IMG/VR virus record: IMGVR_UViG_3300020733_000010
Span: 96,001 to 160,000 of that record
Length of the DNA stretch: 64,000 bases
Reading direction: 5' to 3' (one strand)
From: a virus
The notes beneath the pieces were generated by a model. That model saw only the letters and a program-made list of their open reading frames with translations. It was not told where the DNA came from and did not search any database. Shown piece by piece: positions 1-64,000 of the stretch. Position numbers and translations under genes: made by a program. How positions within the stretch are numbered: the first letter of the stretch is position 1; every line of letters starts with the position of its first letter.

Positions 1-483
1 GGAGAATCGTTTATTCGTGCTCCGGGTTCTGGTGCTTATGTGGGTGGCAAGAATCAAGCAAGAACTGAATTCTTGCACGAAGGTCAAATTCGTTCATTCA
101 AAGGTGACATCGTGCCAGGAGAAAGTTTCAGCAAAATGAATGCAGAGTGTAAGTTCTATCAGGACTTTCCGTTTCACTTAATTCTAACAGGTGAATGCAA
201 ACAACTTGATTCGTGGCTTGACCAACTACTTGATGTAGAAGACGAAGGCGATTTTAACATTCTTTTTATGAAGTTTAATCGTAAGGGTCAATATGTTGCA
301 GTACAACCTAAACTAACATGGATCATGGATAACTATTGGTTCTATGCTAGTAAAAAGTACGGTGACTGGATCATCACAGAGAAGGACAGCTTTTTCAAAA
401 ACAATGCAGAATTAGTTAAACAATATTCAGGCACATCAGACACCAAGTCAAAACAAACAAATCAAATTACAATACAAACTTAA
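1..483 (+). CDS. Holliday junction resolvase-like PD-(D/E)xK nuclease, 5'-truncated by the window edge
   Basis: Frame +1 is open from base 1 (GESFIRAPGSGAYVGGKN...), so the ORF-track start at 40 is internal. The RxPxSGA, KGDI and ECK motifs resemble phage Hjc-type resolvases. Confidence 0.55.
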   Translation, partial: GESFIRAPGSGAYVGGKNQARTEFLHEGQIRSFKGDIVPGESFSKMNAECKFYQDFPFHLILTGECKQLDSWLDQLLDVEDEGDFNILFMKFNRKGQYVAVQPKLTWIMDNYWFYASKKYGDWIITEKDSFFKNNAELVKQYSGTSDTKSKQTNQITIQT

Positions 484-499
484 TACATAGTAAAAATTA

Positions 500-1050
500 G
501 CCGGCTCAGTTGTGAGTCCTCCTTGAGATTGTACAGATTGTGCTGTGCCGTCAGATACTGGAGTATACATGTCAGCAATGACGTGGGATCACCGAGAGTG
601 CAATCGACCAAAGCGAACACTCAATGAGGTTATAGCGTACTCTGTCTTGAGGCTATAACACATGCGTTGCCGAGGCGGTATATGAAGAATATACTAGTCT
701 CACTACAGGCTCATAACAATTTATAGGGTAACCGGTGGCAGTTAGTAGCATAAAAGGGCTGATTAACTGGAGCATAGACGGCAAAGGATGACGGGCATGG
801 CAAATTCCCTTAACCATTGGTAGTGCTGAATAGCACTACCATGGCTTCAAAGCGGCAATATGTTCCGTGAATATGATTGTTAAATTAACTGTTAGTTTGA
901 ATCAGGAAGAATAGTAACAATCAAAACCGAATGTTGTGAACGAAGTGAACAACATGAGGTATTAGATGAACGAAGTTCATCTATTAATATGAAACCAAAT
1001 AGAGATTAGATAAAAGTAAAGATTGTAGTTTACGGTAAATGACTAACTAC
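500..1050 (+). ncRNA. Candidate structured non-coding RNA (unassigned family)
   Basis: ORF-free gap between convergent genes with many helices found by eye: 509-518/708-717, 629-636/652-659, 739-746/762-769, 818-827/832-841, 874-882/915-923, 931-937/949-955, 963-971/975-983, 1025-1030/1045-1050. G.U pairs favour the + strand. Confidence 0.4.
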
Positions 1051-1058
1051 GGCTATGA

Positions 1059-1286
1059 TTAGAAGAACGGCAACTTAGTATTCTTAGTTGTTTCCATGTT
1101 GTCTTCAATAATCTTGTTAACAAATTCTCTTTCTTTGGGGCTAAGGTTTAGTATGTCGTTATAACTGATACCTCCCCTCATATACCATGACATTTTCAGT
1201 GCGGAGTTTTTAATTCCTTCGCACTCTCTATCCAGCTGTTTGATATACTCGCTTATTTCTTCTGGACTAAGAAATAGGAGTCTCAT
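1059..1286 (-). CDS. Baseplate hub assembly protein, T4 gp51-like
   Basis: 75-aa ORF with SWYMRGGISYNDILNLSPKERE, typical of gp51-like proteins. ATGA overlap with the upstream gp26-like gene. Confidence 0.55.
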   Translation of the reverse strand: MRLLFLSPEEISEYIKQLDRECEGIKNSALKMSWYMRGGISYNDILNLSPKEREFVNKIIEDNMETTKNTKLPFF

Positions 1287-2104
1287 CCGAAAAAATTTGA
1301 AACGTTGATGTTAAGTGATTGGTTATATTCATGCTGACAGTGTTGGCATGTGATATCAATGGGTTTAATCTCACTAGTTTTACGTAGGTTGGCACTAGTT
1401 GTTTTAATAAGTTCATGTGTATTCTTATCACAGCTAATAATGAACTCAAGGATAAAGTCTGGATCAAATACAGTGTCAGTTGGTGTTTTGATATACTCAA
1501 TAGTATCAACTAATAAATGCATAGACATTTCAGTTAGTTGTTGAAGGAACTTAGTTGCATTTACATTAGTATCTTCATCTGAAGATTTTGCTAATTGTGT
1601 TGCAGCCTTTTGAATCTCAAACTGTTTGATGCCCATGTCATTGATATTTTTATAATCTAGCGGTCTAAATTTAATCTTCAACCCATTTACTTCTAGTAGT
1701 TCTCCATAGTTACTAGGGGTCAATCCAGCCAGCAATATATTTAAGTTAATATCAAATTTGTTTTCTTCTTCACACTTTGGACAGGTTGTGTTAATTTCCA
1801 TAGTTTCACCTAATGTTGCTATTCTAATAGCAACCAGCATGGGATCCAAATCAATAGATAACACACTCCATGGATCCTTGATGTTAGGGATACAACTACG
1901 AATCAACTCAACAACTGCGGTTCCGTTGTACAATGCATCAGGTGTGCGACTTGTAATTTCATCAATCGCAGTCATCGGGTACACGGGTAGTTCACCGTTA
2001 TCAGGTAGATCAATCGCACCTTCGGGATATCCTTCTCCACCTGATGGTAGTTTTAAGAATAGTGCTGGTCTACGAAAATATTGGCTTAGTGGGTTATTTG
2101 ACAT
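1283..2104 (-). CDS. Baseplate hub subunit, T4 gp26-like
   Basis: N-terminal YFRRPALFLKLPSGG..GELPVYPMTAIDEI, plus CPKC and CQHC Zn-like motifs, match gp26-type hub proteins. Paired with the gp51-like gene. Confidence 0.7.
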   Translation of the reverse strand: MSNNPLSQYFRRPALFLKLPSGGEGYPEGAIDLPDNGELPVYPMTAIDEITSRTPDALYNGTAVVELIRSCIPNIKDPWSVLSIDLDPMLVAIRIATLGETMEINTTCPKCEEENKFDINLNILLAGLTPSNYGELLEVNGLKIKFRPLDYKNINDMGIKQFEIQKAATQLAKSSDEDTNVNATKFLQQLTEMSMHLLVDTIEYIKTPTDTVFDPDFILEFIISCDKNTHELIKTTSANLRKTSEIKPIDITCQHCQHEYNQSLNINVSNFFG

Positions 2105-2126
2105 AAAATCTCCATTTTTAGGTATG

Positions 2127-2133
2127 CTAAATA
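2127..2133 (+). promoter_or_regulatory. T4-late-like promoter box (CTAAATA) for the tape-measure-like gene
   Basis: Matches the recurring xTAAATA motif found upstream of late genes in this window. Confidence 0.45.
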
Positions 2134-2143
2134 CATATAACCG

Positions 2144-2150
2144 TATTTAA
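2144..2150 (-). promoter_or_regulatory. T4-late-like promoter box (TTAAATA, minus strand) for the gp26/gp51-like pair
   Basis: TATTTAA on the + strand, 39 nt upstream of the minus-strand start at 2104. Confidence 0.45.
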
Positions 2151-2163
2151 TACCCAAAACACC

Positions 2164-4656
2164 ATGGCAGATAATTTTACCCCAGATCAACTAGAAGTAT
2201 TCAGACAAATCACTGAACAAATGAGCAGTTTGAATACTGCCATAGATCCAGTGATTGCTTCTAAAAAGGCAGAACAAATGGCCGCTATGGAGCTTGCAAA
2301 TGGTATTAAGCAGAGTACATTAAAAGCAGTTCATGGTCTTGAAAACTTTACCGGTGCTCTTGTTAACGGTAAAGACGGATACAAAAAATACGGAAAAGCA
2401 GTTCAAGAAGTTACTGATGGTTTTGGTGATTTGCTTGAAGTCATTGGATTGTTTACACTAGCACTTGACCCATTAATAGGTGTAGGTTTACTTATAGGTG
2501 GAAAACTTACTAAGTCTATTGGTGACTTTGTTGAGACTGCAACAGAACGAAATGATGAGCTATTAAAATCATTTAGAAACTTAAGTGAGTTCGGGGATAT
2601 AACCGCAGGTGGTCTTGAAGGTTTAAACGACCAACTACATAGATTTGGTTATACATTCCAAGATGCTGAGAAATTTGTAAATTTGATTAAAGGTGCTGCA
2701 CCAGAGCTTGCACGTTTTGGTGATAGTGTTAGTGATGGAACAGCACGTTTAGGTGAACTATCAGGTGAAATATTAAATGGACCTATCGAATTCCAATTAA
2801 GAAGATTGGGATATACAACTGATGATGTAAACAAAGAACTAGCAGTGTATGCACAAACTCAAGTTAGATTGGGAATGTCACAGCGTAAATCAGTTGCTCA
2901 AATGACCGAAGAGTTTACACAATTAGCAAAACTCACGGCAGAAATTAACGAATACACTGGAATGGAACGTGACGAGATTGCTAAGAAAATGGAAGCAACT
3001 CAACGTGACATTGCATGGCAATTGTACTCACAAGAGTTAGCTGAGAAAGACGCAGATAAAGCAAGAAAAGCATCTAACTTTATGACTGAAATTGGCACTG
3101 CTTACAATGATGAAGTAGAAGGTCAAATTAAAAAGATCATTATGTTAGGGGGAGCCACAGAAGATACAGTTGGTGCAATTCAATCATTCCCTAATATTTT
3201 CCAGGACTATGAAGATTACATTAACTCTGACCAGATAGGTCAGCGAGATGAAGTACGTAATAGAATGAAACAAGAAGTTTACGAACGTTCAAAACAGATA
3301 AACTACCAAAACCTTGCATTAATGGGTGATGGGGTTAAGAACTTTTCAGTAAACCTACAGGCACAATCAAAGGCATTTGAAATGGCAACAGGAGCAAGAA
3401 TTAACGCAGAGAAACGTGTGATTGAGGCTTTGACTCGCCATTCAGAATTGTTAGAAGAAAATAACTTACAAGAAGTTATGAACCGCAATAACCGAATTGC
3501 ACAAGACAGAATAGGTATGTTAGCAACTAAGGGTTTGGTTGGTGGAATCAATTCACTTGAAAAAGCAACATATAGTGCATTTAGAACTATGGGTGCAGCT
3601 ATTGATTGGGTCACAAGTTTTTTACCTGAAGGATGGAGAACACATCTCAAACAAGATTTACCTGAAATGAAAGATCAGGGCGATCTAAAAGAATTACAGG
3701 ATCAAAACGAAACACTTAAAAAGCGTGAGGATTTACTCAAACAATTACTTGATAATGCTGAGTATAAGAATATGACTTTGGGTCAGATTTTTGACAAAGA
3801 AGTTGACCGAGCAAAAGATATCAATGCACAACTTAAAAAAGAAAAAGATGCAACTGAACGAGACAGATTACAAAAAGAGTTAAAAGATGTTCGTGACAGA
3901 TTAAACTCAATACGTGATGAAGAATACTCTGATGATAAAGGTCAGATGAAAGGTGATGTAAAACAGCATTTAGAGCGTTTAAAAGCTCAACAAGCATCAA
4001 CTACAAATCAAATTGCAACATTACAAACTCAACTTGGAATGAATTCAGGAGGTGGTGGAACTAGTAATGGAAATAGCGGTAATGCGTTAAGCGGTGATTA
4101 TGGTAAAGTTACTCCAACAACATTAGCTGCTATTGAAAAAATGCATGAAATATACGGTGGTAGAGTACCGCCGCATGGCACTACCCAAGGTGAACATGAT
4201 GATCCGGCTCATTATAGGGGCACAGCATTTGATTATGTACTACCTGATGATATGGCTCCTAAGACTAAAGCAGAGGCTGATATATTAGCTGAAACTATTA
4301 AACAACAATTGGGCGCTACCCGAGTACTCGAAGAATACTTTGACAAATATGATAAGACAGTTGGTCATGTCATGCACATCAATATGGGTGCAGCAAATGG
4401 CGGATTAATATCAGGACCTAAATCAGGATACCCATTCTTGGGTCATGGTACTGAACTTGTTATACCAGGTGCAGATAAACTCAAAGAATTCAAAGGTGGA
4501 AGTAAAGAGCCGTTGAGTAGCATATTTGGCGGTGATGACAACAAAGAAATGATAGAACTATTAACCGAATTCAACAGTAAAATGGATAGCTTCATTTATA
4601 TAATGGAATCTAACAACGGTATACAAGAGAACATTTTGCGCCACATGAAGGTCTAA
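2164..4656 (+). CDS. Tape-measure/baseplate-hub-like tail protein with a C-terminal putative Zn peptidase domain
   Basis: 830 aa, largely helical/coiled-coil, one hydrophobic segment (LLEVIGLFTLALDPLIGVGLLIGG). C-terminal HYRGTAFD...HVMH and AANGGLISGP..HGTELVIP motifs. Lies next to the hub genes. Confidence 0.6.
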   Translation: MADNFTPDQLEVFRQITEQMSSLNTAIDPVIASKKAEQMAAMELANGIKQSTLKAVHGLENFTGALVNGKDGYKKYGKAVQEVTDGFGDLLEVIGLFTLALDPLIGVGLLIGGKLTKSIGDFVETATERNDELLKSFRNLSEFGDITAGGLEGLNDQLHRFGYTFQDAEKFVNLIKGAAPELARFGDSVSDGTARLGELSGEILNGPIEFQLRRLGYTTDDVNKELAVYAQTQVRLGMSQRKSVAQMTEEFTQLAKLTAEINEYTGMERDEIAKKMEATQRDIAWQLYSQELAEKDADKARKASNFMTEIGTAYNDEVEGQIKKIIMLGGATEDTVGAIQSFPNIFQDYEDYINSDQIGQRDEVRNRMKQEVYERSKQINYQNLALMGDGVKNFSVNLQAQSKAFEMATGARINAEKRVIEALTRHSELLEENNLQEVMNRNNRIAQDRIGMLATKGLVGGINSLEKATYSAFRTMGAAIDWVTSFLPEGWRTHLKQDLPEMKDQGDLKELQDQNETLKKREDLLKQLLDNAEYKNMTLGQIFDKEVDRAKDINAQLKKEKDATERDRLQKELKDVRDRLNSIRDEEYSDDKGQMKGDVKQHLERLKAQQASTTNQIATLQTQLGMNSGGGGTSNGNSGNALSGDYGKVTPTTLAAIEKMHEIYGGRVPPHGTTQGEHDDPAHYRGTAFDYVLPDDMAPKTKAEADILAETIKQQLGATRVLEEYFDKYDKTVGHVMHINMGAANGGLISGPKSGYPFLGHGTELVIPGADKLKEFKGGSKEPLSSIFGGDDNKEMIELLTEFNSKMDSFIYIMESNNGIQENILRHMKV

Positions 4657-4659
4657 CCG

Positions 4660-4666
4660 ATAAATA
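4660..4666 (+). promoter_or_regulatory. Late promoter box ATAAATA, 4 nt before the portal ATG
   Basis: cgATAAATAgaatATG; no Shine-Dalgarno sequence between box and start. Confidence 0.55.
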
Positions 4667-4670
4667 GAAT

Positions 4671-6446
4671 ATGAGTCATAAAAAGCGTTTTTCCAATTTA
4701 ACCGGACAGATGAGTCCAATCGGTGGCGGTAATAACAACACTGGTGCATGGAACGGTCCTAACACTGAACCAACCGGTGGTTGGCAAAACAGTGACTTTG
4801 GTTACAAGAACTATCAAAGTCGTTTACCTGAAGTTTATACAGGTCACCCTAATCGTATTGAACGTTATAATCAATATGAAATGATGGACGTAGATGCTGA
4901 AATTAATGCATGTTTAGACATTATTGCTGAGTTCAGCACACAGAAAAACGAACAAAATAACACGCCTTTTGAGATTGTTTTCAATGAAGATCCTACTCCA
5001 CATGAAGTAGAACTAATCAAAAAACAACTACAACAATGGTGTAAACTAAACGAATTTGACACTAGAGTGTTCAAAATCTTCCGTAATGCTATCAAATACG
5101 GAGATCAAGTATTCTTACGTGATCCAGAAAACTTCAAGTTATACTGGATTGACATGACAAAAATTAGCAAAGTTATTGTTAATGAAACTGAGGGTAAGAA
5201 ACCAGAACAATATGTTATCAAAGACATTAACCCTAATTTACAGAATCTTGCAGCAGCAGAAAAGACTACAACAGACTTTCAAGCACAACCTCCAACAGCA
5301 GGTTATAGTGCTCCATACAGTTACACAGTTCCAAATGAACCATATGGTACAACTGGATCACGTTTTAGTTTAGGTATTAACGAAGCCGCTGTAGATGCAA
5401 AACATGTAGTTCATCTAAGTTTAACTGAAGGCTTAGACCGATACTGGCCTTTTGGTCAGAGTGTGTTAGAAAACATCTTTAAAGTTTACAAGCAAAAAGA
5501 ATTGCTTGAAGATGCTATTCTAATCTATCGTGTGCAACGTGCCCCGGAACGTAGAGTGTTCAAAATTGACGTTGGTAATATGCCAGCACACATGGCAATG
5601 GCATTCGTTGACCGTGTTAAAAACGAAATTCACCAAAGACGCATCCCAAGTATCAACGGTGGACAATCAGTGATGGATGCTACTTATAACCCATTAAGTA
5701 TCAACGAAGACTATTTTTTCCCTGTTACCGCAGATGGTCGTGGTAGTGATGTCACAATGCTTCAAGGTGGACAGAACTTAGGCGAGATTGACGATTTACG
5801 TTATTTCAACAATAGACTAGCACGTGGTCTACGTGTTCCAAGTAGTTATTTGCCGCAAGGTCCTGAAGACAATCCTATGCCATTGAGTGATGGACGTGTT
5901 GGTACAGCAATGATTCAAGAGTTCCGTTTCAATCAATATTGCGAACGACTACAAAAATACATCAGCCAAAAATTAGATGACGAATTCAAATTGTTTATGC
6001 GTTGGAGAGGGTTCAATATTGACAGTTCATTGTTTGATATCAAGTTTAATGCACCGCAAAACTTTGCTGCATATCGTCAAAGTGAACTAGATAACGCACG
6101 TGTAGCAGTGTTCCAAACAATGGAAGCATTCCCATATATCAGCAAACGTTTTGCTATGACTCGTTTCTTGGGATTGACTGAGGAAGAGATTGAAGAAAAT
6201 AGTCGCTTATGGTTTGAAGAACGTGAAGAACCAGAAGATAGTAACACATCAGGTAGTGATTTACGTAGTATTGGTATCAGTCAGGGTGATATGGAAACTG
6301 ATAGTGAAACTGCCGAAAACATGCCAGATGAAAATGAAATGAATACACAAATGCCACCTGAGATAGGCCCAGGCGTTCAAGGCCCAGAGTCTATGCCAGC
6401 TAATGCGGGTATAGGTGGCGGTGGACCTGGTGCTCCTTCAATGTAA
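4671..6446 (+). CDS. gp20: Portal vertex protein, T4 gp20-like
   Basis: Hallmarks LLEDAILIYRVQRAPERRVFKIDVGNMP, EDYFFP and LGEIDDLRYF...LRVPSSYL; first gene of the head module. Confidence 0.93.
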   Translation: MSHKKRFSNLTGQMSPIGGGNNNTGAWNGPNTEPTGGWQNSDFGYKNYQSRLPEVYTGHPNRIERYNQYEMMDVDAEINACLDIIAEFSTQKNEQNNTPFEIVFNEDPTPHEVELIKKQLQQWCKLNEFDTRVFKIFRNAIKYGDQVFLRDPENFKLYWIDMTKISKVIVNETEGKKPEQYVIKDINPNLQNLAAAEKTTTDFQAQPPTAGYSAPYSYTVPNEPYGTTGSRFSLGINEAAVDAKHVVHLSLTEGLDRYWPFGQSVLENIFKVYKQKELLEDAILIYRVQRAPERRVFKIDVGNMPAHMAMAFVDRVKNEIHQRRIPSINGGQSVMDATYNPLSINEDYFFPVTADGRGSDVTMLQGGQNLGEIDDLRYFNNRLARGLRVPSSYLPQGPEDNPMPLSDGRVGTAMIQEFRFNQYCERLQKYISQKLDDEFKLFMRWRGFNIDSSLFDIKFNAPQNFAAYRQSELDNARVAVFQTMEAFPYISKRFAMTRFLGLTEEEIEENSRLWFEEREEPEDSNTSGSDLRSIGISQGDMETDSETAENMPDENEMNTQMPPEIGPGVQGPESMPANAGIGGGGPGAPSM

Positions 6447-6447
6447 G

Positions 6448-6454
6448 ATAAATA
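6448..6454 (+). promoter_or_regulatory. Late promoter box ATAAATA
   Basis: 7 nt before the ATG at 6462; no Shine-Dalgarno sequence. Confidence 0.5.
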
Positions 6455-6461
6455 ATATACT

Positions 6462-6683
6462 ATGAAATTATACGAAATGTTTGATCCAGCAATTGACGGG
6501 ATGCAGGACTTAGGTTCTGATAACTCTGCACCTAAGTGGAAAGAAACTCGTAAGACCAAATTAACACTTAGACAGATTCGTAAATTACGTAAAATGTTAG
6601 ATGTTCGCAATTATGAACGTGCTAAAAATCTTATTAAGATACGCAAACAATACGAACCTGTCGCTGAACAACCTTCTCTATAA
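6462..6683 (+). CDS. Small basic head-module protein (gp67/gp68 position), function unknown
   Basis: 73 aa with a basic TLRQIRKLRKM helix, between the portal and scaffold genes, with its own late box. Confidence 0.65.
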   Translation: MKLYEMFDPAIDGMQDLGSDNSAPKWKETRKTKLTLRQIRKLRKMLDVRNYERAKNLIKIRKQYEPVAEQPSL

Positions 6684-6703
6684 TCCACTAAAGTTAGTGG
6701 ATT
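6682..6703 (+). other. Stem-loop (9-bp stem) directly after a stop codon; possible terminator or processing site
   Basis: AATCCACTA-AAGT-TAGTGGATT; the following U-tract is weak. Confidence 0.35.
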
Positions 6704-6766
6704 TCCTATATCTTTAACAAAAACGTAAAAAAATACTAGTTATTGAGCAGTTTTTAGTGATACCCA

Positions 6767-6773
6767 CTAAATA
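6767..6773 (+). promoter_or_regulatory. Late promoter box CTAAATA
   Basis: Upstream of the AGGAG Shine-Dalgarno and ATG at 6813; overlaps the inverted repeat 6753-6771. Confidence 0.5.
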
Positions 6774-6812
6774 ATTTTACACAAGCCATTTCTATATCAG
6801 GAGAACAATACA

Positions 6813-7673
6813 ATGGATAATAAAAAGTTTGAACAACTTATTGATTTGATTATCAATGAGGACGAAGCCAAAGCATCAGCTTTGTTTCACGATATCGTAG
6901 TTGAAAAAAGCCGCGAAATCTATGAATCATTGATGGATGAAGAAGGCATGGCAAGCACTGACCAAGTTGGTGGATTGCTAGATGAAATTTCTGCCGAAGA
7001 AGAAGGCATGACTGAAGATGAAGACGAATTTGCTGACATGGGTGATGACGGCGAAGGCGAAGAAGTCGATTTAGATTCTGATGAATTTGGTCATGAAGAC
7101 GGCGAAGAAGATTTAGAAGACCGTGTCGTTGACTTGGAAGACAAGTTAGACGAATTGATGGCCGAGTTTGAAGAACTAATGGCTAAAGAAGACGGTGAAG
7201 AACACGGTGAAGACTTCGGTGACGAAGGCGAAGAACACGGTGATGACATGATGGAATCTTCTGAAGATGATGAAGAAGAAGACATGATGGAAGCATCTGA
7301 AGATGATGAAGATGAAGAAGAAACTTTGGAAGAAGCAGTTCAATTGCAAAAAGTTTCTGTTACACACGGTGACAACGGTGCGTACACAAAAAGCCCATCA
7401 TTGAACAAAAATACAAAAATCTCTAGCAATGGTGCTAAAGTTGTATCATTAGGTGGCGGTGAGTCAACTAAAGGTGGTACACAAGGTGGTTTGTTAAACC
7501 CAGCAACTAAAGACTTACCAGGCGCAGGTAAATTCAAAAATGCTCCAGGCAAAGGTAACTTCAGTGAAAAAGGTGAAGCAGCTCCAAAACCAAAGCATGG
7601 TGATGACGGTCAAAACACTAAGTCTATCGTAGGTGAATCTCGTAAGACTACTAAGAAAATCATTAGAAAATAA
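6813..7673 (+). CDS. Acidic prohead core/scaffold-like protein
   Basis: 286 aa with a very D/E-rich middle and a coiled-coil (LEDRVVDLEDKLDELMAEFE); lies between portal and protease as T4 core proteins do. Confidence 0.6.
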   Translation: MDNKKFEQLIDLIINEDEAKASALFHDIVVEKSREIYESLMDEEGMASTDQVGGLLDEISAEEEGMTEDEDEFADMGDDGEGEEVDLDSDEFGHEDGEEDLEDRVVDLEDKLDELMAEFEELMAKEDGEEHGEDFGDEGEEHGDDMMESSEDDEEEDMMEASEDDEDEEETLEEAVQLQKVSVTHGDNGAYTKSPSLNKNTKISSNGAKVVSLGGGESTKGGTQGGLLNPATKDLPGAGKFKNAPGKGNFSEKGEAAPKPKHGDDGQNTKSIVGESRKTTKKIIRK

Positions 7674-7687
7674 GGATACCTGAGAGA

Positions 7688-8323
7688 ATGGCTTTGTATC
7701 TCAAGGAGAACCTAACATTTGATAGAGCCAATATGGTTCTTGAGAGTGAAGGTGAAGGCAGTAAGAAGTCCCTTTATATGAAAGGGATCTTTATTCAGGG
7801 CGGGGTACGTAATGCAAACGAGCGTGTGTATCCTGTATCTGAAATTGAAGCTGCTGTTAATACTCTTAATCAGCAAATCTCAGAAGGTTTATCCGTATTG
7901 GGTGAAGTAGATCACCCTGATGATTTAAAAATCAATTTGGATCGTGTTTCACATATGATTACATCTATGTGGATGGATGGTGCAAATGGATTCGGCAAAC
8001 TAAAAATACTTCCTACTCCAATGGGACAACTAGTTAGTACTATGTTAGAAAGTGGAGTTAAGTTAGGTGTTAGTAGCAGAGGAAGCGGAAACGTGGACGA
8101 TGCATCAGGAAAGGTTAGTGACTTTGAAATAGTCACTGTGGATATTGTCGCACAACCTAGTGCGCCTAATGCTTACCCTAAAGCAATTTATGAAGGTATG
8201 ATGAATATGCGTCATGGTCATAAATTGTTGGGTATTGCAAAAGAAGCACAAAACGACAGTAAAGTACAGAGATACTTGAAGGATGAGGTAACTCGTCTAA
8301 TCAATGATCTCAAAATTAAATAA
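7688..8323 (+). CDS. gp21: Prohead core protease, T4 gp21-like
   Basis: GIFIQGGVRNANERVYP, LGEVDHP, GVSSRGSG and TVDIVAQPSAPNAY motifs. Confidence 0.92.
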   Translation: MALYLKENLTFDRANMVLESEGEGSKKSLYMKGIFIQGGVRNANERVYPVSEIEAAVNTLNQQISEGLSVLGEVDHPDDLKINLDRVSHMITSMWMDGANGFGKLKILPTPMGQLVSTMLESGVKLGVSSRGSGNVDDASGKVSDFEIVTVDIVAQPSAPNAYPKAIYEGMMNMRHGHKLLGIAKEAQNDSKVQRYLKDEVTRLINDLKIK

Positions 8324-8335
8324 GGGGATACCAGC

Positions 8336-9433
8336 ATGTTAGATGCTATCAAACCATTACTTGAAAGCGGTATCATCAATGAAGAAACTAGTGTTGCGAT
8401 TAACGAAGCATGGGAATCTAAATTGAACGAAGCTCGTGAACAAGTGCGTTCAGAATTGCGTGAGGAATTCGCACAACGTTATGAACATGACAAAACAATA
8501 ATGGTAGAAGCCCTAGATAAAATGATGACAGACGGTCTCAATGCTGAAATTGCAGAATTTCAACAAGAGAAACTAGCTATGAACGAAGACCGCGTTAAAG
8601 CACAACGTAAGTTACAAGAAAATGTAACCAAAGTAAATGACTTTATGATTACTAAACTAAGTGAAGAAATCAAAGAGTTACGTGCTGAACGTAAACTACA
8701 AACAGAAAGCCAACAAAAGCTAGAACAATTTATTGTTCATGCACTATCACGTGAAATCAAAGAATTCTCACAAGATAAGCAAGCTGTTATTGAAGCTAAG
8801 GTCAAGTTAGTAGCAGAAGGTCGTCAACAATTGGAAGCATTGAAAGCAAAATTTGTTGCTGAAAGTGCCAAGAGAGTTAACGAATCTGTTGTTAAACATT
8901 TGAAGGGTGAATTAAGCCAATTGAAAGAAGATATTATGACTGCCCGTGAAAACGATTTTGGTCGTAGAATCTTTGAATCTTTCGCTAGTGAATTCAGTGC
9001 TACTCACTTAAATGAGAAAGCGGAAACACGTAAGTTGTTTACACAACTTAAAGAGAAAGATGCTCAATTAGCAGAATCTATCAAAACAATCAGCAACGCT
9101 AAGAAGTTGATTGAAAGCAAAGAACGTGAAGTTCGTATTATCAAAGAATCTAATGTCCGTCAAAAGACAATGGAAGAATTGCTATCTACTCTAAATGAAG
9201 AAAAAGCAAGTGTAATGCGTAACTTACTAGAAAGCGTCCAAACACCTCGTCTACAGGCCGCTTTCGATAAATATCTACCAAGTGTATTGAATACTATTAC
9301 AGAGAAGAAAGAAGTTAAAAAACCTGTCTTATCTGAAAGTAAAGCAATCACTGGTGATAAAACTGTTAAACAGGTTGAAGTCGAAGAACGTGGAAACGTT
9401 ATTGACCTTAAGCGTTTGGCAGGGCTTAAATAA
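8336..9433 (+). CDS. gp22: Prohead scaffolding protein, T4 gp22-like
   Basis: Long E/K-rich coiled-coil between protease and capsid genes; GRRIFESF motif. Confidence 0.8.
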   Translation: MLDAIKPLLESGIINEETSVAINEAWESKLNEAREQVRSELREEFAQRYEHDKTIMVEALDKMMTDGLNAEIAEFQQEKLAMNEDRVKAQRKLQENVTKVNDFMITKLSEEIKELRAERKLQTESQQKLEQFIVHALSREIKEFSQDKQAVIEAKVKLVAEGRQQLEALKAKFVAESAKRVNESVVKHLKGELSQLKEDIMTARENDFGRRIFESFASEFSATHLNEKAETRKLFTQLKEKDAQLAESIKTISNAKKLIESKEREVRIIKESNVRQKTMEELLSTLNEEKASVMRNLLESVQTPRLQAAFDKYLPSVLNTITEKKEVKKPVLSESKAITGDKTVKQVEVEERGNVIDLKRLAGLK

Positions 9434-9458
9434 AGACATAAATTAGGAGAATATATAA

Positions 9459-10655
9459 ATGTCACAAGTTCTATTAGAAAGCCGTTGGGACGAGACCAAA
9501 GAAGCCCTACTCGAAGGTCTTAAAGGTACTCGTAAATCAACAATGGGTGTTATCTTGGAAAACACTCGCAAATCGTTATTGGCTGAATCTTCAGCTGGTA
9601 CAACAACAGCTGGTAACATCGCTACATTAAACCGTGTTATTTTGCCAGTTATCCGTCGTGTCATGCCAACAGTTATCGCTAACGAGTTGGTTGGTGTTCA
9701 ACCAATGACAGGACCAGTTGGTCAAATTCATACACTACGTGTACGTTACGCTCAATCATTGAATGATACAAGTGCAGCAGGAACTAGCGTTAACGCTGGT
9801 GACGAAGCATTGAGTCCATTCAAGATTGCTCAGGCATACTCAAGCCAACCTAACGCATCAGGTTCTTCTGGAATCTATACTGCTAATAATACAGCAGCGT
9901 TAGAAGGCAACGGTGGTAAACAAATCAGCGTACAAATCTTGCGTCAAGCTGTTGAAGCTAAGTCACGTAAGTTGCAAGCACGTTGGACATTCGAAGCTGC
10001 TCAAGACGCACAAAGCCAACATGGTATTGACGTTGAAGCAGAAATCATGGCCGCTTTAGCACAAGAAATTACTGCTGAAATCGACCAAGAAATTCTATTG
10101 TCATTGTCAACATTGGCTACACAAGAAGAAACATACAACCAAGCTACTGTATCTGGTACAGCTACATTCGTTGGTGATGAACACGCTGCTTTGGCTGTTC
10201 TAATCAACCGTGTTGCTAACAAGATCGCTCAACGCACACGCCGTGGTGCTGGTAACTGGGCTGTTGTATCTCCACAAGCATTGACAGTATTGCAATCTGC
10301 AACTACTTCTGCTTTCGCTCGTACAACAGAAGGTACATTCGAAGCTCCAACAAATACAAAATTCGTTGGTACATTGAATGGTGCTATGCGTGTATTCGTT
10401 AACACATATGCTAACGATGGCACACCAGTTCTAGTTGGTTACAAAGGTTCATCTGAAACAGATGCAGCAGCATTCTATTGCCCATACATTCCATTGATGA
10501 GCAGTGGTGTTGTTCTAGACCCAACAACATTCGAACCAGTCGTATCATTTATGACACGTTATGGTTACATCGAATTGACAAACACTGCATCTAGCTTCGG
10601 CAATGCAGCGGATTACTTGGGTGAAATCGCAATGAACAATATCAGCTTCCAATAA
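9459..10655 (+). CDS. gp23: Major capsid protein, T4 gp23-like
   Basis: ILPVIRRVMPTVIANELVGVQPMTGPVG, VEAKSRKLQARWTFEAAQD, AAFYCPYIPL and TRYG motifs. Confidence 0.95.
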   Translation: MSQVLLESRWDETKEALLEGLKGTRKSTMGVILENTRKSLLAESSAGTTTAGNIATLNRVILPVIRRVMPTVIANELVGVQPMTGPVGQIHTLRVRYAQSLNDTSAAGTSVNAGDEALSPFKIAQAYSSQPNASGSSGIYTANNTAALEGNGGKQISVQILRQAVEAKSRKLQARWTFEAAQDAQSQHGIDVEAEIMAALAQEITAEIDQEILLSLSTLATQEETYNQATVSGTATFVGDEHAALAVLINRVANKIAQRTRRGAGNWAVVSPQALTVLQSATTSAFARTTEGTFEAPTNTKFVGTLNGAMRVFVNTYANDGTPVLVGYKGSSETDAAAFYCPYIPLMSSGVVLDPTTFEPVVSFMTRYGYIELTNTASSFGNAADYLGEIAMNNISFQ

Positions 10656-10701
10656 TTGGACTGATAAAACTTTTTACCCTCGGGATGGGAAGTTTACAAT
10701 C

Positions 10702-10725
10702 AAGCACACTTCGGTGTGCTTTTTT
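10702..10725 (+). terminator. Rho-independent terminator after the major capsid gene
   Basis: AAGCACAC-TTCG-GTGTGCTT stem with a C(UUCG)G tetraloop followed by a T-run. Confidence 0.85.
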
Positions 10726-10758
10726 GTTGGTGTTACAGGTATGTATTGTCATTTAATG

Positions 10759-10765
10759 ATAAATA
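10759..10765 (+). promoter_or_regulatory. Late promoter box ATAAATA restarting transcription for the fibre block
   Basis: Just downstream of the terminator and upstream of the ATG at 10793. Confidence 0.55.
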
Positions 10766-10792
10766 AGATATAAGATAATATTTGGGACCATA

Positions 10793-11488
10793 ATGGCAAA
10801 CATAGATCCATTCAATTCAGTAGGCGGTTATACAGTAGGAATTCCACCAGTACCATTCATTGATACAAATGGTAACTTGACAGTACCACGTGCAAACATA
10901 GGTAATGTGCAAGTATCAGGTGACTCTTTGTTTGTTGGTAATGTACAAGCAAACTTGTTTATTGGTAGCTTCAGCGGTAATATTGTAGGTAACGTTGTCG
11001 TTCCTGGTCAGAACACACAAGTATTATATAATGACAATGGAAACGCCGGAGCAAGCTCAGGATTCACATTTGATAGTACAGCACAATTAGTTACTGTTCA
11101 CGGCGATTTAGTTGCAAACACTATCACTTTGGGTTCAGGTGACAATGAATTTAGCACACAGTCTGTATTATTTGCAACTACTGCAAGTTCAGCATCAGCA
11201 CAAATATTGTATTCAATACCAGTGACAAGTATTTGTAGTATTGACTTTACAATCATCGCAACTGATGCAACTGCACAAGCAAGACAGACTAGTAAATTGT
11301 TTGCAGCAGTATATGGCACAGATGTTGGATTCTACGAGTATGGTACAATTGACGTACCACAAAGTAGTTCAGGCGTAGGAGATTTTAGTGTAGCATATGA
11401 TGGTACAAGTTCAGTGAATCTGTTAGTTACTCCAGCTACATCAAACTTGATTAATTATAAAATAATGATAACAAGTTATAAAGAATAA
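10793..11488 (+). CDS. Virion fibre/decoration protein (short)
   Basis: N-terminal FNSVGGYTVG, a GxNTQVxYNDxG module and a C-terminal beta-domain shared with the next three genes. Confidence 0.6.
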   Translation: MANIDPFNSVGGYTVGIPPVPFIDTNGNLTVPRANIGNVQVSGDSLFVGNVQANLFIGSFSGNIVGNVVVPGQNTQVLYNDNGNAGASSGFTFDSTAQLVTVHGDLVANTITLGSGDNEFSTQSVLFATTASSASAQILYSIPVTSICSIDFTIIATDATAQARQTSKLFAAVYGTDVGFYEYGTIDVPQSSSGVGDFSVAYDGTSSVNLLVTPATSNLINYKIMITSYKE

Positions 11489-11499
11489 GGAAAAGAAAA

Positions 11500-13524
11500 A
11501 TGGCAATTAGACTCTTTAACTCAGTTGGTGGTTACTCAGTAGGCGAAACCCCGATTACCGTAATTTATGCTAACGCTGATATTACAACAGGTAACGTAAC
11601 GGCATCAGCTAACGTATCCGCTGGCAATTTGTTAACTAATAACTTGTTATACGCTAACGGTGTACCTTGGAACTTTTTGCAAGCAGGTGGTTCAAATACA
11701 CAAATTCAGTTTAACAATAACCAATCATTGGGCGGTAGTTCTAACTTTACATTCAATACTGCATCAAATACATTAACAGTATTGGGTACAGCTAACGTTA
11801 CAACATTGATTACAACAGGTAATGCAAACGTAAATGGTAACTTAGGTGTGACTGGTAACGTAACTGCTCCTTACTTTTATGGTAACGTAGTTGGTAACAT
11901 CAGCGGTAACATTGTTATTCCCGGTAACAACACAGACGTTATTTTCAATGACCAAGGTTCAGCAAACTCAAGTGACAACTTTACTTTTAATAAGGCAACA
12001 AACACATTAACTGTTAATGGTAATATTGTTGCAGGTAACATCAGTGGTGCAAACTTAATTTCTGCTAACTATCATGCAGGTACACTAACTACTGCTGCAC
12101 AGCCAAACATCACTAGCGTTGGTACACTAACATCATTGAATGTAAGTGGTACAGCAAACGTTGGTAACTTAACAACCCCTGGTAACTTAACTGTTACTGG
12201 TGTTGTAATTTCAAACTTAGTTCCAGCAGTTGACGCAACATATAATTTGGGTAATAGCACATTACACTGGAACAACGCTTATGTATCCGGTAACATTTTC
12301 TTAGGTACTAGTACAGCATATTTACGTGCAACTGGTGCAACTATCTATATGGATAGTGTTTACACTACAAACAACGGTAGCTTTGGTACATTAACATCAC
12401 GCGGTGATGCAACAATGTCAGCTAACTTGGTTGTTAATGGTAACTTGACAGTTAACGGTACTACAACATATGTTGATTCAACTGTTACTGCGATTGCAGA
12501 CCCAATTATTGATTTGGGCGGTTCAAACGTTACTCCTGGTGCAAACGTATCAGGTGCTGATGGATATGATCGTGGTCTATTCTTACATAACTGGGACAGT
12601 TTAAATCACGTTCCATTGAATCAGTTTATTGGTTGGAAAACTGCTAACAGTGAATTTCAAGTATTGAACAGTGTAGTTGATAGCGCAAACGTTGTTACTG
12701 GTTCATTAGCTAACATACGTGCAAACGTATTGTTTGGTAACTTAACTGGTACTATCCTAACAGCAAGTCAAACAGGTATTACTACATTAGGTACACTAAC
12801 CAACTTGACAATTGCGGGTAATTTACAAGTTAACACAAACGCTAACATCAACTCATTGAAGGCAGGTGGATTGCAATATCCAAGTGGTGATGGTTCTTCT
12901 GGACAGATGTTAGCTACATATGGTAATGGTACCTTGTACTTTACCACAGTCAGTACATCAAGTATCACAAATGGTACAAGTAATGTAACAGTATTGAACA
13001 ATGGTAACGTATTAGTAAGTTCAAGTGGTACTGCAAATGTATTGACAGTTACAAGTACTGGTGCAAACATCGCAGGTACATTGAATGCAACCGGTAACGT
13101 AATTTTACAAAACCCAATCTCAGGTGGAGGTACAACACTTGTCGATACATTAAACGTAACTGCATTCTATGCAGGTAATAGTGCTGCAAGTGCAACATCA
13201 ACTGCTATTCGTTCTTCTACTACTGTAACAAACAGTACAGCATCAAGCCAAATTCTTGCAAAAGTAAGTACAACTGGTGTTCGTGCTGTTGAATATTTTG
13301 TTAAAGGCGAGGATACTACAGGGGGTAAATACAGTGTAGCCACAGTTTCCGCAGTTCATAATGGAGTTTCAGTAGATTACACAGTGTATGGTGCAATAGC
13401 TTACAATAATCAGGCAACTGGTTCTGGTTTATCTGTATCATTATCAGGGGGTATATTATACCTAACGATCACACCTGCAAGTAGTAACCCAACAACTTGG
13501 ACAACACAATATAGAACAATTTAA
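11500..13524 (+). CDS. Repeat-rich virion fibre protein
   Basis: 674 aa, N/G/T-rich, with AQPNITSVGTLTSL repeats and the shared N- and C-terminal motifs. Confidence 0.7.
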   Translation: MAIRLFNSVGGYSVGETPITVIYANADITTGNVTASANVSAGNLLTNNLLYANGVPWNFLQAGGSNTQIQFNNNQSLGGSSNFTFNTASNTLTVLGTANVTTLITTGNANVNGNLGVTGNVTAPYFYGNVVGNISGNIVIPGNNTDVIFNDQGSANSSDNFTFNKATNTLTVNGNIVAGNISGANLISANYHAGTLTTAAQPNITSVGTLTSLNVSGTANVGNLTTPGNLTVTGVVISNLVPAVDATYNLGNSTLHWNNAYVSGNIFLGTSTAYLRATGATIYMDSVYTTNNGSFGTLTSRGDATMSANLVVNGNLTVNGTTTYVDSTVTAIADPIIDLGGSNVTPGANVSGADGYDRGLFLHNWDSLNHVPLNQFIGWKTANSEFQVLNSVVDSANVVTGSLANIRANVLFGNLTGTILTASQTGITTLGTLTNLTIAGNLQVNTNANINSLKAGGLQYPSGDGSSGQMLATYGNGTLYFTTVSTSSITNGTSNVTVLNNGNVLVSSSGTANVLTVTSTGANIAGTLNATGNVILQNPISGGGTTLVDTLNVTAFYAGNSAASATSTAIRSSTTVTNSTASSQILAKVSTTGVRAVEYFVKGEDTTGGKYSVATVSAVHNGVSVDYTVYGAIAYNNQATGSGLSVSLSGGILYLTITPASSNPTTWTTQYRTI

Positions 13525-13550
13525 ACTAGGGCCACATAACGAGATTTTAT

Positions 13551-16500
13551 ATGGCACTACAGAAGTTTAACTCACATCAAGGTTTCTCGGTTGGAGACGA
13601 GGGTGTAATAACCTATGACGTTATTGATAGTAACGCCAACGTTAGTGCCAACAACCTTACTGTATCAAACATTAGTAATTTGGGTCCTGCTGGTAATGTT
13701 GTTATTACTGGCGGTAGTGCAGGATACTACTTAAAGACTGACGGATCTGGTAACTTATCATGGGTAGCACCTCCTAGCGGTGGTGGCATTGCTGGATCAA
13801 ACACACAAATTCAATTTAACGATAGTGGAAGTTTTGGTGCTAGTTCTAGTCTAACTTTCAACAAAGGTACAAACACATTATCAACAGGTAATGCAAACAT
13901 CACTGGTAACATCATTAGTGGTAATGCAAATTTAGGTAACCTAGCATCTAGTAATTATTTCAAGGGTGATGGTAGTTTACTAACAAATATTACTGGTAAT
14001 AATGTTACTGGACAAGTAGCTAACGCATTATTAGCTGGAACTGTTTACACAAACGCACAACCTAACATCACTAGCGTTGGCACATTAACTAGCGCAAACA
14101 TCACCGGTAACTTAACATCAGGTAATGCCAACTTAGGTAACGCTGTAACTGCTAACTACTTCATTGGTAATATCTCTACAGGTAATATCTCAGGTAATCT
14201 ACAGATTACAACAGGTAGTACAACATATGTTCCATTTTTAAACTCAAGTAAGACACTAACTACAAACAGTTTCTTTACATTTGATCCTACTGGTAACAGC
14301 AATCAAGGATTGTTGTCTGTAAATCCATTAGGTGGTGGATTGATTCAAGCAACTGGTATATACGCTACTGGTTTTGCAAACATTAACGGTAATTTATTAG
14401 TCACAAACGGTAATGCAAATATCAGTGGTAACTTAGTTACAGGTAACGCAACATTAGGTAATCTAACAACAAGTAATTATTTTTCAGGTAACGGATATCT
14501 GTTATCAGGCATCACCGGAACTAATGTAACTGGTCAAGTAAGCAATGCATTAATTGCAGGTACAGTCTATACCAATGCACAACCCAACATCACTAGTGTT
14601 GGTACATTAACTAGTGCTAATGTTACAGGTAATCTAACATCAGGTAATGCTAACTTAGGTAATTTAGCAACCGCAAATTTCTTTAGCGGTAATGGTAGCC
14701 TATTGTCTAGCTTAACTGGTGCCAATGTAACTGGTACTGTAGCAAACGCAAATTATTCAACTTTTGCCGGTACTGTACTAACTAACGCCCAACCCAACAT
14801 CACTAGTGTCGGTACATTAACAAGTTTAACAGTTAGTGGAAATGTCACAAGCGGTAATGCTAACTTAGGTAATCTTGCAGTTAGTAACTTCTTTAGTGGT
14901 AACGGATCATTATTAACTAGTTTAACTGGTGCTAACGTAACCGGAATAGTAGCAAACGCAAACTATTCAACTTTTGCCGGTACTGTACTAACTAACTCTC
15001 AACCAAATATTACTAGTGTTGGTACATTGAATGCACTGTCAGTCACTGGGTTAATCAACGCACTAAACACTGGTATCAAAGTTGCTAACATACAAGATAG
15101 TTCAGGTACTATTACTATTCTTACCAAATACAATAGCCAAGCCGGTGATGTAGGTATCTATGGAAACTTAACAGTTGGTACAAGTGGTACGGGTAACGTA
15201 ACTGCCAGTTATTTCTATGGTAATGGTTATAATCTAACCGGTATCAATGGTACAAATATTATTGGTGCAACACCTACTGCAAACTACTCAACATATGCAG
15301 GTACTGTATTAACAAATGCTCAACCTAACATCACTAGCTTAGGTAACTTGACTAGTGCAAATATTGTAGGTAATTTAACATCAGGTAATGCTAACTTAGG
15401 TAATCTAGTAACAGCTAATTACTACACAGGAAACGGATATCTATTATCAGGTATCACAGGTGCAAACGTAACCGGTACCGTAGCAAATGCAAATTATGCG
15501 ACATATGCAGGTACTGTATTAACAAATGCTCAACCTAATATTACAAGTGTTGGAACATTAACTGGATTGACAGTTAACGGAGACACAGTTTTAACAGGTA
15601 ATCTAACTGTTACTGGTAACTTTGAATATGTTAACAGTAACATCACACGACTACAAGATCCTATATTAGAAATGGGCGGGGGCGTAAACGCAGCCGCATT
15701 GACTACAAATGATAACATGGATCGTGGTTTGCAGTTGCACTATTATACAACTACAACAGTCGATGCTTTCATGGGCTGGAAGAACAGTGCCAGTGAATTT
15801 GTATTCGCAAGTAATGCTAATATTGTAAACAACGTTGCAACAATCAATTCATATGGTAACATTCATGCAGGTAATGCTAACTTAGGTAATTTAGTAACTG
15901 CAAACTATCATTCAGGCAACGGGTATCTATTAGCTGGTATAACTGGTGCCAATGTAACTGGTACTGTAGCAAACGCAAATTATTCAACTTTTGCCGGTAC
16001 TGTACTAACAAACGCACAACCAAATATTACAAGTGTAGGTAACTTAACTACTGCTAACGTCACCGGTAACTTAACATCAGGAAATGCTAACTTAGGTAAC
16101 TTAGCAACTGCAAATTATTTCAGCGGTAATGGATACTTGATATCAAGCATTACCGCTGCAAATATTAACGGTCAAGTTGCTAATGCATTATTGGCTGGTA
16201 CGGTCTACACAAACTCACAACCAAACATCACTAGTTTAGGTAACTTGATTAGTGCAAATATTATAGGCAACCTAACTTCAGGTAATGCTAACTTAGGTAA
16301 TCTTGCCGTTGCTAACTACTTCAGTGGTAATGGTAGTCTATTAACTAGTATCACTGGTGGTAACGTTACTGGACAAGTATCTAACGCATTACTAGCTGGA
16401 ACTGTATACACAAACGCACAACCAAATATTACAAGTTTGGGTAATTTGACTAGTGCAAATATTATAGGTAATATCACAAGCGGTAATGCAAACTTAGGTA

Positions 16501-19500
16501 ATCTTGCTGTTGCTAACTTCTTTAGTGGTAACGGATATCTGATTAGTTCAATTACTGCTGCAAATATCAGTGGTCAAGTTGCTAATGCATTACTAGCAGG
16601 TACTGTATACACAAATGCTCAACCAAACATCACTAGTTTAGGAACATTGACTAACTTAATAGTTAGCAACGGTACTGCCTATTCAAACGTGTACGGTAAT
16701 GGAACTATCATTACTAGTGGTAACGTAACTGCTCCATATTTCATTGGTAACATTGTTGGTAACATTGTTGGTAACTTGACTATTTCTGCTGGTGCAAACA
16801 CACAAGTAGTGTTCAATGATAATGGTAATGCCAATGCAAGTGCTAACTTTACTTGGAACAAAGGTACAAATACACTAGCAGTATTGGGCAACATTACACG
16901 TGACAGTAAAAATGTATTAACATTTGCTAGTGCAACAACTGCCCCATCTAACCCAAGAATGGGTGATGAATGGTATAATCAATCTAATGATACAATTTAC
17001 AAATATGTTTATGATGGTACTAGTTACTATTGGGTTGATACTACAAGTGGTTATATCAGTGCTAACACTTCTGCGTTAGGCAACACCTTAGTTCAGCGTG
17101 ACGCAAACGGTAACGTAACCGCGAACTACTTCATTGGTAACGGAAGCCAATTAACTGGTGTAGGTTCTGCAGGAACATTAAGTAACGGAACAAGTAACGT
17201 TAACGCAGGTACATTAAATGGTAACATCACTGTTAGCATCGGCGGAACAGTAAACACAGTAGTCTTCACTACTACCGGTGTTACTGTTGCCGGTAATGTC
17301 ACAGCAGGCAATTTGATTGGACCACATGCTAACGGTAACAGTAACGTTAATATTCCGGCAGCTAACGGTAACATAACTTTGAGCGTAGGTGGTACTGCAA
17401 ACGTTGCAGTTGTCACTACTACAGGGGTAAACATCTCAGGTACATTGAACGTAACTGGGGTGAGTAACCTAGGTCCTAACGGAAACGTTGTAATTACAGG
17501 TGGTAGTTCAGGTCAATATCTGCAAACAAACGGTTCAGGCGGACTAAGTTGGGCTACAATTAGTACAACTAGTATCAGTAATGGTACAAGTAACGTAAGT
17601 GTTCCTGCATCAGGTGGTAACGTCAACACCAGTGTAGGTGGAACTGCAAACGTATTTGTTGTGACAACAACTGGTGTCAACGTTGCTGGTACAATCAACA
17701 GTACAGCTAACGTAATTGGTGGCAACTTAACAACTGCAGGTGTTGTAGTTTCTTCAATCGCTACAGGTACAGCCCCATTAACTGTATCAAGTACAACTCG
17801 TGTTTCTAATTTAAACGTATCATATGCTAACGTAAGCGATTATGGAAACATTGTTGCACAGACTACAGGAACATTCTATCCAGTTATGGTTAGTGGAAGC
17901 ACTAGCGGTAACTATCAAATTGCAAGTAACGCTAACTTATCATTTAACGTAGCAACTAGCAACTTTACGGTTGGTGGTAACGTTATCACTGGCTCAGGCA
18001 GTGGTGGTAATATTACTGGTGCAAACGTAATCTCAGCTAACTCATTTATTGGTGCGTTTGCAAATGGTAACAGTAACGTCAGCTTGCCTGTCGCTAACGG
18101 AAACGTAACAATCAGTGCTGTTGGTAATGCAAACGTAGTTGTAGTTACTGGTACAGGTGTTAACATAGCCGGAACATTAAACGTTACAGGTGTAAGTAAT
18201 TTAGGTCCTAACGGAAACGTTGTAATTACAGGTGGCGTCACAGGACAATATCTACAAACTAACGGCTCAGGTGGTTTATCTTGGTCTACAATTGCATCAG
18301 TTGCAATAAGTAACGGTACAAGTAACGTCACTGCTGGTACATTGAACGGTAACATAACAGTGAGCGTCAGTGGTACTGCTAATACTGTTGTTTTTACAAA
18401 TACAGGTGTAAACGTTGCAGGTTATGTGAATGCTACTGCAAACGTAACCGGTAGTAACTTAACAACTGCTGGTATTGTTGTATCTAGTATTGCTACGGGT
18501 ACTGCACCATTGACGGTATCAAGTACAACTCGTGTTTCTAACTTGAACGTTTCATATGCAAACGTAAGTGATTATGGCGTTGTTACTGCACAAACAACCG
18601 GAACATTCTATCCAGTATTTGTGAATGGTAGCACAACAGGTAACTATGCTCATGCAAGTAATACAAACATAAACGTAAGTATTGCTACTGGTGCATTTAA
18701 TTCAACCCTATTGGGTGGTACATTAACAACTGCTGCCCAACCAAACGTAACAAGTGTTGGCTCATTAACTAGCTTATCAATGGCTGCAAATAGTAATATA
18801 ACATTGAGTGGCAGTTTATCACAAATTTTTGGTGCAAACTTGTTGAGTGGTGCCTATGTAGCAGGCACATTGACTACATCAAGTCAACCAAATATTACTA
18901 GCGTAGGTTCATTATCTAGCTTATCAATGGCTGCAAATAGTAATATAACGTTGAGTGGATCATTGAGTCAAATTTCTGGTGCAAACTTAGTTTCTGCTAC
19001 ATATCATGCTGGTACATTAACTACAGCAGCACAACCTAATATTACAAGTTTGGGCACATTGACAGCACTAAACGTTAATGGAGTAAGCAACGTAGGTCCA
19101 GTTGGAAACTTGATTATTACAGGTGGAACTAGTGGTTATGTATTGACTACAAACGGATCAGGTACATTGTCTTGGACTAACCCTGTAACAGATGTAGTTG
19201 CAGGATCAAATACACAAGTTCAATATAACAATGCTGGAAACTTTGGTGCAAGCGCAAACTTCACATTTAATAACACAAGTAACACATTAACTGTTGATAA
19301 CTTAGTTACAAACGCTAATGCTAATATCGGTGGAAATGGTATCATTTCCGGTGGATATTTGACATTGAGTGGCGGTATTATTGCAGTTTCTGGAACTAGT
19401 GCAGGTATCTTTACTAGCACAACGACTCAAGTTAACATGGCTTTGGCCGGTAATGTCACAATGGGTTCTACTACTGGAAATGTACTAGCCCGTGGTAACT

Positions 19501-19895
19501 TTACAGCCAACACAATTACATCAAATACAACCGTTTCAGCCAACACAATTACATCAAATAACATGGCTGCGAACAGTTTTTACACTAATCGTACACAGAT
19601 ATCGGCTGCTCTCACTACTACTACAGTTATTGACACCTTCCCACTATCTTTGTACAGAACAGCTAAATACACTATAAGAGTGAACAGTGATGCGGGCTAT
19701 CAGTCAATTGAAGCACTATTGGTGCATAATTCAACAGACTCATTTATCACGGTTTACGGAAGTATTTCAACGTCAGGAAGCGATATTGTATTGCTTTCTA
19801 GCGATGTTAGTTTGGGGAATGTGGAATTACTAGCAATTTCTAGTAGCACCGGTACAACAATCAATTTGATAGGAACTTATATAGCAGACACATAA
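13551..19895 (+). CDS. Giant repeat-rich virion fibre protein (2114 aa)
   Basis: Many GNANLGNL..ANYFSGNG..L..ITG.NVTG.V.NA..AGTV.TNAQPNITS repeats; C-terminal DTFP..YRTAKY domain. Confidence 0.75.
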   Translation: MALQKFNSHQGFSVGDEGVITYDVIDSNANVSANNLTVSNISNLGPAGNVVITGGSAGYYLKTDGSGNLSWVAPPSGGGIAGSNTQIQFNDSGSFGASSSLTFNKGTNTLSTGNANITGNIISGNANLGNLASSNYFKGDGSLLTNITGNNVTGQVANALLAGTVYTNAQPNITSVGTLTSANITGNLTSGNANLGNAVTANYFIGNISTGNISGNLQITTGSTTYVPFLNSSKTLTTNSFFTFDPTGNSNQGLLSVNPLGGGLIQATGIYATGFANINGNLLVTNGNANISGNLVTGNATLGNLTTSNYFSGNGYLLSGITGTNVTGQVSNALIAGTVYTNAQPNITSVGTLTSANVTGNLTSGNANLGNLATANFFSGNGSLLSSLTGANVTGTVANANYSTFAGTVLTNAQPNITSVGTLTSLTVSGNVTSGNANLGNLAVSNFFSGNGSLLTSLTGANVTGIVANANYSTFAGTVLTNSQPNITSVGTLNALSVTGLINALNTGIKVANIQDSSGTITILTKYNSQAGDVGIYGNLTVGTSGTGNVTASYFYGNGYNLTGINGTNIIGATPTANYSTYAGTVLTNAQPNITSLGNLTSANIVGNLTSGNANLGNLVTANYYTGNGYLLSGITGANVTGTVANANYATYAGTVLTNAQPNITSVGTLTGLTVNGDTVLTGNLTVTGNFEYVNSNITRLQDPILEMGGGVNAAALTTNDNMDRGLQLHYYTTTTVDAFMGWKNSASEFVFASNANIVNNVATINSYGNIHAGNANLGNLVTANYHSGNGYLLAGITGANVTGTVANANYSTFAGTVLTNAQPNITSVGNLTTANVTGNLTSGNANLGNLATANYFSGNGYLISSITAANINGQVANALLAGTVYTNSQPNITSLGNLISANIIGNLTSGNANLGNLAVANYFSGNGSLLTSITGGNVTGQVSNALLAGTVYTNAQPNITSLGNLTSANIIGNITSGNANLGNLAVANFFSGNGYLISSITAANISGQVANALLAGTVYTNAQPNITSLGTLTNLIVSNGTAYSNVYGNGTIITSGNVTAPYFIGNIVGNIVGNLTISAGANTQVVFNDNGNANASANFTWNKGTNTLAVLGNITRDSKNVLTFASATTAPSNPRMGDEWYNQSNDTIYKYVYDGTSYYWVDTTSGYISANTSALGNTLVQRDANGNVTANYFIGNGSQLTGVGSAGTLSNGTSNVNAGTLNGNITVSIGGTVNTVVFTTTGVTVAGNVTAGNLIGPHANGNSNVNIPAANGNITLSVGGTANVAVVTTTGVNISGTLNVTGVSNLGPNGNVVITGGSSGQYLQTNGSGGLSWATISTTSISNGTSNVSVPASGGNVNTSVGGTANVFVVTTTGVNVAGTINSTANVIGGNLTTAGVVVSSIATGTAPLTVSSTTRVSNLNVSYANVSDYGNIVAQTTGTFYPVMVSGSTSGNYQIASNANLSFNVATSNFTVGGNVITGSGSGGNITGANVISANSFIGAFANGNSNVSLPVANGNVTISAVGNANVVVVTGTGVNIAGTLNVTGVSNLGPNGNVVITGGVTGQYLQTNGSGGLSWSTIASVAISNGTSNVTAGTLNGNITVSVSGTANTVVFTNTGVNVAGYVNATANVTGSNLTTAGIVVSSIATGTAPLTVSSTTRVSNLNVSYANVSDYGVVTAQTTGTFYPVFVNGSTTGNYAHASNTNINVSIATGAFNSTLLGGTLTTAAQPNVTSVGSLTSLSMAANSNITLSGSLSQIFGANLLSGAYVAGTLTTSSQPNITSVGSLSSLSMAANSNITLSGSLSQISGANLVSATYHAGTLTTAAQPNITSLGTLTALNVNGVSNVGPVGNLIITGGTSGYVLTTNGSGTLSWTNPVTDVVAGSNTQVQYNNAGNFGASANFTFNNTSNTLTVDNLVTNANANIGGNGIISGGYLTLSGGIIAVSGTSAGIFTSTTTQVNMALAGNVTMGSTTGNVLARGNFTANTITSNTTVSANTITSNNMAANSFYTNRTQISAALTTTTVIDTFPLSLYRTAKYTIRVNSDAGYQSIEALLVHNSTDSFITVYGSISTSGSDIVLLSSDVSLGNVELLAISSSTGTTINLIGTYIADT
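14713..14782 (+). repeat. 70-nt perfect direct repeat, copy 1 (copy 2 at 15940-16009)
   Basis: taactggtgccaatgtaactggtactgtagcaaacgcaaattattcaacttttgccggtactgtactaac is identical at both sites, including wobble positions. Confidence 0.9.
15940..16009 (+). repeat. 70-nt perfect direct repeat, copy 2
   Basis: Identical to 14713-14782. Confidence 0.9.
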
Positions 19896-19913
19896 TGCTA
19901 AAGGAATAAAAAC

Positions 19914-22900
19914 ATGACAACAAAATATTTTAACGTTAAAGTTGGTATAACAACTGGTAATATCACACTAGATGCTGCATCCGGTAATATTACTGCTAGT
20001 AACGCTGCACTTGGTAACATTGCAACTGCTAATTACTTTAGCGGCAACGGTAGTTTACTAACTGCAATCGCTGGATCAAGTGTTACTGGACAAGTTGGTA
20101 ATGCACTGATTGCTGGAACAGTCTACTCAAATGCACAACCTAATATTACAAGCGTTGGTACACTAACAAGTTTAACTGTTACTGGTAACGTATCTGGTGG
20201 AAACTTAACGACAGGTGGTATAGTTAGTGCGACGGGTAACGTATCTGGTGGAAACTTAACGACACTTGGTGCGATTACTGCTATTGGTAATATTTCTGGT
20301 GGAAACTTATCAGGTACATTGATTTCTGGTACATTGAGTACTGCTGCACAACCAAATATTACAAGTACAGGTACACTTACATCACTAACAGTAACTGGTA
20401 ACGTAAGTGCAGGAAATGTAAGTGGTACTTATCTAACTGGTACATTAACTACAGCAAGTCAACCAAATGTAACAAGTTTGGGAACACTAACTAACTTGAT
20501 TGTTAGCAACGGTTCTGCATACTCTAATATTTATGGTAACGGTTCTATCAATACTAGTGGTAATATTTCTGCCCCATACTTCATTGGTAACTTCCAAGGT
20601 AACATCAGCGGTAACATCGTTGTACCTGGCTCAAATACTAACGTATTGTTTAACAATAATGGTAATGCTGGTGCAAGTTCAAACTTCTCTTATAATTACG
20701 GAACAAACATTTTAACATTGACTGGTAACTTAGTTACCGGTAATGCAAACTTAGGTAATTTAGCATATGCTAATTATCATCAAGGTGATGGTAGTTTATT
20801 AACAAATATCACAGGTGGCAATGTAACTGGTCAAGTAGGCAACGCATTGGTTGCGGGTACAGTTTATGGTGCAACACAATCTGCAATTACTAGTGTTGGT
20901 ACACTAACTAGCTTGACGGTAAGCGGAAACATCACCGGTGGTAACATTGATACTGCTGGTGTACTAAACGTACATAATACATTGAATGCAACTGGCACAG
21001 GTACTGGTGCATTGATTGTAACAGGTGGTGCAAGTGTTACTAAAGATTTGTATGTTGGCGGTAACATTTACGTACCAAACTTAATCTCTACAAACTCAAC
21101 AACTCTTGAAGTTCTTGATCCGTTGTTATATTTGTCATCTAACTCAACATATCCATACAGTTATGACATTGGTTTCTATAGTCACTTTACAGGTGGTACT
21201 GGTAATATCTATCAACACACTGGTTTGGTTCGTGACCATGCTGACGGTGCATGGTACTTGTTCAGTAATGCAGCAGAACCAAGTGGCGGTACAGTTGATT
21301 TAGGTAACGCAAACGTAGTATTTGATACATTGAAATTGGGTAACATTGTTGCTACTGGATTTGCAAACGCAGCAAGTGCAAACATTACAGGTAATATTGT
21401 TGCAGGTAATATTAATGGTGGTAACTTAGTTACAGCTAATTATATTAGTGGTAACGGTAGCTTATTGACAGCTATTGCTGGTTCAAGTGTTACGGGTCAA
21501 GTAGGTAATGCAGTAATTGCAGGTACAGTCTATACAGCAGCACAACCTAACATTACAAGTGTAAGCACATCATTCACTGGTTTGACATTTGCTTCAAACG
21601 GCAACATCACAATGAGTGGTACATTGAGTCAGTTGAGTGGAGCTAACTTAGTTTCTGCAACATATGTAGCAGGAACATTGACTACAGCAGCACAACCTAA
21701 CGTTACTAGCGTAGGCACACTAACTAGCTTAAGCGTTACTGGTAATGTGACTACTGGTAACGTAAGTGGTACTTATTTAACTGGTACACTAACTACAGCA
21801 AGTCAACCAAATGTAACTAGCTTAGGTACATTGACTGGTTTGAACGTCAATGGTGTAAGTAACGTAGGTCCAGTTGGTAATTTGATTATTACAGGTGGTA
21901 GCTCAGGATACTTATTACAAACTAACGGTTCCGGTGTACTAACTTGGGTAGCACCTCCTTCAACTTCTTCATTAGTTAACGGTACAAGTAATGTCAATAT
22001 TCCATCAAGTGGTGGAAATGTTAATACAAGTGTTGGCGGAACTGCTAACGTATTGGTTGTTACAAGTACTGGTGCTAACGTAACTGGTACAGTTAATGTA
22101 AGTGGCAATGTAATTGCACAAAGTAAATTACTAGTTGGAACAACTTCAACTTCATTGACTAATCCAGTCGCAGTATTTACTGGCTCTGGTGCAACTTATT
22201 CACAATTGTCAATGCAAAATCCAACCGGTACCGGTTCTGCTGATATTTCAGCATATGGTAATAACGGTGACGATACACAGAGTTGGGCAGACATGGGCTT
22301 TACTGGAAACAGTTTCAGTGATGCTAACTATACAGTAACAGCAGCAGGTGATGGTTACTTTTTTGTACAAGGTAATACAAGTTTTGGTGGTAACATGGTT
22401 ATCGCTACTGGTAACACCGGTACTACAAAAGATATTATCTTTGCTACAGGTGGATTCCAAACAGCTAACATCAAAGCAAGATTATATAATGCAAACGGTG
22501 CATTCAGTGTAACAGGCAACATTAATGCAGGTAATGTATCAGGTGGCAACTTAGTTTCTGCTAACTACGTTTCAGGTAACGGTTCATTACTAACATCAAT
22601 TACAGGAGCTAACGTTACTGGTACAGTAAGTGCAGCAACAACAGCAGGAACTGTAACAACAAATGCACAACCTAATATTAATAGTGTTGGTACACTAACA
22701 AGCGTAGCGGTTACAGGCAATGCAACAGTTGGTAACGTTAAGGTTAACGGTGGTATATTAAGTAATAGAAGTAACGTATCAATTCCTGGTACAAGTACTG
22801 ATACAATTATTGATCAATTCCCTACAAGCAGTTTTAGAAGTGCTAAATATTACATCACTGGTAAAGGTACAGACGGATATCAATCTGCTGAAATTTTGCT

Positions 22901-23081
22901 AGTACAAGACGGCACGAACAGTTACATTACAATTTATGGAAGTATCTGTTCAAATGCTACTGCGGATCTATTGAACTTCTCAAGTAACGTTGATGGAGTT
23001 AGTGGAAACGTAAGAGTATATGCAAACTCTGCAAGTGCAAGTACAACGGTTAATTTAATACCAATCTACTTGAACGACTAA
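19914..23081 (+). CDS. Repeat-rich virion fibre protein (1055 aa)
   Basis: Same repeat family; C-terminal DQFP..FRSAKY..YQSAEILLV..YITIYGS domain paralogous to that of 13551-19895. Confidence 0.72.
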   Translation: MTTKYFNVKVGITTGNITLDAASGNITASNAALGNIATANYFSGNGSLLTAIAGSSVTGQVGNALIAGTVYSNAQPNITSVGTLTSLTVTGNVSGGNLTTGGIVSATGNVSGGNLTTLGAITAIGNISGGNLSGTLISGTLSTAAQPNITSTGTLTSLTVTGNVSAGNVSGTYLTGTLTTASQPNVTSLGTLTNLIVSNGSAYSNIYGNGSINTSGNISAPYFIGNFQGNISGNIVVPGSNTNVLFNNNGNAGASSNFSYNYGTNILTLTGNLVTGNANLGNLAYANYHQGDGSLLTNITGGNVTGQVGNALVAGTVYGATQSAITSVGTLTSLTVSGNITGGNIDTAGVLNVHNTLNATGTGTGALIVTGGASVTKDLYVGGNIYVPNLISTNSTTLEVLDPLLYLSSNSTYPYSYDIGFYSHFTGGTGNIYQHTGLVRDHADGAWYLFSNAAEPSGGTVDLGNANVVFDTLKLGNIVATGFANAASANITGNIVAGNINGGNLVTANYISGNGSLLTAIAGSSVTGQVGNAVIAGTVYTAAQPNITSVSTSFTGLTFASNGNITMSGTLSQLSGANLVSATYVAGTLTTAAQPNVTSVGTLTSLSVTGNVTTGNVSGTYLTGTLTTASQPNVTSLGTLTGLNVNGVSNVGPVGNLIITGGSSGYLLQTNGSGVLTWVAPPSTSSLVNGTSNVNIPSSGGNVNTSVGGTANVLVVTSTGANVTGTVNVSGNVIAQSKLLVGTTSTSLTNPVAVFTGSGATYSQLSMQNPTGTGSADISAYGNNGDDTQSWADMGFTGNSFSDANYTVTAAGDGYFFVQGNTSFGGNMVIATGNTGTTKDIIFATGGFQTANIKARLYNANGAFSVTGNINAGNVSGGNLVSANYVSGNGSLLTSITGANVTGTVSAATTAGTVTTNAQPNINSVGTLTSVAVTGNATVGNVKVNGGILSNRSNVSIPGTSTDTIIDQFPTSSFRSAKYYITGKGTDGYQSAEILLVQDGTNSYITIYGSICSNATADLLNFSSNVDGVSGNVRVYANSASASTTVNLIPIYLND

Positions 23082-23084
23082 AAA

Positions 23085-23106
23085 TATAGGGCTGAAAAGC
23101 CCTATA
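23085..23106. terminator. 9-bp GNRA hairpin overlapping a late promoter; T-tract on the minus strand
   Basis: TATAGGGCT-GAAA-AGCCCTATA, preceded by AAAAA (23080-23084), which reads as a U-tract for antisense transcripts. Confidence 0.45.
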
Positions 23107-23110
23107 AATA
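23103..23110 (+). promoter_or_regulatory. Perfect T4 late promoter consensus TATAAATA
   Basis: Exact gp55-type consensus, 29 nt upstream of the GTG at 23140. Confidence 0.7.
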
Positions 23111-23139
23111 CAATTTGATTATACAGGGAATATGGAACT

Positions 23140-25074
23140 GTGACAACGGGTTTTACGAAGAATTTCGTAGTTAAGAATGGCTTAACTACCGGAAATATCA
23201 TTTTGGATGCTGGTAGCAGCAATATTACAGCAAACACCGTTGTCGCAAACCTGTCTGTCCCTGCATCGGCAAATCTAGGTGCTGTTGGAAATATCATCAT
23301 CACCGGTGGCTCTAGTGGTCAATATCTACAAACAAATGGTGCAGGTGGATTAACTTGGGCATCAGCTGGATCATCCGGTGCTATTGTTAACTCTGCTTTC
23401 ATATTCAACGAATTCACTGCAAACGGTGTACAAAATGCATTTACATTGAGTTCAACCCCTGATAGTATTAACCAGATTCTAGTTAACTATAACGGTGTAT
23501 TACAAAATCAATCAGCATATACACTAAGCGGAAACATAGTTACATTCACAGAAACACCTGTTAATACTGCAAAAATTGATGTTATGGTTGTCACAGGTAC
23601 TGCACCTGCAAATAGCCTATATATCCCACAAGGTTCTTCGGGATCAATACAATTTACAAATAGCAGTGGTGCCCTTGCTGCTAGTGCTAACTTAACTTTT
23701 GCCACATCATCTAACACATTATCAACTGGAAACTTAGTACTATCCGGTACAGCAAACGTACATGATGTTAACATAACTGGTAACATGGTACCAACTGTTG
23801 CGAATACTTATAATTTGGGTAGTCCTACTAACTATTATAAGAGTATCTACGTTGGTCCCGGATCGTTATATGTTGATGGACAAAAAGTTTTACAGTCAAA
23901 TTCAGGAACAATCGTTGTTTCTGCTGATGTAAACCAAGATTTAGATATTTCAACTTCAGGATCAGGTGGCATTCGTTTGAATCCAACTGGTTCTGGCATT
24001 ATTTCATTGCAGGGTACAATTCAAATCCAAGGTGGTAATCATGTTACAAGTAGTGACGGTAACCCTATTGTGTTTACTAATGCAATTGACGTAGATAATA
24101 TAGGTGCAACTACTACAAACGGTGATTTAACATTAGCAGGTAATGGGTCAGGTAATGTTCACATAAACTCTAATTCAGTTGTAACTGGTACATTGTCTAT
24201 CACAGGTACCGGTAACTTAGTAGTTGGGAATACAATTACTGCGGCTTATTACATAGGTAACGGAAGTCAATTAACTGGAATTGTAGCATCAACTGCTACA
24301 ACCGCTAATACAGTTACGGGTAACTCACAATCAAATATTACAAGTGTCGGCACACTAACAAGTTTAACAGTTAGTGGTTTAACAACTGCTACTGGTAATA
24401 TAAGAACAGCAGCAATACAAGATACATCAGGTACAACTACACTATTAACCAAATACAATAACAATTCAGGTGATATCGGTGTTTATGGAAATATTGTAGC
24501 GGGAACTAGCGGTACAGGTAATGTAACTGCATCATATCATATTGGTAATGGTAGTTTACTATCAAGTATCACAGGTAGTAACGTAACTGGTCAAGTAGGT
24601 AATGCACTAGTTGCAGGAACAGTATACACGGCAGCACAACCAAGTATTACAAGTCTAGGTAACTTAACTATTGCTAACGTAACAGGAAACTTAACTACAA
24701 CTGGTTGGTTAAGTATGCAGCAAGCAACCGAAACATTGAACACCAAAACCGGTGCTACTGGAACAGTTAACCATGATATTTCTACTGGCGCAGTGTTTAT
24801 TCACACAGGGATTTCTGCGAACTTTACAACAAACTTGCAAAACGTGCCAACTACTAATAGTCAGGTTATCAGTGTTACATTATTCTTAAATCAAGGATCA
24901 ACACCGTATTATGCGAATGCTGTTCAAATTAACGGTGGCGCAGCAACATTGTTGTGGCCTAGTGCAACTGCACCAACACCCACTGCAAACAGATACGAGA
25001 CAGAGACATTTACATTAGTGAGAACGTCGGGCGGCGCATGGCAAGTGTATGGATCATATAACTCATTTGGATAA
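23140..25074 (+). CDS. Virion fibre protein with a C-terminal adaptor-type domain
   Basis: GTG start; repeat modules; the C-terminal ~110 aa is paralogous to the proteins at 39671-40219 and 45770-46405. Confidence 0.7.
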   Translation: MTTGFTKNFVVKNGLTTGNIILDAGSSNITANTVVANLSVPASANLGAVGNIIITGGSSGQYLQTNGAGGLTWASAGSSGAIVNSAFIFNEFTANGVQNAFTLSSTPDSINQILVNYNGVLQNQSAYTLSGNIVTFTETPVNTAKIDVMVVTGTAPANSLYIPQGSSGSIQFTNSSGALAASANLTFATSSNTLSTGNLVLSGTANVHDVNITGNMVPTVANTYNLGSPTNYYKSIYVGPGSLYVDGQKVLQSNSGTIVVSADVNQDLDISTSGSGGIRLNPTGSGIISLQGTIQIQGGNHVTSSDGNPIVFTNAIDVDNIGATTTNGDLTLAGNGSGNVHINSNSVVTGTLSITGTGNLVVGNTITAAYYIGNGSQLTGIVASTATTANTVTGNSQSNITSVGTLTSLTVSGLTTATGNIRTAAIQDTSGTTTLLTKYNNNSGDIGVYGNIVAGTSGTGNVTASYHIGNGSLLSSITGSNVTGQVGNALVAGTVYTAAQPSITSLGNLTIANVTGNLTTTGWLSMQQATETLNTKTGATGTVNHDISTGAVFIHTGISANFTTNLQNVPTTNSQVISVTLFLNQGSTPYYANAVQINGGAATLLWPSATAPTPTANRYETETFTLVRTSGGAWQVYGSYNSFG

Positions 25075-25093
25075 AATACTAGTATAGGAACAA

Positions 25094-25100
25094 ATAAATA
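25094..25100 (+). promoter_or_regulatory. Late promoter box ATAAATA, 4 nt before ATG
   Basis: aaATAAATAcattATG. Confidence 0.55.
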
Positions 25101-25104
25101 CATT

Positions 25105-28100
25105 ATGTCATTATTAAAAGTACCCGGTTTTGCGTTAGACAGTACAAGCAATTTTACGTTTGCTAATGCTACCGTCACGAGTAATCTGGTATCAGGTAAC
25201 GCTAATCTAGGTAATGTTGTTATTGCAAACTACTTTGTTGGTAACGGGTCACTATTGACTGGCTTACCTGCAAGCTACTCAAACACCAACGTAGCAGCAT
25301 ATTTACCAACATATACCGGTAATCTAACAAGTGGTAATGCTAACTTAGGTAATTTAGTTGTTGCTAACTACCATAGTGGTAATGGATATTTGTTATCTGG
25401 AATCACTGGTGCTAATGTAACTGGACAAGTAGGTAATGCATTAATAGCCGGTACTGTATATACTAATGCACAACCCAACATCACAAGTGTTGGTACATTA
25501 ACGAGTTTAAGTGTAACTGGAAACGTATCTGCAAGTTACTTTATTGGTAACGGTAGTCAACTAACAGGTTTACCAGCAAGCTATTCAAATACAAACGTAG
25601 CAGCATATTTACCAACATATGCAGGTGCATTGAGTGCAACAGACACAACAATTACTGGTAACTTGACAGTTTCTGGTAACTTTGAATATGTAAATTCAAC
25701 CATACTACGAATTGAAGATCCAGTTATTGAACAAGGTGGCGGACCAAACGCTACTGCATTGTCAAGTAACGATGGAATGGATCGTGGTCAATTATTACAT
25801 TACTATACAACAACACCTGTTGATGCATTCATGGGTTGGAAAAATAGTGCTGGTGAATTTGTATTTGCTAGTAATGCATCATTGGCAAACAATGTTGCAA
25901 CAATCAACACATATGGTAATATTCACACCGGTAATGCTAACTTAGGTAACTTAGTAACCGCAAATTACTACACAGGTAATGGTTATCTATTGTCAGGCAT
26001 TACTGGTGCTAATGTAACAGGTACTGTAGCAACTGCAAATAATGCAAGCTATCTAGGTGGTACAGCAGCGGCAAGTTATTTATTAACAACAGGTACAGGT
26101 AGTTCACTTACAGCACCCAATGGTGCTAATGTAACCGGAACTGTTTCATATGCAAACAACGCAAACTACTTAGGCGGTACTGCTGCTTCAGGATACTTAT
26201 TGATTACTGGTACAGGAAGTTCACTAACTGCACCAAACGGAGCGAATGTCACGGGTACAGTAGCAAATGCAAATTATGCATTATATGCGGGTACAGTAAC
26301 GACTAATGCACAGCCTAATATTACAAGTTTGGGTAATCTAACCAGTGCTAATATTACAGGTAACTTAACTGTAGGTAACATCAGTGGTGCAAATGCAATT
26401 AGTGCAAACTATTTTGTAGGTAATGGTAGTTTATTGACTGGATTACCAGCAAGCTATTCAAATACAAACGTTGCAGCTTATCTACCAACATATACAGGTA
26501 ACTTCAGTGCAGGTAATATATCAGTAACTACAACTGCAAACGTAAGTAACTTAGTTGTCACAAGTAATGCTAACTTAGGCGCTGTTGGTAATGTTCATAT
26601 TTCAGGCGGTAGTTCTGGTTATGTATTGAGCACAGACGGTTCTGGATCATTAAGTTGGGTAGCACAAAGCGGTAGCGGCGGCGGAAGTGTAACTCCAAGT
26701 CAATATATTACAAAATATGATTTGGGAACTAATCAGTCACTAACTAATAACACAGATAACACGGTTCACTTTGACACTTCGGTGTATGATCCGCAAAGTT
26801 GGTTCAACACAGGTACATATCAGTTTAAGCCTACTATTGCAGGCTACTATAAAATAACATTTGGTGCTTGGTTCACTACTGGTTCTAATGGTACTGGCCA
26901 ACAATTCAACGTCCAGATTCGTAAAAACGGGTCAGGTCTTACTATTGTACAACAACCTGAACTTGGAAACGTAGGTCAGGGTTTAATCGCAACTGACACT
27001 ATCTACTTGAATGGTGGAAGTGATTACTTGACATTCACCGCATATGCTAGTACAGGAACAATTTCATTAACTTCAGGCAATGGTACTTATTTTGAAGCAT
27101 TCTTAATTGGTTCTGCAAGTGCAACATCGAATATTGGTAACGGCAACAGCAACATAAACGTTGCAAGTGCAAACGCCAACGTTACTGTCAGTGTCAATAA
27201 TACTTCAAACATAGCAGTATTTGCAAATACTGGTGTTACTATAAATGGTAACATAACAACATCTGCAAATAGTAATATTAATGTAGGTGGTGAGTTAGTA
27301 GTCAACAACTATAATCAACATGGTGGCGCAGGATATGCTGGTATCATCACAATGACAAACAGTGGTGGTGGTTCTAATCCTAACAAGTTTTTACGTTTAA
27401 ATAGTACTGGATCAATAGAAATAATAAACAGTGGTTATTCAGCAACTATATTCACTTTGACTGACAGTGGTAATCTAACTGTACCCGGAAACGTTAGCGC
27501 ATCAAATTATATAGGTAACGGTAGTGCTTTATCTAGTTTAACTGGTGCAAACGTAACTGGACAAGTATCTAATAGTCTAGTAGCCGGTACAGTATATACT
27601 AATGCTCAACCAAATATTACAAGTGTTGGTACATTAACTAGTTTAACCGTAACTGGAAACATCTCTAGCGGTAACGCTAATTTAGGCAATCTAGTAACTA
27701 GTAACTACTTTACTGGTAATGGCAGTTTATTAACAAGTTTAACCGGAGCTAATGTAATTGGCACAGTAGCTAATGCAACATATGCGGCTAGTGCAGGAAG
27801 TGCAACTACATCAGGTACAGTTACTACAAACGCTCAACCAAATATTACAAGTGTTGGTACATTAACTAGTCTAACTGTTACTGCAAACATTACATCAGGT
27901 AATGCAAACTTAGGTAACTTAGTATATGCTAATTATCATCAAGGTGACGGTAGTTTACTAACAAATATTACAGGTGCCAATGTAACTGGCACTGTTGCAA
28001 CAGCAAATAACGCAAGTTATCTGGGTGGCACAGCGGCAGCAAGCTACCTGTTAACGACAGGTACAGGTAGTTTACTTACAGCTCCTAACGGAGCGAACGT

Positions 28101-30138
28101 AACAGGTACAGTTGCCAATTCAAATTACTCAATATTTGCTGGCACTGTATTAACTAATGCACAACCTAATATTACTAGTGTCGGTACACTAACTGGCTTA
28201 ACAGTATCAGGTAACACAACAATTACAGGTAACTTGTCAGTCACTGGTTCATTAGAATATATAAACAGCAACGCAATCTATCTTCAAGATCCAGTCATTC
28301 AACAAGGTGGCGGTGCAAATGGTGCGGCACTATCAACTAATGATGGATACGACCGTGGTACATTATTACATTATTACACCACTTCAACAGTCGATGCATT
28401 CATGGGTTGGAAAAATAGTGCTGGTGAGTTTGTATTTGCTAGTAACGCTTCATTAGCTAACAATGTAGCAACTATAAACACGTATGGTAACATACACACA
28501 GGTAATGCTAACTTAGGTAACTTAGCAACAAGTAACTACTTTACTGGTAATGGATATCTATTAGCCGGCATCACAGGCGCAAATGTGACCGGTCAAGTTG
28601 CTAATGCATTACTAGCAGGAACGGTTTATACAAATGCACAGCCTAACATTACTAGTGTTGGATCACTAACTAACTTGACACTAGCTGCAAATGGCAACAT
28701 CACACTAAGTGGTTCATTAAGTCAAGTTACCGGTGCTAATTTACTAAGTGGTACGTATTTAGCAGGTACGTTGACCACAGCAGCACAACCCAACATCACT
28801 AGCTTAGGTAACTTGACTAGTGCTAACGTTGCAGGTAACTTAATTGTAGGTAATGTCAGTGGTGCAAATGCAATTAGTGCAAACTATTTTGTAGGTAACG
28901 GATCATTACTTACTGGATTACCTGCAAGTTATTCAAACGCAAACGTAGCAAGTTATTTACCAACTTATACTGGGAACATAACTGCCGGTAACATTACTAC
29001 AACTAGTTTAGAAACTGTAGGTAATTTGACTACAACCGGTAACGTCAGTGCAGGCAACTTATTAACAAATAACATATTGTATGCAAACGGTGTTGCTTGG
29101 AGCTTTAGTAATTCATCAGGCAATGCAAACTATGCTAACTTTGCCGGTACTGTATTAACTAGTGCTCAGCCTAATATTACTAGTGTTGGTACATTAACAA
29201 GTTTAACAGTTAGTGGATTAGTAACTGCAACCGGTACCGGCATCAAAGTTGCTAATATACAAGACACAACTGGTACTATTACTATTGCAACAAACTATGG
29301 TAGTAAAGCCGGGGACGTGGGTATTTATGGAAACTTAACTGTAGGTACAAGTGGAACTGGAAACACAACTACTAGCGGTTTAACTGCAACCGGTAACGTT
29401 ACATTCACCAGTAGTCCAAACGTAAGTTTAGGAGCAGTTGGTAATGTAAAAATTACTGGTGGTACTACAGGACAATATTTAAAAACAGATGGAACTGGTA
29501 ACTTAAGTTGGGCTACTGTTTCAGGTGGTAGTGGTAGTGGCATTACATATACTGCTAACGTAACACCACCAGGAACTGCAAACATTGCCGATCAATGGTT
29601 TAATACATCAACCAACACTTTATATGAGTATATAAATGATGGTGTTGCTAATTATTGGGTAGATATTCAAACACCAACCGTTTCATCAAGTTCAACTAAT
29701 GTAACAATTGCAGGGTTTGTGTCAAGAACATACACAGGTGATGGTTCTACTGTTAATTTTACTATCAGTTCTAACTTATCCGCAGCCTCAGTAATAGTAA
29801 CAGAAAACGGTGTTGTTCAAGTACCAACTACTGATTACACAGTATCAGGAACAACATTAACATTTATATCTGCACCGTTAACCGGGGTGGTTATTCAAAT
29901 TCGTGAATTAGCTTATGCTACTCCACAAGTAAACAATCTGACAGCAACAGGTAATGTTGCAGTTAGTAACTTAACTATTTCAGGAACAGCAAACTTGGGA
30001 CCAATAGGTAATGTAAAAATAACAGGTGGAACTTCAGGTCAATTAATTTCAACTGACGGAACAGGTAACTTAAGTTTCATAACTCCAGTATCTAGCAATG
30101 CTAGAATAGTTGGATATAATTTAGTATTCGGGATGTAA
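25105..30138 (+). CDS. Giant repeat-rich fibre stalk (1677 aa) with an internal C1q/TNF-like beta-domain
   Basis: Repeat modules, two internal duplicated blocks, an internal FDTSVYDP..F.PTIAGYYKITF segment reminiscent of C1q-like domains; ends in NLVFGM. Confidence 0.7.
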   Translation: MSLLKVPGFALDSTSNFTFANATVTSNLVSGNANLGNVVIANYFVGNGSLLTGLPASYSNTNVAAYLPTYTGNLTSGNANLGNLVVANYHSGNGYLLSGITGANVTGQVGNALIAGTVYTNAQPNITSVGTLTSLSVTGNVSASYFIGNGSQLTGLPASYSNTNVAAYLPTYAGALSATDTTITGNLTVSGNFEYVNSTILRIEDPVIEQGGGPNATALSSNDGMDRGQLLHYYTTTPVDAFMGWKNSAGEFVFASNASLANNVATINTYGNIHTGNANLGNLVTANYYTGNGYLLSGITGANVTGTVATANNASYLGGTAAASYLLTTGTGSSLTAPNGANVTGTVSYANNANYLGGTAASGYLLITGTGSSLTAPNGANVTGTVANANYALYAGTVTTNAQPNITSLGNLTSANITGNLTVGNISGANAISANYFVGNGSLLTGLPASYSNTNVAAYLPTYTGNFSAGNISVTTTANVSNLVVTSNANLGAVGNVHISGGSSGYVLSTDGSGSLSWVAQSGSGGGSVTPSQYITKYDLGTNQSLTNNTDNTVHFDTSVYDPQSWFNTGTYQFKPTIAGYYKITFGAWFTTGSNGTGQQFNVQIRKNGSGLTIVQQPELGNVGQGLIATDTIYLNGGSDYLTFTAYASTGTISLTSGNGTYFEAFLIGSASATSNIGNGNSNINVASANANVTVSVNNTSNIAVFANTGVTINGNITTSANSNINVGGELVVNNYNQHGGAGYAGIITMTNSGGGSNPNKFLRLNSTGSIEIINSGYSATIFTLTDSGNLTVPGNVSASNYIGNGSALSSLTGANVTGQVSNSLVAGTVYTNAQPNITSVGTLTSLTVTGNISSGNANLGNLVTSNYFTGNGSLLTSLTGANVIGTVANATYAASAGSATTSGTVTTNAQPNITSVGTLTSLTVTANITSGNANLGNLVYANYHQGDGSLLTNITGANVTGTVATANNASYLGGTAAASYLLTTGTGSLLTAPNGANVTGTVANSNYSIFAGTVLTNAQPNITSVGTLTGLTVSGNTTITGNLSVTGSLEYINSNAIYLQDPVIQQGGGANGAALSTNDGYDRGTLLHYYTTSTVDAFMGWKNSAGEFVFASNASLANNVATINTYGNIHTGNANLGNLATSNYFTGNGYLLAGITGANVTGQVANALLAGTVYTNAQPNITSVGSLTNLTLAANGNITLSGSLSQVTGANLLSGTYLAGTLTTAAQPNITSLGNLTSANVAGNLIVGNVSGANAISANYFVGNGSLLTGLPASYSNANVASYLPTYTGNITAGNITTTSLETVGNLTTTGNVSAGNLLTNNILYANGVAWSFSNSSGNANYANFAGTVLTSAQPNITSVGTLTSLTVSGLVTATGTGIKVANIQDTTGTITIATNYGSKAGDVGIYGNLTVGTSGTGNTTTSGLTATGNVTFTSSPNVSLGAVGNVKITGGTTGQYLKTDGTGNLSWATVSGGSGSGITYTANVTPPGTANIADQWFNTSTNTLYEYINDGVANYWVDIQTPTVSSSSTNVTIAGFVSRTYTGDGSTVNFTISSNLSAASVIVTENGVVQVPTTDYTVSGTTLTFISAPLTGVVIQIRELAYATPQVNNLTATGNVAVSNLTISGTANLGPIGNVKITGGTSGQLISTDGTGNLSFITPVSSNARIVGYNLVFGM

Positions 30139-30140
30139 AC

Positions 30141-30512
30141 ATGGCAGCACCAAATTTAATAGCAGGTAATGTGATTACCGGTAACACAGTAGGAGTAAGT
30201 TTAACAAATACTTCTGCTACATCAATTTTAAGCAATCCTTCAAGTAGCGGGCATTGTTATAAAGTAAACACACTTAACGTAAGCAATGGCACAGGATCAG
30301 CAGCGAACATTACGGTTGCATGGTATAATGCAGCATCAATCGGTGGCACGGCATTCCCGATAGCAAACACAATGTCAGTTCCTGCATATTCTACAATTAA
30401 CATCATTGACAAAACTAGTCAATACTATCTTGCAGAAAATACAAGTATAGGTGCAACCGCAGGAACAAGCAATGCACTCACAGTTACATTAAGTTATGAG
30501 GATATTAGCTAA
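30141..30512 (+). CDS. Small fibre adaptor/connector protein, type A
   Basis: 123 aa beta-rich (MAAPNL...YKVNTLNVSN...IDKTSQYYL.EN..I.ATAG..LTVTLSYEDIS), paralog of 34048-34404; TAATG overlap with the next gene. Confidence 0.6.
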   Translation: MAAPNLIAGNVITGNTVGVSLTNTSATSILSNPSSSGHCYKVNTLNVSNGTGSAANITVAWYNAASIGGTAFPIANTMSVPAYSTINIIDKTSQYYLAENTSIGATAGTSNALTVTLSYEDIS

Positions 30513-31486
30513 TGTCTAAAAGATATGATGGAGGAATAATGGGAGGTACCTTAGGGTTACCAACTTCTAGTTCTCAATCCGGTATGTGGTCTCTATCATT
30601 GGCTTCTCAGATAGCAGGGTCCAATGCTTGGGGTGGTGTTGGCGCACAATCTATTTCAACTACTGTTATGCTTGCTGGTGGCGGTGGTGCCGGCGGTGGC
30701 GGTACACTTTATTGGGGTGCCGGCGGTGGCGGTGGCGGATATGTTTACCAAACAGTTTCTTTTATAAAAGGTATAACTTACACTATATCTATTGGCGCAG
30801 GTGGAACAAATTCTTCAGGCACTGGTAATGGAATAGGTGGCAACACAACACTAACAATGGCTGGTGGATTTACAATGACCGCCCTGGGTGGTGGCGGTGG
30901 AGGGATGACCGACGCCTCTCCTTACCTATACATAGCAGGCACCGCTGGCGGATGTGGTGGAGGAAGTATAGCAGACGCTGGCGGATCTACTGGTGTTCTT
31001 GGTGGTGTTGGTTTTCAAGGTAATGTTGGCGGTACTGGTACAGTGGGTGTCAATCGCGGTGGTGGTGGCGGTGGTGCTGGTACAGCTGGCGGCGCTGCCG
31101 TGAGTGCAGGTGGTGCCAAAGGAGGCGACGGACTTTCTAACTCGCTATTAGGGGGAACAAGTTATTATTGGTGTGGTGGCGGAGCATCCTCTGGCGGCAC
31201 ATCAACAACCAAAAATGGCGGACTTGGTGGCGGGGCTGCTTCGGGAACCGGCACTAGTAGTCCAGGTGGCAGTGGCATAAATACAGGATCTGGTCGCAAT
31301 GGTGGAACAAATACTGGAGGCGGAGGGGGTAGCAATCAAACTGGTGGCCAAGGTGGGTCGGGCGCATTGATAGTATCATATCCATCAACATTAAGTCCTA
31401 CTCTTACTGGTACTTATACATCATATTCTGCATATAGTGGAAATATTGCTGTGTTATTCACTGGATCTGGAACAATTACATTCTAA
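30512..31486 (+). CDS. Glycine-rich (polyglycine) fibre tip/adhesin-like protein
   Basis: Repeated GGGGG segments between variable loops; paralog of 32036-32908. Confidence 0.6.
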   Translation: MSKRYDGGIMGGTLGLPTSSSQSGMWSLSLASQIAGSNAWGGVGAQSISTTVMLAGGGGAGGGGTLYWGAGGGGGGYVYQTVSFIKGITYTISIGAGGTNSSGTGNGIGGNTTLTMAGGFTMTALGGGGGGMTDASPYLYIAGTAGGCGGGSIADAGGSTGVLGGVGFQGNVGGTGTVGVNRGGGGGGAGTAGGAAVSAGGAKGGDGLSNSLLGGTSYYWCGGGASSGGTSTTKNGGLGGGAASGTGTSSPGGSGINTGSGRNGGTNTGGGGGSNQTGGQGGSGALIVSYPSTLSPTLTGTYTSYSAYSGNIAVLFTGSGTITF

Positions 31487-31495
31487 GGATAAACA

Positions 31496-31696
31496 ATGAC
31501 AACATTAGTAACAACAACTTTACTAGATCAAACAGGTAACATAAATATGACTGGTGCTAATATTACATTAGGTCCAGCAGCAAATATCCACATATCAGGT
31601 GGTTCAAAAAATCAAACGTTGATTTCGGATGGCGCAAATAATCTATCATGGGTAGATGTTGATATTATTAATCCATTCATGTTAATGGGGGCATAA
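31496..31696 (+). CDS. Miniature fibre stalk protein (66 aa)
   Basis: Consists only of the LGxxxNxxISGG..Q.L.SDG..NLSW module seen in the big stalks, plus a hydrophobic C-terminus INPFMLMGA; AAGGA Shine-Dalgarno. Confidence 0.6.
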   Translation: MTTLVTTTLLDQTGNINMTGANITLGPAANIHISGGSKNQTLISDGANNLSWVDVDIINPFMLMGA

Positions 31697-31706
31697 GGAA
31701 AAATAT

Positions 31707-32036
31707 ATGGCAATAACATACAAAGTTTTAGGACAATCAATACCATCAGCATCAACTAATACCGATGTATACACTGTAGGTGCAGGGAAAAGCGCAGTAG
31801 TTTCTACTATTAATATATGCAATCAAGCAGCTTCATCAAGTGCTGCGACTGTTGCAGTTAGACCAAGTGGCGCAGCATTGTCAACATCACAGTATATTGT
31901 TTATCAAACTCCAGTTGCTGCAAATGACGCATTAGCATTAACGATTGGTGTAACGTTGGCTGCTACGGATGTTATTACCGTTAGTTCAAACACAGGCAAT
32001 GTTAGTTTCTCAGTATTTGGTAGTGAGTTAAGTTAA
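31707..32036 (+). CDS. Small fibre adaptor/connector protein, type B
   Basis: 109 aa (MAITYKVLGQ...VSTINICNQ...GVTLAATDVITV..SFSVFGSELS), distantly like the type A adaptors; TAATG overlap with the next gene. Confidence 0.6.
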   Translation: MAITYKVLGQSIPSASTNTDVYTVGAGKSAVVSTINICNQAASSSAATVAVRPSGAALSTSQYIVYQTPVAANDALALTIGVTLAATDVITVSSNTGNVSFSVFGSELS

Positions 32037-32908
32037 TGGGAATTAAAAGAGCAATTTATAGTAATATCCTTCAAAAGGATACACAGTATAATAATGTACC
32101 TTTTAATCAACTTGGTGCTCAATATATTACTGTTACTTTAATGTTGGCTGGTGGTGGATCACACGGCGGCGGTGGTTATGTCTATCAAAGTGCACAGTTT
32201 GTAAAAGGTGTTACATATACAGTGGTTGTTGGTGCAGGTGGAGCAAGCGGTTCAAGCGGTGGTAACACCACGGTGACCATGGCTGGCGGCCTTACTGTAA
32301 CTGCTTATGGCGGAGGTTACAACGGAACTCCTCAAAATACTTATGGAGCACCAGCGAGCTTTGCTGGATCAGGGGGCGGTTGTGGTGGCGGAAGCGCTGA
32401 CAACAACTATAGTGGGGGCTATTCTGTACCATACGGCGGTACAGGCTTGCAAGGCGCCAACGGCGGTATCAGTGATGGTACCGGACGCATTGGCGGCGGA
32501 GGCGGAGCAGGAGCCAACGGTGGTACTGCCAGTGCTACTGGAGCGTCTGGCGGCAACGGACTGTCAAACACATTGTTGGGTGGTAGTACATACTACTGGT
32601 GTGGCGGTGGCGGCGCGAGCGGCAACTTGGGACAAACTGGCAACAAAGGTGGCTTTGGTGGTGGAGGTGCCACTGGGTCAGGTTCTGTACCAGATACCAC
32701 ACACGCCATCAATGCCGCAACAGCACAAGGTGCAACCAATACTGGTGGTGGTGGTTCAGCTGGCTACACCGGTGGCAGTGGTGCAGTAATAATATCTTAT
32801 CCAACTACGTCTTCGGCTCCTACATTAACAGGAACATATACAATTTATGCTGCATCAGGTGGATACATTGGTATATTATTCACCGGATCAGGAACAATAA
32901 AATTCTAA
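32036..32908 (+). CDS. Glycine-rich fibre tip/adhesin-like protein
   Basis: Paralog of 30512-31486 (shared GGGYVYQ, GNTT.TMAGG, GLSN.LLGG..YYWCGGG and LFTGSGTI.F). Confidence 0.6.
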   Translation: MGIKRAIYSNILQKDTQYNNVPFNQLGAQYITVTLMLAGGGSHGGGGYVYQSAQFVKGVTYTVVVGAGGASGSSGGNTTVTMAGGLTVTAYGGGYNGTPQNTYGAPASFAGSGGGCGGGSADNNYSGGYSVPYGGTGLQGANGGISDGTGRIGGGGGAGANGGTASATGASGGNGLSNTLLGGSTYYWCGGGGASGNLGQTGNKGGFGGGGATGSGSVPDTTHAINAATAQGATNTGGGGSAGYTGGSGAVIISYPTTSSAPTLTGTYTIYAASGGYIGILFTGSGTIKF

Positions 32909-32919
32909 AGGAAATAAAA

Positions 32920-33294
32920 ATGAGTCATTATGCACAAATAGATGAAAACAACATTGTTAAACAAGTACTTGTCATTGAACAAGACGTTATAGATACAGGT
33001 TTATTTGGAGACCCCAAAACATTTATTCAAACTAGTTACAATACTAGAGGAAATGTACACTATGGATCCGATGGTAACCCAGACGGTGGCGTAGCACTAC
33101 GTGGAAATTATGCTGGTATAGGATATACATACGATCCAGTAAATGATGTATTCTATCCACCTAAACCTTTTTCAAGTTGGACGATCAGTGCTGAAACAAA
33201 TTGGGTATGGACTAGCCCTACCCCATATCCAACAGACGGCAAAGATTATAGTTGGGATGAAGATACCACTAGTTGGGTAGTCATAAATACATAA
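32920..33294 (+). CDS. Trp/Tyr/Pro-rich small protein, possible fibre assembly chaperone
   Basis: Real start is probably the ATG at 32920 (AAGGA Shine-Dalgarno at 32908-32912), not 32599. MSHYAQIDENNIV...QTSYNT...NYAGIGYTYD...W..P.PYP.DGK.Y.WDE.T.SW. Confidence 0.6.
   Translation: MSHYAQIDENNIVKQVLVIEQDVIDTGLFGDPKTFIQTSYNTRGNVHYGSDGNPDGGVALRGNYAGIGYTYDPVNDVFYPPKPFSSWTISAETNWVWTSPTPYPTDGKDYSWDEDTTSWVVINT
33283..33289 (+). promoter_or_regulatory. Late promoter box ATAAATA
   Basis: Within the last codons of the upstream gene; followed by an AAGG Shine-Dalgarno and the ATG at 33306. Confidence 0.45.
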
Positions 33295-33305
33295 TAAGGT
33301 AAAAA

Positions 33306-34046
33306 ATGTCATTTCCAAGTAGTCCAATTAACGGTCAAGTAGCGATACTTAACGGTATATATTATACATATACCTCGACAACCAACAGTTGGACTAGAAG
33401 TGCCGCCTCTCAACCTACCATGAGTGTAAATGTTGATACATTTACGAGTGACGGTGTTACACTTGCTTTTACATTGAGTGTAACCCCAGTTAACATAAAC
33501 TTAATAACAGTTAATATTGATGGCGTATTCCAACAAAAAACATCTTTTACATTAACAAATAATGTTCTAACTTTAACAGGTGCACCATTCGTAGGTGCAA
33601 TCATAGAAGTAAGAACTATGGTTGCGGCACCTGCAAGTGTAATAACTGGTTTGGTATTAGATACATTTACCGGCGACGGTTCTACCGTTAACTTTACGTT
33701 AAGCCAAGCACCTACATCAAAGAATTTTACCTTAGTAACAACAGGCGGTGTAGTACAACAGAAATCAACATATTCACTGCTTGGTACAACAATAACATTT
33801 TCAACTGCTCCTGCAAATACTGCACCCATTGAAGTTATGACATTTGGTCCTGCAATTAATACTTCTTTAGCTGCGGGTTCAAATTCACAGGTTCAAATTA
33901 ATAACAACGGTGCTCTAGGAGCATCTACTAATTTAACATTCAACACTTCAACTAATACATTGAATGCAACTAATATCACACAGAATAGTGTACCCGTAGC
34001 AACAAACGGAAAAGCCATTGCTCTAGGCATGGTATTCGGAGGATAA
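33306..34046 (+). CDS. Fibre stalk/branch protein with two DTFTGDG-type beta-sandwich repeats
   Basis: MSFPSSP N-terminus, two DTFT(S/G)DG.T..FTL repeats, C-terminus KAIALGMVFGG. Confidence 0.62.
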   Translation: MSFPSSPINGQVAILNGIYYTYTSTTNSWTRSAASQPTMSVNVDTFTSDGVTLAFTLSVTPVNINLITVNIDGVFQQKTSFTLTNNVLTLTGAPFVGAIIEVRTMVAAPASVITGLVLDTFTGDGSTVNFTLSQAPTSKNFTLVTTGGVVQQKSTYSLLGTTITFSTAPANTAPIEVMTFGPAINTSLAAGSNSQVQINNNGALGASTNLTFNTSTNTLNATNITQNSVPVATNGKAIALGMVFGG

Positions 34047-34047
34047 C

Positions 34048-34404
34048 ATGTCAGCACCAAATATAGTAAACGTACAAACAATTACAGGTACACTAGCAGT
34101 TCAGCAGGTTACAACATCTGCTACAGCAATTGTAACTAATAGTTCAAGTAGTAGCCAAGTATATAAAGTCAACACATTAACTATTAGTAACGTTGGCGCT
34201 AGTGCGGCAACTATTACAGTAGATGTTTATAGATCATCTACGCCATATCGTATTTCATATAATGTCAGTGTACCAGTCAATGCAACATTTACACCTATTG
34301 ATAGAACAGCAATGTTATATTTGAATGAAGGTGACGTATTGCGATTAACTGCAAGTGCAGCAAACATATTAGAAGCAACATGCAGCTATGAGGTAATCAG
34401 TTAA
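34048..34404 (+). CDS. Small fibre adaptor/connector protein, type A
   Basis: 118 aa (MSAPNIVNV...YKVNTLTISN...IDRTAMLYLNEGD.L..TAS..LEATCSYEVIS); paralog of 30141-30512; TAATG overlap. Confidence 0.62.
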   Translation: MSAPNIVNVQTITGTLAVQQVTTSATAIVTNSSSSSQVYKVNTLTISNVGASAATITVDVYRSSTPYRISYNVSVPVNATFTPIDRTAMLYLNEGDVLRLTASAANILEATCSYEVIS

Positions 34405-37400
34405 TGTATAACGGTGGTATCAGAGGCAAACGTGCTGGTGATGGTTTTGGTACATTGTCAGCAAGAGACCAATTCAATCAAAGTGTTTTACAAATCCCTG
34501 CATTGACTGGATGGCAACCTACTGATGGCAGCTATAATATTTTGACCGGACAAAATGCGGTAGCACCCGGTGCAATTGTAGTTGTGTATGGAACTGGGTT
34601 CTCTAGTACAGCAACATATACAGTTTATTTGGGTAATGTACAAATTGGATCATATACAGTAGTAGATACTGGACGCCTTGCTTTTACAATTCCTAGCGCA
34701 CAAAGTTCAGGTGTTTACACATTAGTAATATATTCAAGCACCGGTGGCGCAGCAGCATTGGTTCCCGGCATACAAGTTTCAGGTTTCCCTACTTGGACAT
34801 TTACATCGTATTCTCAAGCAACTATCCAATCAGTCAGTATTCAGTTACAAGCAACAGGTAATGCACCATTGACATATGCATTACAAACACCAAATACGTT
34901 ACCTGCAGGATTATCATTAAGTTCAACCGGTTTGATTAGCGGGTCACTTACTGTTGCTATCAATACACTATCAACATATACAGTCAATGTTATCGTTTAT
35001 GACGCAGCAAATCAACCCACAACACAAACAATAACAATTACGTTAATTGTAAATGATACATATTTCTCAAACACAACTATGGTATTGACTGGTGAAGCAA
35101 ACAACACACCGTTCATCGCCGATGCAAGCACTAACAATTTTCAGTTAACATTAAATGGTAACCCAAAACCAACATATACTACACCCTACTTGGGTGATGG
35201 TTACTACAGCAACTTGTTTGACGGCTCTAGTGGGTACTTAAATTTAGGTACCCCCAGCGCACTACAAGTAGGCAGCAACAACTTTACCATTGAGGCTTGG
35301 ATATTTCCTATGAGCACTGGACCAATGCTGATACTGGGAAACTTAAATAACGGTAGTGGAACTGGTTCTTATTGGCTTATTGTTAATTCAACATTCAGCG
35401 GTGGTAGCCTATTCCAATTGGGATACAACTCTAGTAGTACAGGTTATAACATTCAAGTTGGAACAGGCACACTGACAACATATACTTGGCATCATGTTGC
35501 AGTGTCTAGAAGTGGATCCAATGTTTACTTCTTCTTAGATGGAGCGCAAGTTGGTGCAACAAACACCAGCATTGGTTCAAGAGTAATAGACTCCAATTCC
35601 AACACATTTTATATTGGATACGCAGTGTCTGGTTCATATTATGTCAACGGTTACCTCTCTAACTTGAGATTGGTCAACGGCGCAGCACTATACACCGCAA
35701 ACTTTACTCCAAGCACAACATCACTGACCTCAGTGGCAAATACAGCACTATTGACCAGCCAATCAACTAGTATTGTTGACAAAAGTGCAAACAACCTCGC
35801 AATAACCAAGTCTGGTACAGTAAACATCTCACCAGCAACACCGTTTGCCACACCAACAAGTGTAACAGTGAATACTGGTTATAGTGTTAACTTTAGTAGT
35901 CAAACTGATTATTTGACAGTAGCATCTAACGCAGTTTTTGCTTTTGCTGGAGCATTTACAGTAGAAGGATGGTTCTATTGGCCAACTATTCCATCAGCGG
36001 GTAGTTTGCTTGGTACCTTGACTGCTAACGGATTTAACTTTTATACAGACGGTACTACCTTAGGACTTAACAGCTATGGATCAGGTAATGTATGCTCAGT
36101 GGCATTCCCATCGAGAAATACTTGGCATCACATTGCAATGACCAGAGATGCATCAAATAATTGTACAATATGGGTAGATGGAGCAAGTTCCGCTACTGGC
36201 ACAAGCGCACAGAGTTTTGTGCAGGCTGCTTGGACAATATATGGTGGTAGCAACAACGGAGGTAGTGGATATATTAGTAACCATAGAGTCGTAAAGGGAA
36301 CTGCTGTATATACATCAGCATTTACACCTAGTACTACACCGTTAACAGCAATCGCCAATACGCAATTGTTAACTTGCCAAGGTAATCAAATAGTAGATGC
36401 AAGCACTAACGCATTTGCCATCACTTTAGGTGGCTCACCTAAAGTACTTAACAATGCTTATCCATTCACAATGCCAACATCAACGGTATCTAACTTAAGT
36501 AATCTTGGTACAACATATTTTAATGGTAGTACGGATTACCTACAATCAACTGTTACAGGACCCGGCACAGGTGATTTTACGATTGAAGGGTGGGCATACG
36601 CAACGACATTAGTTTCAGGATCTTCCAACCTATTCAGTATTGTGGCTAGCGGTAGCAGTAATGGATTCCAAGTCTATATGAGTTCAAATAATGGATTTGG
36701 TATAAGAAGCAACTCGGCTAATATTACACCAAATAATTCTGGCGGTATTACACCGGTAACCAACAGTTGGTATCATGTGGCAATGGTCAGAAAATCCGGA
36801 ACTATATCTTTGTACATCAACGGTGTACTTGCAGCCAGTACAACCACATCGTATACATTCAGTGATACACAGTTTAACGTTGGTTATAGTCCAATTGGAA
36901 CTTATTTTGCAGGATATATCAGTGACATAAGATATGTTAACGGCACAGCGTTATACACTAATACCTTTGCCCCAACATATCAACCACTAACAGCAGTAAC
37001 TAATACAAGTCTATTGACATTACAATATAATGGTGGTTCAACCAACACAGCAATTGCCGATAACAGCATATTCAATAATGTAATAACTACCGTAGGAAAC
37101 CCCTCTCAAGGTAACTTTAGTCCATATAGTCAAAACGGTTGGAGTAATTACTTCAATGGTAGTACAGATTATTTTTCTTTATCATCTTCAACGTTAACAC
37201 TAGGTACTACCTCATGTACAATTGAAGGATGGTTCTACCCTATTAGTACTTCTGGTAGTTATAACCTCATATGTTCAAATAGAACTTCAGCTGGAACTGA
37301 CGGTATCTCACTAACGGTCACCAGCGCAAATAAATTTGCTATAACAACTTCTGGAACTTTGTTATACACATCAACTACAACTATAAACAATAATGTTTGG

Positions 37401-39662
37401 ACACATTTTGCGTTTGTTCGCACTGGTTCACAAAGTTGTAGCCTGTATATTAATGGTGTTTTAGATGGTTCTTTTACTGATAACAGAAATTTTGCAGGTA
37501 CAGGTTTATTAATTGCTGGCGGCGAAACAGGAAATAACGATTGGACTGGATACATCTCAAACTTACGTATACTTAAAAATACAGCCCTCTACACCAGCAA
37601 CTTTACGCCATCTACTACACCATTAACTACAATATCAAATACAGCAATATTGACCTGCCAATCAAATAGATTTATTGATAACTCAAGTAGTCTATTGGCT
37701 ATAACTACTTCAGGAGCACCTAGTATTCAAGCATTCAGTCCTTTTCAAAGTATGAATGTGATCCCAACATATTATAGTACATACTTTGGTGGCAGTAGTA
37801 ACTATCTAACTATAACCGGTGCTAGTATTCCAGCAACACAAACAACTTTTACTATTGAGTGTTTTATATACATGACACAGTTACCTACATCAACGACTGG
37901 TAACTCTTCTCCATTGATTGGTGATTTTACTCCTTCATCGACCAGTGATTATTGGGCTTTTGGACCAATAGCCAGTGGTGTGTTATCTTTTTATTGGTAT
38001 GACGGTGCTATTAAAACAGTAACAGGTAATACTGTTATGTCAATTAATACTTGGTATCATATCGCTTTATCTGTAAATAGTAGCTCTATAAGTTTGTATG
38101 TTAACGGTGTTGCACAAACTCTTACAGGTACTACTACACTAACCAACAGAACCGGTACATTATCAAGTCTTTACATGGGTCAGTTTAATTCAACAACCAA
38201 TATATATTATGGTTATGTGAGCAGTCTTAGAATCCTAAATACTACAGCATTGTATTCTAGTTCCTTTGTAATACCTACCTCACCTTTGACAGCCATCGCA
38301 ACAACATTGTTACTAACATGTCAAACAAATAAGATAGTTGACCTTTCAACTAACTCATACGCAATTACTAGTACTGGAACAATTAGAGTAGCTACAATTA
38401 ACCCATTCGGTTCACAGTATACTATCACAACACCAGTAGCATACAATCCATCTATTAATGGTGGTAGTTGTTATTTTAACGGTACTACAGATTATCTGAC
38501 TGTACCAAGTACAACCACGCTACAGGGCATTGCCAATCGCAACATGACCATTGAGTTTTGGGTCAACTTCTCTAGTACTTGGAGTAACACCAACTACAAC
38601 CTAATACAAAAAGGTCGTACCGGCACCAGCGACTACGAATGGGGTGTATACTTGACTGGATCTGCTAGCGGTGGTACAGCAGGGGTGATTAGCTGGCAAC
38701 CACAATCTGGCGGAAGTGGAACAAGTAACGGCACCTACAACTCAAGCACAGTCAACATTTATGCAAGTACTTGGAATCATATTGCCATCAGTGTCTCGGG
38801 CACAACAGTCTACTTCTTCTTAAACGGTGTTGCTGCTGGTACAGCGTCGGTAACTTTATCTTCATTTACTGGCGCTGGGGTACTATCTGTTGCCAACAAC
38901 AACAACGGTAGCAATGCCTACTTCCCGGGATACATCAGTGATGTAAGAGTAACTCCCAACGTGGCCATTTACACTAACACCTTCTTCCCACCGGTTGCAC
39001 CATTAACATCAGCACCTACAACAATTTCACAACCGTCAAACTTGTTGTTAAACTTCAACAACGGTGCAATAGTTGATGCACATAGCACAAATAACTTAGT
39101 AGGTGCTGGTACTGCTGGGTTAAGCACTAGTATTAAAAAGTATGGAAGCAGTAGTTTGAGTTTTAGTGGATCATCACAATATTTTTATTCTCCAAGTAAT
39201 CCATTATATGCATTTGGTGTTGGTGATTTCACAATTGAAGCATGGTTCTATCTAAATGCATTGACTAATATTCAACCAGTTTGTCAAAGTGATGCTGTTG
39301 GTACTAGTACTAACGATAAGTGGTTCTTTGGGTACACTTCGTCAACATTAGTATTCAACACACATTCAACTGGCGGTTTTACTAGTTCAATTCCTTGGTC
39401 ACCGTCAACCGGCACATGGTATTATGTTACAGTGGTAAGACAAAGTGGTACAATGAGATTGTATGTGAATGGTGTTGCTGGAACAGTAACAGTAACAGGA
39501 ACACCTAGCGGATACACATTAAATCAAAACGGTATCACGGTGGGCGGAATGAGTACCCCATATTACTTAAATGGTTATATTGACGATTTGAGAATTACTA
39601 AAGGATACGCTCGCTACACTGGTGCCTTCAGTGTACCAGCTAGTCAAGTTTTAACACGATAA
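34404..39662 (+). CDS. Giant LamG/concanavalin-A-like repeat protein (about 7 LamG domains) with N-terminal IPT/TIG and Ig-like domains
   Basis: Seven FTIE.W.Y...W.H.A..R....Y.NG repeats; PGAIVVVYGTGF (IPT-like) and LPAGLSLSSTGLISG (He_PIG-like) near the N-terminus. Confidence 0.8.
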   Translation: MYNGGIRGKRAGDGFGTLSARDQFNQSVLQIPALTGWQPTDGSYNILTGQNAVAPGAIVVVYGTGFSSTATYTVYLGNVQIGSYTVVDTGRLAFTIPSAQSSGVYTLVIYSSTGGAAALVPGIQVSGFPTWTFTSYSQATIQSVSIQLQATGNAPLTYALQTPNTLPAGLSLSSTGLISGSLTVAINTLSTYTVNVIVYDAANQPTTQTITITLIVNDTYFSNTTMVLTGEANNTPFIADASTNNFQLTLNGNPKPTYTTPYLGDGYYSNLFDGSSGYLNLGTPSALQVGSNNFTIEAWIFPMSTGPMLILGNLNNGSGTGSYWLIVNSTFSGGSLFQLGYNSSSTGYNIQVGTGTLTTYTWHHVAVSRSGSNVYFFLDGAQVGATNTSIGSRVIDSNSNTFYIGYAVSGSYYVNGYLSNLRLVNGAALYTANFTPSTTSLTSVANTALLTSQSTSIVDKSANNLAITKSGTVNISPATPFATPTSVTVNTGYSVNFSSQTDYLTVASNAVFAFAGAFTVEGWFYWPTIPSAGSLLGTLTANGFNFYTDGTTLGLNSYGSGNVCSVAFPSRNTWHHIAMTRDASNNCTIWVDGASSATGTSAQSFVQAAWTIYGGSNNGGSGYISNHRVVKGTAVYTSAFTPSTTPLTAIANTQLLTCQGNQIVDASTNAFAITLGGSPKVLNNAYPFTMPTSTVSNLSNLGTTYFNGSTDYLQSTVTGPGTGDFTIEGWAYATTLVSGSSNLFSIVASGSSNGFQVYMSSNNGFGIRSNSANITPNNSGGITPVTNSWYHVAMVRKSGTISLYINGVLAASTTTSYTFSDTQFNVGYSPIGTYFAGYISDIRYVNGTALYTNTFAPTYQPLTAVTNTSLLTLQYNGGSTNTAIADNSIFNNVITTVGNPSQGNFSPYSQNGWSNYFNGSTDYFSLSSSTLTLGTTSCTIEGWFYPISTSGSYNLICSNRTSAGTDGISLTVTSANKFAITTSGTLLYTSTTTINNNVWTHFAFVRTGSQSCSLYINGVLDGSFTDNRNFAGTGLLIAGGETGNNDWTGYISNLRILKNTALYTSNFTPSTTPLTTISNTAILTCQSNRFIDNSSSLLAITTSGAPSIQAFSPFQSMNVIPTYYSTYFGGSSNYLTITGASIPATQTTFTIECFIYMTQLPTSTTGNSSPLIGDFTPSSTSDYWAFGPIASGVLSFYWYDGAIKTVTGNTVMSINTWYHIALSVNSSSISLYVNGVAQTLTGTTTLTNRTGTLSSLYMGQFNSTTNIYYGYVSSLRILNTTALYSSSFVIPTSPLTAIATTLLLTCQTNKIVDLSTNSYAITSTGTIRVATINPFGSQYTITTPVAYNPSINGGSCYFNGTTDYLTVPSTTTLQGIANRNMTIEFWVNFSSTWSNTNYNLIQKGRTGTSDYEWGVYLTGSASGGTAGVISWQPQSGGSGTSNGTYNSSTVNIYASTWNHIAISVSGTTVYFFLNGVAAGTASVTLSSFTGAGVLSVANNNNGSNAYFPGYISDVRVTPNVAIYTNTFFPPVAPLTSAPTTISQPSNLLLNFNNGAIVDAHSTNNLVGAGTAGLSTSIKKYGSSSLSFSGSSQYFYSPSNPLYAFGVGDFTIEAWFYLNALTNIQPVCQSDAVGTSTNDKWFFGYTSSTLVFNTHSTGGFTSSIPWSPSTGTWYYVTVVRQSGTMRLYVNGVAGTVTVTGTPSGYTLNQNGITVGGMSTPYYLNGYIDDLRITKGYARYTGAFSVPASQVLTR

Positions 39663-39665
39663 ATA
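39659..39665 (+). promoter_or_regulatory. Late promoter box ATAAATA, 5 nt before ATG
   Basis: cgATAAATAccattATG; overlaps the upstream stop codon; no Shine-Dalgarno sequence. Confidence 0.55.
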
Positions 39666-39670
39666 CCATT

Positions 39671-40219
39671 ATGGCACAAACACTTATTGAACCCTACTCA
39701 TTAGATTCGTCAAATAGTTATACAATGACTAATTTGACAGTTACTGGAAACGTCACTGTTTCTGGAAACGTTATTGCTACTGGAAACGTAACCACTTCAG
39801 GAACATTAAATGGTAGTATTGGTACATTGTCAAATGTAACATTAGGTGGATATACGACTCAAGGACAGACTGCTGAAATTGTATCTACTGCGATTACAGG
39901 TGCTACTGGTGTAGTCACGCATGATACAAGCACAGGAACTACGTTCTATCATACTAGTATTGCAGCAAACTTCACTGCAAACTTTACAAACGTACCTACA
40001 ACAAATAATAGAACCATCACTGTTGCATTGATATTAGTTCAGGGTTCTACTCCATATTACCCAAATGCAATACAAATTAACGGCACAGCTCAAACAATTA
40101 AATGGGCGAATGCAACTGCACCTACCCCAACAGCAAGTAGAGTTGAACTAGTAACATTCTCATTGATCTATATGAGTAGCACTTGGACTGTTATCGGTCA
40201 ATTGGGTACATTCGGATAA
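39671..40219 (+). CDS. Short stalk with C-terminal adaptor-type domain (type C)
   Basis: C-terminal domain closely similar to the end of 23140-25074 (GAT.GVV.HD.STG..F.HT.I.ANFT.N..NVPTTN...QGSTPYY.NA.QING). Confidence 0.65.
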   Translation: MAQTLIEPYSLDSSNSYTMTNLTVTGNVTVSGNVIATGNVTTSGTLNGSIGTLSNVTLGGYTTQGQTAEIVSTAITGATGVVTHDTSTGTTFYHTSIAANFTANFTNVPTTNNRTITVALILVQGSTPYYPNAIQINGTAQTIKWANATAPTPTASRVELVTFSLIYMSSTWTVIGQLGTFG

Positions 40220-40223
40220 AAAT

Positions 40224-42290
40224 ATGAGTAGACTTGGGTCAATCGGTTCACCTATTGAACGAACAAAGTTAGCCACTTTTCAAAATCCTATATATGGTAC
40301 AGGTGGAACAATTACCATTAATAATGGCTATGTGACACATACATTTACTAGTGGCGGAACATTTACAACACCTGCAACTGGTTTAGTAGGAGTAAACATT
40401 TTAGTTGTTGCTGGTGGCGGAGGTGGGGGCGCTGGACCCGGTGGTGGCGGAGGTGGCGCCGGAGCTTATATTACTTCAACATATTCATCGTTAGCAAGTA
40501 GTCTTTCTTTAACCGTATCAATAGGTGGCGGGGGTGCAGCTGGACCTGCAACTACTAACGGCAATGGATCAAATGCAAGTCCTGGAGTCAATTCATCAAT
40601 TAGTGGTACTGGATTCTCAACATTAACTGCAACCGGTGGTGGTTTCGGTGGTGGTGGTGATAAAAACATCAACGGTGGTAGTGGTGGTAGTGGTGGCGGA
40701 GGTGGCTCTAGTAATGCTAACGCAGGATCATCGGGTACAGCTGGATCTGGAACTACTGGAGGAAATAACGGTGGCGCAGGCGGTGGCTCAAATAGTGCTG
40801 GCTTTGCAGCGGGTGGAGGCGGCGGCGGAGCCGGCCAAGTTGGTCAAACAGGTACGAGCACATTGTTAACTGGTGCAGGTGGTAATGGATTAACATGGGT
40901 TGATGGTAACACATATGCCGGTGGCGGCGGCGGTGGACAAAATAACACTGGAACATATGCAGCAATAGGCGGTACTGGTGGCGGTGGCACTGGTGCAGGA
41001 TATCCTTCAGTTGCTGGTACTGATCCTGTTTCAGGAGTAAACGGAACAGCATACACCGGAGGAGGTGGAGGTGGTGGCGCACAACATAACGGCAGTCCAT
41101 ATAATCGTGGTGCCGGTGGTCAAGGTGGAGCTGGAGTGGTAATTATTAGATACCCTGTCAGTTCCTATGCAGATACACGTCCACCTGCTTGGCAAACAAC
41201 ATTGCCTTTGTTGGAATTTGGTTCAGCCACTTTGGTAAGTTATCAGTTCAATGCAACTAGTCCCGCAGGATACTCGTTGACGTATTCATATACAGGAACA
41301 TTGCCCTCAGGTCTATCGTTAAGTTCAAGTGGTTTACTGTCAGGAACAATGCCACTTATAGCACTTATAGACAATTATTACAATAATATTGTTGTTACTG
41401 CAACTGATTCTGTAGGTAACACAAACTCTCTGACTATTACTATAAGAAATATTAGCTTGTCTTATAAAGCAGTTAGTAGCGGAAACGTCACTGTTTCATA
41501 TTCTGGTGGGTATACATACCACACTTTTACCGGTTCAGGAACTTTTACCTCATATGGTCCGTTAACTGCTGACTATCTTGCAATAGCAGGTGGAGGCGGT
41601 GGTGGCGGAAAACGCGGGGGAGGTGGAGGTGCTGGTGGGGTAATAATTGGAACAAGCGTTTCTATACCAGCTACAACACTAACCGTAATAGTCGGCGGTG
41701 GCGGAGCAAATTCATCTCCTGGATTCTTTCAAGGTGGTAAAGGATCAAACACTACAATTACTGGAACAGGATTTACCTCGGTTGGTCCAGAAGGTGGCGG
41801 TAGTGGTGGTTCAAATGCTAGTGGTCAAGGAGCCGGAGGCGGCGGTAGTGGCGGTGGTGTGGGATCAAGTGACAGTGTAAACGGTAGCGGCCCAGGAGTT
41901 GGTGATAGTGGTCAAGGTAACAACGGTGGTAACTCAACCGGTGGTTACGGTGGAGGCGGTGGTGGAGGTTATGGTAGTGTAGGTCAGTCTATTAGCACAG
42001 GTGGTGGCGGTGGCAATGGTGGTAATGGTGGTACTGGTTATCTTAGTCCCTGGACCGGTAATTATTATGCCGGCGGTGGTGGCGGTGGGCAAGCTATCTA
42101 CAACAATGGTAATGGTGGTACAGGCGGCTCTGGCGTTGGTGGCAATGGCGGCGGATTAGGTGGTAGTAGTAGTAATGGATTCCCCGGATCACCGTATACC
42201 GGTGGTGGTGGTGGCGGTGGTGGTGACGGACCCACACTATACGGCGGATCAGGTGGTTCTGGCATTGTTATCATTAGATATCTAACATAA
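40224..42290 (+). CDS. Double glycine-rich-domain tip protein with a central Ig-like (He_PIG-like) domain
   Basis: Two HTFT.SG.F...AGGGGGG...GGSG.VIIRY units flanking TLPSGLSLSSSGLLSG. Confidence 0.68.
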   Translation: MSRLGSIGSPIERTKLATFQNPIYGTGGTITINNGYVTHTFTSGGTFTTPATGLVGVNILVVAGGGGGGAGPGGGGGGAGAYITSTYSSLASSLSLTVSIGGGGAAGPATTNGNGSNASPGVNSSISGTGFSTLTATGGGFGGGGDKNINGGSGGSGGGGGSSNANAGSSGTAGSGTTGGNNGGAGGGSNSAGFAAGGGGGGAGQVGQTGTSTLLTGAGGNGLTWVDGNTYAGGGGGGQNNTGTYAAIGGTGGGGTGAGYPSVAGTDPVSGVNGTAYTGGGGGGGAQHNGSPYNRGAGGQGGAGVVIIRYPVSSYADTRPPAWQTTLPLLEFGSATLVSYQFNATSPAGYSLTYSYTGTLPSGLSLSSSGLLSGTMPLIALIDNYYNNIVVTATDSVGNTNSLTITIRNISLSYKAVSSGNVTVSYSGGYTYHTFTGSGTFTSYGPLTADYLAIAGGGGGGGKRGGGGGAGGVIIGTSVSIPATTLTVIVGGGGANSSPGFFQGGKGSNTTITGTGFTSVGPEGGGSGGSNASGQGAGGGGSGGGVGSSDSVNGSGPGVGDSGQGNNGGNSTGGYGGGGGGGYGSVGQSISTGGGGGNGGNGGTGYLSPWTGNYYAGGGGGGQAIYNNGNGGTGGSGVGGNGGGLGGSSSNGFPGSPYTGGGGGGGGDGPTLYGGSGGSGIVIIRYLT

Positions 42291-42293
42291 ATA
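42287..42293 (+). promoter_or_regulatory. Late promoter box ATAAATA
   Basis: Overlaps the upstream stop; followed by an AGGA Shine-Dalgarno and the ATG at 42311. Confidence 0.5.
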
Positions 42294-42310
42294 CACAATA
42301 GGATTAAAAT

Positions 42311-42739
42311 ATGTCATTAACCGTCATTAAATCATCAGGAACAGACTTTGTAGCAAACAATGTCTCAATATCCTCACTTTATGCAGGGGGTATTGAACCT
42401 CCCTATCTACTAGATGATATTAGCAATTATTTTGACGGCGCAACTACCGTATTTCCCTTGACGGTGAACACAGGCAGCATAAATACTATAGTGGATTCAA
42501 AAGATATTCAAGTTGTAATTAACGGGCAGTTATTAGTTCCTTATGTAAAAGAACAAAAATTTCCTTGGTACGCTGAATTTGATTCCAGCAGAGGATACAG
42601 AGTTAGTAGTGGTAATTTGATTATATATAACGCACCTGATTCAGGAGATGTTGCAGTAGTCACTTTAGTAAACACTAGTAGAACACAACAGGTTAGAAAA
42701 TACCCATATTCAGCGAATACAGTCGCACTCGGAGATTAA
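42311..42739 (+). CDS. Small virion structural protein
   Basis: LDDISNYFDGATTVFPL..IQVVING..YRVSSGNLIIYNAP, related to the DTFTGDG repeat domain. Confidence 0.58.
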   Translation: MSLTVIKSSGTDFVANNVSISSLYAGGIEPPYLLDDISNYFDGATTVFPLTVNTGSINTIVDSKDIQVVINGQLLVPYVKEQKFPWYAEFDSSRGYRVSSGNLIIYNAPDSGDVAVVTLVNTSRTQQVRKYPYSANTVALGD

Positions 42740-42742
42740 ATA

Positions 42743-45700
42743 ATGGCAAAGCACGTAATACAAGAAAACTATACATTCACACCGTCTACAAAGACGTTAG
42801 TGATTAACAACAAATGGATTCGTCAAGAACAGTTGTTATTGATTACCAACGTTACACGTAACACAGTGTTGTTTAACTTCAGCGACCCAACATTAGTTGC
42901 AACAAGCTATACAAACACAATAGTAAACAACACACCGCAAACAACAATTGTGTTTACTTATAACACTGCAAGTCAAGCAAGTACTGATAAGATTAGTATT
43001 CTTGTTGAAGAAATCAACGAAACAATACAAGCAAGTGATTTGTTAACTGACCCAGTTGGTAAATTGCGTACTAGCACCCCGCAAGCATTGATTGATACTG
43101 ACTTTGAGTATTCTACTCAGGCTACTAAGTGGGAATCATTGGCGATGATTAACAATCGTCCTTATGGTTATTACTCAGTTTTTAACCCATTAACAATCAC
43201 TGATATTCAAGCAACAAACGGTTCAAGAACTTATACAGTCTCAACTACAACCCCTCCGTCCGCGGGTACTCCTGCTTACATTCAAGATACATTGTTTAAC
43301 GGTGCTGAAGGTTTATTTCAAGTTGACTCTGTTGTAGCAAGTACTAGTTTCTCATATACTGGTCGTAACATTTTTACTGGTACTACTGGTTCAATTTATA
43401 ACAGTGCAACTCCAAGTGCAGTATATACAGGTTCAGTGTATAGTAACGCAAGCATTGGTGCAACAGGTAGTGCAACATTTACTCCTGGTACAGGTAACGC
43501 TATTGCAGTTGTAACAAGTGTACCACACGGATTAGTTGTAGGTAATGAGATTGCAGTTACTGGTATTACTGGTACTAACCCACCAAACGGTAGTTGGATT
43601 GTTGCAACAGTTACTAGCCCAACAGCATTCACATTCTATTCAACATTAACTGCAAGTGGCTTGACAGTAACAAGTGCTATCTTGTATGTTCGTCCACAGG
43701 GTAACGCAATACATAGACCATATGACGGTGGTGTTTTCTTTAGTACCAATGCTGCAAGTCACAATCAACAATTGATTCGTCAGACCCGTCGCTACTTCCG
43801 TTATCAATCTGGTAAAGGTATTCAAATGAGTACTGGTACTATTTTGAAACCAAGTTTGTTACTAGATCAAATTTCTAGTTCAGGTACTACAGTTACAGTA
43901 ACATCAAAATTACAACACAACGTCAACGTTGGTATTAGTATGCAAGTTACAGGTTGTAACGAAACAGCATATAACGGTACATTTGTTGTAACATCAGTAT
44001 TAAACGCATATCAATTTACATATACCGCACTAACAGCACCAAGTGCAACACCAGCAAGTGGTTTACCAATTGTTAGTGCAAATAGCTGGTATGGTGCATC
44101 AACTCGTGTTGGTATGTTTGACCAACAAAACGGTATTTTCTTTGAGTTTGATGGTCAAACATTATGGGCAGTACGTAGAAGCAGCACATATCAATTAGAT
44201 GGTTTCGCAAGTGTAACAAACGGTAGCTCAACAGTATCTGGTGTTACATTGAACGGTGTTACGACTACATTCAGTAAACAACTAAGCCCTAACGATTTTA
44301 TTGTTATCAAGGGTATGAGTTATCGTGTTGTTACTATTAGTAGTGATACATCAATGACAATTTCACCTTCATACAGAGGTGTTACTGGTTCTCAAGTATT
44401 GATTACAAAAACAGTTGATACAAAAACAGCACAAAGTAGTTGGATCATTGATAAGTTTGACGGTACAGGACCTTCAGGCTTTAATATGGACTTGACTAAA
44501 ATGCAAATGTTCTACTTAGACTATACATGGTATGGCGCTGGTGCAATACGTTGGGGCTTTAGAACAATTGACGGCTCAATATTCTATGGTCATAAGTTAG
44601 CAAACAACAACGTTAACGATAGAGCATATATGCGTTCTGGTAACTTACCAGCACGTTATGAAACAAATACTTTCCCACCTTATACAATAACCACATCAAC
44701 TGTTAATTCAGGTGACTCAACTGTTAACGTTGCAAGTACAACTGGTTTCCCAAGTGCAGGTATCTTGTTGATTCGCGGTGCAAGTGCATATGAATATGTT
44801 AACTATACTGGGCTAACATCAACATCATTTACTGGTTTAACTCGTGGTCAAGCAGGTAACACTGGTTTAAGTGCAACTACCATTACAGCAGGTAATCCAA
44901 CTATTACTTTTGCAAGTACAACTGGTGTTCAAGTTGGACAGATTGTAAGTGGTACAGGTTTACAGCCAGGTACAACAGTTGTTTCATTTGTTGCAAACAC
45001 AAGTGTAACAGTAAGTCCTGCTCCATACGCAGGTGGTTCAAGTGTTAGTTGTGTATTTGCTCCATTAGCAAATACTGGTACTACATTCACGTATTCAAGT
45101 ACAGCACCTGTTTCAGTCGAACTACATGCTCCTAACTTTGCAAGTACAATCAGTCATTGGGGTACTAGTGTTATCATGGACGGACGTTTTGACGATGATA
45201 AGGCCTACGTTTTCACTAAAGGTTTAACAAGTTCAACATTGTTATCTGTTGCAGGTGCTGCAACTAACGCAGTTTTGAGTATTCGTATTTCTCCTTCTGT
45301 TAGTTCAGGTATTGGCTCAAGTACGTTAGGTACTCGTGAATTAGTTAACCGCATGCAGTTGGTTCTACGTCAGATGGACGTTTATGCTAACGGTCCGTTC
45401 TATATCTCATTGATTCTAAACGGTGTACCAAGTGCTGCAACAGCATTTACAAACGTTGGTGGTTCTAGTTTGGCTCAAACTATCACACACGTTTCTACTA
45501 CAACAATTACAGGTGGTGAATCAGTTTATGGTTTCTTCGTTAACACATCAGGTGGTTCAACAAACTATACAACAACTACAACTGATTTGTCATTAGTTCG
45601 TGATATGGGTACAAGTATTTTATCAGGTGGCAATGCTGCAGGTAACGTGAACATTTATCCAGACGGCCCTGACGTTATTACAATCATGGCAACTAACTTA

Positions 45701-45760
45701 ACAGCATCAACCGCAGCTAACATTGCTATTCGTTTATCTTGGACAGAAGCTCAAGCGTAA
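42743..45760 (+). CDS. Large virion structural/tail protein (1005 aa)
   Basis: N-terminal YTFTP..QEQLLLITNVT..VLFNFSDP, internal PHGL..G..I.VTG..NG.W.V repeats, C-terminal LSWTEAQA; resembles T4-like cyanophage structural proteins. Confidence 0.62.
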   Translation: MAKHVIQENYTFTPSTKTLVINNKWIRQEQLLLITNVTRNTVLFNFSDPTLVATSYTNTIVNNTPQTTIVFTYNTASQASTDKISILVEEINETIQASDLLTDPVGKLRTSTPQALIDTDFEYSTQATKWESLAMINNRPYGYYSVFNPLTITDIQATNGSRTYTVSTTTPPSAGTPAYIQDTLFNGAEGLFQVDSVVASTSFSYTGRNIFTGTTGSIYNSATPSAVYTGSVYSNASIGATGSATFTPGTGNAIAVVTSVPHGLVVGNEIAVTGITGTNPPNGSWIVATVTSPTAFTFYSTLTASGLTVTSAILYVRPQGNAIHRPYDGGVFFSTNAASHNQQLIRQTRRYFRYQSGKGIQMSTGTILKPSLLLDQISSSGTTVTVTSKLQHNVNVGISMQVTGCNETAYNGTFVVTSVLNAYQFTYTALTAPSATPASGLPIVSANSWYGASTRVGMFDQQNGIFFEFDGQTLWAVRRSSTYQLDGFASVTNGSSTVSGVTLNGVTTTFSKQLSPNDFIVIKGMSYRVVTISSDTSMTISPSYRGVTGSQVLITKTVDTKTAQSSWIIDKFDGTGPSGFNMDLTKMQMFYLDYTWYGAGAIRWGFRTIDGSIFYGHKLANNNVNDRAYMRSGNLPARYETNTFPPYTITTSTVNSGDSTVNVASTTGFPSAGILLIRGASAYEYVNYTGLTSTSFTGLTRGQAGNTGLSATTITAGNPTITFASTTGVQVGQIVSGTGLQPGTTVVSFVANTSVTVSPAPYAGGSSVSCVFAPLANTGTTFTYSSTAPVSVELHAPNFASTISHWGTSVIMDGRFDDDKAYVFTKGLTSSTLLSVAGAATNAVLSIRISPSVSSGIGSSTLGTRELVNRMQLVLRQMDVYANGPFYISLILNGVPSAATAFTNVGGSSLAQTITHVSTTTITGGESVYGFFVNTSGGSTNYTTTTTDLSLVRDMGTSILSGGNAAGNVNIYPDGPDVITIMATNLTASTAANIAIRLSWTEAQA

Positions 45761-45769
45761 GAGGAAACA

Positions 45770-46405
45770 ATGTCATTTAAGAATACGCAAAAGTTTTATC
45801 AGTCACCCATTCAACCTTCAAACCCTAACGCAGGTGATGAATGGGTGAATACCGCAACTAATAGAACTTATCAGTTTATGACTCTTGCTGGTGCAACACC
45901 AGCATGGATTGAAAAAGCAATAGCACCAACTGCAAACGTATTCAACTTGCAGAACTTAAACGTTGTTGGCACAACAACAATGCCGGGCACAACAACAGCA
46001 ATGTCATTGTCATTGACTAATATTGCTGAAACAGTAAACTTGTCTACGACTGCATTGTCCGGGGTATTCAACTATAACGTAACATCACAAACTGTATTCT
46101 ATGTTACTGCTAGTAGTACAGGTAACATTATTGTTAATATTCGTGGTGGTGATTTTAATGCATTAAATAACTTACTAAGTGTGGGACAAAGTGTCACTGT
46201 AGCGTTAATGTTTACTAACGGTTCAACTGGGTATTATGTTTCAGGTATTCAAGTAGATGGTGCAGCCCCTGCATTAACTAAATGGCAAGGTGGTACTGCT
46301 CCTAGTTACGGAAACGCAAACTCAATTGATAGTTATACATTCAGTGTTATTAAAACAGCAACATCAACATACACGGTTCTTGCAGCACGTGTTCAATTTG
46401 CTTAA
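45770..46405 (+). CDS. Short stalk with C-terminal adaptor-type domain (type C)
   Basis: GQSVTVALMFTNGSTGYY...KWQGGTAPS.GNANSIDSYTFSVIKT..YTVLA..QFA; distant paralog of 39671-40219. Confidence 0.62.
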   Translation: MSFKNTQKFYQSPIQPSNPNAGDEWVNTATNRTYQFMTLAGATPAWIEKAIAPTANVFNLQNLNVVGTTTMPGTTTAMSLSLTNIAETVNLSTTALSGVFNYNVTSQTVFYVTASSTGNIIVNIRGGDFNALNNLLSVGQSVTVALMFTNGSTGYYVSGIQVDGAAPALTKWQGGTAPSYGNANSIDSYTFSVIKTATSTYTVLAARVQFA

Positions 46406-46417
46406 GGGGTACTAATC

Positions 46418-49400
46418 ATGCCAATGATTGCAAGTATCGCATCAGCAGCAAGCAAAGCATTAGGTTTTATTGGATATACAGTTTTTGCATATTTAAAAGA
46501 AACTTATTTCAGCTATGTGTCTTTGTTAGTTAAGGCTAACTGGAATAGTGTACTTGCTCCTAATCCACTTAGTGGGGTAAACAGCCCAAGTACTACACCC
46601 TTTATCAGTGATGCTGGGCTAAACAATGCATTACAACTTGCAACTGCTGATGCAAGAAATGATATTTTTAATCCATATATGGGTGGATATTACAGTATCT
46701 ACTTTAATACTGGTGATAAATTAACATTCCCTTCATCTTCACAGTTTGATTTTTCAGGTGGCTCTTGGACTATTGAATGTTGGTTCTATTCATTAACTCA
46801 GCCTGCTTCAGGTAATGCTACCCGACTGTTTATGTTTGGTGTTAACGGTAGTAGCCCTGCATGGGGTTATGGATTTGGTCCTACAAATCAGATTAACTCA
46901 GGTCCAGCTTATTCTGGCACTGGATTAGCTACAGCTACTAATATCTATTCGCTTAACACTTGGAATCATGTTGCTTGGAGCGTTAATTCAGGTAACATGT
47001 CAATTTATGTTAACGGTGTACTTTCTGCAGGTCCAACTGCAATTTCAGTACCTGTGTCAGGTGCAACTACATTAATCATTGGTTACGATACTGCTAGTAC
47101 AGTTAGCTTTCAATATAACGGTTACTTAAGTAATGTTCGTATTACGAAAGGTGTTGGTTTATATACATCAAACTTTACACCAAGTGCAACTCCGTTAACA
47201 ACATCAGTTGGTACTGGTACAATCAGTGTCTTCACTGCTAATAGTAATAGATTTATTGATACATCAAGTAATGCATTTGCAATCACACTAACCGGTTCTC
47301 CTGCAATTTCACAAAATGTACCATTTACTGTACCGTCAACATATTCAACTTATGGTAGTGGATATTTTACTGGTAGTTCAAGTACTTACATATCAGGTAC
47401 GATTAGCGCATTAAATTTTGGTTCCCAACAGTTATCAGTCGAAATGTGGATTTATCCAACCAATATTACAGTCAATAACCAAAGTTTATTTACAGCTGGC
47501 TCAGGTAACCTGGCTATTTTAATGGTAAGCCTCAACGGAACTATACAGCCTGGGCAATATGGTACCGCTAGTATAAGCAATAGTACAGGTACATGTACAC
47601 CACTCGCATGGAATCATGTAGTAGTAACTAGAGATGGTAGTAACAACTGGAGAACTTTTATTAATGGAGTGTTGCAAGGATATGGTTCTAAAACATTTAC
47701 ACCAAATAATAGTAGTTATTTAATTGGATATGGAACTGTAAGTACCGTCGCATTTTATGGTTATATATCTGATTTACACGTGGTAGTAAATAATATACCC
47801 ACAGCATATAACACAAGTGCAACAACTGTACCAACTACGGTGTTTATTCCACCTACTAGCCCTAATACACAAACACCTTATTCACAATTATTAACATTAC
47901 AGTATAATGGTGCAAGTACAAATACAAGTGCATTAGATAGTGGACCATATAACTTTCCTATTGGAAGGAGTGGTAGAGCGTTAACTGGAAGTTTTAGTCC
48001 TTATAGTGAAAATGGATGGAGTACATTGTTTAATGGTACCACAGACTACTTGTCTGTATCCAATACTAACACAATGAACTTTGCCACAACCGGCGTTAAT
48101 TTTACGATTGAAGTATGGGTATTCCCCTACACAACATCAGCCACCTTGTCATCTATTATAGCAATGTGGACTCAAGGCGGAGCCGGAGCAGGGGACCAGT
48201 GGCTGATATATGTTGCAAGTAACGTTCTTTATTTTTATTGGCAGCCCTTCAGTGAATCTCTTCCTTGGTTAAGTGGCGGCTCAGTTCCAAACTATACTTG
48301 GACACATATTGCAGTAACAAGAAGTGGTACTACTTTCACCGTGTGGATTAACGGAGTTTCTATAGCTAGTGGCACAAATAGCGGAACAACAACAGGTAGT
48401 GGATATGCAGTCACAATTGGTTATTATGGTTCAGGTGCTGGTGCAAGCGCAACCAGTTATTGGAATGGATATATCAGCAACGTTCGTATTGTGACCGGTA
48501 CCGCACTATATTCATCAACATTTGCCCCGTCAACAACACCATTAACTCCTATTGCAGGAACTACATTGTTAACATGTCAATATAATAGATTTATTGACAA
48601 TAGTAGTACAGTTGGTTATGCAATTACTGCTACAGGTACACCTAGAATAAAAGCCTATAATCCTTTTGGATCACATACATTTCTTCCAGCCACTAACACA
48701 CAGAGTTTTAGTTATATAACAGGTGGATCAAACTGGTTTACTGTTGCTTCTAGTGGTACTAGTGCTTTTAACTTTGGTACAAACAATTTCACAATTGAAT
48801 GTTGGGTTTATACTACTGCGTTTGGTAATGGCAATGCTGTTATAGTAATCTGGGACGGTGGTGGATCTACCGCACGATTTACACTAGGTTTATCTGCAAG
48901 TGGCGTAGGTAGTGATACTAGTAATGGTTTAAGTTTTTCATATACTAATCCTAACACAGTAACACTCTCATTAAATACTTGGGCTCATGTTGCTATCACT
49001 AGAAGTGGTAATAATTGGTATTGGTATACGAACGGAGTATGCAATCAAACTGCAACTAATTCGGCATCATTTACTCCTTCGAGCGTTAACATGACTATAG
49101 GAAACTATAGCAGTAGTTATAGTACAGGTACACAATATGTAAGTAACGTAAGAGTGGTTAACGGTACTGCACTTTATTCAGGTACAGCATCATTTACACC
49201 ACCTACTACTGCATTATCTCTAGTACCTAACACCACCTTATTGTGGAATACTGCTGCATTAACCGACCAATCAACTAACAAACTAGCCATTACCGTTGGA
49301 TCAGGAACACCTACATTAAGTAGAGCAAATCCATTTCTACTATCATATACCTCTTCATTAGCAGCAACAGGAGTTCCTTATTCTGTGGCAATTGCTAGTG

Positions 49401-50614
49401 GCAGTATGTTTTTTGACGGTGCTTCATACTATAATGTTAACTCAACCACTGCAATTACTTTTGGTACAGGTAACTTTACTATTGAATTCTGGATGTATAA
49501 TTTAAGTTCTACTACAACTACACGTATGATGGGTAATACAGTTCCTTTAGGCACTTTCACTACAAATGGTTGGGTTATTGCACCAAGTTATAACCAATCA
49601 GGTAGCAATTATTTTATAGGAATGTCAGTATACAATTACAGTTCTAGTGCATTCATTGCAGTTAGTTCAATAAATATCCCATTATATACTTGGGCACATG
49701 TTGCTTTTGTAAGAAATGGTACAACACTTACTAGCTTTGTCAATGGTGTGCTTGCAGGCACGACCACAAGTTTTTCAGTAAGCATGGACGGCGGCACTTT
49801 ACCATTCAGAGTAGTTGGATTTAGTGGTATTAGTACTGATACTGGTTTTAATGGATACTTAACAGATGTTCGTGTAACCGTGGGTACTGCGTTATATAGT
49901 AATGGGTTCTATCCATCAGCGGCACCGTTAACAAATGCAACAACAGGTGCCGCTGTATTATTAACTGGATCAAGTGCAGGAGTAATTGATTCAAGTACTA
50001 AAACAGATTTGATACCTGTTAATGGTACAGGTACAAACGTATATCCGCAAGTTGTTCCTAACATTAAAAATAATAGTACAGGTAGTATTTATTTCTCCGG
50101 TACTAGTCCTCAAGCACTAAAACTCTCTGACCAATCAGTGGGTGATTTTAACGCAGGTAATTTTACTGTTGAACTTTGGGTTTACTTCTTAACAGTTAGT
50201 GCTGGTTACCAACCTTTGATACATTACACTAATGGTTCAGCAGACAAAAACGGATGGGCATTATATATTGAAACTAATAATACTATTGCGTTTGCAGCCT
50301 CTGCCGCATCAAACACCTGGAGTGTTGCATTGAATACAAGTGGTGTAGTTCCAAACATTAATGCTTGGAATCATGTAGCAATAGTACGAAATGGATCAAC
50401 ATGGACATTATATTTAAATGGTAATAGTGTTCAAACAACTTCAAGTAGTGTAAGTATAACGACACAAACAGGTGGTATGTATATTGGATATTATCCTTAT
50501 TTCACAGGTGGCGCACGTTCGTTTAACGGATATATGGATGAAATTAGAATCACTATGGGTATCGCAAGATATACTAGTAACTTTACGACACCTGGTGCAA
50601 TGACAACTCAATAA
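46418..50614 (+). CDS. Giant LamG/concanavalin-A-like repeat protein (about 6 LamG domains)
   Basis: Six (F/W)TIE.W.Y...W.H.A repeats; C-terminal GYMDEIRIT.GIARYTSNF as in 34404-39662. Confidence 0.8.
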   Translation: MPMIASIASAASKALGFIGYTVFAYLKETYFSYVSLLVKANWNSVLAPNPLSGVNSPSTTPFISDAGLNNALQLATADARNDIFNPYMGGYYSIYFNTGDKLTFPSSSQFDFSGGSWTIECWFYSLTQPASGNATRLFMFGVNGSSPAWGYGFGPTNQINSGPAYSGTGLATATNIYSLNTWNHVAWSVNSGNMSIYVNGVLSAGPTAISVPVSGATTLIIGYDTASTVSFQYNGYLSNVRITKGVGLYTSNFTPSATPLTTSVGTGTISVFTANSNRFIDTSSNAFAITLTGSPAISQNVPFTVPSTYSTYGSGYFTGSSSTYISGTISALNFGSQQLSVEMWIYPTNITVNNQSLFTAGSGNLAILMVSLNGTIQPGQYGTASISNSTGTCTPLAWNHVVVTRDGSNNWRTFINGVLQGYGSKTFTPNNSSYLIGYGTVSTVAFYGYISDLHVVVNNIPTAYNTSATTVPTTVFIPPTSPNTQTPYSQLLTLQYNGASTNTSALDSGPYNFPIGRSGRALTGSFSPYSENGWSTLFNGTTDYLSVSNTNTMNFATTGVNFTIEVWVFPYTTSATLSSIIAMWTQGGAGAGDQWLIYVASNVLYFYWQPFSESLPWLSGGSVPNYTWTHIAVTRSGTTFTVWINGVSIASGTNSGTTTGSGYAVTIGYYGSGAGASATSYWNGYISNVRIVTGTALYSSTFAPSTTPLTPIAGTTLLTCQYNRFIDNSSTVGYAITATGTPRIKAYNPFGSHTFLPATNTQSFSYITGGSNWFTVASSGTSAFNFGTNNFTIECWVYTTAFGNGNAVIVIWDGGGSTARFTLGLSASGVGSDTSNGLSFSYTNPNTVTLSLNTWAHVAITRSGNNWYWYTNGVCNQTATNSASFTPSSVNMTIGNYSSSYSTGTQYVSNVRVVNGTALYSGTASFTPPTTALSLVPNTTLLWNTAALTDQSTNKLAITVGSGTPTLSRANPFLLSYTSSLAATGVPYSVAIASGSMFFDGASYYNVNSTTAITFGTGNFTIEFWMYNLSSTTTTRMMGNTVPLGTFTTNGWVIAPSYNQSGSNYFIGMSVYNYSSSAFIAVSSINIPLYTWAHVAFVRNGTTLTSFVNGVLAGTTTSFSVSMDGGTLPFRVVGFSGISTDTGFNGYLTDVRVTVGTALYSNGFYPSAAPLTNATTGAAVLLTGSSAGVIDSSTKTDLIPVNGTGTNVYPQVVPNIKNNSTGSIYFSGTSPQALKLSDQSVGDFNAGNFTVELWVYFLTVSAGYQPLIHYTNGSADKNGWALYIETNNTIAFAASAASNTWSVALNTSGVVPNINAWNHVAIVRNGSTWTLYLNGNSVQTTSSSVSITTQTGGMYIGYYPYFTGGARSFNGYMDEIRITMGIARYTSNFTTPGAMTTQ

Positions 50615-50636
50615 TATACCAACACTTTAACTACTG

Positions 50637-50643
50637 ATAAGTA
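50637..50643 (+). promoter_or_regulatory. Variant late promoter box ATAAGTA, 6 nt before ATG
   Basis: One mismatch to ATAAATA, same spacing to the start, no Shine-Dalgarno sequence. Confidence 0.35.
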
Positions 50644-50649
50644 CTAGTG

Positions 50650-51084
50650 ATGAATGTATTTCAACTCAACTATGAAGCCAGACTCAGTAGCTGGTATGAA
50701 CTAAGAGTACAATTAGAAAACTCTGATTTAGAAAACATGTGCGTAGAGATAGATAAATGGTGGCAACATGCCCCATTAGTCACGCACCATTTACACCTAC
50801 TTGACAGTGAAAGTTGGCCCGATCCTTGGGAACTTTTGGTAGAAAACACCTATTGTGAGGTTGCAAGAGCACTAGGAATGTGTTATACTTTGTTATTACT
50901 AGGTGTAGAATGTGTTGAAATAGCAGAAGCAACTAACAGTTTGGGCGATGATGTGGTCATAGTCCTAGTTGATAACGCAAAATATGTGATGAATTACTAC
51001 CCAAACATGGTACTAAGTATATCATCACACGATTTTAACATCAAGCGCACGGTCAGTTTAGACAAAATAAAAACAAAAATTTAA
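50650..51084 (+). CDS. Transglutaminase-like (BTLCP/LapG-like) fold protein, catalytic triad apparently incomplete
   Basis: WPDPWELLVENTYCEVARALGMCYTLLLLG parallels the BTLCP motif W.tP.E....GDCEDYAi.KY.tL..lG. Start taken at ATG 50650. Confidence 0.45.
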   Translation: MNVFQLNYEARLSSWYELRVQLENSDLENMCVEIDKWWQHAPLVTHHLHLLDSESWPDPWELLVENTYCEVARALGMCYTLLLLGVECVEIAEATNSLGDDVVIVLVDNAKYVMNYYPNMVLSISSHDFNIKRTVSLDKIKTKI

Positions 51085-51095
51085 GGTAAAAGATA

Positions 51096-53432
51096 ATGAA
51101 TAACACCAACGTAATTAAACGTGATGGGACTAGTGTCCCTCTAGATATTTCAAAGATACAAAGACAAGTTAGTTACGGATGCAAGGGGATAGAAAATGTA
51201 TCTCCTAGTATGATAGAAATCAAAGCACAAATTGAGTTACATGATGGCATGACAACTGAAACAATTGACGAACTATTGCTTAAAGCAATGGTTGACTTGA
51301 TTGATGAAACAGAAAACCCAGATATTAACAACGTCAATTATCAATATGTAGCAGGACGTCAAAAGGTCTCAATGCTACGTAAAGAAGTATATGGTACATA
51401 TTCACCACCAAGACTATACGAGATTGTAAAGAAGAACACTGACTTGGGTATGTATACCCCAGAACTATTACAATGGTATACAGAAGATGAGTGGGATATA
51501 ATTGACTTATTCATTGACCATAGCAAGGACGAAAATTATACCTACGCGGCTATCGCACAACTTGCAGAAAAGTACTTAGTTCAGAACCGTGCTACTGGTC
51601 AAATCTTTGAGACACCTCAAGTACGTTATGCAATTGCAGCCGCCACTGCATTCCATAATGAACCAAAAGATAAGAGACTAAAATATGTTAAAGAATATTA
51701 TGAATGCGCTAGTGAAGGGCATTTCACATTGGCTACCCCCGTTCTTGCTGGTCTTGGTACAACTACTAAACAATTTAGTAGTTGTGTACTTATATCGTCC
51801 GATGACACACTAGACAGTATCTTTGCTGCTGGTGAAATGATGGCTAAGTATGCTAGTAAACGTGCTGGCATTGGCTTAGAACTAGGACGCATTCGCCCAC
51901 TAGGTGCACCTATTCGTAACGGTGAAATCAAACATACTGGCATGATTCCTTTCTTAAAGAAATGGTTTGGTGACTTGCGTAGTTGCAGTCAAGGCGGTGT
52001 GCGTAATGCAAGTTGTACAGTTACATTCCCTATCTGGCACTATCAGTTTGAAGACTTAATTGTATTAAAGAACAATCAAGGTACAGAAGAAACTCGTGTA
52101 CGACAAATGGACTACTCAGTAGTCACAAGTAAGTTTTTCTTTAACCGTTACAAGAACCAAGAAAATATCACATTGTTTGACCCACATGAAGTACCTGATC
52201 TTTATGAAGCATTCTATCGTGATACAGAAGAATTTGAAAAATTATACACAATGTATGAACACAAACGTGGCATCAAAAAGAAAGTGTTGCCAGCAGTTGA
52301 AGTGTTCAAAAACGGTATTCTCAAAGAACGAACAGATACAGGTCGTATCTATTTGGTCTTTATTGACAATGTAATTAAACAAGGGCCTTTTGATACAAAA
52401 CTAGACCCTATTTACCAGAGTAATCTATGTCAAGAGATACTATTACCCACAAAGCCATTCCAACGTATTGAAGACGAGGCAGGTCGTATTGCCCTCTGTA
52501 CATTGGGCAGTCAGAACTGGGGAGCGTTTAAGACGCCCCAAGAAATGCGTAAGAGTGCTAGGGTACTAGTAAGAAGTTTAAGTAATCTCCTTAGCTATCA
52601 AGACTTCCTTTCTGTGCAAAGTAAGTTAGCTAACTTAGACTTTGAGCCTCTTGGTATAGGTATTACAAATTTAGCTTACTGGCATGCAAAACGCAGTTTC
52701 AAGTATGGGACACCAGAAGCACTAGCAGAAGTAAAACGCTGGATGGAACATCAAGCATTCTATCTAACAGAAGCAAGCGTAGAACTAGCACAAGAAAAAG
52801 GTGCATGCGGTAAAAGTCAGCAAACATTCTATGGTCAAGGTATTTTCCCTTGGGAACGTAGAAGTGAGGGTGTTAACGAATTAACAGACTTTACTCCAAG
52901 CACTACATTAGATTGGGAAGGCTTGCGCCAAAAATTATTGAAGTATGGTATTCGTAATGCTACACTAATGGCTGTAGCACCAGTAGAGTCCAGCAGTGTT
53001 GTGTTAAACTCCACCAACGGTATTGAAATGCCGATGGAATTGATTAGTGTTAAGGAATCTAAAGCTGGATCGTTTGTGCAGGTTGTACCAGAGTACAAAC
53101 GACTAAAGAACCGTTATCAACTAATGTGGGATCAAAAAGATTGTGCAGACTATCTTAAAACAGCAGCAGTATTGGCAGTATATATTGACCAATCACTAAG
53201 TACTAACACATTCTATAACCCTGCATATTTTGAAGGCGGCAAAGTTCCAGGTACATTGATTAGCAAGAACATTATGCTTGCATGTAAATGGGGAATCAAA
53301 ACTCTATACTATAGCTTAATCAATAAAGTAGGTAGTAAGGCTCAATTGAATGAACAAGATAATGTTATCCCGTTTGTTAAACAAGATTCAGTTGAGTTAG
53401 AAGATTTTGACTGTGAAGCATGTAAACTTTAA
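51096..53432 (+). CDS. nrdA: Ribonucleoside-diphosphate reductase class Ia, alpha subunit
   Basis: ATP-cone (VIKRDG), QFSSCVL, QSNLCQEIL, CTLG, APVESSS and C-terminal CEAC; no intron or intein seen. Confidence 0.96.
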   Translation: MNNTNVIKRDGTSVPLDISKIQRQVSYGCKGIENVSPSMIEIKAQIELHDGMTTETIDELLLKAMVDLIDETENPDINNVNYQYVAGRQKVSMLRKEVYGTYSPPRLYEIVKKNTDLGMYTPELLQWYTEDEWDIIDLFIDHSKDENYTYAAIAQLAEKYLVQNRATGQIFETPQVRYAIAAATAFHNEPKDKRLKYVKEYYECASEGHFTLATPVLAGLGTTTKQFSSCVLISSDDTLDSIFAAGEMMAKYASKRAGIGLELGRIRPLGAPIRNGEIKHTGMIPFLKKWFGDLRSCSQGGVRNASCTVTFPIWHYQFEDLIVLKNNQGTEETRVRQMDYSVVTSKFFFNRYKNQENITLFDPHEVPDLYEAFYRDTEEFEKLYTMYEHKRGIKKKVLPAVEVFKNGILKERTDTGRIYLVFIDNVIKQGPFDTKLDPIYQSNLCQEILLPTKPFQRIEDEAGRIALCTLGSQNWGAFKTPQEMRKSARVLVRSLSNLLSYQDFLSVQSKLANLDFEPLGIGITNLAYWHAKRSFKYGTPEALAEVKRWMEHQAFYLTEASVELAQEKGACGKSQQTFYGQGIFPWERRSEGVNELTDFTPSTTLDWEGLRQKLLKYGIRNATLMAVAPVESSSVVLNSTNGIEMPMELISVKESKAGSFVQVVPEYKRLKNRYQLMWDQKDCADYLKTAAVLAVYIDQSLSTNTFYNPAYFEGGKVPGTLISKNIMLACKWGIKTLYYSLINKVGSKAQLNEQDNVIPFVKQDSVELEDFDCEACKL

Positions 53433-53440
53433 GGTTAAAT

Positions 53441-53623
53441 ATGATAGACGCATACAATATTAGTTATATGTTAATGGATTCATGGCGTAAGTATGCTATG
53501 CGTTCTAGTGGGTCAATTTCAAAATTAGGAACAGTTCCTGTTTATGTAGAAGTAAACGGTGAACTGAAACTTATCACAGACCTCGTTGAAGACGACGGTA
53601 AGATTTTATTAAAGACAGAATAA
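53441..53623 (+). CDS. Hypothetical protein (60 aa)
   Basis: AAGG Shine-Dalgarno; TAATG coupling to the next ORF. Confidence 0.55.
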   Translation: MIDAYNISYMLMDSWRKYAMRSSGSISKLGTVPVYVEVNGELKLITDLVEDDGKILLKTE

Positions 53624-53847
53624 TGGACGATCTAGTAACTGAATCAGTGTCAGCAGATGACACTATCAAAAGCCTTCTCCTAAGTCACGGTATCACCGAT
53701 GATTTAGTAATTGAGAACGAAGAAGAAAAAATAATGGTTATCATGGCATTAACACAGACTGATATTATCGCTGTAAAGATTGATAACGAGGGTGCATTGT
53801 GCATCCAATATGAAGGTGAAAATTGGGAGAATAATAGTGAGCATTGA
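53623..53847 (+). CDS. Hypothetical acidic protein (74 aa)
   Basis: Coupled to the upstream ORF; overlaps the proposed nrdB start. Confidence 0.5.
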   Translation: MDDLVTESVSADDTIKSLLLSHGITDDLVIENEEEKIMVIMALTQTDIIAVKIDNEGALCIQYEGENWENNSEH

Positions 53848-54937
53848 ACAATATAATTTAACAAAACAAACAAACTATCTACAACGAAAAATGTTTCTAG
53901 ACCCTGCAGGGCCTGTAACTGTACAAAGGTTTGAAGAAGTCAAGTATCCACGCATTGCTAAATATGAAGAAACAGCACGTGGCTTCTTCTGGGTCCCAGA
54001 AGAAATCAGTTTAACGAAAGACAAGATTGACCACAAAGAATCTAGTGATGCTATCAAGCATATCTTTACTAGCAATCTATTACGTCAAACAGCATTAGAC
54101 AGTATTCAAGGTCGTGCTCCTAGTCAAGTATTCAGTCCTGTTATCAGTATTCCAGAACTAGAAGCATTAGTAAGTAATTGGAGTTTCTTTGAGACAAACA
54201 TACATAGCAAGAGTTATTCACACATTATTCGTAACATCTACGGAGTTCCAAAAGAAGAATTCAACAAAATCCACGATACCCAAGAAATCATCGGGATGGC
54301 AGCTAACGTTGGAAAGTATTACGAGGAGTTACATCAACTTAATTGTCGTAAAGAACTCGGAGAGGATGTTGATGTTATATCGCATAAAAAAGCGATTTGG
54401 CTTGCCCTTCATGCGTCATATGCGCTTGAAGCATTACGCTTCATGGTCTCGTTCGCAACAAGTTTAGCAATGGTAGAGAACAAGATTTACATAGGCAATG
54501 GGAACATTATCTCATTGATTTTACAAGATGAATTACTCCACACAGAATGGACAGCTTGGCTTATCAACAATGTCGTCAAAGACGATATTGACTTTATACA
54601 GATTCAGGCTGCTACATATCGTGACGTTTATGATTTGTATATGGAGGTCATTAATGAAGAAAAACAGTGGGCTGACTATCTATTCAGTAGGGGTGTCGTT
54701 ATTGGACTCAACGCCGACATTCTCAAGGATTTTGTTGACTTTACTGCTTACACCAGACTTAAAGACATTGGTATAAAATATAACGAATCTTATCCAAAAC
54801 ACAGTCCTATTCCATGGTTCAATAAGCATGTGAATATCAACAAAAAGCAAAGTGCTTTACAAGAAACAGAATCAACTAACTACGTTATTGGCGTTATGAG
54901 TGACATAGTTGAATTCGATGAATTACCGCAACTATAA
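53837..54937 (+). CDS. nrdB: Ribonucleoside-diphosphate reductase class Ia, beta subunit
   Basis: FFWVPEEI, DSIQGR, ETNIHSKSY, LEALRF..SF and DELLH di-iron/tyrosyl motifs. Start reassigned to GTG 53837 (GGAG Shine-Dalgarno at 53826-53829). Confidence 0.95.
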   Translation: MSIEQYNLTKQTNYLQRKMFLDPAGPVTVQRFEEVKYPRIAKYEETARGFFWVPEEISLTKDKIDHKESSDAIKHIFTSNLLRQTALDSIQGRAPSQVFSPVISIPELEALVSNWSFFETNIHSKSYSHIIRNIYGVPKEEFNKIHDTQEIIGMAANVGKYYEELHQLNCRKELGEDVDVISHKKAIWLALHASYALEALRFMVSFATSLAMVENKIYIGNGNIISLILQDELLHTEWTAWLINNVVKDDIDFIQIQAATYRDVYDLYMEVINEEKQWADYLFSRGVVIGLNADILKDFVDFTAYTRLKDIGIKYNESYPKHSPIPWFNKHVNINKKQSALQETESTNYVIGVMSDIVEFDELPQL

Positions 54938-54946
54938 GGAAATATT

Positions 54947-55201
54947 ATGGCAGCTTGGCATCAATTCCCATCACCTAAGTTTCCGAATGATCCCTGGAAC
55001 ATGCCCAAGTTTGGTATGTTATGCTTAGTTGGATCAACTGAAAACGACCCCAACCCAGTGCAGGGAGTATATGTTTATCCTGACTTTGGGAACACACTAT
55101 TTGTAACTCCTGACAAGGATCAAACACCTATTGATATTAAATCAGGGTATTGGTGCGAGCCAGGATTGACAGAGCATTTTGTATATCATATTCATAGATA
55201 A
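54947..55201 (+). CDS. Hypothetical protein (84 aa)
   Basis: AAGGA Shine-Dalgarno; fills the gap between nrdB and glutaredoxin. Confidence 0.55.
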   Translation: MAAWHQFPSPKFPNDPWNMPKFGMLCLVGSTENDPNPVQGVYVYPDFGNTLFVTPDKDQTPIDIKSGYWCEPGLTEHFVYHIHR

Positions 55202-55211
55202 GGAGAAAATA

Positions 55212-55442
55212 ATGAAAGCAATTGTATGGAGTAAGTATCATTGCCCATATTGTGACCAAGCGAAAGCATTGCTCACAAGTAAGGGTATTGAATTTGAAGA
55301 ACGTAAAATCGGCGACGGTTATACAAAAGAGGATCTACTAGAAGCAGCCCCTACAGCACGTTCAGTTCCACAAATCTTTTTAGATGGTGAATTGATCGGT
55401 GGGTTCACTGAACTCAAAACAAAACTAACAGAAGGCATTTAA
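55212..55442 (+). CDS. grx: Glutaredoxin (NrdC-like)
   Basis: CPYC active site and TARSVPQIFLDGELIGGF; start at ATG 55212 after AGGAG. Confidence 0.92.
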   Translation: MKAIVWSKYHCPYCDQAKALLTSKGIEFEERKIGDGYTKEDLLEAAPTARSVPQIFLDGELIGGFTELKTKLTEGI

Positions 55443-55735
55443 TGGAAACAGGAAAAATCTACACATTTAAGTTGAACAGTGGTGAAGAAGTCATTGGAAA
55501 ATATATCGACCAAGTTGATAATTATATGACAATTCAATCACCTGTAAGCATTATGGCAGGACCAAAAGGGGTTCAACTAATGCCCTCAATGTTCACTGTA
55601 GACCCAGACAGTCAAGTTACGCTAAATATTAATAGTGTTTCAATTTATGCTGACACGGACGAAAGCGTTCAAAACAAGTATATTGAAGCAACAACAGGAA
55701 TTCAAGTTCCTGACAAGAAAATATTAGTAGGATAA
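55442..55735 (+). CDS. Small protein with probable Sm/LSm-like beta-barrel
   Basis: TFKLNSGEEVIGKY..MTIQSP...LMP pattern; TAATG-coupled to glutaredoxin. Confidence 0.45.
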   Translation: METGKIYTFKLNSGEEVIGKYIDQVDNYMTIQSPVSIMAGPKGVQLMPSMFTVDPDSQVTLNINSVSIYADTDESVQNKYIEATTGIQVPDKKILVG

Positions 55736-55736
55736 T

Positions 55737-56018
55737 ATGGCAAAATTAAGTCGTAAGGGTGATAGAAATCAGGAAGGTGGTGCGATTATCCGCGGCGCTG
55801 GTACTGTGTTTGCTAACGGAATAAATGTCGGACTACACGTTAGTAAAATTACACCACACGCTCCATGGGGTGACAGTCACGGACCACATGAAGCAGCGAC
55901 AACAACACAAGGATCTCCAACTGTTTTCGCCGAGGGAGTACCCGTACTCCGTGTAGGATCAGGAAACAGTTGCGGGCATTCTATTGTTGAAGGTAGTCCC
56001 GACGTATTTGTACCATGA
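55737..56018 (+). CDS. PAAR-family spike tip protein (gp5.4-like)
   Basis: SRKGD, TVFANG, ITPH..PH, GSPTVFAEGVPVLRVG..CGH...GSPDVF. Confidence 0.85.
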   Translation: MAKLSRKGDRNQEGGAIIRGAGTVFANGINVGLHVSKITPHAPWGDSHGPHEAATTTQGSPTVFAEGVPVLRVGSGNSCGHSIVEGSPDVFVP

Positions 56019-58063
56019 GTTTATCAGGACAACATACACCCCTACAGTTAAACACATTTGCTAGTCTGTTACAGAACCAAGGCTTGAATATCAACGCCAA
56101 TGCAGTAACATACATGGGTTCTAGCAACAGTGTCAGTAACTATACGTATGGAACAATAACTACGGGTACAGTACTAGATAAACTAACAAAAGCAATTAGA
56201 TTAGGTTATGGACTGATCGGTAGTGGTGCAAGTCATATATCACAAGCAACATACAATAATCTAATTAGTATCGGATCCGCAGATATTCCAGCATTAGGAA
56301 ATAGTGTTCCATCAAGTTATACAGGAACATATACTGGTGAATTAACTAGTTATGGATTCTTAAGATTATTTTCACTACAAGCATATAACGAATTTTATTT
56401 GAATAATGGAAGTTACAGTGATTTCCTACAGTCATTTAGTGTTTGTCATAGTTATGCAGTTCAACAAAACAACTTAATTAATAGCATGATTGCTAGTCAA
56501 ACATTCATGGATGGTGCATACAGCAACATGAATGACTTAACCACAGGTGATATCACAGGTGTAACACTAGCGACACTATATTGGGGACAAGATTTAATTG
56601 CTAGTGGACGATCTATTGATTTGAGTAGTATTGATAGATTTGGTAGTCCTGACGTATTACTAAAAACATTAAGCAAAAACAAAGCAATTACACCCGCGGT
56701 AAGTTTAGCATTATTAAGTGCGGGATTAGAAACGTCACAGATACTAGATATTATTAATAGTAAAACTACACCCACCCCAGATCAACAAAAACGCATCTAT
56801 CTAGCATTACATGTAATATTAGGTAAAGACTTATCGGACGTTTGTACAATACTTAACTGTCAAACACCTAATCTCAATACACTAGCGGATTTACTAGATC
56901 CTAAGAAACTATTCCCTAACAGTTATACAACACTAACTGTCCCAGTATATAACACTAGCAAAGTACCTACAAATAGCAAAACATACTATTTGATTTACAC
57001 AAACACGGGGGTTAATAAACTACCCGGATACAATTTTGGTAGTTATTTGACTGGTGTATTACCCGATGATATTGCATATGCTTGTGGTGCATTCAGCACA
57101 AGCATGATGCAGATTAAACATATTCAATCCACGAATATTGAAAACTTCAGCCAAGTTGTCACACACTTGGAAAACGTATCAGATTTAACAATACCTAACA
57201 GTTCAAAACCAACAGGAGATCATGTTGCTGGTGCAGTATCAATCATAGCATTAGGATCGGGACCTAACGGTACATACACAATGGGTGACTTTTTTGGTGC
57301 AATGACGGATGTACACTATGATTGGATGAATTTACAGCAACAAATCATTGGATTACAGTCAACTACATTAATTACAATATATAATGAAATATACACGCTA
57401 CTCAATGGCTCTAGTCCATATACGGGGCTACAGGCTCTTATTGATGCAGCAAACACAGAAATACACAATATTAGCCTTGCTAATGCACAAGCAGCACAGA
57501 ATTTGAATTCTTTGTATAGTCAATTTGGTGACTATTTACTAAAAGAACAAAACGCTAGGAGTTTAGCGATTTCCAATCCTAGCGGTATAACTTCTACCAC
57601 GAATGATGTTTCAGCTTTCATAGATAGCTTAAATCAATATGGTACTCAAACTGAGGATGATGGCACTGTTCTCATACTTGAGTCAATCGCAGACCAGACT
57701 AACATAGGAGGAAACAGTCTAATAGGTGCTATGCGTGAGATCCGTAACGCAACTCGCTTAGGATTAGCAGGATTAAGATTGGATAACGATATTCAAACGA
57801 ATACACTTCAATTGCCTAGGGTTCCAGGAACCACTAGCGGAGAAAGTCCTGTATCAAATTATACTGGTATTATAAATAACGTTCCTATTATTACAGGTGC
57901 CAGTACAACGCCGGGAAGCCTAGGAGGTAGTCCCGCAACATCACTAGTTCCCACCAATTTAAGTATCTTTGATACCGGTGTAAAACCTAGTGTTCTCTCT
58001 CCTGCAAGTGCAGTTGATACAACAGTGTTGTGCAATTGTGATTGCTGGGACTTAATAAAATGA
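56015..58063 (+). CDS. Hypothetical 682-aa protein, probably baseplate/tail associated
   Basis: ATGA overlap with the PAAR gene; C-terminal CNCDCW motif; no recognised family. Confidence 0.55.
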   Translation: MSLSGQHTPLQLNTFASLLQNQGLNINANAVTYMGSSNSVSNYTYGTITTGTVLDKLTKAIRLGYGLIGSGASHISQATYNNLISIGSADIPALGNSVPSSYTGTYTGELTSYGFLRLFSLQAYNEFYLNNGSYSDFLQSFSVCHSYAVQQNNLINSMIASQTFMDGAYSNMNDLTTGDITGVTLATLYWGQDLIASGRSIDLSSIDRFGSPDVLLKTLSKNKAITPAVSLALLSAGLETSQILDIINSKTTPTPDQQKRIYLALHVILGKDLSDVCTILNCQTPNLNTLADLLDPKKLFPNSYTTLTVPVYNTSKVPTNSKTYYLIYTNTGVNKLPGYNFGSYLTGVLPDDIAYACGAFSTSMMQIKHIQSTNIENFSQVVTHLENVSDLTIPNSSKPTGDHVAGAVSIIALGSGPNGTYTMGDFFGAMTDVHYDWMNLQQQIIGLQSTTLITIYNEIYTLLNGSSPYTGLQALIDAANTEIHNISLANAQAAQNLNSLYSQFGDYLLKEQNARSLAISNPSGITSTTNDVSAFIDSLNQYGTQTEDDGTVLILESIADQTNIGGNSLIGAMREIRNATRLGLAGLRLDNDIQTNTLQLPRVPGTTSGESPVSNYTGIINNVPIITGASTTPGSLGGSPATSLVPTNLSIFDTGVKPSVLSPASAVDTTVLCNCDCWDLIK

Positions 58064-58094
58064 TTATCTAATCATTAAAATTTAGGAGTCAATT

Positions 58095-58730
58095 ATGACA
58101 TACATAAACATTATTAAAATGTTTCTGTTGTTGCCTATAATTGTAACAGGTACATATCTGGCGAATGTGTACAACAAAATGCAACAACCGATCCCAAAAG
58201 AGCCAGTCAAGGTGGCTAAAGTTGTGGATCAAAAACAATTAAGTTGTTTAGCGGACAACATCTACTATGAAGCAGGCTCGGAAATAACTGAGGGCAAAGC
58301 TGCCGTCGCTCGTGTAGTATTAAACCGTATTAACAACGGAGGATTTGGGTCAACACCATGTAAAGTTGTATACCAAATGACACAAGTAAAACAAATCAAT
58401 ACTGATACAGAAGAACCATTTTGGATAAAAGTCTGTCAATTTAGTTGGGTTTGTGAGGGTAAGGGTAACCCAAACAAACGTGACCCACGTTACCAAAAGA
58501 GTTTACAGGTGGCATATGATGTGTTAGCATATGATGCATATAAGGATATAATTCCACGTAGTGTATTATATTTTCACAACACAAGCATAACACCTGATTG
58601 GCCGCATGAAGTTGTGAAGAAAATAGGAAATCACATATTCTATAGAAAATCGCATAAACATGGACATAACCAAACGCATAAATATAACACGGTCACCACA
58701 ACGCAATCTTTTCCAGAAGAAAAGGTATAA
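58095..58730 (+). CDS. SleB-like cell wall hydrolase (Hydrolase_2)
   Basis: N-terminal membrane anchor, CLADNIYYEA..GKAAVARVVLNR, CQFSW, LYFH and IGNHIFY. Confidence 0.85.
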   Translation: MTYINIIKMFLLLPIIVTGTYLANVYNKMQQPIPKEPVKVAKVVDQKQLSCLADNIYYEAGSEITEGKAAVARVVLNRINNGGFGSTPCKVVYQMTQVKQINTDTEEPFWIKVCQFSWVCEGKGNPNKRDPRYQKSLQVAYDVLAYDAYKDIIPRSVLYFHNTSITPDWPHEVVKKIGNHIFYRKSHKHGHNQTHKYNTVTTTQSFPEEKV

Positions 58731-59247
58731 GGATAAGTTGCTATTAGATCCAAATAATGAAGTTGCAAAAGATATGTTAGAAAATATAGATTTTGAAGAA
58801 CATCGTAAATTAGATTTGGAAAATGACCCAGAGTGGCGTAAAGACAATTTAGAATATGACTTGCGTACCAATGAATATATGGTAAATAAAGTTAGAACTG
58901 ATATAGTCTATGCCCAACATCTGTATGCTGCATTGTGTAACAACGACTATCAAAAGAATGATGTGTGGCCTATACTACAGGATAAACGCTGGAGTTGCAG
59001 TTGGCGGTATGCTGGTGGCATACTTGCTAACATGTGCGGTGAGGGCGATTACATGGATTGGTACTGTAGTGGAATTACCTCGTCTACGGATATAACTGAT
59101 GAAGAATTTGCCCAAATGACAAAAGAAAGGCAAGAAAGTTACCTAACAAGTAAACGGTTTGTCAGTGAAGGCGTTATAAGTAGTGAGATACTTGAAGATT
59201 TGTTTAATTTGGGTTGGAAGCCCGTAGGAGATAACAATGAGTTTTAA
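58660..59247 (+). CDS. Hypothetical protein (195 aa)
   Basis: YAQHLYAALCNN..WSCSWRYAGG..GDYMDWYCSG; overlaps the end of the hydrolase gene by 71 nt. Confidence 0.65.
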   Translation: MDITKRINITRSPQRNLFQKKRYKDKLLLDPNNEVAKDMLENIDFEEHRKLDLENDPEWRKDNLEYDLRTNEYMVNKVRTDIVYAQHLYAALCNNDYQKNDVWPILQDKRWSCSWRYAGGILANMCGEGDYMDWYCSGITSSTDITDEEFAQMTKERQESYLTSKRFVSEGVISSEILEDLFNLGWKPVGDNNEF

Positions 59248-59530
59248 AAAGATTTTAATTGGTACTACACTATTAATTAGTGTTTCAGCGTTTGCCCAAC
59301 ATGGACATTGGGAACGTCACGGTGGTGGTTGGGGCTGGGTAGCTCCTGTAGTTATCGGTGGCGCAATCGGCTATGAACTAGCACGTCCTGTAGCACCTGT
59401 AGTTATTACTCAGCAACCACCGGTTGTTATTCAACAACCGCAAGTTGTGCAAACACAAAACTGTAGCCCATGGACTGAAATTCGTAACCCTGACGGTACT
59501 GTAACTGTTACCCGTACTTGCACACAGTAA
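59237..59530 (+). CDS. Exported Gly/Pro/Val-rich small protein
   Basis: Signal peptide (MSFKKILIGTTLLISVSAFA), HGGGWGW, a glycine-zipper-like helix, PVVI repeats and a C-terminal Cys pair; AGGAG Shine-Dalgarno. Confidence 0.65.
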   Translation: MSFKKILIGTTLLISVSAFAQHGHWERHGGGWGWVAPVVIGGAIGYELARPVAPVVITQQPPVVIQQPQVVQTQNCSPWTEIRNPDGTVTVTRTCTQ

Positions 59531-59553
59531 TTTGTTAGCACAGACGTACTATA

Positions 59554-59560
59554 TTAAATA
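59554..59560 (+). promoter_or_regulatory. Late-like promoter box TTAAATA heading the acyl operon
   Basis: taTTAAATAgttgATG, 4 nt before ATG 59565; no Shine-Dalgarno sequence. Confidence 0.45.
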
Positions 59561-59564
59561 GTTG

Positions 59565-60395
59565 ATGGCATTTAATATAAACGACTATTTTAACGAAATT
59601 AAACCCAACTTGGTTGAAGTAGAGACTAAAGTTGGGAGTATGGCAGTATATAACCATGACCAAATCATTAGCACAGCATTATTGTTGTATGGTGAATATT
59701 GTCATGCAGAAGTAGATATACTCTGTAGATATCTCAATAATAAATCCGTTTATTTAGACGTTGGAACTAATATTGGCTATCAGTTACGTGCAGTATACTT
59801 TCAATCAAAAGCAAACTGTATTGGATTTGAGCCACACATCACACATTTTACGGTTGCAGCATACAACTGTCAACATTTCCCCATTAAGATTATCAATAGT
59901 GCGTTAGGTAACGGTAAGGGTAAAACCATTATCAGCGACTTTGACTTAGAAGTAACTAGCAATTATGGGGAAGTTCATATCTGTGACGAGGGTATTGAAG
60001 CAAATATATCACGCATAGACGACTTGAAACTAGCGGGGTTAGACGCAATTAAGATAGACACTGAGGGTACGGAACTTGATGTACTTAAGGGTGGATTAAG
60101 AACTATTAAAAAGTATCGTCCAGTTATATTATTTGAAGCTAACACAGATTATACAAAATCCGTAAAGTACTTAGAAAAGCAAAATTATAGTTTTTATTGG
60201 GTCAGTTGTAGATATAGCCCAATGAGTGCTAACTTTAAAGGAAATATGAATAATCCTTTTGGACGTGCGGGAAGCACAAACATATTAGCAGTACCCGTTG
60301 AACGTGAGCAACCTACAGATTTATTGCCCCTAGTTGGTGGTGAGAATCATAGTGAAACAGTCACACGAATAGAAAATTACAAGTTAGTATTTTAA
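59565..60395 (+). CDS. FkbM-family SAM-dependent methyltransferase
   Basis: YGEY..E, YLDVGTNIGY, GFEP, IKIDTEGTELDVLKG and RPVILFE. Confidence 0.88.
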   Translation: MAFNINDYFNEIKPNLVEVETKVGSMAVYNHDQIISTALLLYGEYCHAEVDILCRYLNNKSVYLDVGTNIGYQLRAVYFQSKANCIGFEPHITHFTVAAYNCQHFPIKIINSALGNGKGKTIISDFDLEVTSNYGEVHICDEGIEANISRIDDLKLAGLDAIKIDTEGTELDVLKGGLRTIKKYRPVILFEANTDYTKSVKYLEKQNYSFYWVSCRYSPMSANFKGNMNNPFGRAGSTNILAVPVEREQPTDLLPLVGGENHSETVTRIENYKLVF

Positions 60396-60929
60396 ATGAT
60401 AATACACAAAATACATGATAATTCCAACAGTCACGTGATGAAACTACTAACTGACGAGTTTAGTACAATCACGGATACTGATATCATCAAAAACTATCAT
60501 CCAGACTATATGAATGAACCCAGCAACATCTTTTATATACTGAATGATAGAAATGGAAGATATCACAATGGGGCATATTATGTTATTGAAGAAGATGGAT
60601 TTGTTGCTAGTGCAGGATATAATGAGTACGACCAAGACACAATATTAGCCATAACACGCATGTATGTGTCAGTTAATTATAGGGCTAAGTTTTATATAGG
60701 AAAATATGTCTTGCCCACTATACTTGAAGACACAAAACACTATAGTAAGATTTGGATAACATTCAACGACTATAATCATATATTGTATCAGTATTTTGTA
60801 AGAACTAGTCAGGATAAACGAACCGGCTTATATGCACCCTGGCCTGATATCTATAAACAATTTAAACCCATAGGAAAAAAGACAATAAATCATACTGAGC
60901 AGTATGTAGTTGAAAAGAGGAACATATGA
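60396..60929 (+). CDS. GNAT-fold acyl/acetyltransferase
   Basis: FVASAGY..ILAITRMYVSVNYRAKFYIG, matching GNAT beta4/motif A; ATG directly follows the upstream stop. Confidence 0.6.
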   Translation: MIIHKIHDNSNSHVMKLLTDEFSTITDTDIIKNYHPDYMNEPSNIFYILNDRNGRYHNGAYYVIEEDGFVASAGYNEYDQDTILAITRMYVSVNYRAKFYIGKYVLPTILEDTKHYSKIWITFNDYNHILYQYFVRTSQDKRTGLYAPWPDIYKQFKPIGKKTINHTEQYVVEKRNI

Positions 60930-61144
60930 CAGACCAAGAAAAGATTGAATTTTTGCAGACAGCAATCAAAGAGTTGTTTAACCGTAGTGTAAACATAAGT
61001 CCTGACAACTTATTGATTGACCTAAAACTAGACTCACTAGATATTGTCGAGTTACAAGTATATTATGAAGAACAGTCCGGTATTGAGTTATCTGACGATA
61101 CCAAACTGGTTACCGTTAAAAACTTAATGGATTTGATGAAATGA
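60926..61144 (+). CDS. acp: Acyl carrier protein
   Basis: 72 aa, acidic, DLKLDSLDIVEL phosphopantetheine-attachment motif, E..GIE.SD and TVKNLMDL tail. Confidence 0.85.
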   Translation: MTDQEKIEFLQTAIKELFNRSVNISPDNLLIDLKLDSLDIVELQVYYEEQSGIELSDDTKLVTVKNLMDLMK

Positions 61145-62064
61145 ACTATACGTTCAATAACCACTTAAAATATACGATAGGTGGCAGACTTTATGGAGCA
61201 AGAACTAGTCCAACGGAAAAGTTTGAAGTATCTGTGGGTCAAATTGATGTTGAACAATATAAAAATAGTACGTTCCGTGACGAGTTATTACGAACCGCAG
61301 ATTTAGTCTATAAAGACTATGGTAAAGACTTTGCATTGTTTCTAAGTGGTGGTACTGATTCTGAGATTGTTTTAAGAAACTTTTTAGATATTGGGGTTAA
61401 ACCACAATGCTATACGATTTGTTTTGAGAATGAATATAACAGAACCGATGTTAATGAAGCAATAGACCTAGCTAAGGAATTAGACGTTAAATTAAATATC
61501 ATTGACTTTAACGTAAAAGACTTTCTATACAGCGGGGAAGCAAGTGAGTTTGGAAACAAGATACAATGTACACAGATTACATATCTTATGGTCTATCGTT
61601 GTATCAAACAGTTGGGTTTGCCCAGTGTCATGGGCGGAGAATTATTACTTAAACGAAACATATATACTGAACCGACTACTTGGTACTATTGTTTCCGTGA
61701 AAATGAAGATGCTAGTGCAATTAGATTCAGTGAAACATACAATATCCCATTGGTCAACGAATGGTTCAGTTATACCCCTGAACTAATGTTGTTCTATTTA
61801 GAACAACAAGCTATACACAGTTTGGTCAACGAAAAATACAATTATAAATTAACTTCGGTAAGTAGCAAAAATGCTATTTTAAAACAGTTATTACCCGAAA
61901 TCCGTGTACGTAAAAAGACGCATGGATTTGAAAAGTTATTGGGTTTTAACTATGAAGCATATAGACAATTATCCAGTGAGCAAATTCCCAGACTTGAGCA
62001 AAGTTTAGATGGCATCGAATTCTATACACTATTAGATAGGTTAAAAGGTAATGAAGGTAATTAA
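61141..62064 (+). CDS. Asparagine-synthetase-like ATP pyrophosphatase (PP-loop) lacking a glutaminase domain
   Basis: LFLSGGTDSEIV PP-loop and VMGGE motif; only 307 aa, no N-terminal Cys Ntn domain. Confidence 0.7.
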   Translation: MNYTFNNHLKYTIGGRLYGARTSPTEKFEVSVGQIDVEQYKNSTFRDELLRTADLVYKDYGKDFALFLSGGTDSEIVLRNFLDIGVKPQCYTICFENEYNRTDVNEAIDLAKELDVKLNIIDFNVKDFLYSGEASEFGNKIQCTQITYLMVYRCIKQLGLPSVMGGELLLKRNIYTEPTTWYYCFRENEDASAIRFSETYNIPLVNEWFSYTPELMLFYLEQQAIHSLVNEKYNYKLTSVSSKNAILKQLLPEIRVRKKTHGFEKLLGFNYEAYRQLSSEQIPRLEQSLDGIEFYTLLDRLKGNEGN

Positions 62065-62647
62065 GTTATCAAGTGAGCACGTAAACACAGTTAGACCATT
62101 GTTTGAGGGTCCTAACTTCATGGGCGTGGATAGTACAACCAACTATTTTATAGATAGTACAGAGAACTTTGTTGACTTTTACCATGAAGCATTTTGTCAC
62201 GCATACTTAACCAATTTAACTAACTATCAAAGTTTTGCGGTATTGGATGACAATGATACAATTGAGTGCTTGATTGCGTTTTATGAGAGTATTGACGATG
62301 CCAGCTGGTACTGGACTCAAATACGTAGTAGAGGGAACAAACATGCAATTAGATTATGTTTGGACAGTGTAATTGACTATAATGAAAACAACAATAGATT
62401 TAAGTTCTATAGCATGTTTCCTAGCAAATATATTGAGTTATACCGTAGATTAGCATTCAGCGAAACAAACCGTGAACGCTATGATAGTTTTGATGAATAT
62501 TTGGTTGAGCCAAGAACACAGTGCCCGTTTAGTCTAGCATGGCATATATTGTACAATAGAACATTAGTTCCTGTAGAAACAGTAGTTCGCTGCACATACT
62601 TAAAAAGACAATATAGAAACACTGTTCCTAACTTGGGGAAACTATAA
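62051..62647 (+). CDS. Unknown protein, paralog A (possibly GNAT-like fold)
   Basis: Shares MxVIKL, FYES.D...WY, LD.VI.YNE.N.R.KFY, ERY..FDE and VVRC..LK..YR with the next gene. Confidence 0.6.
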   Translation: MKVIKLSSEHVNTVRPLFEGPNFMGVDSTTNYFIDSTENFVDFYHEAFCHAYLTNLTNYQSFAVLDDNDTIECLIAFYESIDDASWYWTQIRSRGNKHAIRLCLDSVIDYNENNNRFKFYSMFPSKYIELYRRLAFSETNRERYDSFDEYLVEPRTQCPFSLAWHILYNRTLVPVETVVRCTYLKRQYRNTVPNLGKL

Positions 62648-63216
62648 TGCCGGTGATTAAACTAGACCAATCACACAGAGAGTTATGCAAAGATATATTT
62701 AACCATGATAAATTCATGGGTTTGGAAGTGAATGAGCAGGTTAATAATGTACTTTATGATAGATTTTGCAATACATATCTATTTGACTTAAAAAACTTCC
62801 ATTGTTTTGCGAATGTAATTGATGAACAAATCAAAGCACTGATTACCTTTTATGAGAGTGTTGACGAACCCGCTTGGTATTATACACTGTACAGAAGCAT
62901 GGGTGATAACAACTTGTTGCGTGAAGTATTAGATACAGTCATAGAATATAACGAAAAGAACGGAAGATTGAAGTTTTACACACTTGTGCGTAGTAACCAT
63001 TCAAAGTTACTTAGAAGATTTCATTGGAGTAAATACAATAATGAGCGTTATGGATATTTTGATGAGTGTCTAGTTCCTGCAAGACATAAAAGCTATTACA
63101 ATAATCACTGGGAATTGTTGTTTAAAAATATCTTGTTACCAGAAGATTCTGTTGTACGTTGTAACTTTCTCAAGCAGGAATATAGAAAAACATTGCCGAT
63201 AGGTGGGAATTTATGA
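62647..63216 (+). CDS. Unknown protein, paralog B (possibly GNAT-like fold)
   Basis: Paralog of 62051-62647; TAATG coupling. Confidence 0.6.
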   Translation: MPVIKLDQSHRELCKDIFNHDKFMGLEVNEQVNNVLYDRFCNTYLFDLKNFHCFANVIDEQIKALITFYESVDEPAWYYTLYRSMGDNNLLREVLDTVIEYNEKNGRLKFYTLVRSNHSKLLRRFHWSKYNNERYGYFDECLVPARHKSYYNNHWELLFKNILLPEDSVVRCNFLKQEYRKTLPIGGNL

Positions 63217-64000
63217 ATTTAAAGAGTGTTGCACAAGCGTTTTGGTTTCAGTTCTTTCCAGCAATATTGCTAGGATCGACAACCATCGTGTTATTGTGCA
63301 TGGGTATTATTCCAATATACTATTTGTGTTATACATTTATCATGTGGGTATTGGTATGTGGATTGGGCATTGCTGTAGGATATCATAGGGTATTTGCACA
63401 TAGAACACATAAACTTCCACAATGGAAAGAAAACATTATATTATTCTTTGCGGTGTTTGCAGGTCAAGGTGCAAGCATATTTTGGGTGGCTATGCATAGA
63501 GGATATCATCATCCATACAGCGACACAATAAAAGACTATCATAGTCCAGTTGCATATAACAAATTTACTGCATTTGTGGGCTGGTATTTTAGAATTACTG
63601 AAACTGAGAACCTTGTTAACTTAAAGGGTTCTATTGACTTGTTACGCAAAAAGAACCATCTATTCTTCCACAACTATTATAAAAGAATACTATGGGGTGT
63701 TCCTTTATTAGTTGCATGTATTGACTGGAAGTTTGCATTGACTGGATTCTGTCTAGTCACTATGATTGGATCACTACAAGATAATCTTGTAAATGTCTAT
63801 GGGCATTACAAGGGACTATTAGGTTATAGAAACTTTGAAACCAGAGATAACTCACATAATAACTTTATTCTTGGATATCTAGCATGGGGACAGGGCTGGC
63901 ACAATAATCACCATTATGCCCCCTCATCATTTGACTTTGGATCAGGTGTAAGCGGAAAATGGTACGAGTTTGATCCTTGTAGGTTACTAAAACCTTTATT
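63213..64000 (+). CDS. Membrane fatty-acid desaturase, Delta9 (OLE1/DesC) type; 3'-truncated and absent from the ORF track
   Basis: Translated by hand from ATG 63213: transmembrane helices, His boxes GYHRVFAH, HRGYHH and GWHNNHH, plus NLVNVYGH and WYEFDP. No stop before the window end. Confidence 0.92.
   Translation, partial: MNLKSVAQAFWFQFFPAILLGSTTIVLLCMGIIPIYYLCYTFIMWVLVCGLGIAVGYHRVFAHRTHKLPQWKENIILFFAVFAGQGASIFWVAMHRGYHHPYSDTIKDYHSPVAYNKFTAFVGWYFRITETENLVNLKGSIDLLRKKNHLFFHNYYKRILWGVPLLVACIDWKFALTGFCLVTMIGSLQDNLVNVYGHYKGLLGYRNFETRDNSHNNFILGYLAWGQGWHNNHHYAPSSFDFGSGVSGKWYEFDPCRLLKPL

Follow-up and report, generated by a model that had tools for sequence, protein, structure and literature searches.

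The action of a membrane desaturase on an ACP-tethered chain has been described for the JamA ligase, JamB desaturase and JamC ACP (bioRxiv 10.1101/291195), and dedicated ACPs are documented in sphingolipid synthesis (PMC9386255). Regarding phages, the DesC-like desaturases of cyanophages (vFAD-I/II) showed Delta9 activity on C16 in yeast (PMC5776448), and a 'host-interface island' with two ACPs, for which modulation of host membrane components was proposed, is known from freshwater Flavobacterium jumbophages (PMC13573597).

The window analysed here, a stretch of 64,000 nucleotides, comes from a 178-kb viral record, and the cluster runs beyond its end, with Des1 ending 4 nt past it (Table 1). 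Seven plus-strand genes lie in the window in the order FkbM, GNAT-fold protein, ACP, AsnB-class ligase, two GNAT-fold paralogs and desaturase. According to the ORF coordinates, the first two abut, and each of the following genes overlaps the preceding one, by 4, 4, 14, 1 and 4 nt, respectively. Every junction listed in an earlier note on this DNA was reproduced in this way, and all its gene assignments held in profile searches and structure models. The continuation that it predicted was found downstream on the plus strand, where another ligase, another desaturase and an AcpS are encoded, the latter being the PPTase it had suggested looking for (TIGR00516, 78.5 bits vs. a cut-off of 59.8); gene coordinates show translational coupling across the 10 plus-strand genes of the window and downstream region. 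In total, the cluster encodes two ligases, four GNAT-fold proteins, three desaturases, two ACPs and one AcpS. The late-like box claimed upstream, TATATTAAATAG, is present directly 5' of the TTG-ATG at 59562/59565, its role as a promoter being putative, and the ATG is the likelier start of the FkbM gene. In the convergent operon, TAAATA also lies 5' of the first and of the second gene, on the minus strand at 70277 and 69676 in extrapolated window coordinates. Here, as in many relatives, a Hydrolase_2 cell-wall hydrolase immediately precedes the module, and a 28-tRNA array begins approximately 1 kb past the cluster.

Table 1. Features of the cluster. Plain coordinates are window positions; those prefixed L003 are positions in locus L003 and, except for Des1, lie outside the window.
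Feature	Coordinates	Strand	Basis or remark
Late-promoter-like box TATATTAAATAG (candidate)	59549..59560	+	Just before first gene; TAAATA at 59555-59560
FkbM-family SAM methyltransferase, 277 aa from TTG	59562..60395	+	PF05050, TIGR01444
G, GNAT-fold protein, 177 aa	60396..60929	+	ESM Atlas structure; Pfam sub-threshold
ACP1, acyl carrier protein, 72 aa	60926..61144	+	PF00550
PPL1, AsnB-class PP-loop synthetase domain, 307 aa	61141..62064	+	Invariant SGGxDS, AF2 fold
unkA, divergent GNAT-fold protein, 198 aa	62051..62647	+	AF2 model; invariant downstream ligase partner
unkB, tandem unkA paralog, 189 aa	62647..63216	+	41% identical to unkA
Des1, Delta9/SCD-type membrane di-iron desaturase, 263 aa	63213..64000 (= L003:1014-1805)	+	PF00487, SCD1
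PPL2, second ligase	L003:1805-2707	+	
Des2	L003:2701-3480	+	
AcpS-type PPTase	L003:3477-3836	+	TIGR00516
u152, 152 aa, no assigned family	L003:3963-4421	-	Convergent operon
Radical SAM	L003:4405-5271	-	Convergent operon
Asp/Asn-hydroxylase-like cupin (LpxO/OlsC/AspH family)	L003:5268-6050	-	PF05118; convergent operon
Des3	L003:6047-6790	-	Convergent operon
ACP2	L003:6794-7030	-	Convergent operon
u123, 123 aa	L003:7085-7456	-	Convergent operon, between unkC and ACP2
unkC, GNAT-fold paralog	L003:7478-8068	-	Convergent operon

Co-conservation was counted over 64 loci of related viruses whose flanks were complete. The ligase was followed by its GNAT-fold partner in all of them, and a desaturase was found on the same strand within 2 kb of this pair in 62, either downstream (GAPUD, GPUD) or upstream (DPU), so that the linkage survives rearrangement. 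The invariant core is formed by the AsnB-like ligase, the GNAT-fold protein and the desaturase, which speaks against the random accretion of genes that had been considered earlier. An ortholog of the first GNAT (G) was present upstream of the ligase in 40 loci, whereas FkbM, outside the core, was only sporadic. An ACP was detected in only 26 of the 64, directly upstream of the ligase except in L047, and neither ACP nor PPTase was found in a 524-kb CheckV-complete relative; thus, the system is not ACP-centred, as the earlier note had it. A lineage of uncultured, very large phages has conserved this module, and the copy analysed here is expanded. GenBank phages matched neither a 3.9-kb stretch of the cluster nor PPL2 and neighbouring 682-aa proteins, and the literature searched contained no account of a module of this kind, in line with the earlier statement that none was known.

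The ligase is fused to canonical GNAT domains at either end in the Rosetta-stone proteins P0179, P0180, P0169 and P0261, and more distant phages encode ligase-GNAT fusions without any desaturase (L011, L014). Among predatory bacteria, distant ligase homologs of Bdellovibrionota adjoin A4-type desaturases and Asp/Asn-hydroxylase-like genes, or a canonical GNAT, and one Bdellovibrionaceae copy adjoins LspA, PBP4 and SLT genes.

The ligases, viral wherever their context was examined, constitute a family of their own, of about 300 aa and without glutaminase domain, in which SGGxDS is invariant and GG(E/D) conserved. All their Pfam matches were sub-threshold (PF00733, 14-16 bits). The AF2 model of PPL1 (pLDDT 82) matched AsnB/ASNS, beta-lactam synthetase and carbapenam synthetase over ~250 residues (VIA Z 15.7-13.8), and TM values of 0.65-0.71 to Asn_synthase clusters were obtained in the ESM Atlas, confirming the fold class proposed earlier for this glutaminase-less ligase; its homologs form 1975 clusters (50% identity) at E<=1e-3. 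The acyl-AMP ligase that the earlier note suggested searching for was not found, as profile searches detected no ANL adenylating enzyme (PF00501) in the 178-kb record, which leaves no carboxylate activators beside the ACPs other than the PP-loop enzymes. In the AsnB family, nitrogen nucleophiles attack an acyl-adenylate made by the enzyme, and LarE shows that a thiol can attack a PP-loop adenylate, but we know of no AsnB-class enzyme that loads a carrier protein.

With respect to the GNAT-fold proteins, the match of G to Acetyltransf_1 was sub-threshold (0.0083, 16.8 bits vs. a cut-off of 20.7), and its ESM Atlas structure reached TM 0.59-0.78 to GNAT clusters. The unkA model (pLDDT 90) matched many N-acetyltransferases (VIA Z 14.0-11.3), resembling generic SpeG-, RimI- and EctA-type enzymes and not known long-chain N-acyltransferases. 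The two genes described earlier as paralogs, unkA and unkB, are indeed so, and both have the GNAT fold. The analogies drawn with FeeM/NAS, OlsB and LuxI are unsupported in the sequence, as PF13444 (OlsB/NAS) was absent from the entire 178-kb record in profile searches and the GNAT-fold proteins had no match to those families at E<=5.

The remaining assignments were above their cut-offs for ACP1 (PF00550, 24.8 vs. 20.8 bits) and for the FkbM methyltransferase (PF05050, 9.3e-11, 42.6 vs. 22.7 bits; TIGR01444, 1.5e-15, 57.9 vs. 37.7 bits). Both ACPs carry the serine of an invariant DSLD, and AcpS has GxD and KEAxxKA motifs. The expected Delta9-type desaturase was corroborated by the match of Des1 to PF00487 (about 47.6-47.9 bits), its similarity to SCD1 (4ymk, E about 4e-13) and His boxes that are all invariant across paralogs and orthologs; hydrophobic segments are also present. 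The usual substrates of SCD/DesC-type desaturases are acyl-CoA or acyl-lipids, not acyl-ACP. The nearest solved relative of the cupin is Cpz10, a small-molecule beta-hydroxylase (E 4e-6).

Taken together, we tentatively predict a pathway dependent on thioesters, in which an acyl group is activated, carried, desaturated and transferred to nitrogen to give a tailored amide-linked lipid. The AcpS would convert the two FAS-like ACPs of the phage to the holo form, and the acyl group, loaded either by the host FAS or, through an acyl-adenylate, by the PP-loop enzyme, would be held as a thioester on them or, in relatives without ACP, on CoA or ACP of the host. Membrane desaturases, hydroxylase and radical-SAM enzymes would tailor the chain, with the FkbM methyltransferase, the cupin and the radical-SAM enzyme as attached tailoring enzymes. 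Acyl-thioesters are donors for GNATs, and the GNAT-fold protein directly downstream of the ligase could act as acyl-thioester:amine transferase, with an amine as acceptor of the acyl group. The PP-loop enzyme, which should adenylate a carboxylate, may convert that of the product to an amide if it is not the loader. The output would be an unsaturated or hydroxylated amide-linked lipid that remodels the envelope of the infected cell, or a diffusible N-acyl amide. Profile searches found no ketosynthase, PlsC-type acyltransferase or Spt-type enzyme in the 178-kb record.

As 38 of the 64 relatives lack an ACP and ligase-GNAT fusions exist without desaturase, the pair may have a non-lipid substrate. 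Two unrelated functions might share an accessory island, which we regard as unlikely but worth weighing: the desaturases would be auxiliary membrane-fluidity genes acting alone on host glycerolipids, as in cyanophages, the ACPs would serve something else, and the pair would amidate and acetylate a non-lipid target such as a protein, a polyamine or peptidoglycan stem peptides (N-acetylation together with mDAP or iso-Glu amidation). The activity of stand-alone phage DesC-like enzymes (PMC5776448), the acetyltransferase-like best matches of unkA, the position directly after the cell-wall hydrolase, the fusions and the Bdellovibrionaceae gene neighbours agree with this. It fits poorly with a same-strand desaturase kept through rearrangement (DPU vs. 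PUD) and linked again to the ligase in Bdellovibrionota, with the joint doubling of ligase and desaturase, with overlapping stops and starts (PPL1..Des1, PPL2-Des2), and with the nearly constant position of the ACP, when present, before the ligase.

The AsnB class, whose fold was confirmed for PPL1, includes the lasso cyclases, and in selidamide-type lipidation a GNAT attaches a fatty acyl group to a peptide. A ribosomal or other lipopeptide pathway could combine both, with the ligase as lasso-cyclase-like macrolactam or amide former, the cupin beta-hydroxylating Asp/Asn, the radical-SAM enzyme cross-linking, and the GNAT attaching a desaturated acyl group from the ACP to a precursor such as the orphan u123 or another small ORF. 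The radical-SAM protein weakly matches peptide maturases, and rows of radical-SAM/SPASM maturase-like genes lie near the module in related phages (L007). Nevertheless, this is improbable: PPL has 300 aa vs. ~500-600 in lasso cyclases, profile searches detected no SPASM in the radical-SAM protein, u123 matched no family and lacks a core rich in Cys, Ser or Thr, neither a B-protease nor an RRE-type gene was found, and no small precursor-like ORF is conserved with the core in GAPUD, GPUD and DPU loci. Least probable is a modification of phage tRNAs or DNA by QueC/TilS/LarE-like PP-loop enzymes with the GNAT and radical-SAM proteins, suggested by the adjacent tRNA array, weak PP-loop-motif matches to QueC, TilS_N and LarE, and [4Fe-4S] LarE (8cnz) as best PDB sequence match, since these matches span only the SGGxDS region far under cut-offs, over the full length the fold is that of the AsnB class (Z 15.7 vs. 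~11 for LarE and 9.8 for TilS), the family has no invariant cysteine for an Fe-S cluster or sacrificial sulfur donation, and such chemistry has no use for ACPs, an AcpS or three membrane desaturases.

The predicted acyl-amide pathway can be compared with described systems. Like the JamABC/TtuABC-type cassettes, it encodes together a small dedicated ACP, an ATP-dependent carboxylate activator and a PF00487 membrane desaturase, but the activator is an AsnB-class PP-loop protein instead of an ANL ligase, the desaturases are Delta9/SCD-like, an ACP accompanies only part of the family, and the invariant partner is a GNAT-fold protein, with no PKS or NRPS to take the chain. The phage ligases share synthetase-domain fold, SGGxDS and GG(E/D) with AsnB, beta-lactam synthetase and carbapenam synthetase, from which they differ in the missing glutaminase domain and the sub-threshold PF00733. 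An ACP with a GNAT-superfamily N-acyltransferase, followed by LpxO/OlsC-family (PF05118) tailoring, recalls the pathways of OlsB/OlsC (ornithine lipids), FeeM/NAS (N-acyl amino acids) and the bacterial ceramide synthase with its dedicated ACP; these contain no AsnB-like ligase, whereas the phage record lacks PF13444, PlsC/OlsA-type acyltransferase and Spt-type enzyme, and its GNAT-fold proteins match generic N-acetyltransferases. Compared by description, the Flavobacterium jumbophage island is also an accessory island with duplicated ACPs, but with secreted/lipoprotein candidates and a phosphohydrolase, and no mention of desaturase, ligase or GNAT. Finally, the cyanophage vFAD-I/II are likewise phage-encoded Delta9-type membrane desaturases with three His boxes, but stand-alone auxiliary genes, whereas the three paralogs of this cluster share their operons with ligases, GNAT-fold proteins, ACPs and a PPTase.

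Ten plus-strand genes follow each other in a single chain with abutting or overlapping ends, in the order FkbM, G (the first GNAT), ACP1, PPL1, unkA, unkB, Des1, PPL2, Des2 and AcpS, where PPL denotes an AsnB-class PP-loop ligase, Des a membrane desaturase and unkA, unkB and unkC GNAT-fold paralogs. All the gene junctions listed in the earlier note were reproduced in the ORF table. Its proposals that the operon continues past the window and that a PPTase be sought downstream were both borne out in the 18 kb fetched as L003 (window position = L003 position + 62199), where the chain runs on through Des1, PPL2, Des2 and AcpS. A TATATTAAATAG box lies directly 5' of the first gene of the cluster. 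The chain is followed by a convergent operon on the minus strand, with the order unkC, u123, ACP2, Des3, cupin, radical SAM and u152 (u-names mark proteins without family assignment by their length in aa). TAAATA boxes were detected ahead of unkC and of u123, and scanning the convergent region for sigma-70 sites and terminators gave a signal no higher than that of shuffled sequences.

Genes of the cluster located in the downstream stretch L003
Gene	Position	Strand	Unit
Des1	L003:1014-1805	+	chain member
PPL2	L003:1805-2707	+	chain member
Des2	L003:2701-3480	+	chain member
AcpS	L003:3477-3836	+	chain member
u152	L003:3963-4421	-	convergent operon
radical SAM	L003:4405-5271	-	convergent operon
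Asp/Asn-hydroxylase-like cupin	L003:5268-6050	-	convergent operon
Des3	L003:6047-6790	-	convergent operon
ACP2	L003:6794-7030	-	convergent operon
u123	L003:7085-7456	-	convergent operon
unkC	L003:7478-8068	-	convergent operon

The source record in IMG/VR comprises 178,144 bp with a completeness of 51% (CheckV), and the whole phage genome is probably ~350 kb; relatives bearing the module were found on contigs of 234-525 kb. The window also encodes a portal, a major head protein and a ribonucleotide reductase, along with structural genes of very large size. The left border of the cluster is made up of genes for a cell-wall hydrolase (Hydrolase_2), for u195 and for a secreted protein of 97 aa. 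The hydrolase (SleB-like; left flank, window 58095-59530) carries an N-terminal hydrophobic segment, the 97-aa protein carries a signal peptide, its body being rich in Gly, Pro and Val, and the 195-aa protein is conserved; many relatives have the latter and the hydrolase 5' of the module as well, in some cases with a NifU_N gene inserted. The right boundary is an array of 28 tRNA genes, located by ARAGORN at L003:9040-19858 on the plus strand, ~7-18 kb past the window end and starting ~1 kb after the cluster, with 180-190-aa ORFs scattered among the tRNA genes.

Several of the encoded enzymes were assigned above curated cut-offs. The FkbM methyltransferase scored 42.6 bits with PF05050 (cut-off 22.7) and 57.9 bits with TIGR01444 (37.7), and ACP1 and ACP2 reached 24.8 and 37.7 bits, respectively, with PF00550 (20.8). 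The DSLD serine is invariant in both ACPs, and among PDB entries ACP2 is matched by FAS ACPs (E 5.6e-8). AcpS, with 78.5 bits to TIGR00516 (cut-off 59.8) and 57 bits to PF01648 (25), contains the GxD and KEAxxKA motifs and is the predicted cognate PPTase for the phage ACPs. An AcpS-type PPTase together with FAS-like ACPs points to fatty-acyl cargo.

The three desaturases were also detected above the cut-off of PF00487 (47.6, 41.5 and 51.3 bits vs. 29.7), with a match to SCD1 at E 4.1e-13. They show the three His boxes HRxxxH, HRGYHH and HNNHH, all the metal-binding His being invariant in the desaturase alignment A4, and are assigned as Delta9/SCD-DesC-type membrane desaturases. The cupin belongs to the LpxO/OlsC/AspH family (PF05118, 35.2 vs. 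22.6 bits), its closest solved relative being the small-molecule hydroxylase Cpz10 (E 4e-6). The radical-SAM protein is also above a curated Pfam or NCBIfam threshold, and its best NCBIfam matches include, far below the cut-off, the lipid-tail enzyme Tes. All three enzyme types fit a role in acyl-chain tailoring. In two relatives (L008:14134-17177 and L073:13021-14600), up to five PF00487 desaturase paralogs were found at most 6 kb from the module, and such multiplicity suggests diversified regiospecificity or substrate.

The assignment of the PP-loop ligases was based mainly on structure. HMM matches of PPL1 and PPL2 were sub-threshold and confined to the region of SGGxDS, a motif invariant in the family, with PF00733 reaching 14.3-16.4 bits, below its gathering score of 21. 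In the AF2 model of PPL1 (pLDDT 82), ~250 residues could be aligned with AsnB/ASNS, beta-lactam synthetase and carbapenam synthetase at Z 15.7-13.8; by VIA, ASNS gave Z 15.7 (rmsd 3.8, 256 aligned) and E. coli AsnB Z 15.4. Scores to LarE (Z ~11) and to NadE, TilS and TtuA (Z <10) were lower, and an Atlas structure search agreed with an AsnB-class fold. The N-terminal class II glutaminase domain is absent from these 300-307-aa proteins, which have no GATase match, and the model meets AsnB only from residue ~73 onward. Conserved positions of PPL include N100, D103, a GG(E/D) motif, K243 and K259. An Fe-S or sacrificial-sulfur function of the LarE/TtuA kind was rejected, as no cysteine is invariant across the family alignment and the structural score is below that of AsnB. 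A QueC/7-deazaguanine function was likewise discarded, since the PP-loop motif alone matches and the scores are far under the cut-off; PADLOC returned generic QueC-motif and viperin-core matches only.

The GNAT-fold proteins were also recognized by their structure. G scored 16.8 bits with the Pfam GNAT model, below the gathering score of 20.7, and unkA, unkB (41% identical to unkA) and unkC (a distant paralog) had no Pfam GNAT match at E<=5. A profile of the unkA family found nothing meaningful among PDB sequences. The AF2 model of unkA (pLDDT 90) is a single-domain GNAT fold which resembles many N-acetyltransferases, its scores against 50 GNAT entries ranging from Z 14.0 (rmsd 2.9, 148 aligned) down to 11.3; G shows this fold too (Atlas TM 0.59-0.78). 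An analogy with OlsB and N-acyl amino acid synthases, drawn before, finds no support at sequence level, with PF13444 found neither in the 178-kb record (E<=0.01) nor for G or unkA-C (E<=5). The predicted complex of PPL1 and unkA scored 0.00, a value without verdict that counts neither for nor against pairing.

To define which genes belong together, 80 IMG/VR loci with a PPL 40-72% identical to that of this phage were examined, and the 64 with at least 2 kb on both sides were counted. Related loci were retrieved from IMG/VR with unkA and profile A2 as queries; PPL2 alone found none. The module is co-conserved in these related viral loci and so withstands the refutation test set in the earlier note, although not as the ACP-centred operon described there: an ACP is present in 26/64 loci, whereas a GNAT-fold gene lies directly 3' of the ligase in 64/64 and a desaturase is found within 2 kb on the same strand in 62/64. 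The first GNAT is present in 40/64. The desaturase stands either after the ligase/GNAT pair (GAPUD, GPUD, APUD; G, first GNAT; A, ACP; P, ligase; U, unkA-type gene; D, desaturase) or ahead of it (DPU), and the ACP, where present, is immediately 5' of the ligase with one exception. AcpS was found nearby in one other locus only (L030). PF01648 is absent altogether from five large relatives, one of them a complete genome of 524 kb, and PF00550 from three of the five. In some relatives the ACP slot is taken by an Asp/Asn-hydroxylase-like cupin, and in several protein clusters, represented in other large phages, the ligase is fused N- or C-terminally to canonical GNAT domains. Therefore, the core of the family is formed by ligase, GNAT-fold protein and desaturase, with the ACP as an optional member. 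The cluster of this phage is an unusually complete, duplicated version of this module.

Two relatives have further genes around the module. In a 358-kb relative, three consecutive SPASM/radical-SAM maturase-like genes (425-441 aa; L007:2076-5994) lie just 5' of the module and more radical-SAM, PhyH and aminotransferase genes lie 3' of it; this lineage is unusually rich in oxidative and radical enzymes. In a 234-kb relative (L008:1-3476), the large subunit of ribonucleotide reductase seems to be split and gives a weak match to intein splicing; it lies 5' of the block of hydrolase and module, which is syntenic.

A 5.8-billion-protein set contains 774 PPL1 homologs at E<=1e-3, the top 120 being at least 67% identical and named "hypothetical" at most, and a profile search yielded 1975 clusters at 50% identity; with the 64/64 syntenic loci, these counts make the three-gene core common. 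None of PPL, unkA, G and AcpS is covered by a PHROGs family, and INPHARED (GenBank phages) gave no match by blastn with the 3.9-kb L003:1-3900 or by tblastn with PPL2 and a neighbouring 682-aa protein.

Among cellular genomes, the ligase family was found in GTDB species representatives almost only in Bdellovibrionota MAGs (23-28% identity), and in 7/151 sampled Bdellovibrionota genomes, often in several copies, up to 7. In the loci sampled (L097-L113, L121-L124), the ligase islands contain SCD-type desaturases and several Asp/Asn-hydroxylase-like paralogs, with ligases adjoining A4-type desaturases and Asp/Asn-hydroxylase-like genes in L103, L121, L122, L111 and L099; the L099 island includes PEP mutase, GT2 and radical-SAM genes as well. 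The ORFs 3' of these ligases showed no similarity to the unkA profile by hhalign, and a canonical GNAT adjoins the ligase in L107 only. The neighbourhood is otherwise that of an ordinary chromosome, with genes for LspA, PBP4, SLT, GT2 and PEP mutase.

Enzyme classes, gene coupling and co-conservation are the demonstrated level of these results, and from them we infer the remainder of the mechanism. A GNAT reaction requires an acyl thioester as donor and an amine as acceptor, and AsnB-class enzymes adenylate a carboxylate. The 178-kb record (~51% of the genome) contains no ANL ligase, ketosynthase, PlsC-type acyltransferase, Spt-type enzyme or PF13444 N-acyltransferase, and therefore the ACPs would be loaded by the host FAS or by the PP-loop enzymes. 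Synthesis of sphingolipids or ornithine lipids proper was discarded at sequence level, as PF00155, PF13444 and PF01553 are all absent over this same part of the genome. Among mechanistic precedents, the JamA/JamB/JamC cassette (bioRxiv 10.1101/291195), which combines a ligase, a membrane desaturase and an ACP, comes closest. The enzyme classes, the loading options and this precedent are the grounds on which a pathway is tentatively proposed, at slightly less than an even chance, in which an acyl group would first be activated and carried, its chain would be desaturated or hydroxylated, and N-transfer would then yield an amide-linked tailored lipid. The PP-loop ligase may act either as the loader or as the amide-former.

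The main rival to this pathway, which we regard as rather unlikely, separates the two functions: the desaturases would work on lipids of the host by themselves, while ligase and GNAT would together modify something other than a lipid, for example peptidoglycan, a polyamine or a protein. The resemblance of unkA to a generic acetyltransferase, the cell-wall hydrolase next door and the ligase-GNAT fusions without desaturase favour such a separation; the desaturase linkage in 62/64 loci and the paired duplications of ligase and desaturase argue against it. Weaker than this rival are a lipopeptide or RiPP function, which seems improbable, and nucleic-acid modification, to which hardly any weight is given.

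A broader form of the activate, carry, desaturate and N-transfer scheme is speculative and on balance unlikely. According to it, the AsnB-class PP-loop proteins would represent a novel type of ligase for carrier proteins (or CoA). Joined to a GNAT by fusion or coupling and teamed with a membrane desaturase, they would form a machine of huge phages and Bdellovibrio-like predators for lipidating or otherwise chemically remodelling the envelope of the occupied cell. For example, peptidoglycan or envelope amines would be N-acylated, or N-acyl amide effectors would be made, and the two ACPs plus AcpS would make this phage independent of the host ACP.

As every component belongs to a known superfamily, the cluster is regarded as a case of phage auxiliary lipid or acyl metabolism and not categorically new. 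Earlier descriptions exist of Delta9 desaturases in phages (PMC5776448) and of jumbophage islands that contain ACPs (PMC13573597). A literature search found no description of a module of ligase, GNAT and desaturase and no report of an AcpS encoded by a phage in a cluster of this kind, and neither PMC12619734 nor bioRxiv 10.64898/2026.10.24.761521 mentions the cluster genes. The auxiliary lipid genes known from phages to date mostly encode single enzymes, e.g. the desaturases of cyanophages; here, one phage appears to encode a pathway of several enzymes that is built on carrier proteins and comes with a PPTase of its own. Once defined, its product would let a function be assigned to a large family of viral proteins, could bring to light a new amide lipid or a way to acyl-thioesters that bypasses ANL enzymes, and would show the rebuilding of the envelope in occupied cells by huge phages and possibly predatory bacteria. 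The JamABC-type cassette differs from the phage cluster in its ANL-family acyl-ACP ligase (PF00501), absent from the phage record, and resembles it in the dedicated ACP beside a PF00487 membrane desaturase, here represented by ACP1 and Des1 in one operon and by ACP2 directly upstream of Des3.
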